A stretch of DNA of 62,097 nucleotides, the filler included, from Stramenopiles sp. TOSAG23-3 (taxonomy: Eukaryota): the NCBI GenBank assembly GCA_900128585.1. It is 21 parts of 21 records of this genome, joined end to end, with 100 filler letters (N's around TTAATTAATTAA, not from the genome) between each part and the next. Parts side by side here need not be neighbours in the genome. Positions count along the whole stretch, not along the records: positions 29,793 to 32,651 come from LT644553.1; 20 more parts are not named here. One strand, 5' to 3'. The notes below the pieces were generated by a model. It did not search any database. It was not told the origin of the DNA and was given only the letters and a program-made list of their open reading frames with translations. Position numbers and translations under genes: made by a program. Shown here piece after piece: positions 1-62,097 of this stretch; positions within the stretch are counted from its first letter, which is position 1, and the number at the start of each line of letters is the position of its first letter.

Positions 1-2
1 GG

Positions 3-1826
3 ATAAAAATAAAGAAACTGCGAAACGATGCCGACCGTCAAATCAAGAAACTCAGGAGCGATGTCGGCAATAGTATCAAGAAGACTAGGAAAGACGTCAC
101 CGTTGAAATTGGGAAGACTAATAACGCCATCCAGGAGAATAGGCAACGAATGGACAATGCTAACAGGGCCGTCGGCAAACAAATCCGGAACACCAATAAC
201 TTCGTCACCAAGCAAATCACGAAGACCAATAACTTCGTCACCAAGCAAATCACGAAGACCAATAAATTCGTCGCCAAGACCAGAGAGGACGTTGGCAAGG
301 AAATCAAGAAGATATATAAAGGTGTTTCCAGGAACAAGGCGGCGTTAAGAGAGGTTCATGGTAACACTAAAGTATTAGTCAACCAATTGGACGAAGCCAA
401 GCTGATGGCAGACGGTCAAATTTCAAAGTTGCGCCGAAAGTGGGCGAATACAGACATTCGCCTTGCTTATGAGAATCGGAAACGCCCCAAGTCGGCCGGG
501 TGCGCTGGCTGGAAGGAAGCTGGTATCGGCGTGTTTCCGGCTGTGCCGCTGGACGAAGAAATAGACGATAAAACATGTATCAACAAAAACAGGGATAAGC
601 TTTTGGAATCATTCTGTAACTTTCGCACAGGCTTCGATTCTGTATTAGAGGGCCAAAACTTGAAGAATGGAAAACACTACTGGCCGAACATTTGTTGCAA
701 AGCAGATGACAATGCGGGGAAAGATTCCTGCATCGATCCAAGTGGTAACATCAAACGAGAAGACATCGTCCCGTTTGCACTAGCACAGGGTGGACAGGCA
801 AACTTTAAAAATTTGAAAACTGAAGTCGAGGACGTACTGAAACATAACGGGTACATTCATAAAGGCATGAAAAATATCCTGAAGGACCTAAAGGATCGGA
901 TACGCCGCAAAGATTTCAGGGCGGGTGCAACGCGTTTGGAAGAGCGTTTGGAAGACATGCTCAATAAGGACCTCTTTCTTTGTGACCCCAGGATATTCTG
1001 GTCCCCAGAAAATAGAGAACAGCAAATGTGCCAGCTATTCCTTCCGTACGGGCACTATTTAGAGTCATTCCGCTTCGCGTTAGAAAATTTGTTGCCCGAC
1101 TTATACAAACTCCAAAAAGTGTTAGCCCAAAGTGAAGTCTCCGACGGATTTGTCGAATTGATGGAGAAGCGACAAACGAACCATCGGCTCGGGCAGGCGC
1201 CGTTAGGGGCCGCATTAAAGGTTAAGCAGGGAGTGAGTAGCCAAGGAACGTGCAGCAAGGACGGCACAGGAAAGAATAAAGCGGAACTGAAGGAGTGGAA
1301 AAACAGATGGTGTAAGGGGTACCGCCATTTGGAATTGGCGGATGAAACGGCGAAAAATATAGCGATAGTATCTCTTGCGGGATATATCAAGCTCAAAGAT
1401 AATTTCATGGAAGAATTACGAAACGTTTTGAGGTATACGGTGAAGGACGGTTGCTCGTCACCAATGTTTAAACCCCAGGACATCTCTTTGCAGAAGATTG
1501 GCGGAGAATGGGTCGGCGTGGTAATGCTTGATAGTGTCTCCCAAGGCGGGTATTTACGCAGCGAAGTCCCGCAATGCGCGGTGCTGCCGTACCTGCCAAA
1601 GACTGACATCAAAGTGAAAGTATTCACAGATATGGGTGGATGTTGCCAAACAACAAAAGACGCGGAGAGTGCGGCGTGTAAGTCGTGTTTCCTGAAACCG
1701 CTGAAACATCACAGTAGGACAGCGAATGTTGAGTTCGATGTTGAAGTGAAAGGGGATGAGTATAGCTTAGTCAACCGTGGGCATCAGAGGAGGAGACTGC
1801 TGCAAGGCAGAAATGGTCACTGTTGA
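3..1826 (+). CDS. Hypothetical protein, 5'-partial: 11-residue-repeat coiled coil, then Cys-rich region, C-terminus RRRLLQGRNGHC
   Basis: The frame of ORF 150..1826 is open back to position 3 (IKIKKLRNDADRQIKKLRSDVG...). It contains TNNFVTKQITK repeats and CC/CxxC motifs. No family recognised. Confidence 0.8.
   Translation: MKIKKLRNDADRQIKKLRSDVGNSIKKTRKDVTVEIGKTNNAIQENRQRMDNANRAVGKQIRNTNNFVTKQITKTNNFVTKQITKTNKFVAKTREDVGKEIKKIYKGVSRNKAALREVHGNTKVLVNQLDEAKLMADGQISKLRRKWANTDIRLAYENRKRPKSAGCAGWKEAGIGVFPAVPLDEEIDDKTCINKNRDKLLESFCNFRTGFDSVLEGQNLKNGKHYWPNICCKADDNAGKDSCIDPSGNIKREDIVPFALAQGGQANFKNLKTEVEDVLKHNGYIHKGMKNILKDLKDRIRRKDFRAGATRLEERLEDMLNKDLFLCDPRIFWSPENREQQMCQLFLPYGHYLESFRFALENLLPDLYKLQKVLAQSEVSDGFVELMEKRQTNHRLGQAPLGAALKVKQGVSSQGTCSKDGTGKNKAELKEWKNRWCKGYRHLELADETAKNIAIVSLAGYIKLKDNFMEELRNVLRYTVKDGCSSPMFKPQDISLQKIGGEWVGVVMLDSVSQGGYLRSEVPQCAVLPYLPKTDIKVKVFTDMGGCCQTTKDAESAACKSCFLKPLKHHSRTANVEFDVEVKGDEYSLVNRGHQRRRLLQGRNGHC
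192..278 (+). repeat. 33-bp coding tandem repeat, about 2.6 copies
   Basis: ACCAATAACTTCGTCACCAAGCAAATCACGAAG at 192 and 225, with a partial copy at 258. Confidence 0.95.
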
Positions 1827-1990
1827 CAAAACTTTATCGGTAAGTTAGAAGTTTGAAGATAATTTATATTTATTAAGAACTCTTAAAGTTTTCAAAACAA
1901 AAATATTACACTCTTTTAAGTGTTTCTTAATATTCGTAATTCGTACCTCGTATTGTTTTAGTGCCTGGCACTTTATGTGTGCTTCTGTTG

Positions 1991-2890
1991 TTAATGACGG
2001 CAATCTCCACCATCGAACTGGCAACTTTTAGTGTTGCAGGTTTCGTCACATATTCCGTCATTTAGTACGTCCCTGCTCCAGCAATACTTCGAACATAATG
2101 GTTCACAATCTAATGATTTGTCTCTTTTACATACATCATTTCCAGCAAAATATGATTCAACTTTGTTAGTTTTAATCAACGCTTTTAATGCTTTATCAAC
2201 AATAGTGATATTATTGTCCCGAGCGTCGAGGTATTTTAAACCATTAAAGTTCGATAAATATCGCGGGAGTGTCTTTAAGTTACACCGGGCAACGCCTAAG
2301 TCGACCAGACTCGCCCCAAGAGATTCGTCTGGGAATTCAACTATGTTATTCCCGTTTACGTACAAAAACACAAGGCTTGGAAATTGTTTTTTGCTTAACG
2401 GAAATTTGATATCAATATTGTTTTCTCCGATGTGAAGGTAAGTCAACGATGGCAAATAGGATGCAGAAAAAGGTATTTGCCTTATTGCGTTACCCAACAA
2501 AAAAATTCCAGCTACATTCGAATGCGTCCACAATGCATTTTCGTTGTACTGCGTTATATTATTATGATGCAAATATAACGTGTTCAATTTCTCCCACTTC
2601 CCGACATCGACGTCAAACGCTTGTAAGCGGTTAAATGAAACCTCAAACCTTACCATCTCCGTCAACTGCTCCATCCGTGGAGGCAGCACAGTCAAGTTGC
2701 AATTGCGTATTAACATTTTTCGCAACCCGGTCATCGTCTCTACCAGTGAACTCGGCAACGCCACGAGCTTGTAATCATTCTTTATCTCCAAACTCGCACA
2801 ATTGCACGTAGGAGTAAACAAACTCTTGCAGAACGGTATCTTGTTCACGCACCCTTTCTCCCACGTTATCGTGTCACAACCAGACGGGCG
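1991..2890 (-). CDS. LRR protein with C-terminal LNR (Lin12/Notch)-like repeat, 5'-partial; paralogue of 9147..11258
   Basis: The frame is open to the contig end (RPSGCDTITWEKGCVNKIPFC...). It has LxxLxLxxNxI repeats, and the C-terminus CWSRDVLNDGICDETCNTKSCQFDGGDC fits the LNR consensus. Confidence 0.85.
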   Translation of the reverse strand, partial: RPSGCDTITWEKGCVNKIPFCKSLFTPTCNCASLEIKNDYKLVALPSSLVETMTGLRKMLIRNCNLTVLPPRMEQLTEMVRFEVSFNRLQAFDVDVGKWEKLNTLYLHHNNITQYNENALWTHSNVAGIFLLGNAIRQIPFSASYLPSLTYLHIGENNIDIKFPLSKKQFPSLVFLYVNGNNIVEFPDESLGASLVDLGVARCNLKTLPRYLSNFNGLKYLDARDNNITIVDKALKALIKTNKVESYFAGNDVCKRDKSLDCEPLCSKYCWSRDVLNDGICDETCNTKSCQFDGGDCRH

Positions 2891-2892
2891 CA

Positions 2893-2992
2893 NNNNNNNN
2901 NNNNNNNNNNNNNNNNNNNNNNNNNNNNNNNNNNNNTTAATTAATTAANNNNNNNNNNNNNNNNNNNNNNNNNNNNNNNNNNNNNNNNNNNN
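2893..2992. other. Artificial contig linker (44 N + TTAATTAATTAA + 44 N), first of 20
   Basis: The identical 100-nt spacer, with stops in all six frames, recurs at 5879, 8863, 11846, 14829, 17808, 20783, 23757, 26730, 29693, 32652, 35609, 38566, 41518, 44467, 47413, 50357, 53297, 56233 and 59167. Contig lengths fall steadily from 2892 to 2831. Confidence 0.99.
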
Positions 2993-3249
2993 ACTTATCT
3001 TAAGGCATACTATATATGAAAAAAAACAAATTACATACTCTATAATTTGTTTTTTCATTAGTTTCTTTTTAATATATATTATCTCTGAGTGAGATATCGG
3101 ATGAGGAAGTTGATTACGGTTCATCTGCAAGCACTGCCAATTCAGATACCGCTCCGAATATATATTTGTTTTCCAAAATGTCAAAATGTGTGTGTTTTAT
3201 ATTAGACTTATTGACGCGCGGAGGCCATCGTGTCCCCCGGCCAACGCCT

Positions 3250-5139
3250 TCACGAGGAAAATATGTTCCAATTCGAGGGTCGTGACTCTGGTTCATCAAC
3301 TACATCTGTTCCAACGACAGATGACACGGCCCCATAGTAGCGACCGCACCTGGACTTGACTACGTGAGTTTCGCAGGAGTCTGCCTGACCTGCCGTCGTT
3401 AGCATTTTGTGTCTGAACATCACCGCTTGGTTACGAAACATACGTTTTGCAATTGAAAACAAATTGGACAGACTTGTAAAAGAACCGTGCATTCGATTCC
3501 ACCGTCCATCCCACGACCCATAGCGCTCTGTGGCCAGGGAAGATTCATATACCCGTGCATTCGAGTAATGCGTATGGTAGTCGCAAATCAAATAGATACG
3601 GTCTCCATTTTCTTCCCCGTAACTTGCTTTCAGATCGCTCAGAAACTTGGCCATAGACGACGGGTCTGGATCGCTGGTCGGGTACCCGCACAAGAGACGG
3701 ACGGTTTCAAACACGTACGACAAATAGTCTTTCGACGGCGGGAACACCTTTTCGCTGAATTTTACCTCTTCTATGCTCTGCTCGTTGGTCACTTTGGTGT
3801 ATACCTCTGCTATGTAGCGCCTAGGAGTTGACAGAACTATTGTAGAATTTATCAACACCCTCTTTCCGTTTTTATTTTCTGCCACAAACGAATAAGTGGC
3901 GCTGCCTCTCCCACTGAACAGAAACTTAAAGACCGCATATATGTTTTTCCGAGAAAAGGCGGTGACTCTCTTCCAGCGGTCTCGGTAGTTTCCAAACTGC
4001 TCGATGACCTTTGGGTGCTCTGTGGGCGTCATCGACTCAAAATCCCCGCAAAATGTATCGTTGACTACGAAGAGAGCACCGGGGTGTTTGTCCTGAATGT
4101 CTTTCAAGAACTTTCTTAGCATCGCAGGGTTTTCCTTTTCTGTCGGGGCACCGGACAAAAACCTCCAGGTCCTGAACACGTACTCCCTTGGGTCCATCGA
4201 CCACAGCCACGGCTGCTGGTCGTCCGCTTCTGGGTCCGTCAGCCCAATGGATCCTTTGTGTGCGAAAATGTCCTCCCAAGAGTTCATTGGGGTTCCCAAA
4301 AACTGTGAGACGCAAAACTTCGCGATCAGCTCTTTGCTTACGCCTGCGCGGATGCAAGAAACGACAAAAATCTCTCTCGCCTCGTTGACTTCTTCGTTGA
4401 ACTTTAGGTTGCACAGGAGGGACTCCCCCGGCTTCCGCTTGCCATCGATCCAAAACTTTCTCGAGTTTACAAAAATCTTTCGCAAGACTTTTGATATTTT
4501 CACGTTTCGAAGCGTGTAGTTCCTAGTGATAGTGATTTCTGTGCTCTTTCGCTCCTCGCCCAATTTTATTTCGAGTTGACTATTGTTCCTCACCTGTTTG
4601 AAAAAAGGAAATTGCTCCAAGAAGCCGAAGGCTAGTCGCCCGTTTAAGAACGATATGGTCAGCAAGTGCAGGAAGGCAAAGGACTGAAAACGGCCCTTTA
4701 ACTGGGCGTAAAACTGCAGTGGGATGTTGCTCAGGTTTTTCGCTTTGCGTGACTGTTCCGGTGGCGCCTTGGGTCGCTCGATAATCCCCAAGAAGATCAA
4801 GTGGTCCTGAAAGCTTTGAAAGTCGCTCTGAGTGATTATTTTTGCCAGCCTATCGATTCGCAGGATTTTTAAACTTCTCGGCAAGGTAACCTTGGGGTAC
4901 CACGCGAGCGCGTTGCCGACTCCATTCGCTTTCCTTTTCGTGTCCGACACTTTGCGCATTTCACTATCTTCTATCATGCCAGACACCTTCTTCGACGTCT
5001 CCTCGGCTTGCACTGCCACGGGAATTAGCCTTCGCTTCTTCAGCGGGCGGTCGTCCACGTTCGTTGTCTGCATGGCTAGGAACGCCGAAGGGGCTGTTCC
5101 GTGACTGTCTTCTTTCCCCGGTCTCCAACTGTTGTTCAT
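3250..5139 (-). CDS. Hypothetical protein with NLS-like PLKKRR and two tandem homologous domains of about 135 aa (PAS/PAC-like)
   Basis: 629-aa ATG-to-TGA ORF. Internal duplication: EYVFRTWRFLSGAPT..P.ML.KFL.D versus SYVFETVRLLCGYPT..P.SM.KFL.D. Confidence 0.8.
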   Translation of the reverse strand: MNNSWRPGKEDSHGTAPSAFLAMQTTNVDDRPLKKRRLIPVAVQAEETSKKVSGMIEDSEMRKVSDTKRKANGVGNALAWYPKVTLPRSLKILRIDRLAKIITQSDFQSFQDHLIFLGIIERPKAPPEQSRKAKNLSNIPLQFYAQLKGRFQSFAFLHLLTISFLNGRLAFGFLEQFPFFKQVRNNSQLEIKLGEERKSTEITITRNYTLRNVKISKVLRKIFVNSRKFWIDGKRKPGESLLCNLKFNEEVNEAREIFVVSCIRAGVSKELIAKFCVSQFLGTPMNSWEDIFAHKGSIGLTDPEADDQQPWLWSMDPREYVFRTWRFLSGAPTEKENPAMLRKFLKDIQDKHPGALFVVNDTFCGDFESMTPTEHPKVIEQFGNYRDRWKRVTAFSRKNIYAVFKFLFSGRGSATYSFVAENKNGKRVLINSTIVLSTPRRYIAEVYTKVTNEQSIEEVKFSEKVFPPSKDYLSYVFETVRLLCGYPTSDPDPSSMAKFLSDLKASYGEENGDRIYLICDYHTHYSNARVYESSLATERYGSWDGRWNRMHGSFTSLSNLFSIAKRMFRNQAVMFRHKMLTTAGQADSCETHVVKSRCGRYYGAVSSVVGTDVVDEPESRPSNWNIFSS

Positions 5140-5708
5140 CTGTAGGCTTTCCCCACTCCTCGTAGTTTTCGTTCAACTTGTTCAAGATTGGATTTGATGC
5201 AAGCATTATTTAAATGATTTCCTTCTTATTCCGGGGAAAAATCGTTTTCCGTCATATTTGTTGTGTATATACTTTCGTTTTTATTGTCAATTCTATTGTT
5301 ACTGTCTGCTGATGGGTCATTTTTTCTTCTTCTTTTTTAACTACCGGTACACAGTATACCGTACGTACATGGTCCTCTTCTTCTCTCCTCCTCCTCAATT
5401 TTTCTTCTTCGTAGTAGTAGATAGAAGAAGTACGAAGTCAATTACGAAATAAATTGAAACGACGACGTCGTACCTTGGTAGTTTTTATTATTCTTTCTTA
5501 GACATCTTGTAGGATATTGCCTATACACTAACTACGACCGTACCTACCAAATTGACACACGGTGAAAATACATAGAACAAAATCAACTGAATGTTGCCAA
5601 ACTAAGAAGCTTCTTTCATTTTCAGAGTTTGTATTTCAGAAGACTTGCTATGTACCTCTTATCAATAATATCATATTGGTCCAAATGGTACCTTTTTTTT
5701 TACCGTCC

Positions 5709-5797
5709 CCCCTCGTTTTTGCGTTTGTATGTGGGTGATTTGATGGTCCCCGTTTGATGCCCCCGTTTTTTGTATTTGTATATGGGTGATTGATGGT
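5709..5797. repeat. Imperfect direct repeat, two copies of about 39 bp
   Basis: CCCCTCGTTTTTGCGTTTGTATGTGGGTGATTTGATGGT versus CCCCCGTTTTTTGTATTTGTATATGGGTGATTGATGGT. Confidence 0.8.
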
Positions 5798-6236
5798 GTG
5801 TGGGGTTGGTTGTGCCTTTTTATTTTCTTCTTTTCGGGAAAAATCGAAAAGAACAACCAAATCGTCAAGGGCAATATCNNNNNNNNNNNNNNNNNNNNNN
5901 NNNNNNNNNNNNNNNNNNNNNNTTAATTAATTAANNNNNNNNNNNNNNNNNNNNNNNNNNNNNNNNNNNNNNNNNNNNTATTTTTTTATTACACAAAAAA
6001 TAAGTTAGGTTACTTACTATCCATACCAGTAGTGAGTAAAAGTGAATCGTCTCTTATCATATATAATGTATGCAAATTTAAGCTAAGTACTGACATCTTG
6101 GTTTAAAAGTTTTGTTTCTTTTGTATGTAACGAAACGAAAGGTTTTTAACAGCGGTTCAACCTTTTTTTTTTCTTTCGCTACTGTTATTTTCTCGTAGCG
6201 GATTACGCCCTACTCGGACGGACGGACAACGGGACT

Positions 6237-7469
6237 ATGGGAAACGCATGGGACGGTCACGGAGGAATGACCACCTTCAATGTTACGGATGGGTTTGAAG
6301 AAGCTTGGATTCGTGGGTACAGGTCGGGTTTTATTACACACGCTGCGTACCAGCAGCTTATGGACTACAAACCACCCTCGGACGGCCAGAATAGTTTGAA
6401 CGACATAAAGCTTAACTTGCAGGAAACGGACTATGGAACGTTTCTGGGAGACTACACTAACAACTTGGACGAGAAAGTGTTGGCCCGAAAGATGCAAGAA
6501 AAGGTGGCCTCCGAATTCCACTACTTGAGGTGCCTAGCGTCGCCAGACTTGGCAAAATTTCTGGACTTCATCGCAGTGCAGTACATGATCGAGAACGTTG
6601 TGTCCATTTTGAACCAGAACAGCTCTAAAAATATGGAAGAAGTGATTGAGGAACTGCACCCCTTGGGGCGGTTCGACGATAGTGCTCTGCGAAGTCTGGT
6701 AAACATGGAAACTTCCAAAGAAGGGATCGAGGAGATCTACTCGCTTGTCCTCGTCGACACCCCCCTGGCGCCCTATTTTGCCAGGCTTGTAGAGGTACTG
6801 GGTGGCAAAGGGAACCTGACAGACATTTTGCGAGACACTAGCAGCAACGTCGTGACCAACCTCCTGCAAAGGTTTTATTTGGAAGATTTTTACGCGTTTT
6901 GCCAGAGCCTAGGCGGCGAAACTGCGGAGGTCATGGGTGACATTTTGGAGCAGCGCGCTGACCATCGTTCCATTAAGATTGTGAAAAACACCATCGGTAC
7001 CGTACTGGCGAAGCGGAAAAACTTCAGGGACCGGGCCATGTTGTTTCCCTCCTTTGGAAAGCTGTACCCGATGCTGCTCGAGGAGCACGACGCAGCGCTG
7101 ACCATCGTTCCCCGGAAAATTGGCTTCGTGCCCATCGATTCCCTACCCATGTTGAAGCACTCCCTGTCCTGCTTCCCTGAGTTCAAAAGTTTAGCGAACT
7201 CGGAGATCATGGATGGTCGAGGGGACCTTGAGCACTACTGCTATGAGCGAGAGGTCAAATTGTGCGAGCTAGCATTTGAAGGCCAGTTTCATTACGGAAT
7301 GTTTTACGCGTATTTCCGTTTGAGAGAGCAAGAAATTAGAAATGTCGAATACATCGCACGCATGACCCTCCTGAGGACACCAGAGGAAATGAAGGACAAC
7401 GTCATTCCAATTTTTTACGACGAACAACCATGGCGAACGGGTGCCGAAGCGAACCTTGCCCGGCGATAA
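6237..7469 (+). CDS. VMA6: V-type ATPase V0 subunit d
   Basis: Motifs FNVxDGFxEA..RGYRSG, LNDIKLNLQETDYG.FL, YMIENV, HPLG.F, YLEDFYAFC..LGG.TAEVM, QFHYG.FYAY..LREQEIRN. Intronless. Confidence 0.95.
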   Translation: MGNAWDGHGGMTTFNVTDGFEEAWIRGYRSGFITHAAYQQLMDYKPPSDGQNSLNDIKLNLQETDYGTFLGDYTNNLDEKVLARKMQEKVASEFHYLRCLASPDLAKFLDFIAVQYMIENVVSILNQNSSKNMEEVIEELHPLGRFDDSALRSLVNMETSKEGIEEIYSLVLVDTPLAPYFARLVEVLGGKGNLTDILRDTSSNVVTNLLQRFYLEDFYAFCQSLGGETAEVMGDILEQRADHRSIKIVKNTIGTVLAKRKNFRDRAMLFPSFGKLYPMLLEEHDAALTIVPRKIGFVPIDSLPMLKHSLSCFPEFKSLANSEIMDGRGDLEHYCYEREVKLCELAFEGQFHYGMFYAYFRLREQEIRNVEYIARMTLLRTPEEMKDNVIPIFYDEQPWRTGAEANLARR

Positions 7470-8089
7470 ATCACCCGCGTTGTAGAACCATAAGATGTTT
7501 GCGAAATAGGGGACGATATTCACGCACTATACTTCGTATATTTACAGAATAACTTTTTATAATATTATTTACAAATTTTTAAATCCATTTTTTAGTTCGT
7601 AACCAAGAAGTGTAAAGTAAATTATACTTCTTCGTATTTCTGTATATTTAATTAAATTACTCTCGTGATGCTCTCCTTATGTACTATAATATCATCCATC
7701 CGGCGTATTTTAAATATCGTTTAGATAAATAGAAAATAATAATAGAGTTTTATGCCATTGTAACACAGTCTAAGTCAAATAATAAACGTCTCCTATACTA
7801 ATCCGTACTTATTGTTTCCTTTTTACTACCCTATACTTCAACCCCATTCTCATATTTATCCAATCCAACAACCACCACACCACCAAAATTTTCAATCAAT
7901 ACAAAATAACAATTACCTTGGTAATTGAGAGAATGGAAAAAATGGATGAATACTTGGGGAAACGATCAATTGAAGAAATTATTGGAAGTGAACTTGCAAG
8001 TAACCAACCGTATATCTTGTTGTGATTTATTTGTACTAATTTTATGGGCAGGCATTGATTTTTTAGCTTTGGTTAGCGCACGATACAAC

Positions 8090-8862
8090 ATGTCCTATCT
8101 GGCGAAAATGTTAGGTGGCAAAAAGGCCAAACCTAAAGCTAAAAAAAAATCGAAAAAGAAAGACAAGAAGCACTCGAAAAAGAGGAAGAGTCTGGCAGAA
8201 AAGTATGGGAGTTCAGATACTGCCGGTAATAAACCAAAGTCTAAGCATACGATTCGACCGTCAAAGGCTCGCAGTGATGACGCCGTAACGATAACTACGC
8301 CGTCGGGCGCTGGAAACAGTGCGGCATTTCGTATTGACTCGGACGATGACGACGAAGTGGGCACTGCAACGAGCTGTGTGCGTGCTAATAGCCGGCTTGA
8401 TTCGGATTCGGATTCGGATACTGACGCCGATCCACCACGACCGCCTCAGGAAGCCGGCAGCCGGCTTGACTCGGGTTCTGATTCTGACGCTGACCCACCG
8501 CGGCCGTCAGCACAGGGCGACGATGAGGATAGCGACGCTGAACCCCCCCGTAGAGTGCCGGGCGAGCTAAAAATGAAAAACGGGGCGAAGGCTGGTCTTC
8601 TGAAAGTTGAAGATTATGAACGGGAAGAAGAAAGAATTAAGCTGTTAAATGTACAAAAAAACTCGGGCGCGTCCATGGGTGGCAATGCAGGCACGGTTTA
8701 TCGTACCAAAACTGGACACCGAATGAACGCGGAGGAAGCTCTGAAAGCGAAAGTAAAGGAAGACAAAGAGTCCCAACTGCTGCGAAAGAGAGAGAGGGCT
8801 GAAATGAGCAAAGGGGTGGTTCAGAGAAAAATGGAAAGAGAACGGGCAGAACGTGCCAGAAA
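8090..8862 (+). CDS. BUD13: Pre-mRNA splicing RES complex subunit Bud13, 3'-partial
   Basis: MSYLAKML start with K-rich N-terminus, repeated DSDxDxPRR-type elements, GLL..., TVYRTKTGHRM and KGVVQ motifs. ATG at 8090 is preferred over the TTG at 7925. Confidence 0.8.
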
Positions 8863-9146
8863 NNNNNNNNNNNNNNNNNNNNNNNNNNNNNNNNNNNNNN
8901 NNNNNNTTAATTAATTAANNNNNNNNNNNNNNNNNNNNNNNNNNNNNNNNNNNNNNNNNNNNCCGTTGTGCGCCATTGCCTCAATGCATGCTCGGAATAG
9001 ACAGTGTCCGTCTCGCGGGACGTCCATTACCCGATAGCCCTATATTAATACGACAATACTCTATAATAATTCCTACTACGAGTAGACGACTATTTTTATC
9101 AACTCATTCTATATTTCATTCTATATATTTAGAATACGTATTGCCA

Positions 9147-11258
9147 TCATAGTTTGCAAGTTCCTCTATCAAACTCGCAATTTGCGGTATTACAGCCCTG
9201 TCCTGGTTGTGGGTTGACCGATGAAAGAAATTTTCTGAGCTTTATGTAAGTATAATCGTTGTCGTTGCACTCCAATGATTTATCATGGTACCTATTAGCC
9301 ATAAACGTGGAGGGGCAGTCCGCAGAGCATTGAATCTTACAGGATTCTTCGGAAGGAGGCAAACTGCTCGGGAAGTTGTAATTCGGGCACAGCGGATTCC
9401 CTGCAATAGCAAAGTATTTTACTGCCTTCCACTCTTTTATGGAATCTGGCAAAGCTGTCAGTTCGTTATGGCGTAAATCGACCAACTTCAGGGACTTCAT
9501 TCCACCAACAGATTCAGGGAGCTTGGCCAGCGTATTGTTCCAAACGTAACATGTGGTCAAATGCTGCAACAATCCTATGCTCTCTGGTACCTCTGACAAC
9601 CGATTGTTGTAAAGATAGAGTTCGATTAAGTTTTTTAGATTCCCAATATTTTTGGGCAAAGCGGTCAGACGATTATTAAACGCTATAATACTGGACAAAA
9701 GTTTCAAGTTTGAAACCCCATCTGGCAGGGTGCGCAAGCGATTTCCCGAAACACTGAGATACACCAGGTGCTCTAAATTTTCTACGTTCTCGGGCAAGGA
9801 TGTCAATTGATTATTGTCCAGGTTGAGGTTGTTTAAAATTTGCAAGCCTTCGATGCTTCCTGGAATAGAAATAAGGCGATTGTCCATGATCCAAAAATGA
9901 ACCAAATTGTTCATGGCCCCGATGCTCGAAGGCAACGTGGTGAGTTTGTTTCGAATAATTTTTAGTGAAATCATTTTCTTGTGATTTTGGCCGAAACTAG
10001 CGGACAAATTTTGTAACTGCCCAGTATATACCCCCAACTGCCTCAAAGCAGATAGTTTTTTAAACGAACTCGGCAGCGATGGCTTCGTAAAATTGATGAT
10101 GTGAACAACAGCGCAGTTGCACTTTGGGGTGAACGTTTCTTCGCAAAATGGGACTTTCACTTTGCACGCATTCCAAATTTCTTCAGTGTATTCATTCAAA
10201 CAAGTAGCGTCTGACGGTTCCAGAGCAAGCTGGAAGACTATCATAAACGCAAAAAAGAACGCAATCGAACCATTTACGGCTGTGAAACCGTACCGTTGCA
10301 TTTTTGGAAAATGTTCCAGTTGTGTTCTAATCACAGATTTCGTTTGTTCCATTCCCAGGATACTGGTCCGGCGTTGCCTCGCTTGCACTGTACTCTTGCG
10401 TGCATTATCGGTGTCTACTACAAAAATGTCGTCCCAAATTTCGTACGTTTTTATAAGCAGGGAAACGGTAGGGTAAACTATCAATTGGACACTGTCCCTG
10501 GTCTGTATAGGAACCTGAAATGCCCAAAAATTGTAACCCAAAGGTAAGACTATGCAGACAATTTCAGCGCCTATATCCACCAACAACTGCCTATCCCTTT
10601 GTATTTGCGAACTGATGTGAAACGTTGTCCATGACTGAAATACAGTCTCAGTAATCAACACGAAAGCCAAAATAGCAACCAGGACCATTGGCATTTGACA
10701 GAGATGTATGGTCACCATGTTCAACAGCTGGAGGATATTCTCTGCCACTTCTGACACGTGCATTTTGGTCAAGTAATACTTTCCGTTGACATCAAAGACA
10801 TCATCGTACGTCTGTTTCATCTGTCGGAAACCGCTTTGCGCCCTTTTCTTCTTGGCAACCTTGGCCCTGACAACAACCTTGGCCTTGGCGTTCTCTTCTC
10901 TCTTTTGCGGAGAGCAAACAAATCTGAGAGTACGAAAAATGAAAAATAGTGCGAGCAGCCACGACAATATGGCCACTAACAGGAAAACAAAAAGCCATTT
11001 TCGAGTCATAATTTTGAAATTGTCCGAAATTCTTGCGACAGCATACATTTGTATCGCACCGAGTCCCACAACTAGCAAGATAATAAATACACTTTCACGC
11101 CCGCATGCGGCGCGAATCTTTTCTCTAGCCGAAAGGTAGCCTTGGTGCTTTCCTGGATTTTCTGCAGGCACACTGACTTCTTCTTCCCCAATCGGCTTCA
11201 GCGCAACTGTGTCAAACGGGGGAAGTGGGTTCTTCGTCCATGTCGTCTTGTTGTTCAT
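9147..11258 (-). CDS. Multi-pass membrane protein (about 7 hydrophobic segments) + Cys motif + about 10 LRRs + LNR-like C-terminus
   Basis: Hydrophobic stretches in aa ~57-345, then CKVKVPFCEETFTPKCNCA, then LxxNxLxxLPxSIG repeats, ending GCNTANCEFDRGTC. Confidence 0.85.
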   Translation of the reverse strand: MNNKTTWTKNPLPPFDTVALKPIGEEEVSVPAENPGKHQGYLSAREKIRAACGRESVFIILLVVGLGAIQMYAVARISDNFKIMTRKWLFVFLLVAILSWLLALFFIFRTLRFVCSPQKREENAKAKVVVRAKVAKKKRAQSGFRQMKQTYDDVFDVNGKYYLTKMHVSEVAENILQLLNMVTIHLCQMPMVLVAILAFVLITETVFQSWTTFHISSQIQRDRQLLVDIGAEIVCIVLPLGYNFWAFQVPIQTRDSVQLIVYPTVSLLIKTYEIWDDIFVVDTDNARKSTVQARQRRTSILGMEQTKSVIRTQLEHFPKMQRYGFTAVNGSIAFFFAFMIVFQLALEPSDATCLNEYTEEIWNACKVKVPFCEETFTPKCNCAVVHIINFTKPSLPSSFKKLSALRQLGVYTGQLQNLSASFGQNHKKMISLKIIRNKLTTLPSSIGAMNNLVHFWIMDNRLISIPGSIEGLQILNNLNLDNNQLTSLPENVENLEHLVYLSVSGNRLRTLPDGVSNLKLLSSIIAFNNRLTALPKNIGNLKNLIELYLYNNRLSEVPESIGLLQHLTTCYVWNNTLAKLPESVGGMKSLKLVDLRHNELTALPDSIKEWKAVKYFAIAGNPLCPNYNFPSSLPPSEESCKIQCSADCPSTFMANRYHDKSLECNDNDYTYIKLRKFLSSVNPQPGQGCNTANCEFDRGTCKL

Positions 11259-11945
11259 TATGATGTTGCTACACTGGTGGTGGGCTTTGCCCAGTGGGCT
11301 TAAATATTGGGTTGATTTATTAGTTAGCTTGAAAGCGCTTAATATTGGTCTCGTGAGCCAAGGTTTTCATTGTCGACACTGACATACTAAATATTTTAGT
11401 CCACTGCTGGATATCAAAAAGGCCTTCTTCTTCTATTATAATACTGCTGCTGCACAAAAATATTATCCAAAAAAATCAATTAAAAATCTTTAGTATGGTC
11501 TCATCATATTAATACTCGTACTTCTTTATATTGTGACTTGCACGGGGAGAATTCCTTATTTTCACGATATTCGTTCTCTCTTCTTTTATTAAATCATCTT
11601 CTTGACAAAAAATCACTTCTTCGTTTCTAAAATACAAAAAATAAAAGTGGAATAATAATAGCATTTACACAGCATCAAAATAAAAAATGAAAGGGGCTTC
11701 TTTCACTCCTGAGGATGGAACTGGAGTGGAGAGTTAAAAGGGTAAAATATTTTATTTTAACATCTACACAGCACCATTAAAATATTATAAAAAGTGAAAA
11801 AGAAGAAGTGCGAAAATTACTATAAAAAATTAAAACTTTAAGACTNNNNNNNNNNNNNNNNNNNNNNNNNNNNNNNNNNNNNNNNNNNNTTAATTAATTA
11901 ANNNNNNNNNNNNNNNNNNNNNNNNNNNNNNNNNNNNNNNNNNNN

Positions 11946-12095
11946 AAAGAAGAAGAAGAGGAAAGAAGAAGAAGAGGAAAGAAGAAGAAGAGGAAAGAAG
12001 AAGAAGAAGAGGAAAGAAGAAGAAGAAGAAGAAAAAGAAGAATGAAGAAGAAGAAGAAGGAAGAACAAGGAAGAACAAGGAAGAAGAAGGAAGAA
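11946..12095. repeat. (GAA)n-rich low-complexity tract at contig edge
   Basis: Directly visible. Confidence 0.95.
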
Positions 12096-12461
12096 AAATA
12101 AATAAAAATAAATAAATAAGAAGATCTATCTCTCACTTACTAGATTTTTCATAAAATAAGACACACACACACAAATACAACCTCGTCAAAACAGAACAAA
12201 ATGCAAGCTGCTTGCGCAAATAATGAACAATTGAAGAATTATATATAATGCTGTGATTATGTTAATGATTTTTATTAATCCGAATGAAGAAAGGAACGAA
12301 GAAAGAACGAAGAAAGAGGAGAGAGAGAGGAAGGTAGGATTAATACGGAGAGGAATGGTACCGGTACTGTATTCCCATATTCCTATATTTGATTTTTTTA
12401 TTATTGTATAGAAGTAGTGTACATAGTACCTTTTCTATATAAGCGTCGTATCCTTCGACAC

Positions 12462-14769
12462 TCACTGCGTTTGCGACCCTAGGAACAAAGCGTGCGACGT
12501 TGCAGGCGAGAGCGAAAAATAGCGGCGGTCACGAGCCAGGAGGAACTTCAAATCTTCGACCGTAATCCCATTGTCCTCCGCTTCCTCCTCCTCCTCCTCC
12601 TCCTCGCCCGCTTCCTCCTCCTCCTCCTCGCCCGCTTCCTCCTCCTCCTCCTCCTTCCCCTCTTTTTCGCTTTGCCCCACTTCTTCCCAGTCCTTTCCCT
12701 CCCCTTCTCCCTCCGCGCCGTCTATTGGTTTTGCATCCGCCTCGTTTGTGCCAGCGTTCGCTGCCCCTTCACCAGTCGTTTTCCGGGATTGAAAGGCGCC
12801 CCGGGGAATTTGAAATTCTTCATCTCTGTACAGTTTTGGGGAAGACATTTCGGCATCGCCGTCTTCGTCTACACCGTCCCTTGCCTCCCGCAACATGCTT
12901 GCAGCCAGCTCGTAGAGACTGCCGGGGCTGGATCCATCGCTGCTGGCCGACAAAACGTTTTGTTCGATGGCCCTGGCATGCGCAATGCTTACCTCAGCGC
13001 TCTTTTCGCACTGGTCAAAAAAAACCTGAGGGGTATCTTTAGTGCGTGGGACCTTTACCACACGCAGCTGGACCGGAGTTTTCTTGACATGCGACGGGGC
13101 AGAATCACGCGAGGGGACGGTAGCATTCCCTTCTGCATCGTCTAGCCCCCTCAATGGGCCATCGTCGGGCTTCTCGGAACTGAGTCGGTCCATGGTCGTT
13201 CGGCACGCCAACCGGTGGTTTCGCAACGACATCAAATCTTCCAGAACGTCCCGGACAATGTGGTCCACGGCAAAACTCATGCGACTATACGGCGACTCGT
13301 CTGCCGTGGTGGACATTGGCAGACTGATTTCTGCCCGACTTTTCCGGCACGCCCCTTCCATCAATTTGGACAAAGCGTGCACTTTGATGATGGAGAGGTT
13401 GTGCCAGTGCTTGGGCAATCGCAAGGTGTCGTTTGCAAGCTCAAAATAATGGTTCCTGGTTTCTTCCGAAGGGCTGGTTTCGTTCAACAGCTTCGTTTCC
13501 TCGCGTTCCATGTCGTCTATCGAGATGCAGTCCGGATCGTCGCCATCCACAAACGCCCTCAGGATGTCTTCGTCGTCGCTCGTTGTCCTCTCGAGGATTT
13601 TGGTCGGTAAAAAGTTGCCCGGGGGTGCCTTCGGGACATTGGGCTTTGCGGCTTTGGTTTGCTTGGGCTTGGGCTTCGAGCCGCCCACCCCAGTGGCACC
13701 GCCCGCGCCGGCCCCTCCACTGCCTCCTCCGCCCTCCCCACCCGCCCCCTTCTTGTTCTGTTGCCATATCTTCAAATCTTCTTCGTGCTGCTTCAGTTCC
13801 CGCTGCCACTGCTCGTACTCTTTCTTGTGCTTCTTAATGTAGGCTTTGACGTCCTTGTCGTATTTTTCCTGGTGCTTCTGGTGCTTTTGCTTGTACAAGT
13901 CCTTGGTCTTGTCGTTCACGTACTTCCATATTTCAACGATCATTTTCGTCTTCGTGAGCTTGTCGAAGGGCGTGGAGGCCCCCACTTTTTTCCCGTACGC
14001 CTTCAGCTGCACCTCCGTCCACTTCTTATGCTCCGCAGCAAAGAGGTTGTAGTGGTTGTTGAATTTGAGCGGGTAGTTCGGGGGTTTCCCGGGTTTTTTG
14101 GGCCGTTTCGGGTCGTCCCCGTTGGCATCTTGCGCCTTCTTCTTGCCCTTGCCCCCGGCCTTTTTCTGCTCCCCTGTCGACTTGCGACCTTTTCCGACCG
14201 CTGCCGCCTTCGCTTTCCCCGCCGCTGCCGCCTTCGCTTTCCCCGCCGCTGCCGCCTTCGCTTTCGCAGCCGCGGCGGCGGCTTTCTTCTCTTTCGCGGT
14301 CAGCTTTTTCTTGTCTGCAGCGGCTTTCTTCCCCTTCCCCGTGGCTCCCTTTTTCCGCCCTTTGGCAGCCGCCCCCTTGGCAGCCGGCGCTTTCCGTTTC
14401 TTCCCTCCTGCAGCGGCCTTTCTCTGCGCCGCCGTGGGCTTCTTCTTGGCGGCCTTGGACTGTTTTTGCTTTCCAGAGCCTCGTTGCGAAGAGGAGGAAT
14501 GTCGCAAACTCGCGTGCGCCTTGCCGATCACGTCGTCGCCGACAATTTTGAGGACTGCGGCTCGCAGATGCATAAAGGCTTGCTTCATTTCGTACGGGGT
14601 GCCTCGGGAATGCCGATCCAGTATTTGCTGGCAAATGAGTTTGTAATACTTTTCTACCTTCATCAAATGATCGGGCTTCTTAATCAGCCCCATCTGCCTC
14701 ATTTGGTACATAATTTTCTCCAGCGGCATTATTAGGTTCCGCTTTCCAATCGTGTGGCACGTCTTGCAG
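12462..14769 (-). CDS. TAF4: TAF4-like TFIID subunit with RST-like N-terminal domain and HMG box; 5' end chimeric or partial
   Basis: IMPLEK...LKIVGDDVI (RST-like); PKKP..YNLF..E...IVEIWK.V....KDLY.......Y (HMG box); MSFAVDHIVRDVLEDLMSLRNHR (TAF4 histone-fold-like); ITVEDLKFLLARD (TAF4 C-terminal conserved motif). Confidence 0.65.
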
Positions 14770-14828
14770 ACGACTGGTGAAGGGGCAGCGAACGCTGGCA
14801 CAAACGAGGCGGATGCAAAACCAATAGA
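14770..14828. repeat. 59-bp exact inverted copy of 12721..12779 at contig end
   Basis: The reverse complement of 14770..14828 equals TCTATTGG...CACCAGTCGT at 12721..12779. Confidence 0.95.
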
Positions 14829-14949
14829 NNNNNNNNNNNNNNNNNNNNNNNNNNNNNNNNNNNNNNNNNNNNTTAATTAATTAANNNNNNNNNNNNNNNN
14901 NNNNNNNNNNNNNNNNNNNNNNNNNNNNCTTGACCCGCGACGGATAAAA

Positions 14950-16032
14950 GTGTACATTATGAGGACCACGGTAAAGGACTGGCGGAACGCATGCGCATTG
15001 TTGGTGTGCTCCGTGCTGTTGTATTTTATGTACTCCGAGTTGACACCACAAATCCCAAAGTCTATTGCCACGCCAACGCTGCAGTGCGCGAGGGCACAAG
15101 TTTCCTCGGACAGCATCGGGCCCCCTGTATTCATCGCAGTGGTGAGCAATTGCAAGAATTTTCGCGCCCGGGAGGCGATTCGAAAGACGTGGGGGTCCGT
15201 GGCGACGTCGTTTTCGTCAAAGGTGGTCTTTTTTGTCGGAAAGGACGCGGGGTGCACGGAGACTGTGAGACGGGAAATGAAAAGGTTTCAGGACGTTGTC
15301 GTGCTGGACCAGGTCCAGGAAACCTACGACAACTTGCCATTGAAGACGATGCACATGCTCCAGTATGTCGCCCAGCACCACGGGGATGAGTTTCATTACA
15401 TTGCTAAGTGCGACGACGACGTTTTTGTCCACGTGTCGTCCCTTTCGAAGCTTATGACCTTGAACTTGGGCCTCGACAAACCCGCGGAATACATGGGTTT
15501 TTTTCACAACAACTCCGTTCCCATCAAGAAGCGGGGGTGCAAGTGGTTCGACGAGCACTACTCGATGGACATTTACCCCCCTTACGCGGGAGGAATGTTT
15601 TATATTCTTTCCAACCGCATCGTTCGTTACGTCGCGAAAAACGCTGGCGACTTTGCCCTTTGGGCCAATGAGGACAGCACGGTCGGGACTTGGGTCCAAG
15701 GACTAGACCCGAAAATTGCCCATTTTGATCAGGTCTGGCCGTCCCGCGTGTATGCGAAGGGGCAAAAGGAGCCCCCGGTAGCAATTCATTTGGAGTGGGC
15801 CACTGGCCAAGGCGTAACGAAGGGCTGGGTAGACGACAAACCGATTGCCACCTTGATTTATCAGATGCAAAAGCACTTGGACACTTTCCATGTCCCCTTG
15901 GGTCGATGCGAGGGACAGCACGCCTCAATGGACAGACAGTCGTACATGAAAGCGTTTGGACAACTGTACACTGCGCCGACAGTGTTTTCTGAAAGCAGGA
16001 TGGGGGCGTTGCAGTGCAGCGGAAATTTTTGA
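14950..16032 (+). CDS. Beta-1,3-galactosyltransferase, GT31 family (type II membrane protein)
   Basis: N-terminal TM anchor; REAIRKTW, ETYDNLPLKT, KCDDDVFV (DxD), YPPYAGG.FY.LS, EDSTVGTW. The exact start (GTG 14950, ATG 14959 or upstream of the contig) is uncertain. Confidence 0.92.
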   Translation: MYIMRTTVKDWRNACALLVCSVLLYFMYSELTPQIPKSIATPTLQCARAQVSSDSIGPPVFIAVVSNCKNFRAREAIRKTWGSVATSFSSKVVFFVGKDAGCTETVRREMKRFQDVVVLDQVQETYDNLPLKTMHMLQYVAQHHGDEFHYIAKCDDDVFVHVSSLSKLMTLNLGLDKPAEYMGFFHNNSVPIKKRGCKWFDEHYSMDIYPPYAGGMFYILSNRIVRYVAKNAGDFALWANEDSTVGTWVQGLDPKIAHFDQVWPSRVYAKGQKEPPVAIHLEWATGQGVTKGWVDDKPIATLIYQMQKHLDTFHVPLGRCEGQHASMDRQSYMKAFGQLYTAPTVFSESRMGALQCSGNF

Positions 16033-16268
16033 GAGCGGGGAGCAGGGCGCGCGCGGTGGGGAGGGCGGAGTGGGGAGTGAATATAAATGCAAATTGCCCT
16101 ATGCACAGATGTGTTTAAATCTGCGCCGTTTTATTTTTAATACTCGTCGTAAAATTTATAATTACTTAAATAACAGCCAATTTTCTTGTTTTTATATATT
16201 TACAGAGTAGCGAGAGAGTATTTTTTACATTTCTCGGGTCTTCTTTGGCATGTGAAGAATACCAAGTA

Positions 16269-17372
16269 CTACAAGCCCACACCGTTCCGGCGCCACCATG
16301 TCTCTATTTTGCGAACGGACTGTATCAACGTTTTTCGGGCCGAAGCGTGGGCCAAGAACTGGACGCGGAGAGGAACATGGTCCCTTGATGCATGCTTTCC
16401 ACCTACATGCAATCTATGGTGGTGCATTTCTCCTCCATTCATCGATTCCCACAAATGCGTCAGTCGTTTGGTTTCTTCTGCCAGGAGAGAGTTTACAGTC
16501 TCCTGAGCAGCCATGGCACTGTTAGGAGAGCCGGGGGAACGGATCGGATCTCGGGGGGACTCGAACCGGACCTTTCTCGCGACGGGAGAGCGCGGCGGTG
16601 TCGCTTTGGAATTTGACGGCGGAGGACTACTCGTCAGTTTGATCGTCGCGTTTATAATCGAAAGATTGTCCACATATACATTCTTGTTCGCCGTCTTGCC
16701 TTCCTTCGCGGGCGGCGATAAGCGTCGCCTTATATTTTCCAGGAGGCGGTCTTCTTCACCCACGCTTCCAAAATTAACATGGAGGCTATGGTTGCCACCA
16801 CTAAACTCACCCTTCCTTGCTGGTTTAGGGCTCTTCGGCCGGCCCTCTGCACTGGGTGCGTCCAATCGCTGAAGCAAATTTTCTCGCCGAAGCTCCAATA
16901 GTTTTTCCAAATTGTCCAAGTTGTCTTGCCTGTCCTTTTTGGTACTTTTGATGTGGTTCTGAAAAAGCAGGGACAGGCTGTCCAGCGATTTCCAGTCTCC
17001 CCTTGTCGAGTGCAAGTACGCGGCCATATTTTCCCTTGCTTGGTCCATGAATGGACTGACAAAAGCGGGCTTCTTCCGATCCAGTTCGGCGGAAAGTGAC
17101 CGAAACTTTATCGAGCTTCCGGCCATCACGCCAGCGGAGTTTGGCCGACCATTCGGGCGAGGATTTCTTCCGTACTCTCTTCCCCGTCGCCCTGACGGCC
17201 TGGGCGAGACTGGTTCCATCACAACGAGGTACGGGGAGACCGCCCGCCTTGTCGGACGGTTTGCAGACCACCGCCGAGGCGATTTCTTGCCCCTCTTCGG
17301 TGAGTGAAATTCTTCTCGGTACGCCTCTCGCAGGCTACCCCGTAGAGTCGAATAGTTTTCTCCATATATCAT
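16269..17372 (-). CDS. Hypothetical Ser/Pro/Arg-rich protein
   Basis: Long ORF. ATG at 17372 (MIYGENY) is preferred because the further upstream part of the ORF call is low-complexity intergenic sequence. Confidence 0.65.
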   Translation of the reverse strand: MIYGENYSTLRGSLREAYREEFHSPKRGKKSPRRWSANRPTRRAVSPYLVVMEPVSPRPSGRRGREYGRNPRPNGRPNSAGVMAGSSIKFRSLSAELDRKKPAFVSPFMDQARENMAAYLHSTRGDWKSLDSLSLLFQNHIKSTKKDRQDNLDNLEKLLELRRENLLQRLDAPSAEGRPKSPKPARKGEFSGGNHSLHVNFGSVGEEDRLLENIRRRLSPPAKEGKTANKNVYVDNLSIINATIKLTSSPPPSNSKATPPRSPVARKVRFESPRDPIRSPGSPNSAMAAQETVNSLLAEETKRLTHLWESMNGGEMHHHRLHVGGKHASRDHVPLRVQFLAHASARKTLIQSVRKIETWWRRNGVGL

Positions 17373-18552
17373 CCTGTGACCCCATACAATGTACAGACGG
17401 CAAAATTTCCACAAACTCAACAGCCCCAACAACGCTTCAATCCCTAGTTGGTTGTACGCTGAGAGCGGCAAAGTTGCACAACGTTTTGCATGCACAGTAG
17501 GCTGTTCTGTTGCGTTTTTCCCTTTCAACACCAGCAAAGGGGGTACGGGGGTGAAAAGTAAAAACGAAAGGCGGCCAAGAAACGGCAGTGGTGGTGGTGG
17601 TGGGCAAACAACTCTCAATAATGCATAAACCTTTCCGTTATTTTTTTTTTTTAGCTTTTTTTTTTTTTTTAGGAAGAAGAAAGAAAGAAAGAAGAAGGGA
17701 AGAAGGAAAATAAATGACACCCTATATTAATATATTAAATACAACTAATATATATTTATAATATTTATTATATTCCTATATAAATATAAATATTATACTT
17801 ATAACATNNNNNNNNNNNNNNNNNNNNNNNNNNNNNNNNNNNNNNNNNNNNTTAATTAATTAANNNNNNNNNNNNNNNNNNNNNNNNNNNNNNNNNNNNN
17901 NNNNNNNGACATTGAAATACGCTTAATAATTCTGGAACTAAGTAAAATCGAGAAGAAAGAAGAAAGACTTAACTATTTGATTCTTTATTTTAGGAAATAT
18001 AATTAAATATTGATTTGTATTGAATTCTATATATATATAGATATAACATTATCAATTGGATCCTTGATTTATTTTTAATAGATATAATTAGGTATACTTT
18101 ATACTATAATAATATAATAAATATTATATTCCTTATTTTTTATATGAAACGAGGACTTCTTTCACGCACCCAATTTCTGTCTTTAATATATACATTGAAT
18201 AGCGTTGAATTAATATAACTGAATATGGATAAATGGGAACAAGATTCAATCAGCATCACACAATGAGGGTTTAAAGAAGTAGTCCATTTTTCATAGTGTG
18301 ACTACAGGACTACAGGAGGACAAAAGTAGAACGAAGGGGTAGTTGCACTAAAAAATTACAGAAACAACTAAGAAAAGGGATTGTGAAAAACGAAACAAAG
18401 TACGTAAAATGACAAGTGTAATAGTGCAACAATCCGCAAAGCACAGTTCTTCTGTGTGCAACATTTCGGTCTGTAGTTTGTACCATCGCTCACTGTTTTT
18501 TCTTTCTGTTTGTTTGTTTTTAATTGTCTTTCAAGGGCGAAACGGGACCACC

Positions 18553-19497
18553 ATGAAGTTCTTGCAAATGCCGAAGCTGGCGGAGCTGACAACCTTTCTG
18601 TCAAAGTTAGAAATAGGGGACCAGATCTTGGATGGCGTTGTGGAGGCCTACTCCTGCAAAGCCACCGGGTCGGAAAAGAAGATGGCCAAGCAGCTGAACC
18701 AAGAGTACAGCAGCATGAGCACCATCAAAGAGAATTCCAGCGGGGAGACGTCCTCCGCCACGGACACGAACAGGAAGCGGGCTGGGGACGCAGCGTTCGG
18801 GAAAGGGACCCGGGCCTCGGGCCACGAGGCGGGCGCCGAGAACGACCCCGCTTTGTTGGCCCCCCCGAGTAGTCTTCGTTCACGAAGCGTTAGCTTCAGC
18901 CAGTGCGGTGCATATAGTATTCCGGGGGAAGAGTTCGCCACGAAAGGTGCGAACCCGACGCCCCTCGGGAGCATGGTGGACCCAGCCGTCCGCAGCCGTA
19001 TTGTCCAGCTCATCGGAACGATGAACGCAACGTTTCACGATTACGATTTCACCGGCACCAAACCCGACCGGTTTGTCCGCCACCTAAGCTACAAAGACGT
19101 CATGCCGATCATTAACAAGAACTTTGCCGAAATCGTAGAAATTCACAGGAATGGGTTTCTGAAAATCCTATGGGATGCCCTGGACGATGCGGTGAAAGTG
19201 CGTGAGTGCGAAGTCTTCAGCTACTTGCTAGACGACGACGACCCACCGGCGGTTGCAGGAAACCTCTGGTCGTTGAACTATTTCTTCTACAACAAAAAGA
19301 TGAACCGAATACTTTACCTGACGTGCGTTGCAAATAGCAAGTTTGGACAAAAAGACAGCCAAGGGTACGATGAGTTCGATGATTACGAACAGTTCTCCTC
19401 GGATGAAGAAATGACCACTTCCGATGTCGATCGAAGCCAAACTCCTGGTACATTTTATACTGGAGAAGAAGCAGATGCAGATAGTATGGAGTACTAA
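18553..19497 (+). CDS. MAF1: RNA polymerase III repressor Maf1
   Basis: MKFL..., VEAYSCK..G.EKK, LI.TMNATF.DYDF, CEVFSY, LWSLNYFFYNKKM.RI, acidic tail. ATG at 18553. Confidence 0.95.
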   Translation: MKFLQMPKLAELTTFLSKLEIGDQILDGVVEAYSCKATGSEKKMAKQLNQEYSSMSTIKENSSGETSSATDTNRKRAGDAAFGKGTRASGHEAGAENDPALLAPPSSLRSRSVSFSQCGAYSIPGEEFATKGANPTPLGSMVDPAVRSRIVQLIGTMNATFHDYDFTGTKPDRFVRHLSYKDVMPIINKNFAEIVEIHRNGFLKILWDALDDAVKVRECEVFSYLLDDDDPPAVAGNLWSLNYFFYNKKMNRILYLTCVANSKFGQKDSQGYDEFDDYEQFSSDEEMTTSDVDRSQTPGTFYTGEEADADSMEY

Positions 19498-19680
19498 CTA
19501 AAGAAGCCTTCTTCTCTTTTCCTACATTATCTCCTCGTGTTAGGAAAACTAGATCAAAAGTATACACAAATAATATGTAGTAATAATTTTAATAAATCGT
19601 AGTAAGGGAAATGAAGTTTACGAACAGGACACAGCACGATTAACAGAGCATTCTTCTTCCTTTTTTTTCGGCTTGCACAA

Positions 19681-19779
19681 CATCGTCATCCTTTTCCATG
19701 GTCAAGTCTTCCAATCGCGCCTGTCAGTTTGTCTGTTCGGGTTTAGACCCGGCTGGCGTGCACCATCCCCTTCCTCTTC
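19681..19779 (-). repeat. Degenerate tandem copy of the BRX1 3' coding end
   Basis: Aligns with about 19828..19925 (CCATG.TCAAGTCTTCC.ATCGCGCCTGTC.GTTTG...CCGGCTGGCGT.CACC.TCCCCTTCCTC), with substitutions and indels. Confidence 0.85.
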
Positions 19780-19812
19780 GGCTACAGTACTACTGCTGTT
19801 TTCCTACTAATC

Positions 19813-20766
19813 CTAATCCCTGAAAACATCGTCGACAGCGTCTTTCTCCATGCTCAAGTCTTCCGATCGCGCCTGTCGGTTTGTTCGGGCTTGGATCCGG
19901 CTGGCGTACACCGTCCCCTTCCTCCCCTTTTCGATGGCTCTAGCAGTGTTTGGGGAGACGTACTCACTGTTTTGGAATAGCGTCTGGCCAGAAAAACTTC
20001 CGCTAAAGATGCGTATGGGCTGCAGAACGAACCGCGGGCCTATTTCTACCAGTTTGTTCGTAACGTTTCCCTTGCGGACGTCCCTTTGCAGCTGCTTTTC
20101 ATTCAAATTACCCTCCACGATCTGGAAATTACGGAACCAAATGCGCCCGTCCAAGACGCTGAAATTGATCACGTGGTCTATAAAGGGCTTGCTCTTTGGG
20201 TGCCCCAAGGGAGTGCCAAATATTTGGGTGAACAGCTCCTTTAGCAGCTTAAGGTGCGGCTCCTTGTCGAACGCGGCGTCGAACGACAGGACGGGGCGCG
20301 ACCCTTTCAAACAGTTCCCGGTCAAGCGCAACTCTTCCATCGTATGCACGTTTTGCACCAAAAATTTGCAGGACGGGCCGAAGGGGGTGGCCGACGCCCA
20401 CAGATACAAATCCTTTCGTTTTCGAAACTCGAAAAAGAGTGCGGTGTTGCAACTCTTCATCTCTGCTATTTCGTTGATTGCGGTCAGTTCCCGCTTCGTA
20501 TCGAGCTTGACGTCGCGCTTGTGGTGGGGTAGCAACGACCGAAGGTCTCCCATCAAGTGGCGGTACGACGCGACTGCCCCGCGGGAGCACAGCATAAGGC
20601 ACCGTTGCTTGTTCACGTACTTCATCGGGTATTTTTTATTCTCACTGCTCTCGGATGCGGACGCGCTCTCCTTGGGACCAGAATCATCCCCACGCTTCTT
20701 TTTTTTCTTCCCGCCCAACGTTTTGCGGTTGGCCGCAGCTCCTTTCTGGTACGTCGTTTTCCCCAT
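19813..20766 (-). CDS. BRX1: Ribosome biogenesis protein Brx1 (Brix domain)
   Basis: NKQR.L...SRG...YRHLM.DL..LLPH, KF.VQNVHTMEEL.LTGNCLKGSRP.LSFD, KSKPFIDHV..F...DGRIWFRN.QI, LVEIGPRFVL..IRIF.GSF.G. Confidence 0.97.
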   Translation of the reverse strand: MGKTTYQKGAAANRKTLGGKKKKKRGDDSGPKESASASESSENKKYPMKYVNKQRCLMLCSRGAVASYRHLMGDLRSLLPHHKRDVKLDTKRELTAINEIAEMKSCNTALFFEFRKRKDLYLWASATPFGPSCKFLVQNVHTMEELRLTGNCLKGSRPVLSFDAAFDKEPHLKLLKELFTQIFGTPLGHPKSKPFIDHVINFSVLDGRIWFRNFQIVEGNLNEKQLQRDVRKGNVTNKLVEIGPRFVLQPIRIFSGSFSGQTLFQNSEYVSPNTARAIEKGRKGTVYASRIQARTNRQARSEDLSMEKDAVDDVFRD

Positions 20767-20883
20767 GGCAATCGGTCGGTCGNNNNNNNNNNNNNNNNNN
20801 NNNNNNNNNNNNNNNNNNNNNNNNNNTTAATTAATTAANNNNNNNNNNNNNNNNNNNNNNNNNNNNNNNNNNNNNNNNNNNNC

Positions 20884-23756
20884 AACGGTTTGTGTGCAAC
20901 CGCCTGCAAAGTTTTCCGAGCGCATAGCCATATAGTTTGCTCTTCTCGTCCTGGAGTTGGGGCTGACCTAAAATTTACGGCGTGGGTAGGATACAATCGT
21001 AAGAGTGAGCCATCTTCCGCAACGTTATCATATAGCAAACCAAATATTTCTAGTGTATCGATTGCAGGAAGCTATTTGGACACAAGAGGTTCGGCTGGCC
21101 AACAAAATTCTTTGATCGTAATCAGAGGTACAAACCTTGGCCCGGCTCTTCGTTCCTTTGACGGATGTTTTGGACTTTCGTTTTTGAACCAGGCAGGTGT
21201 TTCAGGGAGTTATGGACTCGGTTCTGAAACTTTTTCATCTGAATGCTTTATTTCTGTAGATAATTTGGAAGCAAAGTGCTCGTGGTCACCAGGTGTTGGC
21301 GAACACTTAATTTTTATATTTGCCAGTGGTGGTCAACAAAGTGAAAGTGTGAATACGATTAGCTTGACCTATTTTGCGCCTGAGTTGTATCAAATATCTG
21401 GCCCAGGATCATCTGAGGCCTCCACTGCAGGTGGTCAATCAGTATATTTAACCGGCGATTATTTTGGTCCGTTACACACGTCGCAGTCGTTGCTGGAAGT
21501 AACATACGGAACATTCCCAGATGCATGGATCGTTGGTAACGTGTTTTATCCGCCATATACCGCATCTTGCACAATTTTAGGGGCACACACACAGTTGCTG
21601 TGTTCAACGAGTCCTGGAACGGGGAAAAATCATAGTTGGAAGATTGAAATTGCTGGGCAAGCATTGTCGGGAGATGGTTTTTTTCATGCTGGGACATCGT
21701 ACGGAGCCCCGATAATTTTCCGCTTGGATGACATCGAATACAATCCAATGACGACTGGTTTGACTACTGGAGGGGAGACTGTAGTCATAACTGGCCGCAA
21801 TTTTGGCCCTGTAGGATACACAGACAAAGTCAACATTCGAGCTTGGTACGGGGGGAAAAAAGGAGAAGAGAGCGTTTTGTTTTATGCAACAAACTGCACG
21901 GTAACAACCAGCCATACCGAAATTAGGTGTTTATCAGGGCCGGGAGCGGGTGCTGTGCAGCCTTGGCAACTCACAGTTGACGGCCAGAGCAGTATATCCC
22001 CTAGTATCAGTTATGGCGCCCCAGTGATTTTTAGCTTAAGTGGCATTGGCGCTTTTCAAGGTAACGGCAATGGTGGGGAACTGGTGATAATAAAGGGTGA
22101 TAATTTTGGTCCCCCAGATCGCCCGGAATTTTTTGATGGCGTCTCTTATGGCGAAACTGGTAATGAGTACACGGCTTTATGCATTCAGTTTAGTCACCAA
22201 ACAATCCATTGCAATACCTCGTCTGGCATCGGTGACTTACTGTATTGGCGTGTCCAAATAAAAGGGCAGGCAAACGAGTTGACAACGAATGCAATATCAT
22301 CGTACCAATCCCCCTGGATTACCCAATTTAGTGAATTTATTGATACAGATGTTGGCGAAGCGTCGCCCCTTCGACTCACGGGGACGAATTTGGGCGTCAG
22401 TGACAAGACAGCCATCATCATAGTCACAAAAAATCACGATGGGGTTCTTGTAGATCTACCCGTCACAGCATCGAGCATGCTACCCGGGGGTCTTCATGAA
22501 GTGTTCTTCGTAGCCCCGCATTTAACGTGCAAAGAATGTTCAGCTTCCTTCAAACTGGTTTTAAAGACGCGAAGTTTATCGGGGCGGGAGCAGGTATCGG
22601 GAGGGGACACCGAACAAGAAATTTACGTGGAATACAATCCACCAGAGCTGTCTTACATACACGTAGCGGATGGGTTGTCTGGCAATACAAGGCGATTGAC
22701 CCTCATTGGGTTAAATTTTGGGTCTAATGGGCATGTGTATAAGCATGGCGCACTAAATATTGCATCACCGAGCCTAATTTCTCAAATTATAGATGGCGCG
22801 TTACCCCCCGAGAACACGTACGTAATTTCCTATTCACACCGCAAAGTTGTTGTGGAATTTTATGGAACTACTGGTTCCATTTCCATCAAAAGAGCTCAGA
22901 TGCAAACTTCCCCAATGCCCTTCAACCAGCTATCACCATCAATTGTAGAATTTGGAAATTCATCGGCTGTCTTGTATCTTACATCTGATCAACTCTTTAC
23001 GGCAACAGAGCAAGTGTTTTATAGTGGTGAAATGCTCGCTGGCAGCACTTATCCGTTGTTCGCACCGGGCGATTGTAAGTCTGAAGCCCCCCCGGTCGAC
23101 AGTGGAGATGGTCTTCCCGGGTGTTCTTTTTTTGGAATCGAATACAACGATGAATTGAATAACTATGGCCTCCCCCCGTACGCTGGCGCTTCGCCCCTAG
23201 TTTTTCAAACGTCTGGGTATGACAATTTAACATCCCTTGGCTACCTGACATTTATCTGTAAATATTGTGATAAAGGGGATACAGTTATAATTACTATAGG
23301 GCATAAGAACAACAGTGCCATATGCCCGATTGATAAGTTGGGAAGAAAACCAGAAATTTTGATTTCCACTCAAACAGGGGAAGCAACAGCATATACCCGA
23401 CTCTCTTGCCAAATACCTCCATTTGAAGGCAAAAATGTACCTGTCGTTTTGTCTCGCGGTGCTTCCAAAACCTTACCGTTCTATATTTCCTATCGCCCCC
23501 CTACAATATTCTATTTGGATTCTGAAACGAAAGAAGAGGATTGCTACGCCGCATTTTATCAGTCCAACGACGCCCTTTGCGAGAGTGTACCCGGCTGCGT
23601 TTGGGACGACGCGGAGAACAAGTGCATGTTATCTGTAGAAACATCGGGATGCATTATAGAAATTCATGGCTCAAACTTTGGAACAAAACATGCTGTTGCT
23701 TATTTTGGGGGGCTCGTTGGTGAAGCACGTGACGCTGTTAGACTCGATATCATATT
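20884..23756 (+). CDS. Large IPT/TIG-repeat extracellular or surface protein, internal fragment
   Basis: Repeated Y..P.I......T.GG..V.I.G.NFGP ... C....G.G...W units. The frame is open across the whole contig. Confidence 0.85.
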
Positions 23757-23858
23757 NNNNNNNNNNNNNNNNNNNNNNNNNNNNNNNNNNNNNNNNNNNN
23801 TTAATTAATTAANNNNNNNNNNNNNNNNNNNNNNNNNNNNNNNNNNNNNNNNNNNNTG

Positions 23859-25973
23859 ATCGACTTGACGATGGAGGAATGCAAATCCGAAGTAGACCCA
23901 GTGGCAGCGTCGGAAAAATTGAAGGGGTTGCACTCGTTCTTTCAGAAAGTCCAGCGCGAGGTCTCCGAGGAACGAAGGGCCAGGGGCCCCGTGCTAGCAT
24001 TTGTCGCCTTAGAGCACGCTGCCCGAACGTTTCGACGAAGCTCAGGGTCAGGTGGGCAAGAAAGTTGGGAGGTTGTCATGGTAAACGGCCAGAGCGTAGA
24101 GTTGGGAGACACGTCTGGGGCGCATTTGTTAGAGAAAATGGTCACGTACATTGGTATTTTTGGAACCAAGACGTGCTGCTTCAGCGACCTGCGAAAGTAC
24201 CTCAGTGATTTTACAGAAAATTCGGACGGAAAAGTGTCCGACGAAGTTAGAGGAAAGTTTTTGCAGTATCTGCGCGAACTTGGAAAGGAGCACGAACTGA
24301 AAGACGAAGGCAAAAATTTGGAGATGGGGATCGCTCGAAAGCACGTGTACACGTATACCTTGGTGAACCAGCTGTTAGTCTATTTAGGGTATGTGGGAAA
24401 CGAACAAGAGCTGGTCGAGTCGTTGGTAAGGCAGTGGTCCCTATCTTTGAAATACAACCCGGGCAGTGGTGAAACGGAGGCGGCGGGGAAAGCGAAAAGC
24501 GCCAAGTCAATGCGGGAAGTGCAATGTGGAGACACGTTGATGCTGATGGCTACGAACATTTTGATGAATGTTGCTTCAAAGAGTGAGTCAGCGCTAGGTC
24601 GTCGGCAGCATTTGCTGGAAGCCCTAGGTATGCTTCACTACGGCCTCGAGAAAAGCCCGTACAACTTTCAACTGAAACTCAGCGCACTGAAATGCTACGA
24701 AAGTATCGCAGTATTTATGCCCGCAATTTCAATATTTTCTACCTTAAAAACGAAGCACATCCAGCTTGATACTCTCAGCCACTTGATATTCGATTGCGCC
24801 CTGAACAGTGGAAACACTAGGTTCATTTGCAGCCAATCGGAGCAGGTTCAGCGGTTCCACATTAAGAACGAAAGAGATCTTTTGGACGCCTCCAAGACAG
24901 CCTTCAGGCACAACAATGTCATGCAAATATTTGAGTTTATGAAGTTCAAGAACATGATGTCCCGTTCACACCGTCGATGTAGGGCGATGGTGGAAATAGC
25001 ATACAGAGAAATTTTCTTAGATCACACCTCATTCAAAGACCAGCAGGCGTTTATCGCATCGTCAGTTGGAGGGGCAGGCGAATCTAACAAGACATCGACC
25101 AGCGCAGTTTTCAACACGAGCGCGTCATTCTTAGACAACTTAGAAATGACCGAGGACGATGGGGTAAGGTTGTCCTTTCGGCCCGAAACCGACGAAAACA
25201 GCAACGAAAAATTGAAGCGTGTGTCGGAGGTGAAGAAGATAGTAAGGTACCTCAAGGTTATGTTTGCACTCGAGAAAGGTGAACTGTCACTTATTGACAG
25301 CATGTTGGATTCCAAGCTGGCGGCCGGGACGGGGTTTGAAGAATCGGTCAGTTACAATATATTTACGGGAGTGAGGTACGCATTAGAGAAAGATGAGGGT
25401 CTCTCTGGCAAATCGATCAAGTACTTGGGTGCCGTGGTCGTATCACTGGGCCAAAACCATCAGTTGTCACAAGAGGCATTGCAAGCTGGGAAAGGGACAA
25501 ACGCGCTGCACGATGCTCTCCTTACACCATGCGTTAAGTTCATCAAGTACTGTTTTCCGGTCATCGTTTACTGCTTGCAACTTCTTATTTCAAAAAAAAA
25601 AGAATTGCGGGGAACGCAAAAGAAGAACAAAATCAAAAGTGGCAACGCCGGAGTGGAGAACCCATCGACTCTACTGAAACAGATGAACTTGGTATTTGAC
25701 AACTTTGACTTGTACCTTAAAGGCATGAGCAACGTGTTTTCTGTAGAGCAGAACAGGCTTTCAGAAATGAAAACGTCGGATGTTAACGCGGCAGTTGGGT
25801 TTGATGTAGCGGAGGCCGTGTGTAAATCAATAGTAGAGCAAGATGCACGTTACGAACTAGTTTTCCAAAAGATCTGTGATGGGCAGTTGGACAATATGGC
25901 GTCAATGGTTACCTCTTTCGATTCCGCACGTCAAGCTTTGAACAATTGCCGAAAGATGCTTAAAAACGTTTAA
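23859..25973 (+). CDS. NAA25: NatB N-acetyltransferase auxiliary subunit, 5'-partial
   Basis: K.CCFSDLR.YL, LE.GL..SPYNFQLKL, L..KHIQLDTLSHL, typical of the Mdm20/Naa25 family. Confidence 0.88.
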   Translation: MDLTMEECKSEVDPVAASEKLKGLHSFFQKVQREVSEERRARGPVLAFVALEHAARTFRRSSGSGGQESWEVVMVNGQSVELGDTSGAHLLEKMVTYIGIFGTKTCCFSDLRKYLSDFTENSDGKVSDEVRGKFLQYLRELGKEHELKDEGKNLEMGIARKHVYTYTLVNQLLVYLGYVGNEQELVESLVRQWSLSLKYNPGSGETEAAGKAKSAKSMREVQCGDTLMLMATNILMNVASKSESALGRRQHLLEALGMLHYGLEKSPYNFQLKLSALKCYESIAVFMPAISIFSTLKTKHIQLDTLSHLIFDCALNSGNTRFICSQSEQVQRFHIKNERDLLDASKTAFRHNNVMQIFEFMKFKNMMSRSHRRCRAMVEIAYREIFLDHTSFKDQQAFIASSVGGAGESNKTSTSAVFNTSASFLDNLEMTEDDGVRLSFRPETDENSNEKLKRVSEVKKIVRYLKVMFALEKGELSLIDSMLDSKLAAGTGFEESVSYNIFTGVRYALEKDEGLSGKSIKYLGAVVVSLGQNHQLSQEALQAGKGTNALHDALLTPCVKFIKYCFPVIVYCLQLLISKKKELRGTQKKNKIKSGNAGVENPSTLLKQMNLVFDNFDLYLKGMSNVFSVEQNRLSEMKTSDVNAAVGFDVAEAVCKSIVEQDARYELVFQKICDGQLDNMASMVTSFDSARQALNNCRKMLKNV

Positions 25974-26110
25974 TGGTGTATGACGCGAGGGAGAATGTTG
26001 TAAACATGATTGCCTGCAAAAAAAATTTGTTTTGTTTAATCTATCTTTTAGGAAAAAGTTTACATCGTTCTCCTTTTTCACAGTCTCTTTTTTACACAAT
26101 TTGTTTTTTT

Positions 26111-26247
26111 AACTAAATTAGGTTTTTTTCCTTCTTCTTTACAAGAAGGGTGAAATTTGTTGTACCCCACGCTACTTATAATTTAGATTAAACTGAATTA
26201 GGTTTTTTTCTTCTTCTTCACAAGACGGGTGAAATTTGTTGCACCTC
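26111..26247. repeat. Imperfect tandem duplication of about 57 bp (80-bp period) in a 3' UTR region
   Basis: AACTAAATTAGGTTTTTTTCCTTCTTCTTTACAAGAAGGGTGAAATTTGTTGTACC versus AACTGAATTAGGTTTTTTTCTTCTTCTTCACAAGACGGGTGAAATTTGTTGCACC. Confidence 0.9.
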
Positions 26248-26728
26248 AGCATCGCCTATCCCCTTTCTTTCTCGACCTTAAATCGAGCAATTCTTCTCTA
26301 CTCAAACTCTCAGCCACCGATTCTGAAACCAACTTGTAGCTGCCCTGGCCTTGCTTTTCCCGGTAGGTCAGCTTCAAGGAACTTGTGCCAGTTGCTTCAC
26401 TCTCCTGCATTCTAAGCTCTGTCAACTTCTGCTCACGCTCCTTGATAATATCCTGCTCCGATTTCTTCTTTTTCATTATGAAAAATGGTACACCCGCAAC
26501 GATGTCTTTACTGAATGGTGAACTGATGGAGAGACTAGTCTTCCCTAACACAAACTTTACTAGCTTTAACTCTTCTTTCCCAGAGTTTGGGTGCAGAACA
26601 CCAAAAGCGTCTTTGTCAGACAGCTGTTTCTTGAAGTCCGTGTCTATGCCCGTAACGGTAGTGCCGCTTGAAATTACCTTGCCCTTCCCCACTTCTCTTA
26701 CCAGCTCATACGGAGTTTCCTTTGTATT
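26246..26728 (-). CDS. Conserved-looking hypothetical protein, 5'-partial
   Basis: G.G....SGTTV.G..T.F motif and C-terminal SREELLDLRSRKKGDRRC. The frame is open to the contig end. Confidence 0.75.
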   Translation of the reverse strand, partial: NTKETPYELVREVGKGKVISSGTTVTGIDTDFKKQLSDKDAFGVLHPNSGKEELKLVKFVLGKTSLSISSPFSKDIVAGVPFFIMKKKKSEQDIIKEREQKLTELRMQESEATGTSSLKLTYREKQGQGSYKLVSESVAESLSREELLDLRSRKKGDRRC

Positions 26729-26829
26729 TNNNNNNNNNNNNNNNNNNNNNNNNNNNNNNNNNNNNNNNNNNNNTTAATTAATTAANNNNNNNNNNNNNNN
26801 NNNNNNNNNNNNNNNNNNNNNNNNNNNNN

Positions 26830-28029
26830 GTGGAACATTGGCCAGTGCGCTGTACCCAAAACTTTTGGGAGAACTCTGTTTTGCTTTGCCTGGAAATGCT
26901 TTTTCTTCGTCCAATTCAAGCAGCACCCCTTTGTTGTATATGTTCGCTTCGGGCAAATGTGCGATTTTCGAGTTGCCACTCTGAAACGGCCCAAACCGTT
27001 GTGACTGAGACCCAAAAGTTGCTTTTTTCCTCGTCCGCATTTTTTTTTGTGCTTCAGTTGCTTTTTCTTTTTTTACCGTGTAAAGTCGGTTTATTGTTTT
27101 CTTAGTCTTTTCGTCTGGTTCGCGAAGAGCCTTTTTGGGAATCAAATGGAGGACCTTCACGTTTTTTCGAGCAGCTGCAATTTCCTTTGTTTCTGCCATC
27201 TGCATGCATTGTCTCAAAATTTTATTTTCTACAACTATCCTTGACTGAAGCTCAGACTGCTTTGATCGTCGCAGTGCGACGACCATTTCTTTGGCCTGCT
27301 GCCGGGCTAGTGGGGCGTGAAAAAACGAGTCTTCTGCCTGCTGTGCCTGAAGCACGTTATCTACAACTGCTACACCATATGACTTGTCCATCTTTGCATG
27401 CTTCGGTCTCGACTGCTAATGCGGTGCACAACTTCTGCTGGAAGAAGCGCAACCACGGCTTCAATCGTTTTGGAAGCCTCTGCGACAACGGTTGTGTCCT
27501 TGGAGAACAAACATGCGTGCAATGGGTGAAGGCACGAATACACTGCTGGGGCAATCATATGAGGGTCGTAATCGCCACCGCCAAGTTTCATGCAGGACAC
27601 AATGGTGCGGCGATGCGCGTAAATGGCCCGCATCCAGCGAAGGATGTCCGCTGCACGGCCCTTGTCAGCGCCCCATGCCATTCCACGCGACAGTGCGCCT
27701 GGAGCGCGCAGCAAAGCGATCGCCTGGTCGGGAGCAATCTTGAGGGACTGACACAGGATTATCAGCCACACCTCTCCGAAACTTTCCGCCGCGGATGGCG
27801 GTAAGTTCGGCTCGTCTATTAACCGCTTGGATATCTGTGCAAAAAACTCATCGTTCACCTGCTGCTGGGGTGGTGCCTGGGCCGTCGCCTGCGGTTGGCC
27901 CAGCTGAGCCGGCATTTGTTGTGCTTGCATCTGTGGAATTTGTTGCCTGCCTTGCGGATCAATATAAGAGTATACGTTAATGGTTTGACCCGGTTGCGGC
28001 TGAGGCTGCTGCATTTGGGGTTGTTGCAT
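26830..28029 (-). CDS. Hypothetical Q-rich protein split into two overlapping frames (28029..27370 and 27391..26830), 3'-partial
   Basis: Two coding-like ORFs overlap by 22 nt in different frames, with no AT-rich intergenic gap between them. Confidence 0.6.
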
Positions 28030-29086
28030 CGTCTACCTAAGTTTTTAGAACGGACAGGTTCAGAAACTAATTCCAAAACGAAACAAACCTCTAAAAATTA
28101 ACCTAAACCACCAAATCGATTCGTATTGACTCCGTAACTTTTCCAAAAGACAGACAAACACAAAGAAAAAGAATGATTGGAACAATGCAATTTTATCAAG
28201 CACCAAAATGTAATCATCTAGAGAACAAAATGTTTATATATTTTTAAATAAAAAAAATAATTATTTTAAAATGATCTCTCATCTCTGCTCAAATTAAGGA
28301 TATATTCATTAATATTAATTGTCGCTTTGCGCAATCAACCATTATTACTATTAATTATCGAAGCGATATTTTAATATATTCAATATCGACCGGTAAAAGC
28401 CCTTAACAGTCGAAGGGACTTTTTACTCAGTTAATGGCTTTCTCTTCTATGGTATTTCAATATAAAATGGATTTTTATTTTCCCGGACGAACTTCATTCT
28501 AAATATAGACTGTTCGTTTCAATTTAAGCTATTTATTTACAAAAATAATAATTAATTACGTAATAAATAATATATTTTCACTTCTCGAGAAAGCGGTAGT
28601 AATATTTTTAAAACACCTTAATATTATATCTATAAAACCTTATTAATAGTCCTGTCGTCTCCTCGTAGTAGTACATTATAATTGGGGTTCAATCCACTAG
28701 AATTTTCTGAAGAAGACCATAATAATAATACCGGTATTACATTGTGTTACGGTGGTGTGTGTCACGATGACAGAAAAAAGGACTAATTATTTGAAGAAGT
28801 GCGTATTATTAATTAGGATGCTGTGTTCTATTAGCTATAATAATAATAAGTGTGTTTACACGAGGATTTGTGTTGTTGTTGATGATATGAAGAAGATTAT
28901 TATAGAAAACGTATTATTATAATTTATACTACTACCGTTCTCATCTCTATGGACAATCAACGATTGCACTTCTGAAAGGTGACGGGAAATTTCCGGGATG
29001 GCGTTAGAAGAAGAAGCACAATATTCAACAAAGTCACGGAGTTAAAAGTTGAATTTATTGAACATTTCATCAAGCAAGAGATTTAA

Positions 29087-29256
29087 AAAGAAACGTTCCA
29101 GAAGACACAAGCGAGACGGCAAACAAACAGAGCACCAAAGTCCATTCCAGCTGCGCAGGCGAAGGAAGAGTTTTCAAAAGAAACGTTCCAAAAGACACAA
29201 GCGAGACAACAAACAAACAGAACACCAAAGTCCATTCCGGCTACGCAGGCGAAGGA
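29087..29256 (+). repeat. 90-bp-period tandem repeat, two copies
   Basis: AAAGAAACGTTCCA.AAGACACAAGCGAGAC...AAACAAACAGA.CACCAAAGTCCATTCC.GCT.CGCAGGCGAAGGA at about 29087 and 29177. Confidence 0.9.
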
Positions 29257-29314
29257 GACGCTTTTACGAAGGCAAATACCGTTTCCCTTTCTTGGGGTTT
29301 TACAGTGGGTTGCG

Positions 29315-29613
29315 ATGCAATTTTCCGCCAAACATGCTACGGTCCAACTAAAGACTCGGGGAGGAGAAAGTGAAGGTAATATCACAGAGTCTCTGACGAA
29401 CTTGTTCGTGGACGAGGAGGCAACTGACTTGGGCCAAGAAAACGATGAAGGCAGCGTTGAATACAAGCGAATGTTGGTCGATCCAACGCCCGAACGGTTC
29501 CAGCACTTGACCACACAAATGCAGTTTCGTCTGAATGAGGGGGAAGGGGAGTGCATATACCAGATTGGTTTTGATGACAACGGTGACGCCATAGGTATTC
29601 CGGAAGATGGAAT
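29315..29613 (+). CDS. GTP-binding protein GTPBP1/GTPBP2 family, N-terminal fragment truncated by a chimeric junction
   Basis: E..EG.VEYK..LV.P..ERFQHL.TQMQFRL.EG.GE.IYQIG..D.G...GI motif. After 29613 the sequence switches to an inverted copy of the contig start. Confidence 0.8.
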
Positions 29614-29692
29614 GAAGAAAAAGCATTTCCAGGCAAAGCAAAACAGAGTTCTCCCAAAAGTTTTGGGTACAGCGCACTGGCCAATGTTCCAC
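29614..29692. repeat. 79-bp exact inverted copy of contig start 26830..26908
   Basis: The reverse complement matches GTGGAACATTGG...GCTTTTTCTTC exactly. Confidence 0.95.
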
Positions 29693-29870
29693 NNNNNNNN
29701 NNNNNNNNNNNNNNNNNNNNNNNNNNNNNNNNNNNNTTAATTAATTAANNNNNNNNNNNNNNNNNNNNNNNNNNNNNNNNNNNNNNNNNNNNGTACTAAA
29801 CTGGAGGAACGTTGTCAGCTACTAGCACGCGTCCCTTAATTCCCAGATCTCACACCGTGATATCGTAACA

Positions 29871-29888
29871 GTTTATCAGACCCACGCG
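29871..29888 (+). promoter_or_regulatory. Putative half-tRNA primer-binding site directly after the LTR end (...TAACA)
   Basis: GTTTATCAGACCCACGCG; its reverse complement CGCG-TGGGT-CTGATAA-AC resembles a tRNA anticodon arm. It is analogous in position and form to the copia GGTTATGGGCCCAG PBS. Confidence 0.6.
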
Positions 29889-29914
29889 TCTAGATATTAA
29901 TTGAGTCAACCATT

Positions 29915-31444
29915 ATGTCTGATTCAGATTCGTCTCCAAAGAGACAGGGGAAATCCTACAAGTTTGACCCACGAAAGCCCCAGGCAGTCAAGAAGCTACT
30001 GAGTCATATCGCCATGAAGGCGAAGCGCTCCATAAAAGACTCCAACAACATGGGGAAGATTATTGCTAGTATTGCAAAAGGAAAATACGTTTCGACAAGC
30101 AAGCACGCAATCTCCGGCACGTTCGTAATTGATCTCACGGATGTCATGGCTGAAATACAATCGTCAATAAACAATTATTTGATTGCCGAATTTACTCCGG
30201 AGGACTTCATGTTAAATGCAGCAGGTCAAGTCGTAAACGACCCCGACGCTGCGGCGGTGACTCACACTACCGCCATGCGAGTTGGTAGTAGCGAACTGCT
30301 ATGGCTGAACTCTCTTGACGAGGGAGGCAAGCCAAAGTTAAAATTCAAGACGACGCTGTTTGCAGAATCGTCGCGCGCAGAACCGATTGACGCACTCTCA
30401 CAAACTTTCAAGTCGAATGATGCCAATACGAAGCAGTTAAATGTGAAATTCAAGGTGGGCGTTCCCACGCTACAGGCAACTGCTGGGTACAACTTGAAGG
30501 CGGCGAAGGTGATTACCAAGACCAAGTCGCTGGCATGCGCTACAAGGGAGGTTCTTGACAATGCGGACGAGAAGCTAGAGGGCTTGATTCATGATACGCT
30601 CTCCTCGGATCTTCGAAGTAAACTCGAGCAGCGTTTTGACCGTGCGGAAGCTGAGGATGAAGATACATCTCATCCTGGTCAGTTTTCAATTTCCTGGCTT
30701 CAAGAAAAATTCGGAGTCGCTCAGATGGAAATAATTTCACTCGTCGAAAAATACATGGAGTACCTGTCTACGGTTAAAACCTCTGATCAGAATTTGTATC
30801 AGTTCGCCTCGTCGCTCAAAGGTAAACTCGATGCCTTGCACGACTCGAAATGGAGCATGAACGATCTGTTCCTCATCCTGATTATGGCGCACACCATTAA
30901 AAGTTCTGATGTCGATGAGCGTGGCGAAAAAGTGGATTATTCCAGCATTACTGCAATGATCACTAAAGCGCTCAATGGTACCGAGCCGCTTATGCCGTAC
31001 CGAATCGTCGAAGCTTTAGAAAAGCAGGCCAAGATGGCTAAATCTGCTTTGAAACTTGTGCATGATGGCACTGCAGCTGAAGCTCTGGCTTCTACCGTTT
31101 CCAAGGGAAATAAACCCTTCGATAAAACCCCGCCCCCTGGTCTAGGCTTTGGTCCAATTGGTGAAACCCTTTGGTGCAGCTATTGTGCGAAGACAAGAGT
31201 CCACCAACGCAAGGGTTGGAATGGCTGGAACCAGCCGTCGGTAAACAGTGTAAAGGCGCACGTGCACCGTACACGTCAGGGCAAGGTCATATGCCCAATT
31301 GCGATCAAGGCGAAGAAATTAAAGAATCCAAAACCGAAAAAGGATGGTGGAAAAGAAAACAATTCTCAGTCGACTTCCGCATCGCTCGAAGCGCAAGTGG
31401 CGACGCTGACAAGTTTAGTCGCTGAACTCGTTAAGAATAAGTGA
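29915..31444 (+). CDS. gag: Retrotransposon Gag with atypical, extended CxxC...H...C knuckle
   Basis: 509-aa ORF just downstream of the PBS; WCSYC...AHVH...ICP near the C-terminus. Confidence 0.8.
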   Translation: MSDSDSSPKRQGKSYKFDPRKPQAVKKLLSHIAMKAKRSIKDSNNMGKIIASIAKGKYVSTSKHAISGTFVIDLTDVMAEIQSSINNYLIAEFTPEDFMLNAAGQVVNDPDAAAVTHTTAMRVGSSELLWLNSLDEGGKPKLKFKTTLFAESSRAEPIDALSQTFKSNDANTKQLNVKFKVGVPTLQATAGYNLKAAKVITKTKSLACATREVLDNADEKLEGLIHDTLSSDLRSKLEQRFDRAEAEDEDTSHPGQFSISWLQEKFGVAQMEIISLVEKYMEYLSTVKTSDQNLYQFASSLKGKLDALHDSKWSMNDLFLILIMAHTIKSSDVDERGEKVDYSSITAMITKALNGTEPLMPYRIVEALEKQAKMAKSALKLVHDGTAAEALASTVSKGNKPFDKTPPPGLGFGPIGETLWCSYCAKTRVHQRKGWNGWNQPSVNSVKAHVHRTRQGKVICPIAIKAKKLKNPKPKKDGGKENNSQSTSASLEAQVATLTSLVAELVKNK

Positions 31445-32651
31445 AAAGTAACCGGCGCCCTTTCAAAGGTAAAACGGATCTTTGATTCGGGCACGCAGAA
31501 ATGGTTGGAACGAACAACTGACCATTGCCATTCCGTTGAGCCGCACCGCGGCATCATCCGAGGGGTTGCCGGACAAACCGATTCCACACTTTGTGGAAAA
31601 ATAACGCTTGCTGTCCCTGGTAAAGACACAATTAGCAACGTTTGGATTGCCAATACAGGCAAATACAGTCTAGCGTGTGTATCCGCTATTGCGACTGAAT
31701 TAAAATTAAATCTCCTGTTCGATGATATAGGAGTCTACCTATTGACAACGTCAAATAAGGTTGATTATACAAAGGGCCGAATGATTGGGCAATTGAGGTG
31801 TGGGTTATATCATGTTTTCGATGATTTCCTGATCTCACAGACGACGCCGTCTGAACCGGTAAAAGATTTTTACCATTTCACCGCCAAAAATCGATGCAAA
31901 CAATATCCTTTTGGCGACGCTGCCCCGGCCCACTATAGTGGTAACCCACCATTGAAATATTCGTTTTCGGTTAATTCTTACACACCAGTAGATCCTGAGG
32001 TCCTGGTGCACAATCGTTTGGGGCATCCCTGCCAACGCTATATGCTTGAAATGATTAGGAAGAAAACGCTTCGTGGAATTGATAACTTAAAAGCACACCG
32101 TGTTACTGAGTTAATTGGTCTTGGCACCGCATGCTGCTGCATCGGTTGCATTGCAAAGAAAAATCGACAGCCAACCTCGAAGCGCACCCGTGGCAGAAAC
32201 CGCCCTCGGGAAAAACCGAAAGACGACAAACATGAAAAATTAGAGGCTACTAGGACGGTCGCAACCGACACGTTTGGCCCATTTTACGAAAACTACTATG
32301 GCATCAAATATGCCCAGGTTTTTGTGCATATCGAATCGCGAAAAGCGTGGTTATTTGGAATGAAACGGAAGTCAGATTTTCCTGTAATTCTCAAAGAATT
32401 TTTAACCACGTACCGGACCACGTATCCGGATAAGGACCCGCCCGAAATTTGCAGGTCCCAACATGTGGCTACGTTTGCCACCAACACCGATTTTACGATA
32501 CGCCTGGTACGCACCGACCGTGCACCAGAGTTTGCAACTGAAGAGGCTAGAGCCATCTACAACGAATTTGGAATACGCCACCTTCGCACCGTGGCCCACT
32601 CCAGTTGGGAAAATGGTTTTGCTGAAAGAGTAATTCAAACCATTAATAAAA
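31445..32651 (+). CDS. pol: Retrotransposon Pol (aspartic protease + integrase), in frame with gag after a single TGA; 3'-partial
   Basis: TGA AAA GTA ACC GGC GCC CTT TCA AAG GTA AAA CGG ATC TTT GAT TCG GGC ACG = *KVTGALSKVKRIFDSGT. There is no in-frame ATG before the catalytic DSG. Confidence 0.88.
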
Positions 32652-32751
32652 NNNNNNNNNNNNNNNNNNNNNNNNNNNNNNNNNNNNNNNNNNNNTTAAT
32701 TAATTAANNNNNNNNNNNNNNNNNNNNNNNNNNNNNNNNNNNNNNNNNNNN

Positions 32752-33543
32752 CACGCAAAACATTGGTGCAAAGATGACCTCCTTTCATCTTTGACAGACC
32801 TAGACTCATTTGCCGTTGGGCTCGCCCTACTGGAATCGGATTGGGTAAAGACGAAGAAGAAGGCACGTAGTGGTTCGTACGAAGGGACGTCGCCGTGGAG
32901 GGGGGCTCAAAATCCACAAGAATTTGAACAAACCCTGTATGATACAGTGTTCCGACCAATGCAATACGTTGCCAAGATGAAAGGAGTCAATAATTGGGAA
33001 ACAAGCTGGTCTAGTAATGTTAATGCGACAGATTGGGTTCGATTTCACAAGCAAATGGGGTTTAGTAGAATACATGGCGATTTTCATACTGAAAATATTT
33101 TTTTTCGAACTTGGGGCGACAAGGCGGGGAAGCAGCAAAAATCGAAGAACGACATCTTGATCTTAGACTGGCAAATTTGTAACGTTGGTATCCCAATCAA
33201 AGATGTTGCTCAAATTTTGTGCATTGGTGGCTTAGATTTGCACGGTACACGGTTAAAAGAAGAACAGATTGTTCGGGCGTGGTGGCGAGCTTTGATTAAA
33301 AATGGGGTAAAGGAAACTGAATACCCGTTCAGTAAAGCTTGGGCGCAGTATAAATATTTTTCCGCGATGTGCGTTGCAGTGTTACTTATGCTGGGCAACA
33401 CGCTGGATTTCTTTTCAGACGATCATGTGTATTACATGCACTTCGTGGACAAATTTCAAGATATCGTGGAAAAGCATGGGCACCCAACAGATACTTTTTT
33501 AGAGATGATGGAGACTTGTGAGAAGATTGACGATATGAAGTAG
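32752..33543 (+). CDS. EcKL/choline-aminoglycoside phosphotransferase-like kinase, 5'-partial
   Basis: HAKHW, IHGDFHTENIFF (Brenner motif), ILDWQ....G.P..DVA. Confidence 0.88.
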   Translation, partial: HAKHWCKDDLLSSLTDLDSFAVGLALLESDWVKTKKKARSGSYEGTSPWRGAQNPQEFEQTLYDTVFRPMQYVAKMKGVNNWETSWSSNVNATDWVRFHKQMGFSRIHGDFHTENIFFRTWGDKAGKQQKSKNDILILDWQICNVGIPIKDVAQILCIGGLDLHGTRLKEEQIVRAWWRALIKNGVKETEYPFSKAWAQYKYFSAMCVAVLLMLGNTLDFFSDDHVYYMHFVDKFQDIVEKHGHPTDTFLEMMETCEKIDDMK

Positions 33544-33865
33544 CGTTATTGATATTATACCAATCAGCACATTATAAAAACAAAAAACTAATGATAAAGC
33601 TGTGTTATATTTTTTTAAAAAATTAATATAAAAAAAAAGTAAAAATATTAAAATTTGTCTTTCCTCATGTACCGCGAAAATGAATCTGCTCCATTTGATA
33701 CTACTAAGTATATAATATGTGGGTTTCAAGATGTTATTGGAGTCATAAATTTAGTGCCAGAGTGTGTTTAATAAAGTGATAACAGCCAATTTTCTTGTTT
33801 TTTAATAAAGTGGAGACACACCGGGAAAAGTTACAGAAAAAGGCAGAATCGTACACAGATCTTTT

Positions 33866-35608
33866 TCACATTGCAGCTTCCACTTTCTTATGAAAAATAT
33901 TCGCCACATCATTTACGAAATCCTCTCTGCTTACGATGTCAGCAAACGGAGGATAAACACCGAAATGGACGAGGACTTTCACGAACTCCTTCTCGTGCAC
34001 TTTCAAATCTTTTGATTGTTCACTGGCCAATTCAAACAGTTCGGCAATGACGTCGCTGGGGAATAGCTGTTCGGTGCACTTTTGAACTATTCCGGAAAAT
34101 TGCGACAGCGTAACCGCCCCGTCTTCGTCAAGTCGGGTGGAATTGAAGAGGCCTGATAGTCGTTTCTTGTTTTCTGCTTCCTGAAGCTCAAAATATTTTA
34201 ACATCAAGCCTAGCAGGTCCTCCAGCGCCACCTTCAGGTAACCGTACCGAACTGATACCTCCAACGTCCCCCTTTTGTTCATCGTATACAATCGTCTGAT
34301 CAAGTAGGACCGTACTTGGGACTGGATAATGACAGCAGCACGTTCATCACGGTTTAAATCTTGGAATCGTTTTTTTCTTAATCTAATTCGAATTGCATTT
34401 TGAATAACGATTGCGGCCTTTGTTCTATTCATGCTGTACGTAACCCTTGCTTCTTCGCGCTTCTTAATGTCTTTGCAGTATTGCAAAAATATATTGTAGT
34501 CAATAAATTCCTCAGACACAACTCCAGCTTTTTCCCCCATACTGATAACCTCGGCTTTTTCAAGTCTCAAACCGATACCAGCGAACATTTTTCTGAATTG
34601 TTTAATTTTCACAACGCTTACTTTGTCGGGGTCCAAATCGCTAAGGCATTCACCAATATGGGCTCTTATTTCCTGGGATTTCCCGACTAGTTCTACCGCG
34701 GCCGGCTCTGCCATTTGGTCCAAAGAATTAAACTGTGGCACAGTAGAGTTATTTTCTTGTGGTTGACTGTTTTCCGCCTCTTCGTCTTCGCTATCAGATA
34801 CATCAATCTTTTCGTCACGGCGCACATGGTGAATGGTCCGACCATCGTTTTCAGTTATACCGTACATTTTTCGTAACTCACAATAAAATTTTGACCTCAA
34901 AGTTTCCGATAACTGTATTTTATGCACGCTTTGGCGCAGATGCGAGCTTCGACACGGAAATATGGCGTGAATTGCACGAAGCGCAACTTGATAATTAATT
35001 GTAATCCCTTCTTCGTCGCCTTCTTCTAACATTGTCGCGACCATGGCGCCGAAGTCAATAGAGTCCTTCAAATCTCTAGATGTTTCATGACAAACGCGAT
35101 CAACGGTCTTGTTGTTCGTTGATAGCAGTATTAATCGGTTCAGAGCATTTGCTATAAAGTGGCCGATTCGACCATTGTACGATATTTTCCTGAGTTTTAT
35201 GTACCCGCACACTCTTCCAAACAAGTTCACAAAAGCATCTTTAGTACAGTGGGAGGTAAGACCGCTGCAGAATTCTTTGAACTCCGCGTTTCCATCTTGC
35301 AAAGACCCCATTCGGGTCGCAAAGGCAGCCCGGATGATCCGTAAAAGGTCCGTTCTCGGTCTATTGCGCAGATCACAAGTGTAGTCAGATTGGATTTTCC
35401 TCCCATACAACCAGTAAATCATCCCTTTCACTTGTTCCAATGGCATGACATCTCTTTTTTTCCCGATCGTAGGCTTTTTAGCAACCTGCTTTTCCTTTTT
35501 CTTTTTCACGACTTTAATATATTTTGGGTCGAGTGGGAGGGCAAACTCGCGGCCACAAATCTGAGGATACCGCTTGATGTTGCACCGTTTATAGAGGAGG
35601 AGTTGTCG
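33866..35608 (-). CDS. IQ-motif/EF-hand-like protein, 5'-partial
   Basis: AAIVIQNAIR and AAVIIQSQVRSYLIRR (IQ motifs); degenerate EF-hand-like DEDGAVTLSQF. The frame is open to 35608. Confidence 0.75.
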   Translation of the reverse strand, partial: RQLLLYKRCNIKRYPQICGREFALPLDPKYIKVVKKKKEKQVAKKPTIGKKRDVMPLEQVKGMIYWLYGRKIQSDYTCDLRNRPRTDLLRIIRAAFATRMGSLQDGNAEFKEFCSGLTSHCTKDAFVNLFGRVCGYIKLRKISYNGRIGHFIANALNRLILLSTNNKTVDRVCHETSRDLKDSIDFGAMVATMLEEGDEEGITINYQVALRAIHAIFPCRSSHLRQSVHKIQLSETLRSKFYCELRKMYGITENDGRTIHHVRRDEKIDVSDSEDEEAENSQPQENNSTVPQFNSLDQMAEPAAVELVGKSQEIRAHIGECLSDLDPDKVSVVKIKQFRKMFAGIGLRLEKAEVISMGEKAGVVSEEFIDYNIFLQYCKDIKKREEARVTYSMNRTKAAIVIQNAIRIRLRKKRFQDLNRDERAAVIIQSQVRSYLIRRLYTMNKRGTLEVSVRYGYLKVALEDLLGLMLKYFELQEAENKKRLSGLFNSTRLDEDGAVTLSQFSGIVQKCTEQLFPSDVIAELFELASEQSKDLKVHEKEFVKVLVHFGVYPPFADIVSREDFVNDVANIFHKKVEAAM

Positions 35609-35831
35609 NNNNNNNNNNNNNNNNNNNNNNNNNNNNNNNNNNNNNNNNNNNNTTAATTAATTAANNNNNNNNNNNNNNNNNNNNNNNNNNNNNNNNNNNN
35701 NNNNNNNNTTCAGAGACTGTCTATAGTGTATTAGGCTGAAAGAATAAAACAAAAGAGTCTGTACGGATTTTTCCGAACGTAAAAACGAGCCTTGAGTCTT
35801 TCAAATAAATGCCTTTGAATCAATACCAACA

Positions 35832-37130
35832 ATGTCTAGTTTTGTGAGCGAAAATATGCTCAATGAGAGTAAGTGCTCTGCGACGGTAGAGCAGCCACGT
35901 GGTCGAACACCAGTCAAGTTTGTTGAAGGGATGAAGTATGCGGACAGAACTTGTAAAATGCTGCGAGACGAACTGGCAAGGCGAGGGATGAAGAAATCTG
36001 GCACCAAAACTGAGCTTGTAGAACGGTTAAAAAAAGACGATACCATTGATAAAAATACGGAGGTAGAAGTTGATGCCAGCCATTTATCGCCCCCCATATC
36101 TCCTTTAACGAGACAACACAGCACAAAGGTCCCAAGTCCGGAAGAGTTAGATTTACAATGTGCAGTTACAAAAAACTTACTGGAGGACCCGGTTGTCACA
36201 TGTGATGGGCACACATACTCGCGGGCGGGCATTAGGCGCTGGCTCCATGATTACGGGAAAAGAACGTCTCCTTTAACTGGGTTAGTGCTGGCAAATATAA
36301 CATTGTTTCCAAACATATTTGCGAAAAAACATGTTTTGGCTTACAAACGCAAACTTGGTCTTAAATTGATAGAATTGATTGAAAGAAAACAAACCGAACG
36401 AGCGATGGAAATGATAAGGGCAGCAGAAGCAGACTTAAATGTCAGGCGTGAAAACGACAGAAAGACGCCTTTGCTGGCTGCCTGTGAAGTGAAAGAAGTA
36501 AGCCTTGTGAAGGACTTAATTGACAATGGCGCAGACAGTGACACCAAAGACGTTGATGGCAAGGGAATGTGCGATTTTATGCAAAAATTGGAACTTCTTG
36601 AAGTGTTGGTTGGAAAAACTGCAGCGGATGCAATACAAAAAAAGACGATAAACGGACTGGAGTTTCCAGGAACACTAAAAATCAATGGTAACGATGCTGT
36701 GAAAATCTTAGCACCTTTTTTGGCAAAGTTGACCGAGTTGGAATTGCTTGATTTATCTGGAAATAACATTGGCAACGAAGGTGCGAAATCTTTGGCTCTC
36801 GTTTTAACGAATATGGCGGGCTTGGAACAACTATATTTGCATGATAACAATGTCGGTGACGAAGGTGTGAAAGCCTTGGCTCCCTTTTTAGCGAAAATGA
36901 CAGTGTTGGAAAAGCTTAACTTGTCTGGAAACAGGTTTGGCAACGAAGGTGTAAAAGCCTTGAACCGGGTGTTGGCGAAAATGCCGGCTTTGAAAGAGTT
37001 TAATTTAGGTAACAATAAAATCGGCGAGGAGGGTGAGAACGCCATGGCTCCTTCCCTAGTTTTCGAAACATCACCTGAATTGTTGCAAGAACAGATAGAA
37101 GGGTTACAGGTAAGACAGGGAACAGCATGA
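35832..37130 (+). CDS. SAP + U-box + ankyrin + RI-like LRR protein (putative E3 ligase)
   Basis: LRDELARRGMKKSGTKTELVERL (SAP); CAVT..LLEDPVVTCDGHTYSR..I.RW....RTSPLTG..L....LFPN (U-box); TPLLAAC...LVKDLIDNGAD (ANK); LDLSGNNIGNEGAKSLA repeats. Confidence 0.9.
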   Translation: MSSFVSENMLNESKCSATVEQPRGRTPVKFVEGMKYADRTCKMLRDELARRGMKKSGTKTELVERLKKDDTIDKNTEVEVDASHLSPPISPLTRQHSTKVPSPEELDLQCAVTKNLLEDPVVTCDGHTYSRAGIRRWLHDYGKRTSPLTGLVLANITLFPNIFAKKHVLAYKRKLGLKLIELIERKQTERAMEMIRAAEADLNVRRENDRKTPLLAACEVKEVSLVKDLIDNGADSDTKDVDGKGMCDFMQKLELLEVLVGKTAADAIQKKTINGLEFPGTLKINGNDAVKILAPFLAKLTELELLDLSGNNIGNEGAKSLALVLTNMAGLEQLYLHDNNVGDEGVKALAPFLAKMTVLEKLNLSGNRFGNEGVKALNRVLAKMPALKEFNLGNNKIGEEGENAMAPSLVFETSPELLQEQIEGLQVRQGTA

Positions 37131-37392
37131 TTCCTACTCAGATAGTGGTGGTTCAGACCAAGAAGGGGCAACGACCGAAAGGAGTGGAGCTTTATCTAAT
37201 GTGTAGAAACTTGAAATTCACTTTAAACAATGCAAGCCACAAATATTTTTTGTTAATTCATCTGCTGATCAAAACAAATAATAAATACTCGTAAGTCTTT
37301 ACAAAAATCAAAAATCTCTCTAAAAAAGGTAAAAATGTACATTTGTCATCTCTCAGCATTGCCCTTGCGCCCCCACTGACCCTGCTGCAAAG

Positions 37393-38565
37393 TCAACAGA
37401 AATCGCTGTTTGAATCCGAGGAGTCATTCGCACTCCAAACATTACTAACCAATTCGTATCCTTCTTCTACGAGTTTCTGAATACCCGTTTTTGTTTTCTT
37501 CGTGTCCCGGTTGCAGTCGAACGGCACAAAAGAGGAAGTCGACGCACCATTGCGCGTCGCTTCGGGGCTTCTTGGCAAGATCGCCGATCTCGGTACTTCG
37601 GATTTTACGCCGGCCTCTTCCTTAACAATAGTTTCATGACGAATATTGGCACTAATCGGCTTTTGCTTTCGTTTTCGCTTCCTTCGATATATCTTCTTCG
37701 GGGTCATTTCGTCCTGCACGCTACCACTCGAATCTCTCGACGCGTTTATCGACAACATCGTTTCTGCTACTGACGTCGATTCACAGTCGTCGAGCACTGA
37801 ACTTGGCCCAGCGACTGTGTTCTCGGGAGGCCGCAAGCCGTTTCTTTGTCTCAGTCCTGCTTCGGCAACGTGATATAAAGGCGAGTCTTCAAAACGAATG
37901 TACGCCCAGCAGCATCTTTCTCGTTTTTTGACAATTTCTATTGCTTCCTGACTGGGGTTTTGAGACAATTTTATTTTTGACGACAAGCTTTCGCTGTTAC
38001 TCCTCAAAAATTCTCTGATTGCTGTGAAGCACGCAATCTGCCGCTCGGTTGCCCGGACTTGCCTGCCCAAAATAAACGCAAGTTTGTGAATCAAATTATT
38101 CGATTCGCTGTTTCCGGTTTCACGAATAGGAAGGTACATGTCTGCAAGAAGCTCCAACTCGTCTGTCGTCCAAGCATCCCTTGAGACATACTGCGACAAA
38201 CCCCTTCGCATTATTTTTAGTTTCTGTATAATTGTTTTTTTCTCTGGTACTTTGTCCCGTGTCGTAGGCAACATGTCTCCGTACATAAACCCTAACTGCT
38301 CCCACAATGTTCCAGCTACAGGAAAGTGGTCTCTTACAAATGGTTCTAAAATTTCTGTTTCCCTGTCCAAACTTTCTTTTTCTCTTAGCATACGCATATT
38401 GCTTTCGTGTGCGGCCCTTCTTAAATCTATGCAAGCATCATTCTTTGTAAGTAAAGTCGATGGTTTGTGCCTTGGGGTAGTAAGCAAATGCTGCACACAG
38501 TTTTCCCGCTTCTTGACTGCGTCGTTGTCCAGTTTTTTCCTTGTCCTTTTTGCAAGGACTGGTTC
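37393..38565 (-). CDS. Hypothetical protein, 5'-partial, with a basic NLS-like stretch
   Basis: The frame is open from the contig edge. Contains WTTDELELL (Myb-like start) and RRKRKRK. Confidence 0.7.
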   Translation of the reverse strand, partial: EPVLAKRTRKKLDNDAVKKRENCVQHLLTTPRHKPSTLLTKNDACIDLRRAAHESNMRMLREKESLDRETEILEPFVRDHFPVAGTLWEQLGFMYGDMLPTTRDKVPEKKTIIQKLKIMRRGLSQYVSRDAWTTDELELLADMYLPIRETGNSESNNLIHKLAFILGRQVRATERQIACFTAIREFLRSNSESLSSKIKLSQNPSQEAIEIVKKRERCCWAYIRFEDSPLYHVAEAGLRQRNGLRPPENTVAGPSSVLDDCESTSVAETMLSINASRDSSGSVQDEMTPKKIYRRKRKRKQKPISANIRHETIVKEEAGVKSEVPRSAILPRSPEATRNGASTSSFVPFDCNRDTKKTKTGIQKLVEEGYELVSNVWSANDSSDSNSDFC

Positions 38566-38666
38566 NNNNNNNNNNNNNNNNNNNNNNNNNNNNNNNNNNN
38601 NNNNNNNNNTTAATTAATTAANNNNNNNNNNNNNNNNNNNNNNNNNNNNNNNNNNNNNNNNNNNNC

Positions 38667-39968
38667 GACCTGTTTCTTTGGACCGGAGATTCCGTGTACT
38701 ACCATGCGAGGCCTTTCAATTATTCCTTTGCAATGGCCACCCGGGAGGAAATGCTCCACGATTTGGAAAAAACGTACTCAAAGCAGAAAGATCGGAAGAA
38801 TTATCGTGAAATGGTAAGGTCTGCAAAATTAGTAGACGGCACGTGGGACGACCACGACTACGGTCAAAACGACGGTGGAAAATACGTTGCTTATCGAGCA
38901 GCTCGGCAAGACCTCTTTCTTGATTTTCTTGATGTCCCGAAAAAATCTGTTAGAAGAAAACGGGAAGGAGTATACTCTACTTTTGCATGGGGGCCTCCAA
39001 AGCAACGGGTTCGGGTGATTATACTGGACACTCGCTACCATAGGGATTCCCATTTTGTCCCGTCCATTGGGGGTTTCGAATGGCTCCCGTTCGGCGCAGG
39101 ACTTGCCTGCATGAGCCGGCTGGTCGCTGCCACTTTCAAGTTCGGCCAAGATTACAGTGGCGACATACTGGGAGAAGACCAGTGGCGTTGGCTGGATCAG
39201 ACGTTAAACAGTAGCTCGCGCGTCGATGACGCCCAGGTCACATTAGTGGTGTCCTCCGTACAAGTGTTTTCTTCCAACCCCGTGTTTGAAGGTTGGTCGC
39301 ATTTTCCTCGAGCACGGGCAAAGTTGCTGAAGCTGTTGTCGTTGTACCGACCGAAAGGGCTCTTGTTTTTGTCGGGGGACGTGCATTTTGGAGAAATGAT
39401 CGGTTTTTCGAACAGCACTGAGGGTGGTGTAATGGAGGTAACCTCCAGTGGGCTGACTCATTCCTGTACCGATCCTATCTACGGTTTTGCATGTCCGTAT
39501 TTGCTGAAGTCGTTTGCTTCACACCGGGCATCGCAGGATTCCTATTACACTGGGAAAAACTATGGAACACTTTCCATTGATTGGGAGAAAGGAACAGTTA
39601 CGACCGCAGTCCACGATGAAAATGGGACGGTTGTTCTTACAACGCAAAGCAATACAGTAGGGAAAATCCCGCAATGGGTTGAGCATATTTCCAACTACCG
39701 CAGAAGGGGTAGATTTTCGCCGTTTTTTGCAACGCAGTATCTCGCAAATATTATCTACAGAGCCGCAGTTGCTGTGATTGTTTGTACAGGCCTTGCGACC
39801 GGTTTTGGGGTTCTTTTCAACGAGTACCGCGTTAAGCCACAAAAGGTAAAAAGAATGAAGCGGAAGAGTGCCAAAGCCTTGCTGGCCAAGAAGAAATTAG
39901 ACCAGAAAAAGGCTGCGCTACGCAGTTACCAAAAGTATAGGGAAGCTGCTCTCGGTGGGGAGGATTGA
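38667..39968 (+). CDS. PhoD-family alkaline phosphatase with C-terminal TM segment, 5'-partial
   Basis: DLFLWTGDSVY, TWDDHDYG.ND, LDTRYHR, LG..QW.WL, LSGDVH, EVTSSGLTH. Confidence 0.92.
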   Translation, partial: DLFLWTGDSVYYHARPFNYSFAMATREEMLHDLEKTYSKQKDRKNYREMVRSAKLVDGTWDDHDYGQNDGGKYVAYRAARQDLFLDFLDVPKKSVRRKREGVYSTFAWGPPKQRVRVIILDTRYHRDSHFVPSIGGFEWLPFGAGLACMSRLVAATFKFGQDYSGDILGEDQWRWLDQTLNSSSRVDDAQVTLVVSSVQVFSSNPVFEGWSHFPRARAKLLKLLSLYRPKGLLFLSGDVHFGEMIGFSNSTEGGVMEVTSSGLTHSCTDPIYGFACPYLLKSFASHRASQDSYYTGKNYGTLSIDWEKGTVTTAVHDENGTVVLTTQSNTVGKIPQWVEHISNYRRRGRFSPFFATQYLANIIYRAAVAVIVCTGLATGFGVLFNEYRVKPQKVKRMKRKSAKALLAKKKLDQKKAALRSYQKYREAALGGED

Positions 39969-40457
39969 AGCGCAAGCCCGGGAAGCCTGGATCCCTCCAA
40001 TGAAAATATAGGTATATGTGGATTTTAAGTCCGAGAAACTCTCTCTCGAATTTGGTTATTTTTAAAAATGTTCCTGTAACATACGCTATGAAAAAAAAAC
40101 AAATTATATAGTATGTTTTAAGACTCTCATTTTAAATCAATGATACTTCTACGAATTAAGATTACCTTTTTTTTTGTTGGGTGTTGGGTGTGTACCCCGC
40201 CAGCGCGTGCATTACAGAGAGTTGGACTAACATTTAAAATGGACTTTAGCTTAAGATTTACGAAAATTATTTTTTATCCTGCACCCACTGCTTTCGTTGG
40301 GTGCATTCCACGCGTCAGCAAAACCACGAATTACTTTTCTGCAGAAACATTTCTTGCACAAGCTGTACAAAGGAAGTTAAGCTGCCTCCAAAAAATTAAC
40401 AATTTCAAAACGTTATTCGGCCCCCGGCCCACTCCCTCACAGAGACATTCTTAATTC

Positions 40458-40874
40458 TTAGGCGTACACATCATCATTATCGCCGTGAATATCATGGACA
40501 ATTTCATCTACGGTATCAGCAAGGTCTCCTAGGTTTTTTGAGGTCACCTTCAATTGTTGCCCTTGAATCGAGGAATCTCCTCTCATAATAACTATTTGTT
40601 TTTGAAGTTTTGCAATTTCACTGTTTGCTGCTGCTAACTTTCGGTCGAATTCGGCTCGCAACTGTTGGATTTGGGTTTCAAACATACTTTGTAGGTTGTC
40701 CAACATTTCCGTACCAGTACTTTCACTAGTCTCTTCCTTCCTCTTCATATCTTCGATGATAAGATCGTGCTCTCTTACGCGGTTTCGCAGGCTGGCCAAC
40801 TCACTCTTCACACCCGGCCTCCTCCCTTCACCAGGAGCCGCACCGGTAGTAACGGGTCGTGTGGGGTCTTCCAT
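40458..40874 (-). CDS. Small coiled-coil protein
   Basis: 138-aa ATG ORF with heptad pattern. Confidence 0.7.
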   Translation of the reverse strand: MEDPTRPVTTGAAPGEGRRPGVKSELASLRNRVREHDLIIEDMKRKEETSESTGTEMLDNLQSMFETQIQQLRAEFDRKLAAANSEIAKLQKQIVIMRGDSSIQGQQLKVTSKNLGDLADTVDEIVHDIHGDNDDVYA

Positions 40875-42695
40875 TCTAAAAGGTTTCGCTATATTTGGGC
40901 AAAAAATTATATTCTTTCTTTTTCACCAGTAACATACACAATTATAAATCTAGACCTACAATCAAGAATTCTGGTTCTTTCGATGTGTATCACAGTCAAT
41001 TTACATATTCTGTAGTTTTTATCGACGACATGTAAAATTGGAATTGCGCCCCCCCCTCCGCCCCCCGCGCCCTCCTCGATGCCGCCCGGCGGCCGGGGGG
41101 TGTGTTATTATTATTTAATTATTAATTATATTTTTTATTCATCAATCAGTTTTATTAATAATACAAGGACACACCATTCGGACACGATAGGCCGGACTAT
41201 CCTCCGCGTTAAACGGATTAATGGGGCGAAACGGGCGATAAAATTTACTACTATATTTTGATAGGTAAAAATGTTAGGTTAAAAAAAAAGGGGAGGATGA
41301 TGATAAAAATACAACCAATATAAATAAAAAAAGAATACGATCATGTTCTCTATCAATAAAATGTCCTTTTTATTAAAAATAATGATGTCATTTTTTTCCA
41401 TGCTGCACTTCTTCAACCAGTTCAGGCCCGTGCCTTCCCATCCAGATGCTGCTAGCTTGGTCCATTTCCCCAGGCTGGTTTATCCTTTCCCTAATCGTCT
41501 TTAACATCCTTTCCCCGNNNNNNNNNNNNNNNNNNNNNNNNNNNNNNNNNNNNNNNNNNNNTTAATTAATTAANNNNNNNNNNNNNNNNNNNNNNNNNNN
41601 NNNNNNNNNNNNNNNNNCGGTAGAGTTTATAGTATAATATAATAATAATTAGCAGCATAATAGTATTGTAGTAATAAAGGGGCGCGGGGTAAAAAAAGTG
41701 AAAAAAGTAATAAAAAAATAAGTAAAAAAATTATTTATTATTACACATTACACAGTGTATAATAATAATTTTTACAAAATATTATTAATCATCCTTGTTG
41801 TGTCCATGTTGTTCTTGTTGAAATAGAAAAAGTGTGTTGCCAACCAACAACAACAACAGCAAGGTGCTGAGGCTGCTGCTTGGAGAATGGTTTTTCAATT
41901 AATAATATAGACACAGGATCAGTTTTAAAATCAAAATATTCATTTAAATTATTATAATATCCTTCATTATATTTATAATGGGCAAAACAAAAAACGGTCC
42001 AATTCCTTCCACTCTCGCGATTAACGATATAGGTATTTTATGATAGCAAATAAGTACATTGTATTTGTATACAAAAAAATCACCCTTTTCTTTCAACGTC
42101 CATATCAATAATAGGAGAATAGTAAGGGGTTATAACATAGGAATACTACTATTGAGGTCATGGTATTCATGTTGACTACCGGTTACCGGTGTCCGGTGTC
42201 ATTATACCGGTGTCCGGTGTCATTATTGTTAAATACGTCGTCCTATGGCCAATATATTTTCTTCCCTGTATCCTGTATTATACCTGCTGTATCTATAGAG
42301 ACTATTACACAAGAACTCTCCTACTACTAAAAAATAAAAAATAAAAGAAAAAGACGAAGAGGTAGTAGTAGTTCAACAAAATTCAACAATAAATATCAAC
42401 AAATAATAATATAACACAATATTTTAATAATAACGAACGTTCTTTCTTCTTTCCTTTTCTTCTTCCCATATTTTTTTATTAAATTATTATATTGGTAGAT
42501 AGAGAGTATAAAATATAATATATAGTTGTTATATTATCATTATTATATATTTTATTATATACGTTGTTTTGGTAACCAACGCACACATTGAATGAATCCC
42601 ATCTACTGAATTCATTCATATAAATATCAATAGAGAGTGATTTCGTGTAGTCGCATTTGCAATAAAAGACAAAAGGTTGTCGGGGAAAGGGAAGC

Positions 42696-43529
42696 ATGGG
42701 TGAAGTTCAGCAATTGGAAGAGCAATTGGATCAGCTCCGAGAGGAATTGGAGACCATGCAAGATGACTATGAGGACAAGATGGATACGTTAACGACGCAG
42801 TTTGAAGACAAAATAGATGCATTGGAAGATTTGCGAGATCAGAACGACACGGAGATCGATAACCTCAAGGGAGAAATTACCAAGCTGAAGAATGACCATG
42901 CGCTGACGATTAGAGAACTAGAAGAGGCGCATACAAAAGAATTGGAGGATTTGCGGTACGCACTGGCAACAAACGGGGCGGAGTGGATAAAGGAAGTGGA
43001 CGAAGAAGGCAACGAGTTTTATCGTAACTCCATCACTGGAGAAACGCGGTGGGAAGACCCCACGCCCCTAAGTGCTGCGGGAAAAGCGGCGCTTGAAAAG
43101 CTTGAAGAGCTTGAACCAGAACTGAAGAAATTCCAGAAGAAAGCCAAAAAGGCGAAGGTACGGGAGAAAGCCATGGTGAACGAGTTAGACAAGGCAAAAC
43201 GTGTCATAACTGAAAAGGAAAATGAAGGGGAAATCTTGAATTTAAAGTTGCAGGAGAAAGAAGCGAATGAAGGGGTCCTTCTCAACCAACACCAAGTCGA
43301 TTTAGAGCGAAAGCGAGAGGAGAAAGAAACCGCTTTGATGCAGCACGAAGAAACGAGGATGCGACAAGTGGAAGAAGCCCGACAAATAAAACACCGCCTT
43401 GCCAAAGCAAGAAGGGAAGCAAAGGGGATAATAGACGAACTAAAGGACGACATATCGGGCATGTACGAAATGCAAAAGCGTGCTATGGGCTTGGGGGGAA
43501 GAAGAGGCGGGGCGAGGAAAGCAAAATAA
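42696..43529 (+). CDS. Coiled-coil protein with WW domain
   Basis: EWIKEVDEEGNEFYRNSITGETRWEDP (WW) flanked by E/K-rich heptads. Confidence 0.85.
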   Translation: MGEVQQLEEQLDQLREELETMQDDYEDKMDTLTTQFEDKIDALEDLRDQNDTEIDNLKGEITKLKNDHALTIRELEEAHTKELEDLRYALATNGAEWIKEVDEEGNEFYRNSITGETRWEDPTPLSAAGKAALEKLEELEPELKKFQKKAKKAKVREKAMVNELDKAKRVITEKENEGEILNLKLQEKEANEGVLLNQHQVDLERKREEKETALMQHEETRMRQVEEARQIKHRLAKARREAKGIIDELKDDISGMYEMQKRAMGLGGRRGGARKAK

Positions 43530-44200
43530 CGTTTAACAAAATAAAAAGACAGCAGCAACATGCATTCTTCATGGTCTTCTTCGTTTTCTAATTTTTCCGC
43601 ATCAAATAATATTTAGCTGTTCCCCTTTTTGCTCCCCTCGTTTCAATGATATTTACCTGTAAATATGAATTAGTGAGAATTCTGACAAGTTTTCTCATAT
43701 TTCCTTAATTGGTTTAATACCCGGGCCTCTTTGAAGACAGCAGTGAATGACCGAATTAACATCTTCACACCACTGTTAAACCGTATTTTTTCACTCGTGC
43801 TACCGAAACCAGCGTCGGTTTTTGGATTTTTCAATTTTCGTTTTTCCCTTCTCCTAGCTGTCCGGTTTTCGGTGTTACAGAGTGTACTTTTCCTTACAGT
43901 GTTACTTCATTTCAGTGGAAAGATACGTTCCTTAAAAGGAGAGTGTTGCTGGGTTCCTTCGCTATTGTCTTACAAAGCTTCTTCTTCTTTTTTTTAATTA
44001 TTATTATTATGTTCTACCGACGACCGCTGGCCGATGAGTCGTACTACTACTACGAACTACGAAGTAAAGTAGCGACAGAAAAGGGCAAGGTAGCAAGTCG
44101 TCTGAACTTTTCAAGTTGTTATTTCAAATTACGATCCCAAGTATAATATTCTACGATGCAGAGTATCTAATCTATAATTAAATCGTGCGATTTTGAAACT

Positions 44201-44466
44201 ATGAACCGTTTGCTCTACTTATTGGCCCTCTTGTGTGCGTTGCTTGCGGGCTCCAGCGCACGCGAACGCGGTAGTGGTATGGAGCTCCGGGCAAATGCTG
44301 AAAATGGCACGCCTAGCAGTCCCATGGCAGGTGCGCTTCAAAACAAAAAAATGCAAGGGGAAAAGCTTGCGACCTTGGATGCAAAATTAAAGACAGCCGA
44401 CGACAAATTCTCTACAAAGTTGAAGACGATAGAAGAGACAATGGGGCCATTATCTACAAAGCTGAA
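44201..44466 (+). CDS. Secreted protein with signal peptide, 3'-partial
   Basis: MNRLLYLLALLCALLAGSSA signal-like N-terminus. Confidence 0.7.
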
Positions 44467-45364
44467 NNNNNNNNNNNNNNNNNNNNNNNNNNNNNNNNNN
44501 NNNNNNNNNNTTAATTAATTAANNNNNNNNNNNNNNNNNNNNNNNNNNNNNNNNNNNNNNNNNNNNTGATCTAGTTTAATACAAGTGGTTTGGTGGGAAG
44601 AGGAGGAGGAGTTGATTCCCACCTGTTGCTGCTGCTCGTACACCCTAATACTATAATACAACCAACCAGACTGCAACAGAAGAATCCAATAAAAAAATGC
44701 TCAAAACAAAGAACAAAAGAAGAAACTTCTTTCTTTTCCAAAAACTGAAAATATTGTTGTACTTGTAACAATGTCCAATATAAATGCGTAGAGTGAAAAT
44801 AAAAGAGAACTTTTTTTGGTTAAAATAATAAGTTTTTTCGCCATTTTCTTGTTATTCAATGTTATTTTTCGTAACACTAACTCCCTGCTAGTTTTTTAAT
44901 ATAAAAAAGTTCACACACATAACCATACCGTACCTGGTATTAAAAAAAACCAAAATATATAGTATGTTTTAAATAATACCGTACGGTACACACCACTCTG
45001 GCCTCTGGACACAAAATCGGACAAGTACAATATAGTCAGTCGGTCTTCTATTAAATAATATTTGAAAAACATCAACCAACCGTTAGAAAAAAAATCATCA
45101 TAAATAAAAATTTATGTATACTCCTCGTACTACTACATAGTATACAACATATTATACATACAGTATAGTAGTGTCTAAATTTAAATGAAAATATGATGAG
45201 GCCGAAGTATTACTTGTTAATTTTGTTGATATGGATCGTTTTTGATAATTTTGATACTAACAAATCACGATGAAAAGAGGGATTTTGTGCCTTAGTGCAA
45301 CGCTCAGTTTTCCTCTCCAAATTAGCAAGGGTCAATCGTTTGTACTTCGAACCAAGATTGGAAG

Positions 45365-46564
45365 ATGGGCGGCGCGTGTCTTAGTAAACTGCAAGGTCGG
45401 GCAATCGAGCCAAGCAACTCGCTTCGGACGGTCGAGGGCGTTGGAAGGAATCAAACGGAACTTGCACTTCCACGGGATTTTTTTGAGCATTACAACATTT
45501 TTGTAAAAAGGAAAAGCGATTTGAAGAATGCAAACGATGGTAACCATTCTGGCGTCCTGGGGTCTGGCAGTTTTTCCACTGTGTTGAAATGTATTCACAA
45601 GGAAACGGGCGATTTGCGGGCGGTCAAATTTGTGGAAAAGAAGAAAATGCTGGGCCTTCGTCGGCAGAGCCAAAAGGACAAGATTGTTACGGAGGTGCAC
45701 AGGGGCATAAGTTTGTTGCGCAAGATGAACCACCCTGGGATTATAAAACTTTATGATTTCTTTGAGAGCACAAAGGCCATGGCCGTTGTATTAGAATTTG
45801 GAAAGGGGGGTGAGCTGTACCATACGATCGTTCGCTTGGGGCAGCTCACTGAGTTGCAGACGGTGAACATTGCGAAGCAGCTGGTGTCCGCTATAGCGTA
45901 CCTGCACAAGCAGGGTTTTGTCCACCGAGACATCAAGCCGGAAAACATAGTGGTCATGAACGATATGAACCAGTGCAGCGGCGCTGAGGCGGAGGAGTCG
46001 ATAGAGTACAGGGTGAAGTTGATTGACTTTGGGTACTCAAGACATTTTGATAGAAGTGCGAGGATGGTTTCGTTCGTTGGCACGCTCAACTACGTGGCCC
46101 CTGAAATAATTCAACGCATACCATACGACGAAACGGTCGATGTGTGGTCGCTTGGGGTTATCGTGTTTGTCTTGCTGCAAGGTTACTTGCCGTTCAATTT
46201 GACGGAATCGTTCGAATCCAACGATTACTCCCTGTATCTGGACCCCGAAGATTTTCGCCACGTCAGCCTTGCAGGGAAAACTTTCATTTCCAAATGCTTG
46301 AACTTGACTCCAAGCAAACGTCCCAAAGCCGAGCAGCTAACCAAAGCTCCGTGGCTGCAAGAGTCCACGCACAAGGGTCGTAGAGAGTCGCTGCAGCCCT
46401 TGAATTCTCCCACCAAGTTGGGAGCCATGTGCCAAAGCCCCTCAATGGATGCTCAGAAACAACTGCTGCAACTTCCGAATGCCACGGCGGACGAAACAAA
46501 GCACACTGAGGGTTCAACATCAGATCCAAAGAAAGAAATTTTCTCTCCAGGGCAAAAGCATTGA
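45365..46564 (+). CDS. CAMK-group Ser/Thr protein kinase with possible N-terminal acylation motif
   Basis: LGSGSFSTV, AVK, HRDIKPEN, DFG, GTLNYVAPE, DVWSLGV. N-terminus MGGAC. Confidence 0.93.
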   Translation: MGGACLSKLQGRAIEPSNSLRTVEGVGRNQTELALPRDFFEHYNIFVKRKSDLKNANDGNHSGVLGSGSFSTVLKCIHKETGDLRAVKFVEKKKMLGLRRQSQKDKIVTEVHRGISLLRKMNHPGIIKLYDFFESTKAMAVVLEFGKGGELYHTIVRLGQLTELQTVNIAKQLVSAIAYLHKQGFVHRDIKPENIVVMNDMNQCSGAEAEESIEYRVKLIDFGYSRHFDRSARMVSFVGTLNYVAPEIIQRIPYDETVDVWSLGVIVFVLLQGYLPFNLTESFESNDYSLYLDPEDFRHVSLAGKTFISKCLNLTPSKRPKAEQLTKAPWLQESTHKGRRESLQPLNSPTKLGAMCQSPSMDAQKQLLQLPNATADETKHTEGSTSDPKKEIFSPGQKH

Positions 46565-46762
46565 AAAAGTAGAGGGTTTGGGTAAAATCTTCTTTTTCAA
46601 AATTTAAAACAAGAAAATTGGCCTTTTCACTTAGTCTTGACTATAATTTTCATACGTGATGAGTCATTTCAAAATTTCAAAATGAACACACTCCCCTAAT
46701 TTCAGTTTTTTGCTATATAAATAAAAAAATATATTTTCGTAGTTTATAATCATTTTACGTCT

Positions 46763-47412
46763 TTACTCCTCATCGCCTGTTGCATCGTCATCGTCATCGT
46801 TGCCGGTGGCGCCGGAGCTGGCCTCATCTGCCGCCCCCGACTCTCCTTCCTCGTCAGCAGCTCCGGATTCTGACAATTCTTCGTCATCGCCCGCAGCACC
46901 CGATTCGTCGTCATCGTTGGCTCCAGAGGCGTCTTCGTCCGCAGCGCCCGATTCGTCGCCATCGTTGGCTCCAGAGGCGTCTTCGTCCGCATCTCCACTT
47001 TCTGTCAGGTCTTCGTCGTCTTTGTCCTCCTTGCTTGCGCCGGTTGGGGCATTGTCCTTGTCGTCATTGACAGCCTCGTCCTTTTTCTCGTCCTCTGCGC
47101 CGGTTGCGGCCTCGTCCTTTTTCTCGTCCTCTGCGCCGGTTGCAGCAGTGTCAGTGTCGTCTTGCGGAGTGGTGTCCATTAAAGCTTCTTGTTCGTCGCT
47201 TTTTTTTTGCTCTTCCAATTCTTTTGCTTGCTCAGTATCCTCCTCTTTGAACTCTTTCATTTGTTCTTTTTGTTCGGCAGCATCGTCTACAACGGGAGAG
47301 TCAGTCATTTCCTCTGAGGCGCCGGTGGCTTCGGCTGGCTTTTCCTCCTCGCTGTTGTCTTCTACAGCTGGCTTTTCCTCCTCGCTGTTGTCTTCTACAG
47401 CTGGCTTTTCCT
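46763..47412 (-). CDS. Acidic (D/E/A-rich) repetitive protein, 5'-partial
   Basis: Repeats ADEDASGANDxDESGA, ATGAEDEKKDEA and KPAVEDNSEEE. Confidence 0.75.
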
Positions 47413-47512
47413 NNNNNNNNNNNNNNNNNNNNNNNNNNNNNNNNNNNNNNNNNNNNTTAATTAATTAANNNNNNNNNNNNNNNNNNNNNNNNNNNNNNNN
47501 NNNNNNNNNNNN

Positions 47513-48602
47513 CTCCGCGCCCGCATGCTGGACATCGACTGGAAGCGACTTTTGCCGTCGAAGGATTGGATCAAGATCTTGGGGGGGGGGGAAGGAGGTC
47601 ATGATCCACCGGATGGAGGACGTGAAGGACAGCTTTGCAAAGCTGTACGACCCAATATGTGACTGCTTCGAGCACTACGCGATCATCAACCCAAAGGTTA
47701 GCGTGGTGTCCTTCAACACGTTCAAAATGTTCTTGAACGACTTGGGCCTGATTGACCCGTTGAGCAAGTTCATGAACGTGGCGGCGTACGAGAAAGCCTT
47801 CATTATCGCGAACAAGGAGGAGTCGGGCACGCTGGACGAAGAGACAGCCAGCTTGAACAGGGCGAACGACGACCGTTCCCTGATGCGGTTCGAATGGCTT
47901 CACATGCTGGTGCGAATAGCCTACGCAAAGTACGTGCAAACGCTGCGGGAGGTGTCTACGGCGAGGGAGGCGATGGAACTCTTTGTTGAGAAGGACCTGA
48001 TCCCTAACCTGGACCCCGACTCCAGGGACAGCAACGAGTTCCGAAAGGCCTTCTTGTACACTGAGCAGATGGACGTCGCGTTCAACGAGAACATGTACAT
48101 CTTTCAGCCAATCTGGAAACGGTTCAGCACCAAGTCCCGCCACGACGGTCGGATGATCCGCCGAATGACCCTGAAGGATTGGCTCACGGTGTGGACGGCC
48201 CTCACGGTCTTCGATGAGGACTTTGACAAGACCAAGGCCAAGCTGGTCTTTGAGCGCAGCAAAATGAAGGTGGTCGACGACTGGAAGGATGCCGCGCGCG
48301 GTAGGGTGCTCTGCTTTGAGGACTTTTTGGAGGGCATCTCCAGGATCGCTAACATAGTGCCGATTCCCTCGAATGCGGAGATTGAAAAGCTTGGCGTCCC
48401 GAACAAGTCGGCCGGGCTCGCCCTGCGCGCCATGCACAACAACGGGTCCTACCGTCTTTGGAGCATAAACTTTTACAAGGAGAAAGCAATGTACGGGGAT
48501 ATGCGCAAGATGACCGAGAAACTTCAAAAGTTTGCCGACATCATGAACACGAAGTGGGGGATCTCGCACTGGAACCCGGCGAACAGCGGGACGTTGAGTT
48601 GA
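47513..48602 (+). CDS. Conserved hypothetical protein (possibly flagellar-associated), 5'-partial, apparent frameshift at G11
   Basis: SLMRFEWLHMLVRIAYAKY and LCFEDFLEGISRIA motifs. The upstream frame RMLDIDWKRLL joins the main ORF only if the G run at 47581..47591 were G10. Confidence 0.75.
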
Positions 48603-49525
48603 CGGAGAAAACCGTTACGCACAGGGAAGATACCAGGTATAGAAATGCTGAAAATAGCTGGCCTGTTGCAGTCTTTATTGTGGATTATTTTCATAATAAT
48701 GCATTTAGATATATAGAGCATAATTTAAAATATAGTTGGAGATTGGAGATGCTGCTACTCTAATTCCTTCTGTTCCATTAATTAATTACTACTATATTAT
48801 TATTTAAATTGTTATATATAGGCTATATATAGTAGTAGACCTACTACTATACTAAATAAAATATAATTTATTTTTTAAAAAAAATATTTTATAAAATTAC
48901 AATAATAATACAATATAATCCATACATTAAACCATCGTACCAGGTACCTGGTTGGTATTAATATTAATACCTGTACATACCGTACAAAGAGCTAGCTGGT
49001 CAATTGGCAAACAATGGAAGAAAGAATTTACATTGGAGAGGTCTCGGCACGGATTTTTTTTTATTGGCCTGTACTACCTACATACAGGTTAACTGAATAC
49101 CCGAACCTTGATGTAGTACGTAGTTTACAACGATGTCCCAACCGCAGGGATAGGTATTAATAGAACAGTATAGAATTTAGTAGTCAAAAAAAAATAAAAA
49201 AAATAAGAAGAAGAAAGAGAGAAAGAAGAATTTTTTTAAAAATATAATACTGTAATACATAATAAAAAAATATTTTATATATAAAAAATAATATTTATTA
49301 TTTAAGTAGTAGTCTAGACTTTTGTATAATATTTTTTGGTTGAGATTTCTTCTTCTTGACGACTAACATTCGATTATTCCATTCCCCCCGTCGTCCTACC
49401 CGACGGACCATTTAACCTTTCTTCTATTTTTCATTTACACTTCCAAATTGTGAGAAAATTTAACATCCCAATTAACGATACGTTCTATTTGTCCTGTTGG
49501 GTTTGGTCCGTCCACTCCTCTTTTG

Positions 49526-50356
49526 ATGGATTCCCAGGACGTTAACCACCAGGAACCCGTGGTGACGGTAACGGCGGTCGCAGTGACGGGTCGCGACGAG
49601 GCGCCAACTACCGCCACCGTCACCGCCGTTGTCGTCCCAGTTCGCGACAGCCAAGGGTCTGTGCCGGTCTACAACCACTGCGTTCCTTCGGCCCCCCAGG
49701 CGTCTCACACCATGTCTGTCCCAACGATGGACGCTAACGTCCAACATGTAAATATACCAACTGTACAAACAAACCCGCCGCGCTCGCAGCCACCGGCAGC
49801 GGTAGATGGAGTGGCACCGTTGCCCCCAGGAGGGGGCGCAGGCGAGCAAAAACTCGAAGACGTTGACCTCTGCTCGCCGGCGTACATGGAAATAGTCAAG
49901 CGAACCCTCACAGAGGCATCGTCGTTCTGGATGCACCCCATCCTGTACCGAGACACTGCGACGGTAAAGGAGGTAATCGAGTTTTTGAAAGAAAAGAATT
50001 TGTCCCCGGACGACAAAAACCAGAGCCTTTTGATCGTCAAGAAACTTCTCCAGAACGACGTCCTCCATATGCACGGTTCGTGGAACGTCGACGAGGTGAA
50101 CTCGCTCGAGCTCTCGAGGGTCTTGAAAATAGGCCGACGGTTCATCTCCGCGAGCGCAAAAACGCTCTACGAAGAGCAAGAGTCCTTCATTGCGAAGTCC
50201 AAGAGCTGCCCGGAACCTGGCAGCGCGCGCGTGTCCAAGCGCGGGGTGACGAACCCCATCATACTGAACACGGCGAAAACCCTTCACCGAGGGACTTCTG
50301 CAGGCCTGATGGATAGAATCTCGAGGGCGACTCGCAGGATATTTGTCAGCAACCCG
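49526..50356 (+). CDS. Hypothetical protein, 3'-partial
   Basis: GC-rich long ORF with a P/T/V-rich N-terminus. Confidence 0.65.
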
Positions 50357-50504
50357 NNNNNNNNNNNNNNNNNNNNNNNNNNNNNNNNNNNNNNNNNNNN
50401 TTAATTAATTAANNNNNNNNNNNNNNNNNNNNNNNNNNNNNNNNNNNNNNNNNNNNGATACGAGTGTATCTTCTTTCTTTCCATTCTTTTTCACTTCTTT
50501 CTAT

Positions 50505-50897
50505 CTACAGTATTTGTGTGGTCACAATTGCATTTAATTCTATACCAAAATTGTTTTCGCCTAACAAACTTTTCTCCAAATTTATAATTGTCCTCTTCAA
50601 CTCCTCCCGTTCGTTCATCAAACTGCTCACTTCATTTTCTAAACCGTTTATTCTATTTTGATACTGCTCGGCCTCTATTTTCAAAGTGGTACTTAAAGCA
50701 TCGTTTTGCTTCTCTAACGTTTTGATCTCATTTACTAAATCTTCCTTCACACGTTCTTGCGTCTTTTGTTTGTGCTCCAATGTACCGTCTATATACCACT
50801 TCGATAATATATCAAAAGAGGAAGAGTTGGACGTGGAACCATTGCCACAAGCCCCGTCCATGTTTGTCACGGACGTTGGTGATTTTGGGGACGCCAT
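50505..50897 (-). CDS. Possible short coiled-coil ORF or gene fragment
   Basis: 130-aa ORF with heptad character; AT-richer than neighbouring genes. Confidence 0.45.
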   Translation of the reverse strand: MASPKSPTSVTNMDGACGNGSTSNSSSFDILSKWYIDGTLEHKQKTQERVKEDLVNEIKTLEKQNDALSTTLKIEAEQYQNRINGLENEVSSLMNEREELKRTIINLEKSLLGENNFGIELNAIVTTQIL

Positions 50898-51681
50898 TTT
50901 CGGTCAACCTGTACCAAGTGGCCTTTTCGTTCCTATCGACTCAAACCTGTTACCTATGTTTTATGCAGTACAGCTTTTCAGTCCACGAACGTCTCGGAAA
51001 TACTTATCTGCTATTACTTTGATATGTATAAGGTAATAAAGTTGAGTTCAGTTAAGCAAGTCGGTCGGAGATGAAGAAAGAAGAAGACACAACAACAACA
51101 AAAATAATAATAGTAAACTCGCATTACAAAAAATGATGTCGTCCTGCTAACCTGCTAATCCCATCTCATGATTTTAATTTCAACTCACACCAAAAGTCTG
51201 TGGATGTGTTGTCGTCTGTCGGTCAATCAATAATTTTTTTCCTTCTTCTTTTTTTTCGTGTTATTATACTTTATATTTTATAGACTATTGTTGCATTGCG
51301 TTTTCTTTCTTTTACTGCTTGCTGCTTAGCTGGATGGAATAAATATGATTGTTGATGTGGATTTTCGAGTAGTGCGTACCTATATGTTGTTCCCGTTCTT
51401 GAGATAATAATAGGATATAAATTAACTAGACTACGATTTGTTGTAAATAAAAAATGCGTTGTTGTTGTTGTTGTTGTTGTTCTGCTCTTTTTTTTTTTTT
51501 TGAATTGAGAGAAAGAAAATTTATTGGATTCAAATACAACTACAACTAACTGAAATACAAAGGTCAGGTACATGGAAAAAGAAAGGGACGTTTATATATT
51601 TACGGATAGCTCATACCGCAGAGTCGAACGAGAACATTTTTGTGGCACCTGTCTTGTTTTTAATTTGTTGTTCTTGAAGCA

Positions 51682-52419
51682 ATGTCTGCAGTGGCAACCG
51701 ACGCCGCTACCGCGGTTCCGGCCGACGCGATAAAGGTCGTGGTGAAACATGGGAAAGAAACGTACAAAGTGGACGTGTCTCAGAATGCTACCGTTGATGA
51801 GCTGAAAGAGATGCTAGAGAAATTGACTGGCGTGGATAGAAGCATGCAAAAGCTTATGTTTAAAGGTGCGCTTAAGTCTGGGCAGACTCTGCTGCAAGCC
51901 AAGGTGAAAAATAAGTCGAAGCTCAAGTTGATTGGGAGCTCGTTAAAGACTGTCATGGATGCGATGGCGAACCAGTCAAAGCAGCCAGCGGTAAAGATTA
52001 TTGGGTTTGAGGACGAGTTAAAACAGATGAAAGAGGAGGGCGATGCTGGCCCCTGGAAAACGATGAAAGAGCACAAACGAATTCTTGACATGGGCGTGCC
52101 AGAGGGTACGGGGGCGGGAAACAAGGCGCTTAACTTACGACTGCCTGCAACGCCGCTGCTGGTTAGAGGGATGGACGGCCAGCCGTGTAGAATCACTTTT
52201 CGTAACGACATTATGCCGCCGCAGCTTTGGCTGCAGTCAGCAGTTCGAACGAAAAAACTGCCATTAGGAACGGTGAGATCCATCAAAACAGAGGATACGG
52301 ACGAAGACGGGAACTATGTGACGATGGCTTTGCAGATTGGTGCCACCGCGAAATCGAGGATATTTCTGTATTTTGTTCCGAAGCAATACGTCCAGAGCTT
52401 GAAGAACGCGATCTTGTAA
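51682..52419 (+). CDS. UBFD1: Ubiquitin domain-containing protein UBFD1-like
   Basis: N-terminal Ubl (LTGV...MQKLMFKG); C-terminal HKRIL..GVP...LP..PL...RITF...QLW....RT.KLP.G...LQIG.T..S....YFVP.QYV..LK.AIL. Confidence 0.85.
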   Translation: MSAVATDAATAVPADAIKVVVKHGKETYKVDVSQNATVDELKEMLEKLTGVDRSMQKLMFKGALKSGQTLLQAKVKNKSKLKLIGSSLKTVMDAMANQSKQPAVKIIGFEDELKQMKEEGDAGPWKTMKEHKRILDMGVPEGTGAGNKALNLRLPATPLLVRGMDGQPCRITFRNDIMPPQLWLQSAVRTKKLPLGTVRSIKTEDTDEDGNYVTMALQIGATAKSRIFLYFVPKQYVQSLKNAIL

Positions 52420-53066
52420 CTTGAAAATCGGCGTTCGTTTACCTGCGTAGTTCAGAGCGCGACCCGGAATGTACGAGCTGTACCAGACTATATTTTTTAC
52501 GATTAGGAATTTAGTTAGTTGAAAGAGAGATGTGCTTATAAAACAGGCGGCATGCTGTTATTGACGACCAAGTCGTGCTCCCAAAGTTGCTGTTGGCGCC
52601 TGGCAGCGTGGCCAAAAATAAGCTATGAGGTTTCGCCTTCGTTAATTAATTTTTTCTTCTTCTTCTTCTTCTTCTTCTTCTTCTTGGTTGATGAACTTCA
52701 TCCTTTTTTTTTACTACAAAATAATCATACTACAATTAATAGGAAAAATGAAATAAGTGGAATGGGTTGTATGATAAGTATTTCAGAACATGTTTTTTTC
52801 TTAAATGATAATATTACTTAATATATCAATTTTAATCAATACTATAAAATACAATACATTTATTCTATTAAGTATTAAAAAAAGATGAAACCCTAATTAT
52901 AACATTTAAAGATTGAGATGCTTTACTATCATCGTTAGGATTAGGGTTACTGATGATAAGATCTTCCTATCAAAATTAAATTAGAATAAAAATGAACTAC
53001 AGCGATAGATTCCACTTCTTTCATCTATTTTCGCTTTCTCGTACTAAACTGAAAACGATTGGTCAT

Positions 53067-53296
53067 TCTTCTTTCTTCTTCTTCTTCTTCTTTCTTCTTC
53101 TTCTTCTTCTTCTTCTTCTTCTTTCTACTTCTTTCTTCTTTCTTCTTCTTTCTTCTTCTTCATCTTCTTCTTCTTCTTTCTTCTTTCTTCTTCTTCTTCT
53201 TCTTCTTCTTCTTCTTCTTTTCTTCTTCTTCTTTTCTTCTTCTTCTTCTTCTTCTTCTTCTTCTTCTTCTTCTTCTTCTTCTTCTTCTTCTTCTTC
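53067..53296. repeat. (TTC)n microsatellite at contig edge
   Basis: Directly visible. Confidence 0.97.
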
Positions 53297-53448
53297 NNNN
53301 NNNNNNNNNNNNNNNNNNNNNNNNNNNNNNNNNNNNNNNNTTAATTAATTAANNNNNNNNNNNNNNNNNNNNNNNNNNNNNNNNNNNNNNNNNNNNATGG
53401 AATTTGGGGAGTTCATACCATTAAGAATGAAGTGTAAAACTATCAATT

Positions 53449-56103
53449 GTGGGTCTACTTCCAAAAATGTTACCCAGTGCACCAGAAGCTACCCTAATGT
53501 CTTCCGAAACAGTACGTGAGGCAACAAACGATCCAAATGCTGAAGAAAAGTTTACAGTGACAAAGGCAAATCCTGGAGTAACACAAACAACAAAAGCGTT
53601 CACCACGGCTGATGAGGAAAATGTGAATGCGGTTGGACGCAGCGCAGTAGAAGTGACCCCGACGTCCTCCGAAACAGCAAGCAAGGCAACAAACGAAACG
53701 AATGATTTAAATGATGAAGAAACAGAAAAAGATGTGAAAAAGACGTTATCAAGCACTAAAGTAGCAACAACATTGTTCGATTCGAAACCCGCAGACGCGG
53801 CAAAGAGCGAAGAGAACGAAAAAATTATAGAAGCACCTGTTGCTGCGGGTACTGTATTAAATGACGATCAATTACAAATGCGGGCAGAGCCCGCCGAAAT
53901 ATCCGCCCAGATGGAGATGGTTGGAACGACTGAAGAAGAAATAAAACCACTGAATTCAGCACCAATAGCCGCATCGAAAACTGAAGAAACGCACCAGAAG
54001 AAAAATGAAGCAAATGTTAAAATTCTAACAGGATCTGGTGAACTAGCTCAACGTGCCGTCAAGGAAGCAGGTGTCATTACACCGATTCCAACTGTAGACT
54101 CTGCGGAGGCCGGCACTGTGCAGAGTCACAGTGAGCCAGTCGCAAAGGCCGGTGCGGCATCAGCGGATGAGGCACGTGCAAAGGCAGAGGAATCATCGGC
54201 CACAACTGTGGTAAAGACAGATGGAACGGAGATGGACATCCCCGACATTACCAGAAACGTAGACGAAGCACATGAAACGCCTGCTAATCTAGATCACGAA
54301 AACGATAATATTCCCGATCCATCAATAGCCGCTGCAATAGCTGAAGAAAAGAAGATCGAGGAACAGAAGAAAAATCGAGAAGAAGAAATGGAATTCCAAA
54401 ATACTTTAATTTTGCTACAGCATAAATTCATCAGTTCTGTGGAAACTCTAGAAGACAAAATATTCGATATGATCTCGGCGATAGAGAAGGGTAGTGGGAT
54501 CACTTTCACTGATGTGTTTAATGAAAGTGGACTTATTATGTGCGTCGATATCATTTCTGTGACGGGCGTGCGTGAGACAGATCCTGATACCGTTTTGACA
54601 ATGAATTACTGCGGTTATTCTGTCATGGAAACTCGTTGTGTGTACGAAAGTCATTCCCCGTTTTATCATTCTCGCTTTGCACTTAAGTTTGATGGCGACA
54701 AGTTTGATTTTGACAGCGTTAAGGACGGTGAATTTGAATTTAAATTATATAAGATTGACCCTGAAGACGATGGCACAAGAGAAGAAATCGACGCGTTTGC
54801 TTTGCCGAAGGGTGAACTAGCCAAACTGTGTTTGTCTCAGGGGGGTTGCATTGGGCGAACAAGTAAGCACGCTATGAACAGGGGGTGTACCTTGAATGTA
54901 AGGTACGGCGCATATGGTGGGAAAATAATACCAAAGATCTATGACACAGTGCACGGGTATGTTGCTAACAAGTTAAGGGGGCCTTTGTGCGATACGCATA
55001 TTTCAAGTTCAAAAGGCAATGTGAAAGACACAGAAAAGATCTTAAAGAAACATATGAGTGGTGCCCAGGCCGCAGTGGATAAATTAAGCGTGGACCATAA
55101 AGCGCTCTTGCAGATGTACGAGACTGTTAGCAAAGAAGAAAGAAAACTGTCCAATATTCTGGAGTTCGAGAAAAGCATGTTTGGTCGCGTGCAAGATCGC
55201 AACGAGAGCTCAGATATACTTCAGTTGATCCACGAATGCCGCACAGAGCATTTCTTTGTTGCTGCGGACGCAGATGCCCCTGCCCCGTTTTTACAAAAGT
55301 GCCAAATGCGCGTTGCAGCATACGCCTCAGATATAAAACAAACCAAAATCTCGGAGCTGAAACGTGAACTGAACGAAGCTTTGAACGTGAAACAGCAGAG
55401 TGGATTTTTTACCAAACGATTGCTGTCGCGAGACGCCTCTATCGATGTCTGGGATTCGTCTGAAAAAGTCACGGAGAAAGTTACCATAGCGTCTACTTTA
55501 GTAGAGAAAGCATTAAAGCTGTTGCAGAAGTGGACAGGGCTTAAAGATGACTATCAGGAAGTAATTATTGAGACCGTCGGAGAGGCTTCGTTTGCTGTTG
55601 AAATGATATTGCCCACGTTCTTTCAAGAATTGGAGAAGCTTGTGTTCGAGGAGTGGTCACATGTATCTGAGAATGCCGACTCGAAGTTGCAAGAAAAGCT
55701 TGAAGAGCATAGAAAAGAAATGGAGACGGGGAAGTCCCAGCTAGAGCAATTTCAGGCAGAAACAAAAGACAGTAAAACCTTCTTCTCCAACCTTCAACAC
55801 CAAGAAGAAAGTCGACTAGCAGAGCAGGAGCGCAATATAAGAATAGAGCAATGCACCGATATCCTAGGCAAACTGCAGGAAGAGCTCGTTAAACGTGCGG
55901 ACCATAAAAGTGCACTAGAAGGTAGCAAAGAAAAACTCCGGGGTCTTCGCACAGCTGTACTGGTCGAAACTAGGGAAAATCGTATATTCGACCACGGAAT
56001 GCCTGGTGCCGAAGCGCTTCTAGGCAACCAAAGCAAGCTGGAAGCGAAGCTAAAAGAAATAAAAGAAACCATTGACAAGTTTGACCCTGAAGAAGATGCG
56101 TAA
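53449..56103 (+). CDS. Large hypothetical protein: disordered acidic N-terminus, C2-like beta domain, coiled coil
   Basis: 884-aa ORF. The region IMCVDIISVTGV.ETDP....ETRCVYESHSP.Y...F resembles a C2 domain. Confidence 0.75.
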   Translation: MGLLPKMLPSAPEATLMSSETVREATNDPNAEEKFTVTKANPGVTQTTKAFTTADEENVNAVGRSAVEVTPTSSETASKATNETNDLNDEETEKDVKKTLSSTKVATTLFDSKPADAAKSEENEKIIEAPVAAGTVLNDDQLQMRAEPAEISAQMEMVGTTEEEIKPLNSAPIAASKTEETHQKKNEANVKILTGSGELAQRAVKEAGVITPIPTVDSAEAGTVQSHSEPVAKAGAASADEARAKAEESSATTVVKTDGTEMDIPDITRNVDEAHETPANLDHENDNIPDPSIAAAIAEEKKIEEQKKNREEEMEFQNTLILLQHKFISSVETLEDKIFDMISAIEKGSGITFTDVFNESGLIMCVDIISVTGVRETDPDTVLTMNYCGYSVMETRCVYESHSPFYHSRFALKFDGDKFDFDSVKDGEFEFKLYKIDPEDDGTREEIDAFALPKGELAKLCLSQGGCIGRTSKHAMNRGCTLNVRYGAYGGKIIPKIYDTVHGYVANKLRGPLCDTHISSSKGNVKDTEKILKKHMSGAQAAVDKLSVDHKALLQMYETVSKEERKLSNILEFEKSMFGRVQDRNESSDILQLIHECRTEHFFVAADADAPAPFLQKCQMRVAAYASDIKQTKISELKRELNEALNVKQQSGFFTKRLLSRDASIDVWDSSEKVTEKVTIASTLVEKALKLLQKWTGLKDDYQEVIIETVGEASFAVEMILPTFFQELEKLVFEEWSHVSENADSKLQEKLEEHRKEMETGKSQLEQFQAETKDSKTFFSNLQHQEESRLAEQERNIRIEQCTDILGKLQEELVKRADHKSALEGSKEKLRGLRTAVLVETRENRIFDHGMPGAEALLGNQSKLEAKLKEIKETIDKFDPEEDA

Positions 56104-56332
56104 ACTCATTCTTCCAAAACTACACTAAAAAAAAGGTGTAGTACGCACGAAGGCTAGCTGTACCGATGTAATATTAATGATGTACGGTACGGTACCGTAA
56201 GCAAATTTTTTAGACCGTGTATTGCTGATGCTNNNNNNNNNNNNNNNNNNNNNNNNNNNNNNNNNNNNNNNNNNNNTTAATTAATTAANNNNNNNNNNNN
56301 NNNNNNNNNNNNNNNNNNNNNNNNNNNNNNNN

Positions 56333-58798
56333 CGCCTCGGGGACGTCGACTTTTCCGTACTTTTTGTACTGGATGTCTTCCGGGTACCGGCCGTCCTTGT
56401 GCGCCCGGGACTTGGTCCGCTTTACGGAGTGGAAGTGCTTCGAGGCGCTTCGCTCGATGTACTCTTCCCCGTCCCCGAGGTCAACCGTGCACGGCTTCCC
56501 TGTCCAGTCGCACACGACCTCGTAGAACGTCTTGCTCACCTTCTTCCACGAGGACAGCGGGATGTCGGGATACCCGCTCAACACCTGTAGCGCTATGTCG
56601 CCGTCCGTTCGCCCCACGATCGTCAACGGCATGGCCGTGTCCTTGGTCAGAAACTTCTTCGCGGAAACGCCCTCGTACGATTTCGCCAGGGCCCCGTGAA
56701 AAAAACGCAAGGCCCACGTGCGCTCCAAGTTTCGCAGCAAAATGTCGTAGGCATCCTTGTTTGCGGGGACATTGCAGTTCTGAAGGGACAAAAACTCCAG
56801 CGGGCAGTTCGGGATGCTGTACGCCTTTCCCTTGTACATCACGACGCCTAGGGCGCGGGATATCGCCTTGCAGATGGAGTCGGCGTCCTTTGGGCTTTCC
56901 ACCAAATTGTTGGACAGGTCCAAGCGAACCAAGTGTTCGGCGTGCTTCACGAACTCGAAAATTTGAACGAACCCTGCCGAGTCGCTCCTCGATCGGTCGC
57001 TGGTCGTGTGCCACAGAAAGTTGCTGGACAGGTCTAGCGTTTTCAAATGCCGGTGATGGGTGCTGCGCTTCAGGATATTTCCGATCAGGACCCCGTCGCT
57101 GCACACGAGCCTGCAGCTGGAGAGATCCAGGTGCACCAAGCTGGTCGCGACAAGGTGCATGTTAATGCCCGACGAATTCAGGGTGGAGGAGAGCTTCGTG
57201 AGCACCCCGGGGTGGTGCGCCGAGCCGATGGCCTCTCCCAGCTCCGCGAACGCCTTTCCCCGCCCCCAATCGTTCCCTCCCGCCTTGAGGTAGGTGATGG
57301 AGGTGTTGTGCCTCATGAGCTTGGCCAGATGGCCCACCCCCCTCCGCTTGAACGCGTTGCCCTCCAGGTTCAGGTACGTAAGCGCCACCCTGGCCCTGAT
57401 CTTTTCCAGCACCAACAGCTCCCGATCGTGCGTGTCCTCAAGCCCCTGCTGCCTCTCTTCGAAGTGCCGCATGCGCATGTCGTGGCGCAAGTCCTCGCTC
57501 CTCGCTTTCTCTTTAATCAGACCAGACTCTTTCTTGAACGCGACGAAGATCTTGTCCTCCATCTTTCTCAAGCGATCGAGCTCTTTACTCGCGTTCTCCG
57601 GCAGTATTCTTTTCTGGTCCTCCCCCCGCTTGACCAGCCCCCGGTTCTTCGCTATGAACGCGCAATCCTCCTCGTACTTCTTGCCCAGCCGGGCCAAGAG
57701 CCGCTCGCTCCCCTCGGGGCCGAAGGCCCGGGCATGGTAGTGCTCGACCTCTTCCTCCTTTGTGGCGGTCGTCTCCTTAAAATCCCTCTCCAACTGCTCC
57801 GCCAGGCTCTTCATCGCCGTGAATCGCGTCGCGTCGACCAGGTGGCCCGTGAACTTTTTCATCGCGCCGTCCTGCAAATTCATCCTGGACAGGTCTATCG
57901 ACGTCAGCGTCCCCAGCGTTGCCAACCGCCCGATCTGGCTGCACACGACTTCCCCGTCCGCCGCGGTGGGGCATGGGTTGTAGGACAGGTCGATGGAGGT
58001 CAGCGTCCTGTTGTAGCCCAAGCACCCGACCAGCTTCAGCATTCCCGAAGCATCCGCAGTTTTGGAGACTTTGTCGGCGGCGGTGGGCAGCCTGTACCCC
58101 AAGGAGCAGTCTCGGAGGGAGAGGATGACCAATGACTCGTTGCCGGCGATGAGGGCCGCGATGGCCTCGGCGCCCTGGCACCCTATGGGGTTAACGCTAA
58201 GGTCCAACGTCTCCATCCGGTTCTTCACCCGGGCTTCGTTCACCGCCGCGGCGATGGCCCCAATCCCTATCGGCCCGATCTTGTTCTCGCGCAGGCGCAG
58301 CGCCTTCAAGTGCTCCGCGGCCGCGACGCCCCGGGCCAAGGCGACGCCGTCCGGGTCCCTCAAGTTGTTCTCGGACAGGTTGAACTCTTCTACCCCGTTG
58401 TTCGAGGCCAGGATCGCCTCCGCCACAGCCCCGCTTATTCTATTGCTTGAAAAGTTCAGCCGTTTCAGGCTCCTCTTCCTCGTCTTGAGCCCCATGATCA
58501 GGGAGGACACCAGCGTAGTGTTCTTGCTCCGTACGTTTTTCTTCTTGGTCATGGTTATCTTGTTGTTGGACAGGTCGACGGCTTCCAAGTTGGGCATCCT
58601 CGACATCGACATGAAGAACACGGACAAGTCCGTGTGCTCCCCCAAATTATTCCCGGACAGGTCGTGTATCCACCGCCCTCGATGCGAACAAAGTAGTATC
58701 CGCCGAACCAACAGACAGAGTAGGAAAGAAAGGACGGACCGTTCAACGAACAAAATGCCTTTCAAAACCAAACAAGAGCTCTCAGCGTAAAATTTCAC
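56333..58798 (-). CDS. RI-like LRR protein with central coiled-coil insert and a possible F-box-like segment near the C-terminus; 3'-partial, start uncertain
   Basis: Many LxxLDLSxNxI repeats of about 28 aa; GC-rich coding signal from about 58680 downwards. Confidence 0.85.
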
Positions 58799-59105
58799 GT
58801 TAATCTAAAACAATCTTAAGAAGAAATAAATAGTTTTAGGAAAAAAAAAGGAAATAAAAAAAGTTGTGAATAAAATATATGATTTACTCGTAGAGTTTGT
58901 TTTAGAGTAGACAATAATATATAATTATAATAATGAACTATTATTATAAATTTATTTTATTATTTTTATTTTCGGTTCGTGCTTTAGTATGCGTACGTAC
59001 ATAATACATTAATTAGGAATTAATACAACATTCTAGTCCTATATTAGACGACTTTCTATTTTTTAGTCTGTTCTCCGTTCTACGTTTTAATTATGAAGAA
59101 GTCGA

Positions 59106-59166
59106 CTTCCTTTCTTCCTTTCTTCCTTTCTTCCTTTCTTCCTTTCTTCCTTTCTTCCTTTCTTCC
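59106..59166. repeat. (CTTCCTTT)n 8-bp tandem repeat at contig edge
   Basis: Directly visible. Confidence 0.95.
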
Positions 59167-59266
59167 NNNNNNNNNNNNNNNNNNNNNNNNNNNNNNNNNN
59201 NNNNNNNNNNTTAATTAATTAANNNNNNNNNNNNNNNNNNNNNNNNNNNNNNNNNNNNNNNNNNNN

Positions 59267-59326
<60 letters not shown>

Positions 59327-59354
59327 AAAGAAAGAAAGAAAGAAAAGAAAGAAA
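59267..59354. repeat. (GAAA)n microsatellite at contig edge
   Basis: Directly visible. Confidence 0.95.
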
Positions 59355-60890
59355 TCGTCATTTGCTTGGAACTTAGAAATCAGAAAGTAATGCTATGTCA
59401 TGTATTATAATTTAAATAATTTGATCAACTTTCGTTCATGTTTTTTCCATTTCTCGTTTTTTTTGCTGATGCTATTATTGGAATTATGCTAATTCAAAAA
59501 TACATTGGATATTGGATAGCATCAAGAATGATGGACACGTCATCTAGAAGAACTGGACTAAAAAAAAAGTATTTTAAAGTTTTTTAGTTAAAGGATGAAT
59601 TTACTTATAAAATCCTTCAGTTTGTAATCGTCGGTAAATGGTATAATTAGTTTCAAAAAAAACCAGTAAACTTTATATTGTATTATACATTCAATGAGTG
59701 ATTTCACTTCTGGTAATAAATATCCCCAATTTTGATAAAAAGCCTTTTCTCCTCCGTATTTGATGCTGTGACTATGCTATGTGATTATCCTTTCTTCGGT
59801 CTCAAATTTTTAATTAACTTGGAATATAAAACTGTAATGTGCTTATTTAAATAACGACACCATCACACTTTAATACCATAATACTGTTGTAATATAATAT
59901 TATGTTATGTAAACCACGTTTAATACAAAATGTCTTTCAGGATTTGGTGGAGTCTCCGCTAGGAGTGATGCCAATGGAGTAAGAACTCCATTAAGTACAA
60001 TTATTTTGTATACTAAGTTTTATATCCCTATGAAAGTATTCTATGTTATAATCCGTATCTGAAGCAATTTAGGCAACCTATCATCCACTTTAATATGACC
60101 AAAAACTATACTTGTATTAATTATTACACTATTAATACACATAGGTAAATCAAATATGTGAGTCCTTTTTTATGGTGTTCAATGCTATTCGTATGTAATA
60201 CCCTGTCGATGTCTTTGTGGACCAAAATGATTATTTATTTTTAGTTCAGGAAAGATGAACTAATTAAATATAATACAAGTTAACGTAGTAAAATACCACA
60301 TTATGAATTCTGTTGTCCTATCTAAATGAAATTAAAGTAAACTATTTGATTTTATAGTATGTTATATTGTTCTTCTACTAATTTTAATAGTCCTTAATTA
60401 TTATTATGGTAAGATCTAGATGATCTTGTCGATTTATTTTGTTGTAGCATTTATTTTATGCGATGTTATCTATATGTTTATCGGATGTTGTTTTTATTTC
60501 AATAATGAAGAAGGGTTTGTTGGTGGTTGCTTTTGGCTTATTTTTTTGGGCTTTCTTTTCACTTAAGCGTCACCAAGATATTTTACTGTACTCAGAACGT
60601 AAAGAGGAATGGAAAGAGATTGAACGGTGAAAAGGGTAGGAGAATCAGGGAATCAAAGGAAAAGATTAAGAAGGCAGGATAGAATTATTGTATCTCGATC
60701 GATCGATAGTTTTATCTTTTATTTGGTTCTCACGTAGGTCTGACCACGTACGTGAAGGTACCACGCACTTTGCGTTAACCACCGACGGGCGGACGGACCG
60801 TTTGTGTGAAAAGGGTCGAAGGATTTATCGTAATTTTAACCTACCATTCGGTAAGGACCCTTCTTTGTTTGTAGTTTGTATTATATTGAA

Positions 60891-62097
60891 ATGAGTGTGT
60901 ATAGTGAGTTCGACGTCCCGCGGTTGGACGACGCTTCGGAATCCAATAGTTTGGCACACGTGTTCGAGCCCTTAGACGTGGAAGCACCCTCGAATGTAAA
61001 CCGAACGGACTTTTTCTGCCAGGACGCCATTATAAGCCACGAGGACACCGAGATGGTCATGGGGCTGCTGCACAACGCCGTTAGGAAGAGCAGGAGCGAT
61101 AGTATCGGGAGTTTCGCGTTCTCCCTCGACAGCCGTATGGGCAGGGCCGACAGTCTGGACTACGGTGGGCTCGGGAGCTTGGGGAGGTTTGATAGTATAG
61201 ATAGCGTCGGTAGTCTGGAGTTCGACGTCCTCCCAGACTCGCAGGCCCCTAGGGCCACCTCTTCCCAAGCGGCGAAACGTAAGCGGTCGGACAGCGACGT
61301 GGTGGGGTCCGTCCGCGGGGAGGGTGAGTCGGGGGGTATGGATGGCCTGAAAATTACTACCCCGGTGACGAGCGCAAACCCGAGCGGGAGCACGGCACAA
61401 AAGGAGAGGAGCAAGAAAGGCAGCAAGCAGCCCAAGCAGAAGCACGGAGGCCCCAACGTTCCCAAAAATACTCCAGAAGGCCAGTCGCAGGACGCAGTGT
61501 CATCAAACGCTCCCACGCCGAGCGAGTTCGCGTTGATCAGCCGGAAGGCCCCACGGGGGAAAATGATGGACTCGGGAAGGTTTGGCGCCGTCCCCGACAA
61601 GCGGGCAAGGAAAGACTCGGACTCGTCCAAGAACTCGAGCGATTGCGACGATTACTCCCCTGCGTCGAGCCACTCGGAGATGGACATATCGGAGGAGAGC
61701 ACTTACCCAGAAGAAGAGAATGACGACTGCTCACCCCTCCCAACCCGCGCGGAGCATGGCGAGAGCAGGAAACGGGGCTCTCACACGAGCAAGACCAATA
61801 GCAATAGCGCGCAGCGCAAGACGTCCGTGACGGTAGGGTTGCAGTGCGAGATGGACACGTCCAAGACGGTGTTGCACATGAAACAGGAAGAGCTCTCTCG
61901 CCTTCAGTCGAAAATAGCAACGTTAGAAAACGACATCCAGTCGGGACGTAGGCATTCCGCGAATTCCGACGCAGGGAGCGATCCACGGCCGACGTCTCCA
62001 GCAGGCCAGAGTTGGAAAAGTAGCATTGCGAGCCAGAGCCCGAGAAGCGGCACAGCGGGCCACAGCCCGAGAAGCGGCACAGCGGGCCACAGCCCGA
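60891..62097 (+). CDS. Hypothetical Ser-rich disordered protein, 3'-partial (absent from the ORF track because it has no stop)
   Basis: ATG AGT GTG TAT... at 60891 reads without a stop to the window end (about 400 codons). It ends in a 27-bp repeat encoding SPRSGTAGH. Confidence 0.8.
   Translation, partial: MSVYSEFDVPRLDDASESNSLAHVFEPLDVEAPSNVNRTDFFCQDAIISHEDTEMVMGLLHNAVRKSRSDSIGSFAFSLDSRMGRADSLDYGGLGSLGRFDSIDSVGSLEFDVLPDSQAPRATSSQAAKRKRSDSDVVGSVRGEGESGGMDGLKITTPVTSANPSGSTAQKERSKKGSKQPKQKHGGPNVPKNTPEGQSQDAVSSNAPTPSEFALISRKAPRGKMMDSGRFGAVPDKRARKDSDSSKNSSDCDDYSPASSHSEMDISEESTYPEEENDDCSPLPTRAEHGESRKRGSHTSKTNSNSAQRKTSVTVGLQCEMDTSKTVLHMKQEELSRLQSKIATLENDIQSGRRHSANSDAGSDPRPTSPAGQSWKSSIASQSPRSGTAGHSPRSGTAGHSP

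Follow-up and report, generated by a model that had tools for sequence, protein, structure and literature searches.

In most copia-type elements, gag-pol is a single ORF. A gag-UGA-pol layout has been interpreted as readthrough in Tca2 and VdLTRE5 (PMC2194720; PMC3441728), and the authors of the VdLTRE5 report call this organisation very rare (PMC3441728). In Tca2 (pCal) of Candida albicans, a copia-type element, gag and pol share one frame interrupted by a UGA, which is followed by an 8-nt, purine-rich spacer and a predicted bulged-stem pseudoknot (PMC2194720). In S. cerevisiae, readthrough of a 300-nt Tca2 junction containing the predicted pseudoknot did not rise above background (0.3%), and the authors term the bypass non-canonical (PMC2194720). 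Because the local junction was inactive in S. cerevisiae, Tca2 is not a proven mechanistic model, and the bypass mechanism is still debated even for this best-studied case (PMC2194720). VdLTRE5 of Verticillium dahliae is a fungal Ty1/copia element with two copies, which likewise has gag-UGA-pol and lacks the CARYYA context; the sections of the report devoted to its organisation describe no downstream structure (PMC3441728). The CoDi elements of Phaeodactylum and Thalassiosira are diatom Ty1/copia elements with a PR-IN-RT-RH order, and programmed readthrough, or a signal for it, is not claimed in the sections of their report that describe them (PMC2806351). Our literature search found no description of readthrough in diatom retrotransposons. 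In viruses, the gag-UAG-pol junction of Moloney MLV and the UGA sites of alphaviruses and plant viruses have an in-frame stop that separates structural from enzymatic parts, and readthrough is raised by an RNA structure located 7-12 nt past the stop (PMC3159437; PMC2194720).

The locus compared here with these systems lies in a window of 62,097 nucleotides, by which we mean the whole stretch of DNA that was analysed, from Stramenopiles sp. TOSAG23-3. The window consists of 21 separate pieces of ~2.9 kb with N44-TTAATTAATTAA-N44 linkers between them, and one piece carries the 5′ half of a Ty1/copia-type LTR retrotransposon, comprising the leader, gag, protease and most of the integrase:

29793..32651, strand not assigned: element-bearing piece, 2859 bp, with artificial N44-TTAATTAATTAA-N44 linkers on both sides
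29915..31444, + strand: gag ORF by translation, 509 codons plus TGA (coding 29915-31441)
31442..31444, + strand: in-frame UGA between gag and pol, a candidate recoding site, with an AAG codon before it
31445..32651, + strand: 5′ part of pol, 402 codons, open up to the end of the piece

Only 122 nt of sequence precede the gag ATG in this piece, and the 3′ half of the element is missing: the piece ends at 32651, inside the integrase, so that RT, RNase H and the LTRs are absent from the stretch. No second copy of the element was detected in the other pieces by blastn or tblastn. Rfam returned no match on the element piece at E ≤ 1, and a tRNA scan of the whole stretch returned no tRNAs. Pfam searches of 12 host ORFs yielded ordinary eukaryotic domains, and a search with the host NatB subunit returned no taxon finer than Eukaryota.

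The arrangement at this locus resembles that of Tca2 in its one-frame gag-UGA-pol layout, short spacer and predicted RNA structure, although the spacer here is 12 nt and the structure a plain interrupted hairpin. The host of Tca2 is a fungus, whereas that of the element here is probably a diatom-type protist. The gag-stop-pol layout is rare but already known from Tca2 and VdLTRE5. The earlier note had named Tca2 as the known copia-type case of a UGA, a list to which the gag-UGA-pol of VdLTRE5 has to be added (PMC3441728).

The predicted Gag protein has a helical core followed by a C-terminal Cys/His motif, a basic tail and a helix, and it opens with MSDSD, a start also used by the relative P0009. 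Pfam searches with gag returned neither a gag family nor a zf-CCHC match. In an AF2 model of gag (mean pLDDT 66) compared against the PDB, the highest-probability matches were Gag-derived capsids, none of which reached E ≤ 0.001; PNMA2 (8uyo) was matched with a probability of 0.96 and an E-value of 0.047, and the MOAP1 CA-like structure (7lgc) was also matched. The most distinctive segment is near the C-terminus:

31175..31294, + strand: gag Cys/His-rich motif (CSYCAKTRVH...HVHRTRQGKVIC), a pattern that recurs in relatives

The pattern C-x2-C...H...GWxGWNQ...H...C is repeated in P0009, P0013, P0022, P0051 and P0076, and the motif has a weak Pfam match to zf-nanos (E 0.04). It is probably a non-canonical zinc-binding nucleocapsid motif.

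Past the stop, the open frame carries the hallmarks of a protease and an integrase:

31484..31492, + strand: protease catalytic D-S-G, residues 524-526 of the read-through product
32009..32149, + strand: integrase N-terminal zinc finger, H-x4-H ... C-x2-C (HNRLGH ... CIGC)
32264..32629, + strand: integrase catalytic core with D785, D868 and E904, a D,D35E arrangement with 35 residues between D868 and E904

The IFDSG containing the catalytic triplet is also found in the relative P0004. The His and Cys residues of the zinc finger are invariant across 8 aligned pols, as are TDTFGP, DRAPE and AER in the same alignment. Against Pfam, the pol fragment matches gag_pre-integrs (E 5e-5), over the same region as the zinc finger, and rve (E 0.05), both below the curated cut-offs. 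The fragment is 95% identical to the N-terminal part of P0002, a pol of 1222 aa whose sequence extends through SH3_retrovirus and RVT_2 to an end resembling RNase H (...GDLFTKPL). RVT_2 (PF07727) is present in P0002-P0008, with an E-value of 1.2e-38 in P0002, and is seen in these relatives only. By these sequence features the element is classed as copia-type, as the earlier note had proposed: in the stretch itself the DSG comes ahead of both the HHCC finger and the D,D35E core, and the subsequent order of RT and RNase H is taken from P0002. The only lead on taxonomy is that clusters of gag look-alikes carry diatom labels, diatoms being also the hosts of CoDi (PMC2806351), and the family of the element is probably a divergent, diatom-type Ty1/copia family. 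A stramenopile host is compatible with these labels. The readthrough regulation put forward in the earlier note is a proposal. When conserved family peptides were used to query prokaryotic genome contigs for family DNA, none of 17 pattern matches was confirmed.

The junction itself is as first described: a TGA at 31442-31444 follows AAG, the same frame continues past it as KVTGALSKVKRIFDSGT, and the D of DSG is the 14th codon beyond the stop, with no ATG between. No other stop occurs in the element frame, which runs to 912 codons. Codons 511-523, from the stop to the DSG, contain no ATG, GTG, TTG, CTG or ACG, and an in-frame ATG first appears at 31781-83, 113 codons past the stop. As this ATG is downstream of the DSG, a conventional AUG-initiated pol would be without the protease active site. 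The frame is open for 509 codons before the TGA and for at least 402 codons after it, whereas the other 13 TGA-terminated ORFs of at least 250 aa in the window remain open for only 4-104 codons past their stops. The claim that both ORFs are otherwise uninterrupted holds for all 509 codons of gag and, for pol, over the 402 codons available before the piece ends in the integrase. Leaky contexts include CARYYA after the stop and UGA followed by C (PMC2194720; PMC3441728), and the context here, AAG-UGA-AAA-GUA, matches neither; two ordinary long ORFs elsewhere in the window likewise end at TGAAAA. An AF2 model of the junction and protease (170 aa, with the TGA read as W) was uninformative, with a mean pLDDT of 47. 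We also dropped the argument that the protease fold depends on residues upstream of the stop, as Pol_BBD seems to begin ~4 residues ahead of the DSG, judging from the Pfam matches of P0021 and P0058.

Six gag-type relatives, at 43-84% identity, extend to the Cys/His motif, and five of them end near the same point as the element, 4-8 residues beyond an LVxEL-like motif, while the sixth, P0013, ends earlier. The C-termini of these five are ...AKANN (P0009), ...VKSNK (P0067 and P0076), ...SKKV (P0022) and ...VKKGVHL (P0051), compared with ...VKNK* in the element. On the other side of the junction, the intact 1222-aa P0002 and the decayed fragments P0011 and P0018 begin exactly at the first TTG past the stop, and seven more diverged pols (P0003-P0008 and P0012) begin 10-75 residues past the stop position. 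No pol-type relative reaches into gag. Searches for a protein spanning the junction found none among 8 matches, with no match in the 1597-4560 aa range, and none among 65 matches in 1.84 billion representatives or among 4 short matches. Fusions are detectable in this last search, where the distant copia polyproteins P0056 and P0058 combine Retrotran_gag_2, zf-CCHC, Pol_BBD and rve within a single ORF. P0011 and P0018 are decayed copies that turn into unrelated sequence, while P0002 and P0009 (a 510-aa gag) are otherwise intact. P0018 and P0067 may come from a single contig of 7755 nt. Where the earlier note had allowed for a sense codon in other copies, the relatives thus have their stop at the same place at the protein level, and no fused relative was found. 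Judged from predicted proteins only, the stop is retained in relatives and is not a one-off mutation; its recurrence at 43-84% identity with differing residues before it (KNK, KANN, KSNK, KKV) indicates retention through divergence. Gene callers break such elements up, labelling gag a 'hypothetical protein' and letting pol begin at an arbitrary downstream codon, as in the predicted relatives.

Downstream of the stop, the following RNA features are predicted or proposed:

31445..31456, + strand: spacer AAAGTAACCGGC from the stop to the hairpin, 12 nt
31457..31492, + strand: predicted hairpin with a 4-bp lower stem and an 8-bp upper stem (one G-U), 12 bp in total
31452..31572, + strand: possible larger three-way domain closed by CCGGC/GCCGG, from the MFE fold of the 251-nt context, a prediction only
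31533..31537, + strand: CCGTT, the proposed pseudoknot partner of loop AACGG, which is in another helix in the MFE fold

All parts of the hairpin in the earlier note are present, with arms GCCC (31457-60) and GGGC (31489-92) in the lower stem and TCAAAGGT (31463-70) and ATCTTTGA (31478-85) in the upper stem, a 2/3-nt internal loop and a 7-nt terminal loop, AAAACGG. The hairpin is the predicted MFE structure, and pairing probabilities in the 251-nt context are 0.78-0.96 for the upper stem and ~0.52 for the lower. Its stability is nonetheless unremarkable. In a 51-nt window the MFE is -14.8 kcal/mol (z = -1.35), and 18 of 200 shuffles fold as well; the z-score is -1.14 for 101 nt and -1.90 for 251 nt, where 10 of 200 shuffles are equally good. 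The hairpin ranks in the top 7.3% of 937 windows in its own piece and in the top 6.5% of 19,689 across all pieces. An equally stable window occurs downstream of one of 28 other long-ORF stops, or two of 28 with a variable offset, although the flanks of those stops are probably untranslated and the control is therefore not like-for-like. Conservation of the 3′ arm is expected in any case, since it encodes the conserved IFDSG. The pseudoknot pairing that had also been proposed is at chance level: CCGTT is present, but it is otherwise paired in the MFE fold, and a 5-nt loop complement within 68 nt arises in 7% of shuffled sequences (20,000 shuffles) and in 24% of 5,877 real 68-nt windows. The three-way domain is predicted to begin 7 nt past the stop; besides the hairpin it would hold a second one of 9 bp (31500-31526) and a third arm. 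Proven readthrough stimulators have stems of 10-12 bp or more and spacers of 7-12 nt (PMC3159437), and the predicted hairpin, with its 12-nt spacer and 12 bp, is within this range. The structures of MLV, alphaviruses and plant viruses differ in being backed by covariation, synonymous-site conservation and mutagenesis, whereas the structure here is a prediction, and their sites are usually UAG-G or UGA-C rather than the UGA-A of this element (PMC3159437; PMC2194720). The hairpin is a candidate readthrough signal.

The explanation that we favour, with a modest lean towards it, is that this is a Ty1/copia family with a conserved gag-stop-pol junction that is bypassed, most likely, by UGA readthrough. 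Because the stop is kept in relatives, the enzymes are probably made by occasional readthrough. The anatomy, the use of TGA as a stop elsewhere in the window and the retention of the stop position in relatives are shown, whereas translational readthrough as the bypass, and a contribution of the hairpin to it, are inferred. In this family, gag and pol occur as separate ORFs, represented here by one frame split by a single UGA. The majority of ribosomes would terminate at the UGA to give Gag, while in a minority a near-cognate tRNA would decode it to give a Gag-PR-IN-RT-RH fusion, which the protease would then cleave. The balance of termination and bypass would set the high Gag:Pol ratio that retroelements require, and the rate of readthrough may be raised by the hairpin, which lies 12 nt downstream of the UGA, or by the larger domain beginning 7 nt downstream. 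That the junction contains a dedicated, structure-stimulated UGA readthrough signal, hairpin or three-way domain, working without the classical leaky contexts, is a more doubtful proposition. As a caveat for readthrough, some copies in the family are decayed and the copy here ends at the contig end.

Other routes to the enzymes have to be weighed against readthrough. It is rather unlikely that the stop, though real and conserved, is bypassed by something other than readthrough stimulated by local structure, such as inefficient splicing that takes out the UGA, remote cis signals or a host-specific factor. Such a route would accord with the failure of the Tca2 junction to drive readthrough, for which splicing, remote signals and trans factors are considered by the authors (PMC2194720), and with a junction here that has no leaky hexamer and a hairpin without statistical support. 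For splicing in particular, 18 in-frame GT..AG pairs span the stop and end ahead of the DSG, but none has a strong donor, and only two acceptors precede the DSG, one of them directly before TAA. At 36-72 nt, the shorter candidates would make very small introns, while longer ones would delete the conserved gag C-terminus, and long ORFs that run without interruption in other pieces suggest that the genome is poor in introns. Pol could also be translated on its own, with no Gag-Pol fusion, if there were an internal promoter or transcript, or if initiation just past the stop were internal or used a non-AUG codon; we regard this as improbable. P0004 (61% identity) starts with MWIFDSGS, so that its lineage has an ATG four codons ahead of the catalytic Asp, and minor promoter activity was observed at the Tca2 junction (PMC2194720). 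The P0004 methionine may, however, be merely the first ATG after its own stop, chosen by gene prediction, and in the element the lack of ATG, GTG, TTG, CTG and ACG codons ahead of the DSG, with the first ATG past the active site, argues against such a start. In Tca2, Pol expression tracked the promoter in the LTR and not the one at the junction, and free Pol would need a route into particles, as inferred in the same report (PMC2194720).

The remaining alternatives concern the status of the stop itself. That the TGA arose as a mutation disabling a dead copy, or a dead subfamily, and has no function is quite improbable. The visible decay of P0011 and P0018, the incompleteness of the element here and the frequency of in-frame stops in newly inserted retrotransposon copies (PMC9744471) would all fit this reading, but relatives at 43-84% identity stop at the same position after differing residues, the TGA is the sole stop in the frame, P0002 and P0009 are otherwise intact, and no fused relative was found. 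Some protists reassign UGA, and were the host to decode TGA as sense, gag-pol would be an ordinary single ORF. TGA does end a high share of the long ORFs in the window (14 of 29 ORFs of at least 250 aa). Yet TGA is a normal stop in other pieces, where the frame closes 4-104 codons, and mostly under 45, past it; this control presumes that all pieces, whose GC content varies from 0.38 to 0.55, come from one organism. All 10 Trp codons in the element frame are TGG, TGA occurs there once in total, and the predicted proteins of relatives also end at this point, making reassignment very improbable indeed.

A stop-keeping family in a protist lineage with transformable model species would provide a second, independent system for studying control of the Gag:Pol ratio. 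Such a family would also show whether diatoms support programmed readthrough. The structure-stimulated signal, if true, would be the first case in which a local cis signal could explain the bypass of a copia-type gag-pol stop, something not demonstrable in the Tca2 study, and would offer a first handle on recoding in diatoms.

The 21 pieces of the 62,097-base window (2,831-2,892 bp each, sorted by falling length) are joined by N44-TTAATTAATTAA-N44 linkers (e.g., 29693-29792 and 32652-32751) and do not form one locus, so linkage between features holds only within a piece. The pieces span GC contents of 0.38 to 0.55, a spread that makes a mixed origin possible. The GC-richest pieces, 5 (11946-14828) and 20 (56333-59166), at 0.52 and 0.55, carry long ORFs overlapping on both strands, such as an 804-aa ORF at 12462-14876(-) across a 374-aa one at 13611-14735(+), and piece 20 encodes LRR repeats. 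Piece 10 holds 2.1 repeats of a 90-nt unit (29072-29256, 90% match), with several open frames, across both strands, in the surrounding 29046-29744.

The copia-type element lies on piece 11 (29793-32651, 2,859 bp, GC 0.468), and neither blastn nor tblastn found a second copy in the other 20 pieces. From 29894 onwards, one frame stays open until the piece ends, its sole interruption being a TGA after which it reads KVTGALSKVKRIFDSGT. Its features are as follows.

29915-31441: gag ORF, 509 codons from the ATG at 29915, ending at the TGA at 31442-31444
31484-31492: protease DSG, with D as codon 14 past the stop
32009-32149: integrase finger, H-x4-H...C-x2-C
D785, D868 and E904: integrase core, with 35 residues separating D868 from E904

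DSG lies ahead of the finger and the D/D/E core, which puts the protease before the integrase. The description of both ORFs as uninterrupted in the earlier note holds for pol over 402 codons only, since the ORF runs into the linker at 32652; RT, RNase H and the LTRs lie outside the window. Ahead of the gag ATG lie 122 nt of leader (29793-29914), in which an LTR boundary is not definable; they contain TATCAGA, which may partly resemble a copia primer binding site of the tRNA-iMet type.

Were TGA a sense codon in this host, the interruption would be only apparent. Stop-to-stop ORFs of at least 250 aa in the 21 pieces (n = 29) end in TGA (14), TAA (11) or TAG (4). Past the 13 other TGAs, the frame shuts after 4-104 codons, mostly fewer than 45; only past the gag TGA do 402 or more codons stay open. 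The 912 codons of the element frame include 10 TGG, a single TGA and no TAA or TAG. Because other frames close after TGA and TGG outnumbers TGA 10 to 1, a reassigned code is unlikely, provided that the pieces come from one organism.

In Pfam, the window pol gives two sub-threshold hits, gag_pre-integrs (E 5e-5) and rve (E 0.05), and the window gag gives no match. A word-indexed protein search returned eight relatives: P0002, a 95%-identical pol of 1,222 aa with RVT_2 (E 1e-38), SH3_retrovirus and gag_pre-integrs; P0003-P0008, pols of 889-1,244 aa (47-73% identity), all with PF07727; and P0009, a 510-aa gag (84% identity). On the basis of domain order and the RVT_2-type RT of the relatives, the family is Ty1/copia-type, the window itself showing PR-IN only; we class the element accordingly, and not as a proven readthrough signal. 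When the read-through product was searched against 1.84 billion representatives with phmmer, just 65 matches were obtained at E<=0.001; the family is divergent.

Gag and its relatives share a Cys/His motif, C-x2-C...H...GWxGWNQ...H...C. An AF2 model of gag (18-sequence alignment, mean pLDDT 66) has a confident helical core at about residues 210-380, and its highest-probability PDB matches are Gag-derived capsids, faintly suggesting a capsid-like fold; every PDB match lies at E>0.001.

PDB matches of the gag model
PNMA2 (8uyo): probability 0.96, E 0.047
8rb3: probability 0.94
MOAP1 CA-like domain (7lgc): probability 0.69

Look-alikes of gag in ESM-Atlas stand alone, as hypothetical proteins of 386-420 aa, and most of the few taxon records name Bacillariophyta (scores 0.93-0.94), a lead towards, and not proof of, a diatom-type host. 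In the 280-aa protein P0046, a calponin-homology domain occupies residues 86-188 (E 5e-22), and the C-terminal 72 residues share 49% identity with residues 26-97 of gag (window ~29990-30205); the protein may represent a captured piece of gag or a chimeric gene model.

Six gag-type relatives (43-84% identity to the window) reach the Cys/His motif, and 5/6 terminate 4-8 residues past an LVxEL-like motif, while the sixth, P0013, ends earlier, directly past GWNGWNQ.

C-termini of gag and its relatives
Window gag: ...LVAELVKNK, then stop
P0009: ...LVAELAKANN
P0067 and P0076: ...LVAELVKSNK
P0022: ...LVTELSKKV
P0051: ...ALVKKGVHL

The residues before the stop vary among these relatives, so the stop appears to have persisted while these sequences diverged. 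Among the pols, P0002, P0011 and P0018 start precisely at the first TTG past the stop (residue 531), the 61%-identical P0004 begins MWIFDSGS, and P0003, P0005-P0008 and P0012 start 20-75 residues past the stop position; none of these aligned pols (P0002-P0008, P0011, P0012, P0018) extends into gag. No protein spanning residue 510 occurs among the eight word-search matches, the 65 phmmer matches or four short matches of a further search, and the 7,998 scored candidates of 1,597-4,560 aa gave no hit at all, which counts as weak evidence. Fusions are detectable in the representative search: the distant P0056 and P0058 combine Retrotran_gag_2, zf-CCHC, Pol_BBD and rve in one ORF, which in P0058 also includes RVT_2. 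The stop is thus very probably a conserved family feature at the level of predicted proteins, as judged by where these start and end. P0011 and P0018 are decayed copies: at 92-93% identity, they match for ~85-135 residues and then continue as unrelated sequence, so the family mixes decayed or frameshifted copies with intact ones.

The hairpin downstream of the stop (31457-31460/31489-31492 and 31463-31470/31478-31485, loop AAAACGG) and CCGTT (31533-31537) lie exactly where the earlier note placed them. Folding of 51-, 101- and 251-nt contexts gives this hairpin each time as the MFE structure, with pairing probabilities of 0.78-0.96 in the upper stem and about 0.52 in the lower. Its stability, however, is ordinary: the 51-nt window folds at -14.8 kcal/mol (z = -1.35; 18/200 shuffles as good), which places it within the most stable 7.3% of windows in its piece (n = 937) and the most stable 6.5% across all pieces (n = 19,689). 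An equally stable window follows 1/28 other long-ORF stops (2/28 if the offset varies), in flanks that probably go untranslated. In the 251-nt fold (z = -1.90, 10/200 shuffles as good), a CCGGC/GCCGG stem (31452-31456/31568-31572) is predicted to close a three-way domain beginning 7 nt past the stop. The suggested AACGG-CCGTT pseudoknot is very improbable: such pairing occurs at chance level (7% of 20,000 shuffles, 24% of 5,877 real windows), and CCGTT pairs in a different helix of the MFE fold. The piece's most stable 51-nt windows, down to -21.3 kcal/mol, are gag-internal (30225-30340) and far more stable than the junction hairpin; the stronger hairpins lie in 30225-30297. Rfam gives no match on piece 11.

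With its 12-nt spacer and 12 bp, the hairpin fits the geometry of proven stimulators, which PMC3159437 gives as stems of 10-12 bp or more and spacers of 7-12 nt. The hexamer past the stop, AAAGUA, is not among the leaky contexts given in PMC2194720 and PMC3441728, and two ordinary ORFs also end in TGAAAA. Because the 3' arm encodes IFDSG, finding it conserved would not by itself be evidence for the hairpin. That the hairpin stimulates readthrough seems doubtful.

The 13 codons between the stop and DSG contain no ATG, GTG, TTG, CTG or ACG, and the earliest in-frame ATG (31781-31783) lies 113 codons on. Because the protease active site precedes any usable start codon, Pol would most likely depend on ribosomes that begin at the gag AUG and pass the UGA. 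Independent initiation of pol is hinted at only by P0004, whose ATG lies four codons ahead of the protease Asp; AAA CGG (K R) stands at the equivalent place in the window (within 31472-31495). That ATG may be just the first one picked by the gene caller, or it may give this lineage another way of starting pol. Splicing may also remove the stop, yet none of the 18 in-frame GT..AG combinations is convincing. We lean slightly towards readthrough by a near-cognate tRNA, which would be the simplest way past the UGA and is also what is assumed for Candida Tca2 and Verticillium VdLTRE5. This confidence is tempered by Tca2 itself: in S. cerevisiae, 300 nt around its UGA drove readthrough no higher than background, yet Pol expression continued to track the LTR promoter, and the authors concluded that bypass is non-canonical (PMC2194720).

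Our literature search on diatom LTR retrotransposons, gag and readthrough found no paper describing programmed readthrough there. The one-frame gag-UGA-pol layout of the element is that of the copia-type Tca2 (PMC2194720) and VdLTRE5, an organisation called 'very rare' in PMC3441728. The element is another case of this rare, already known layout, and what it mainly adds is a stop that appears, from the predicted proteins of its relatives, to be conserved at the family level.
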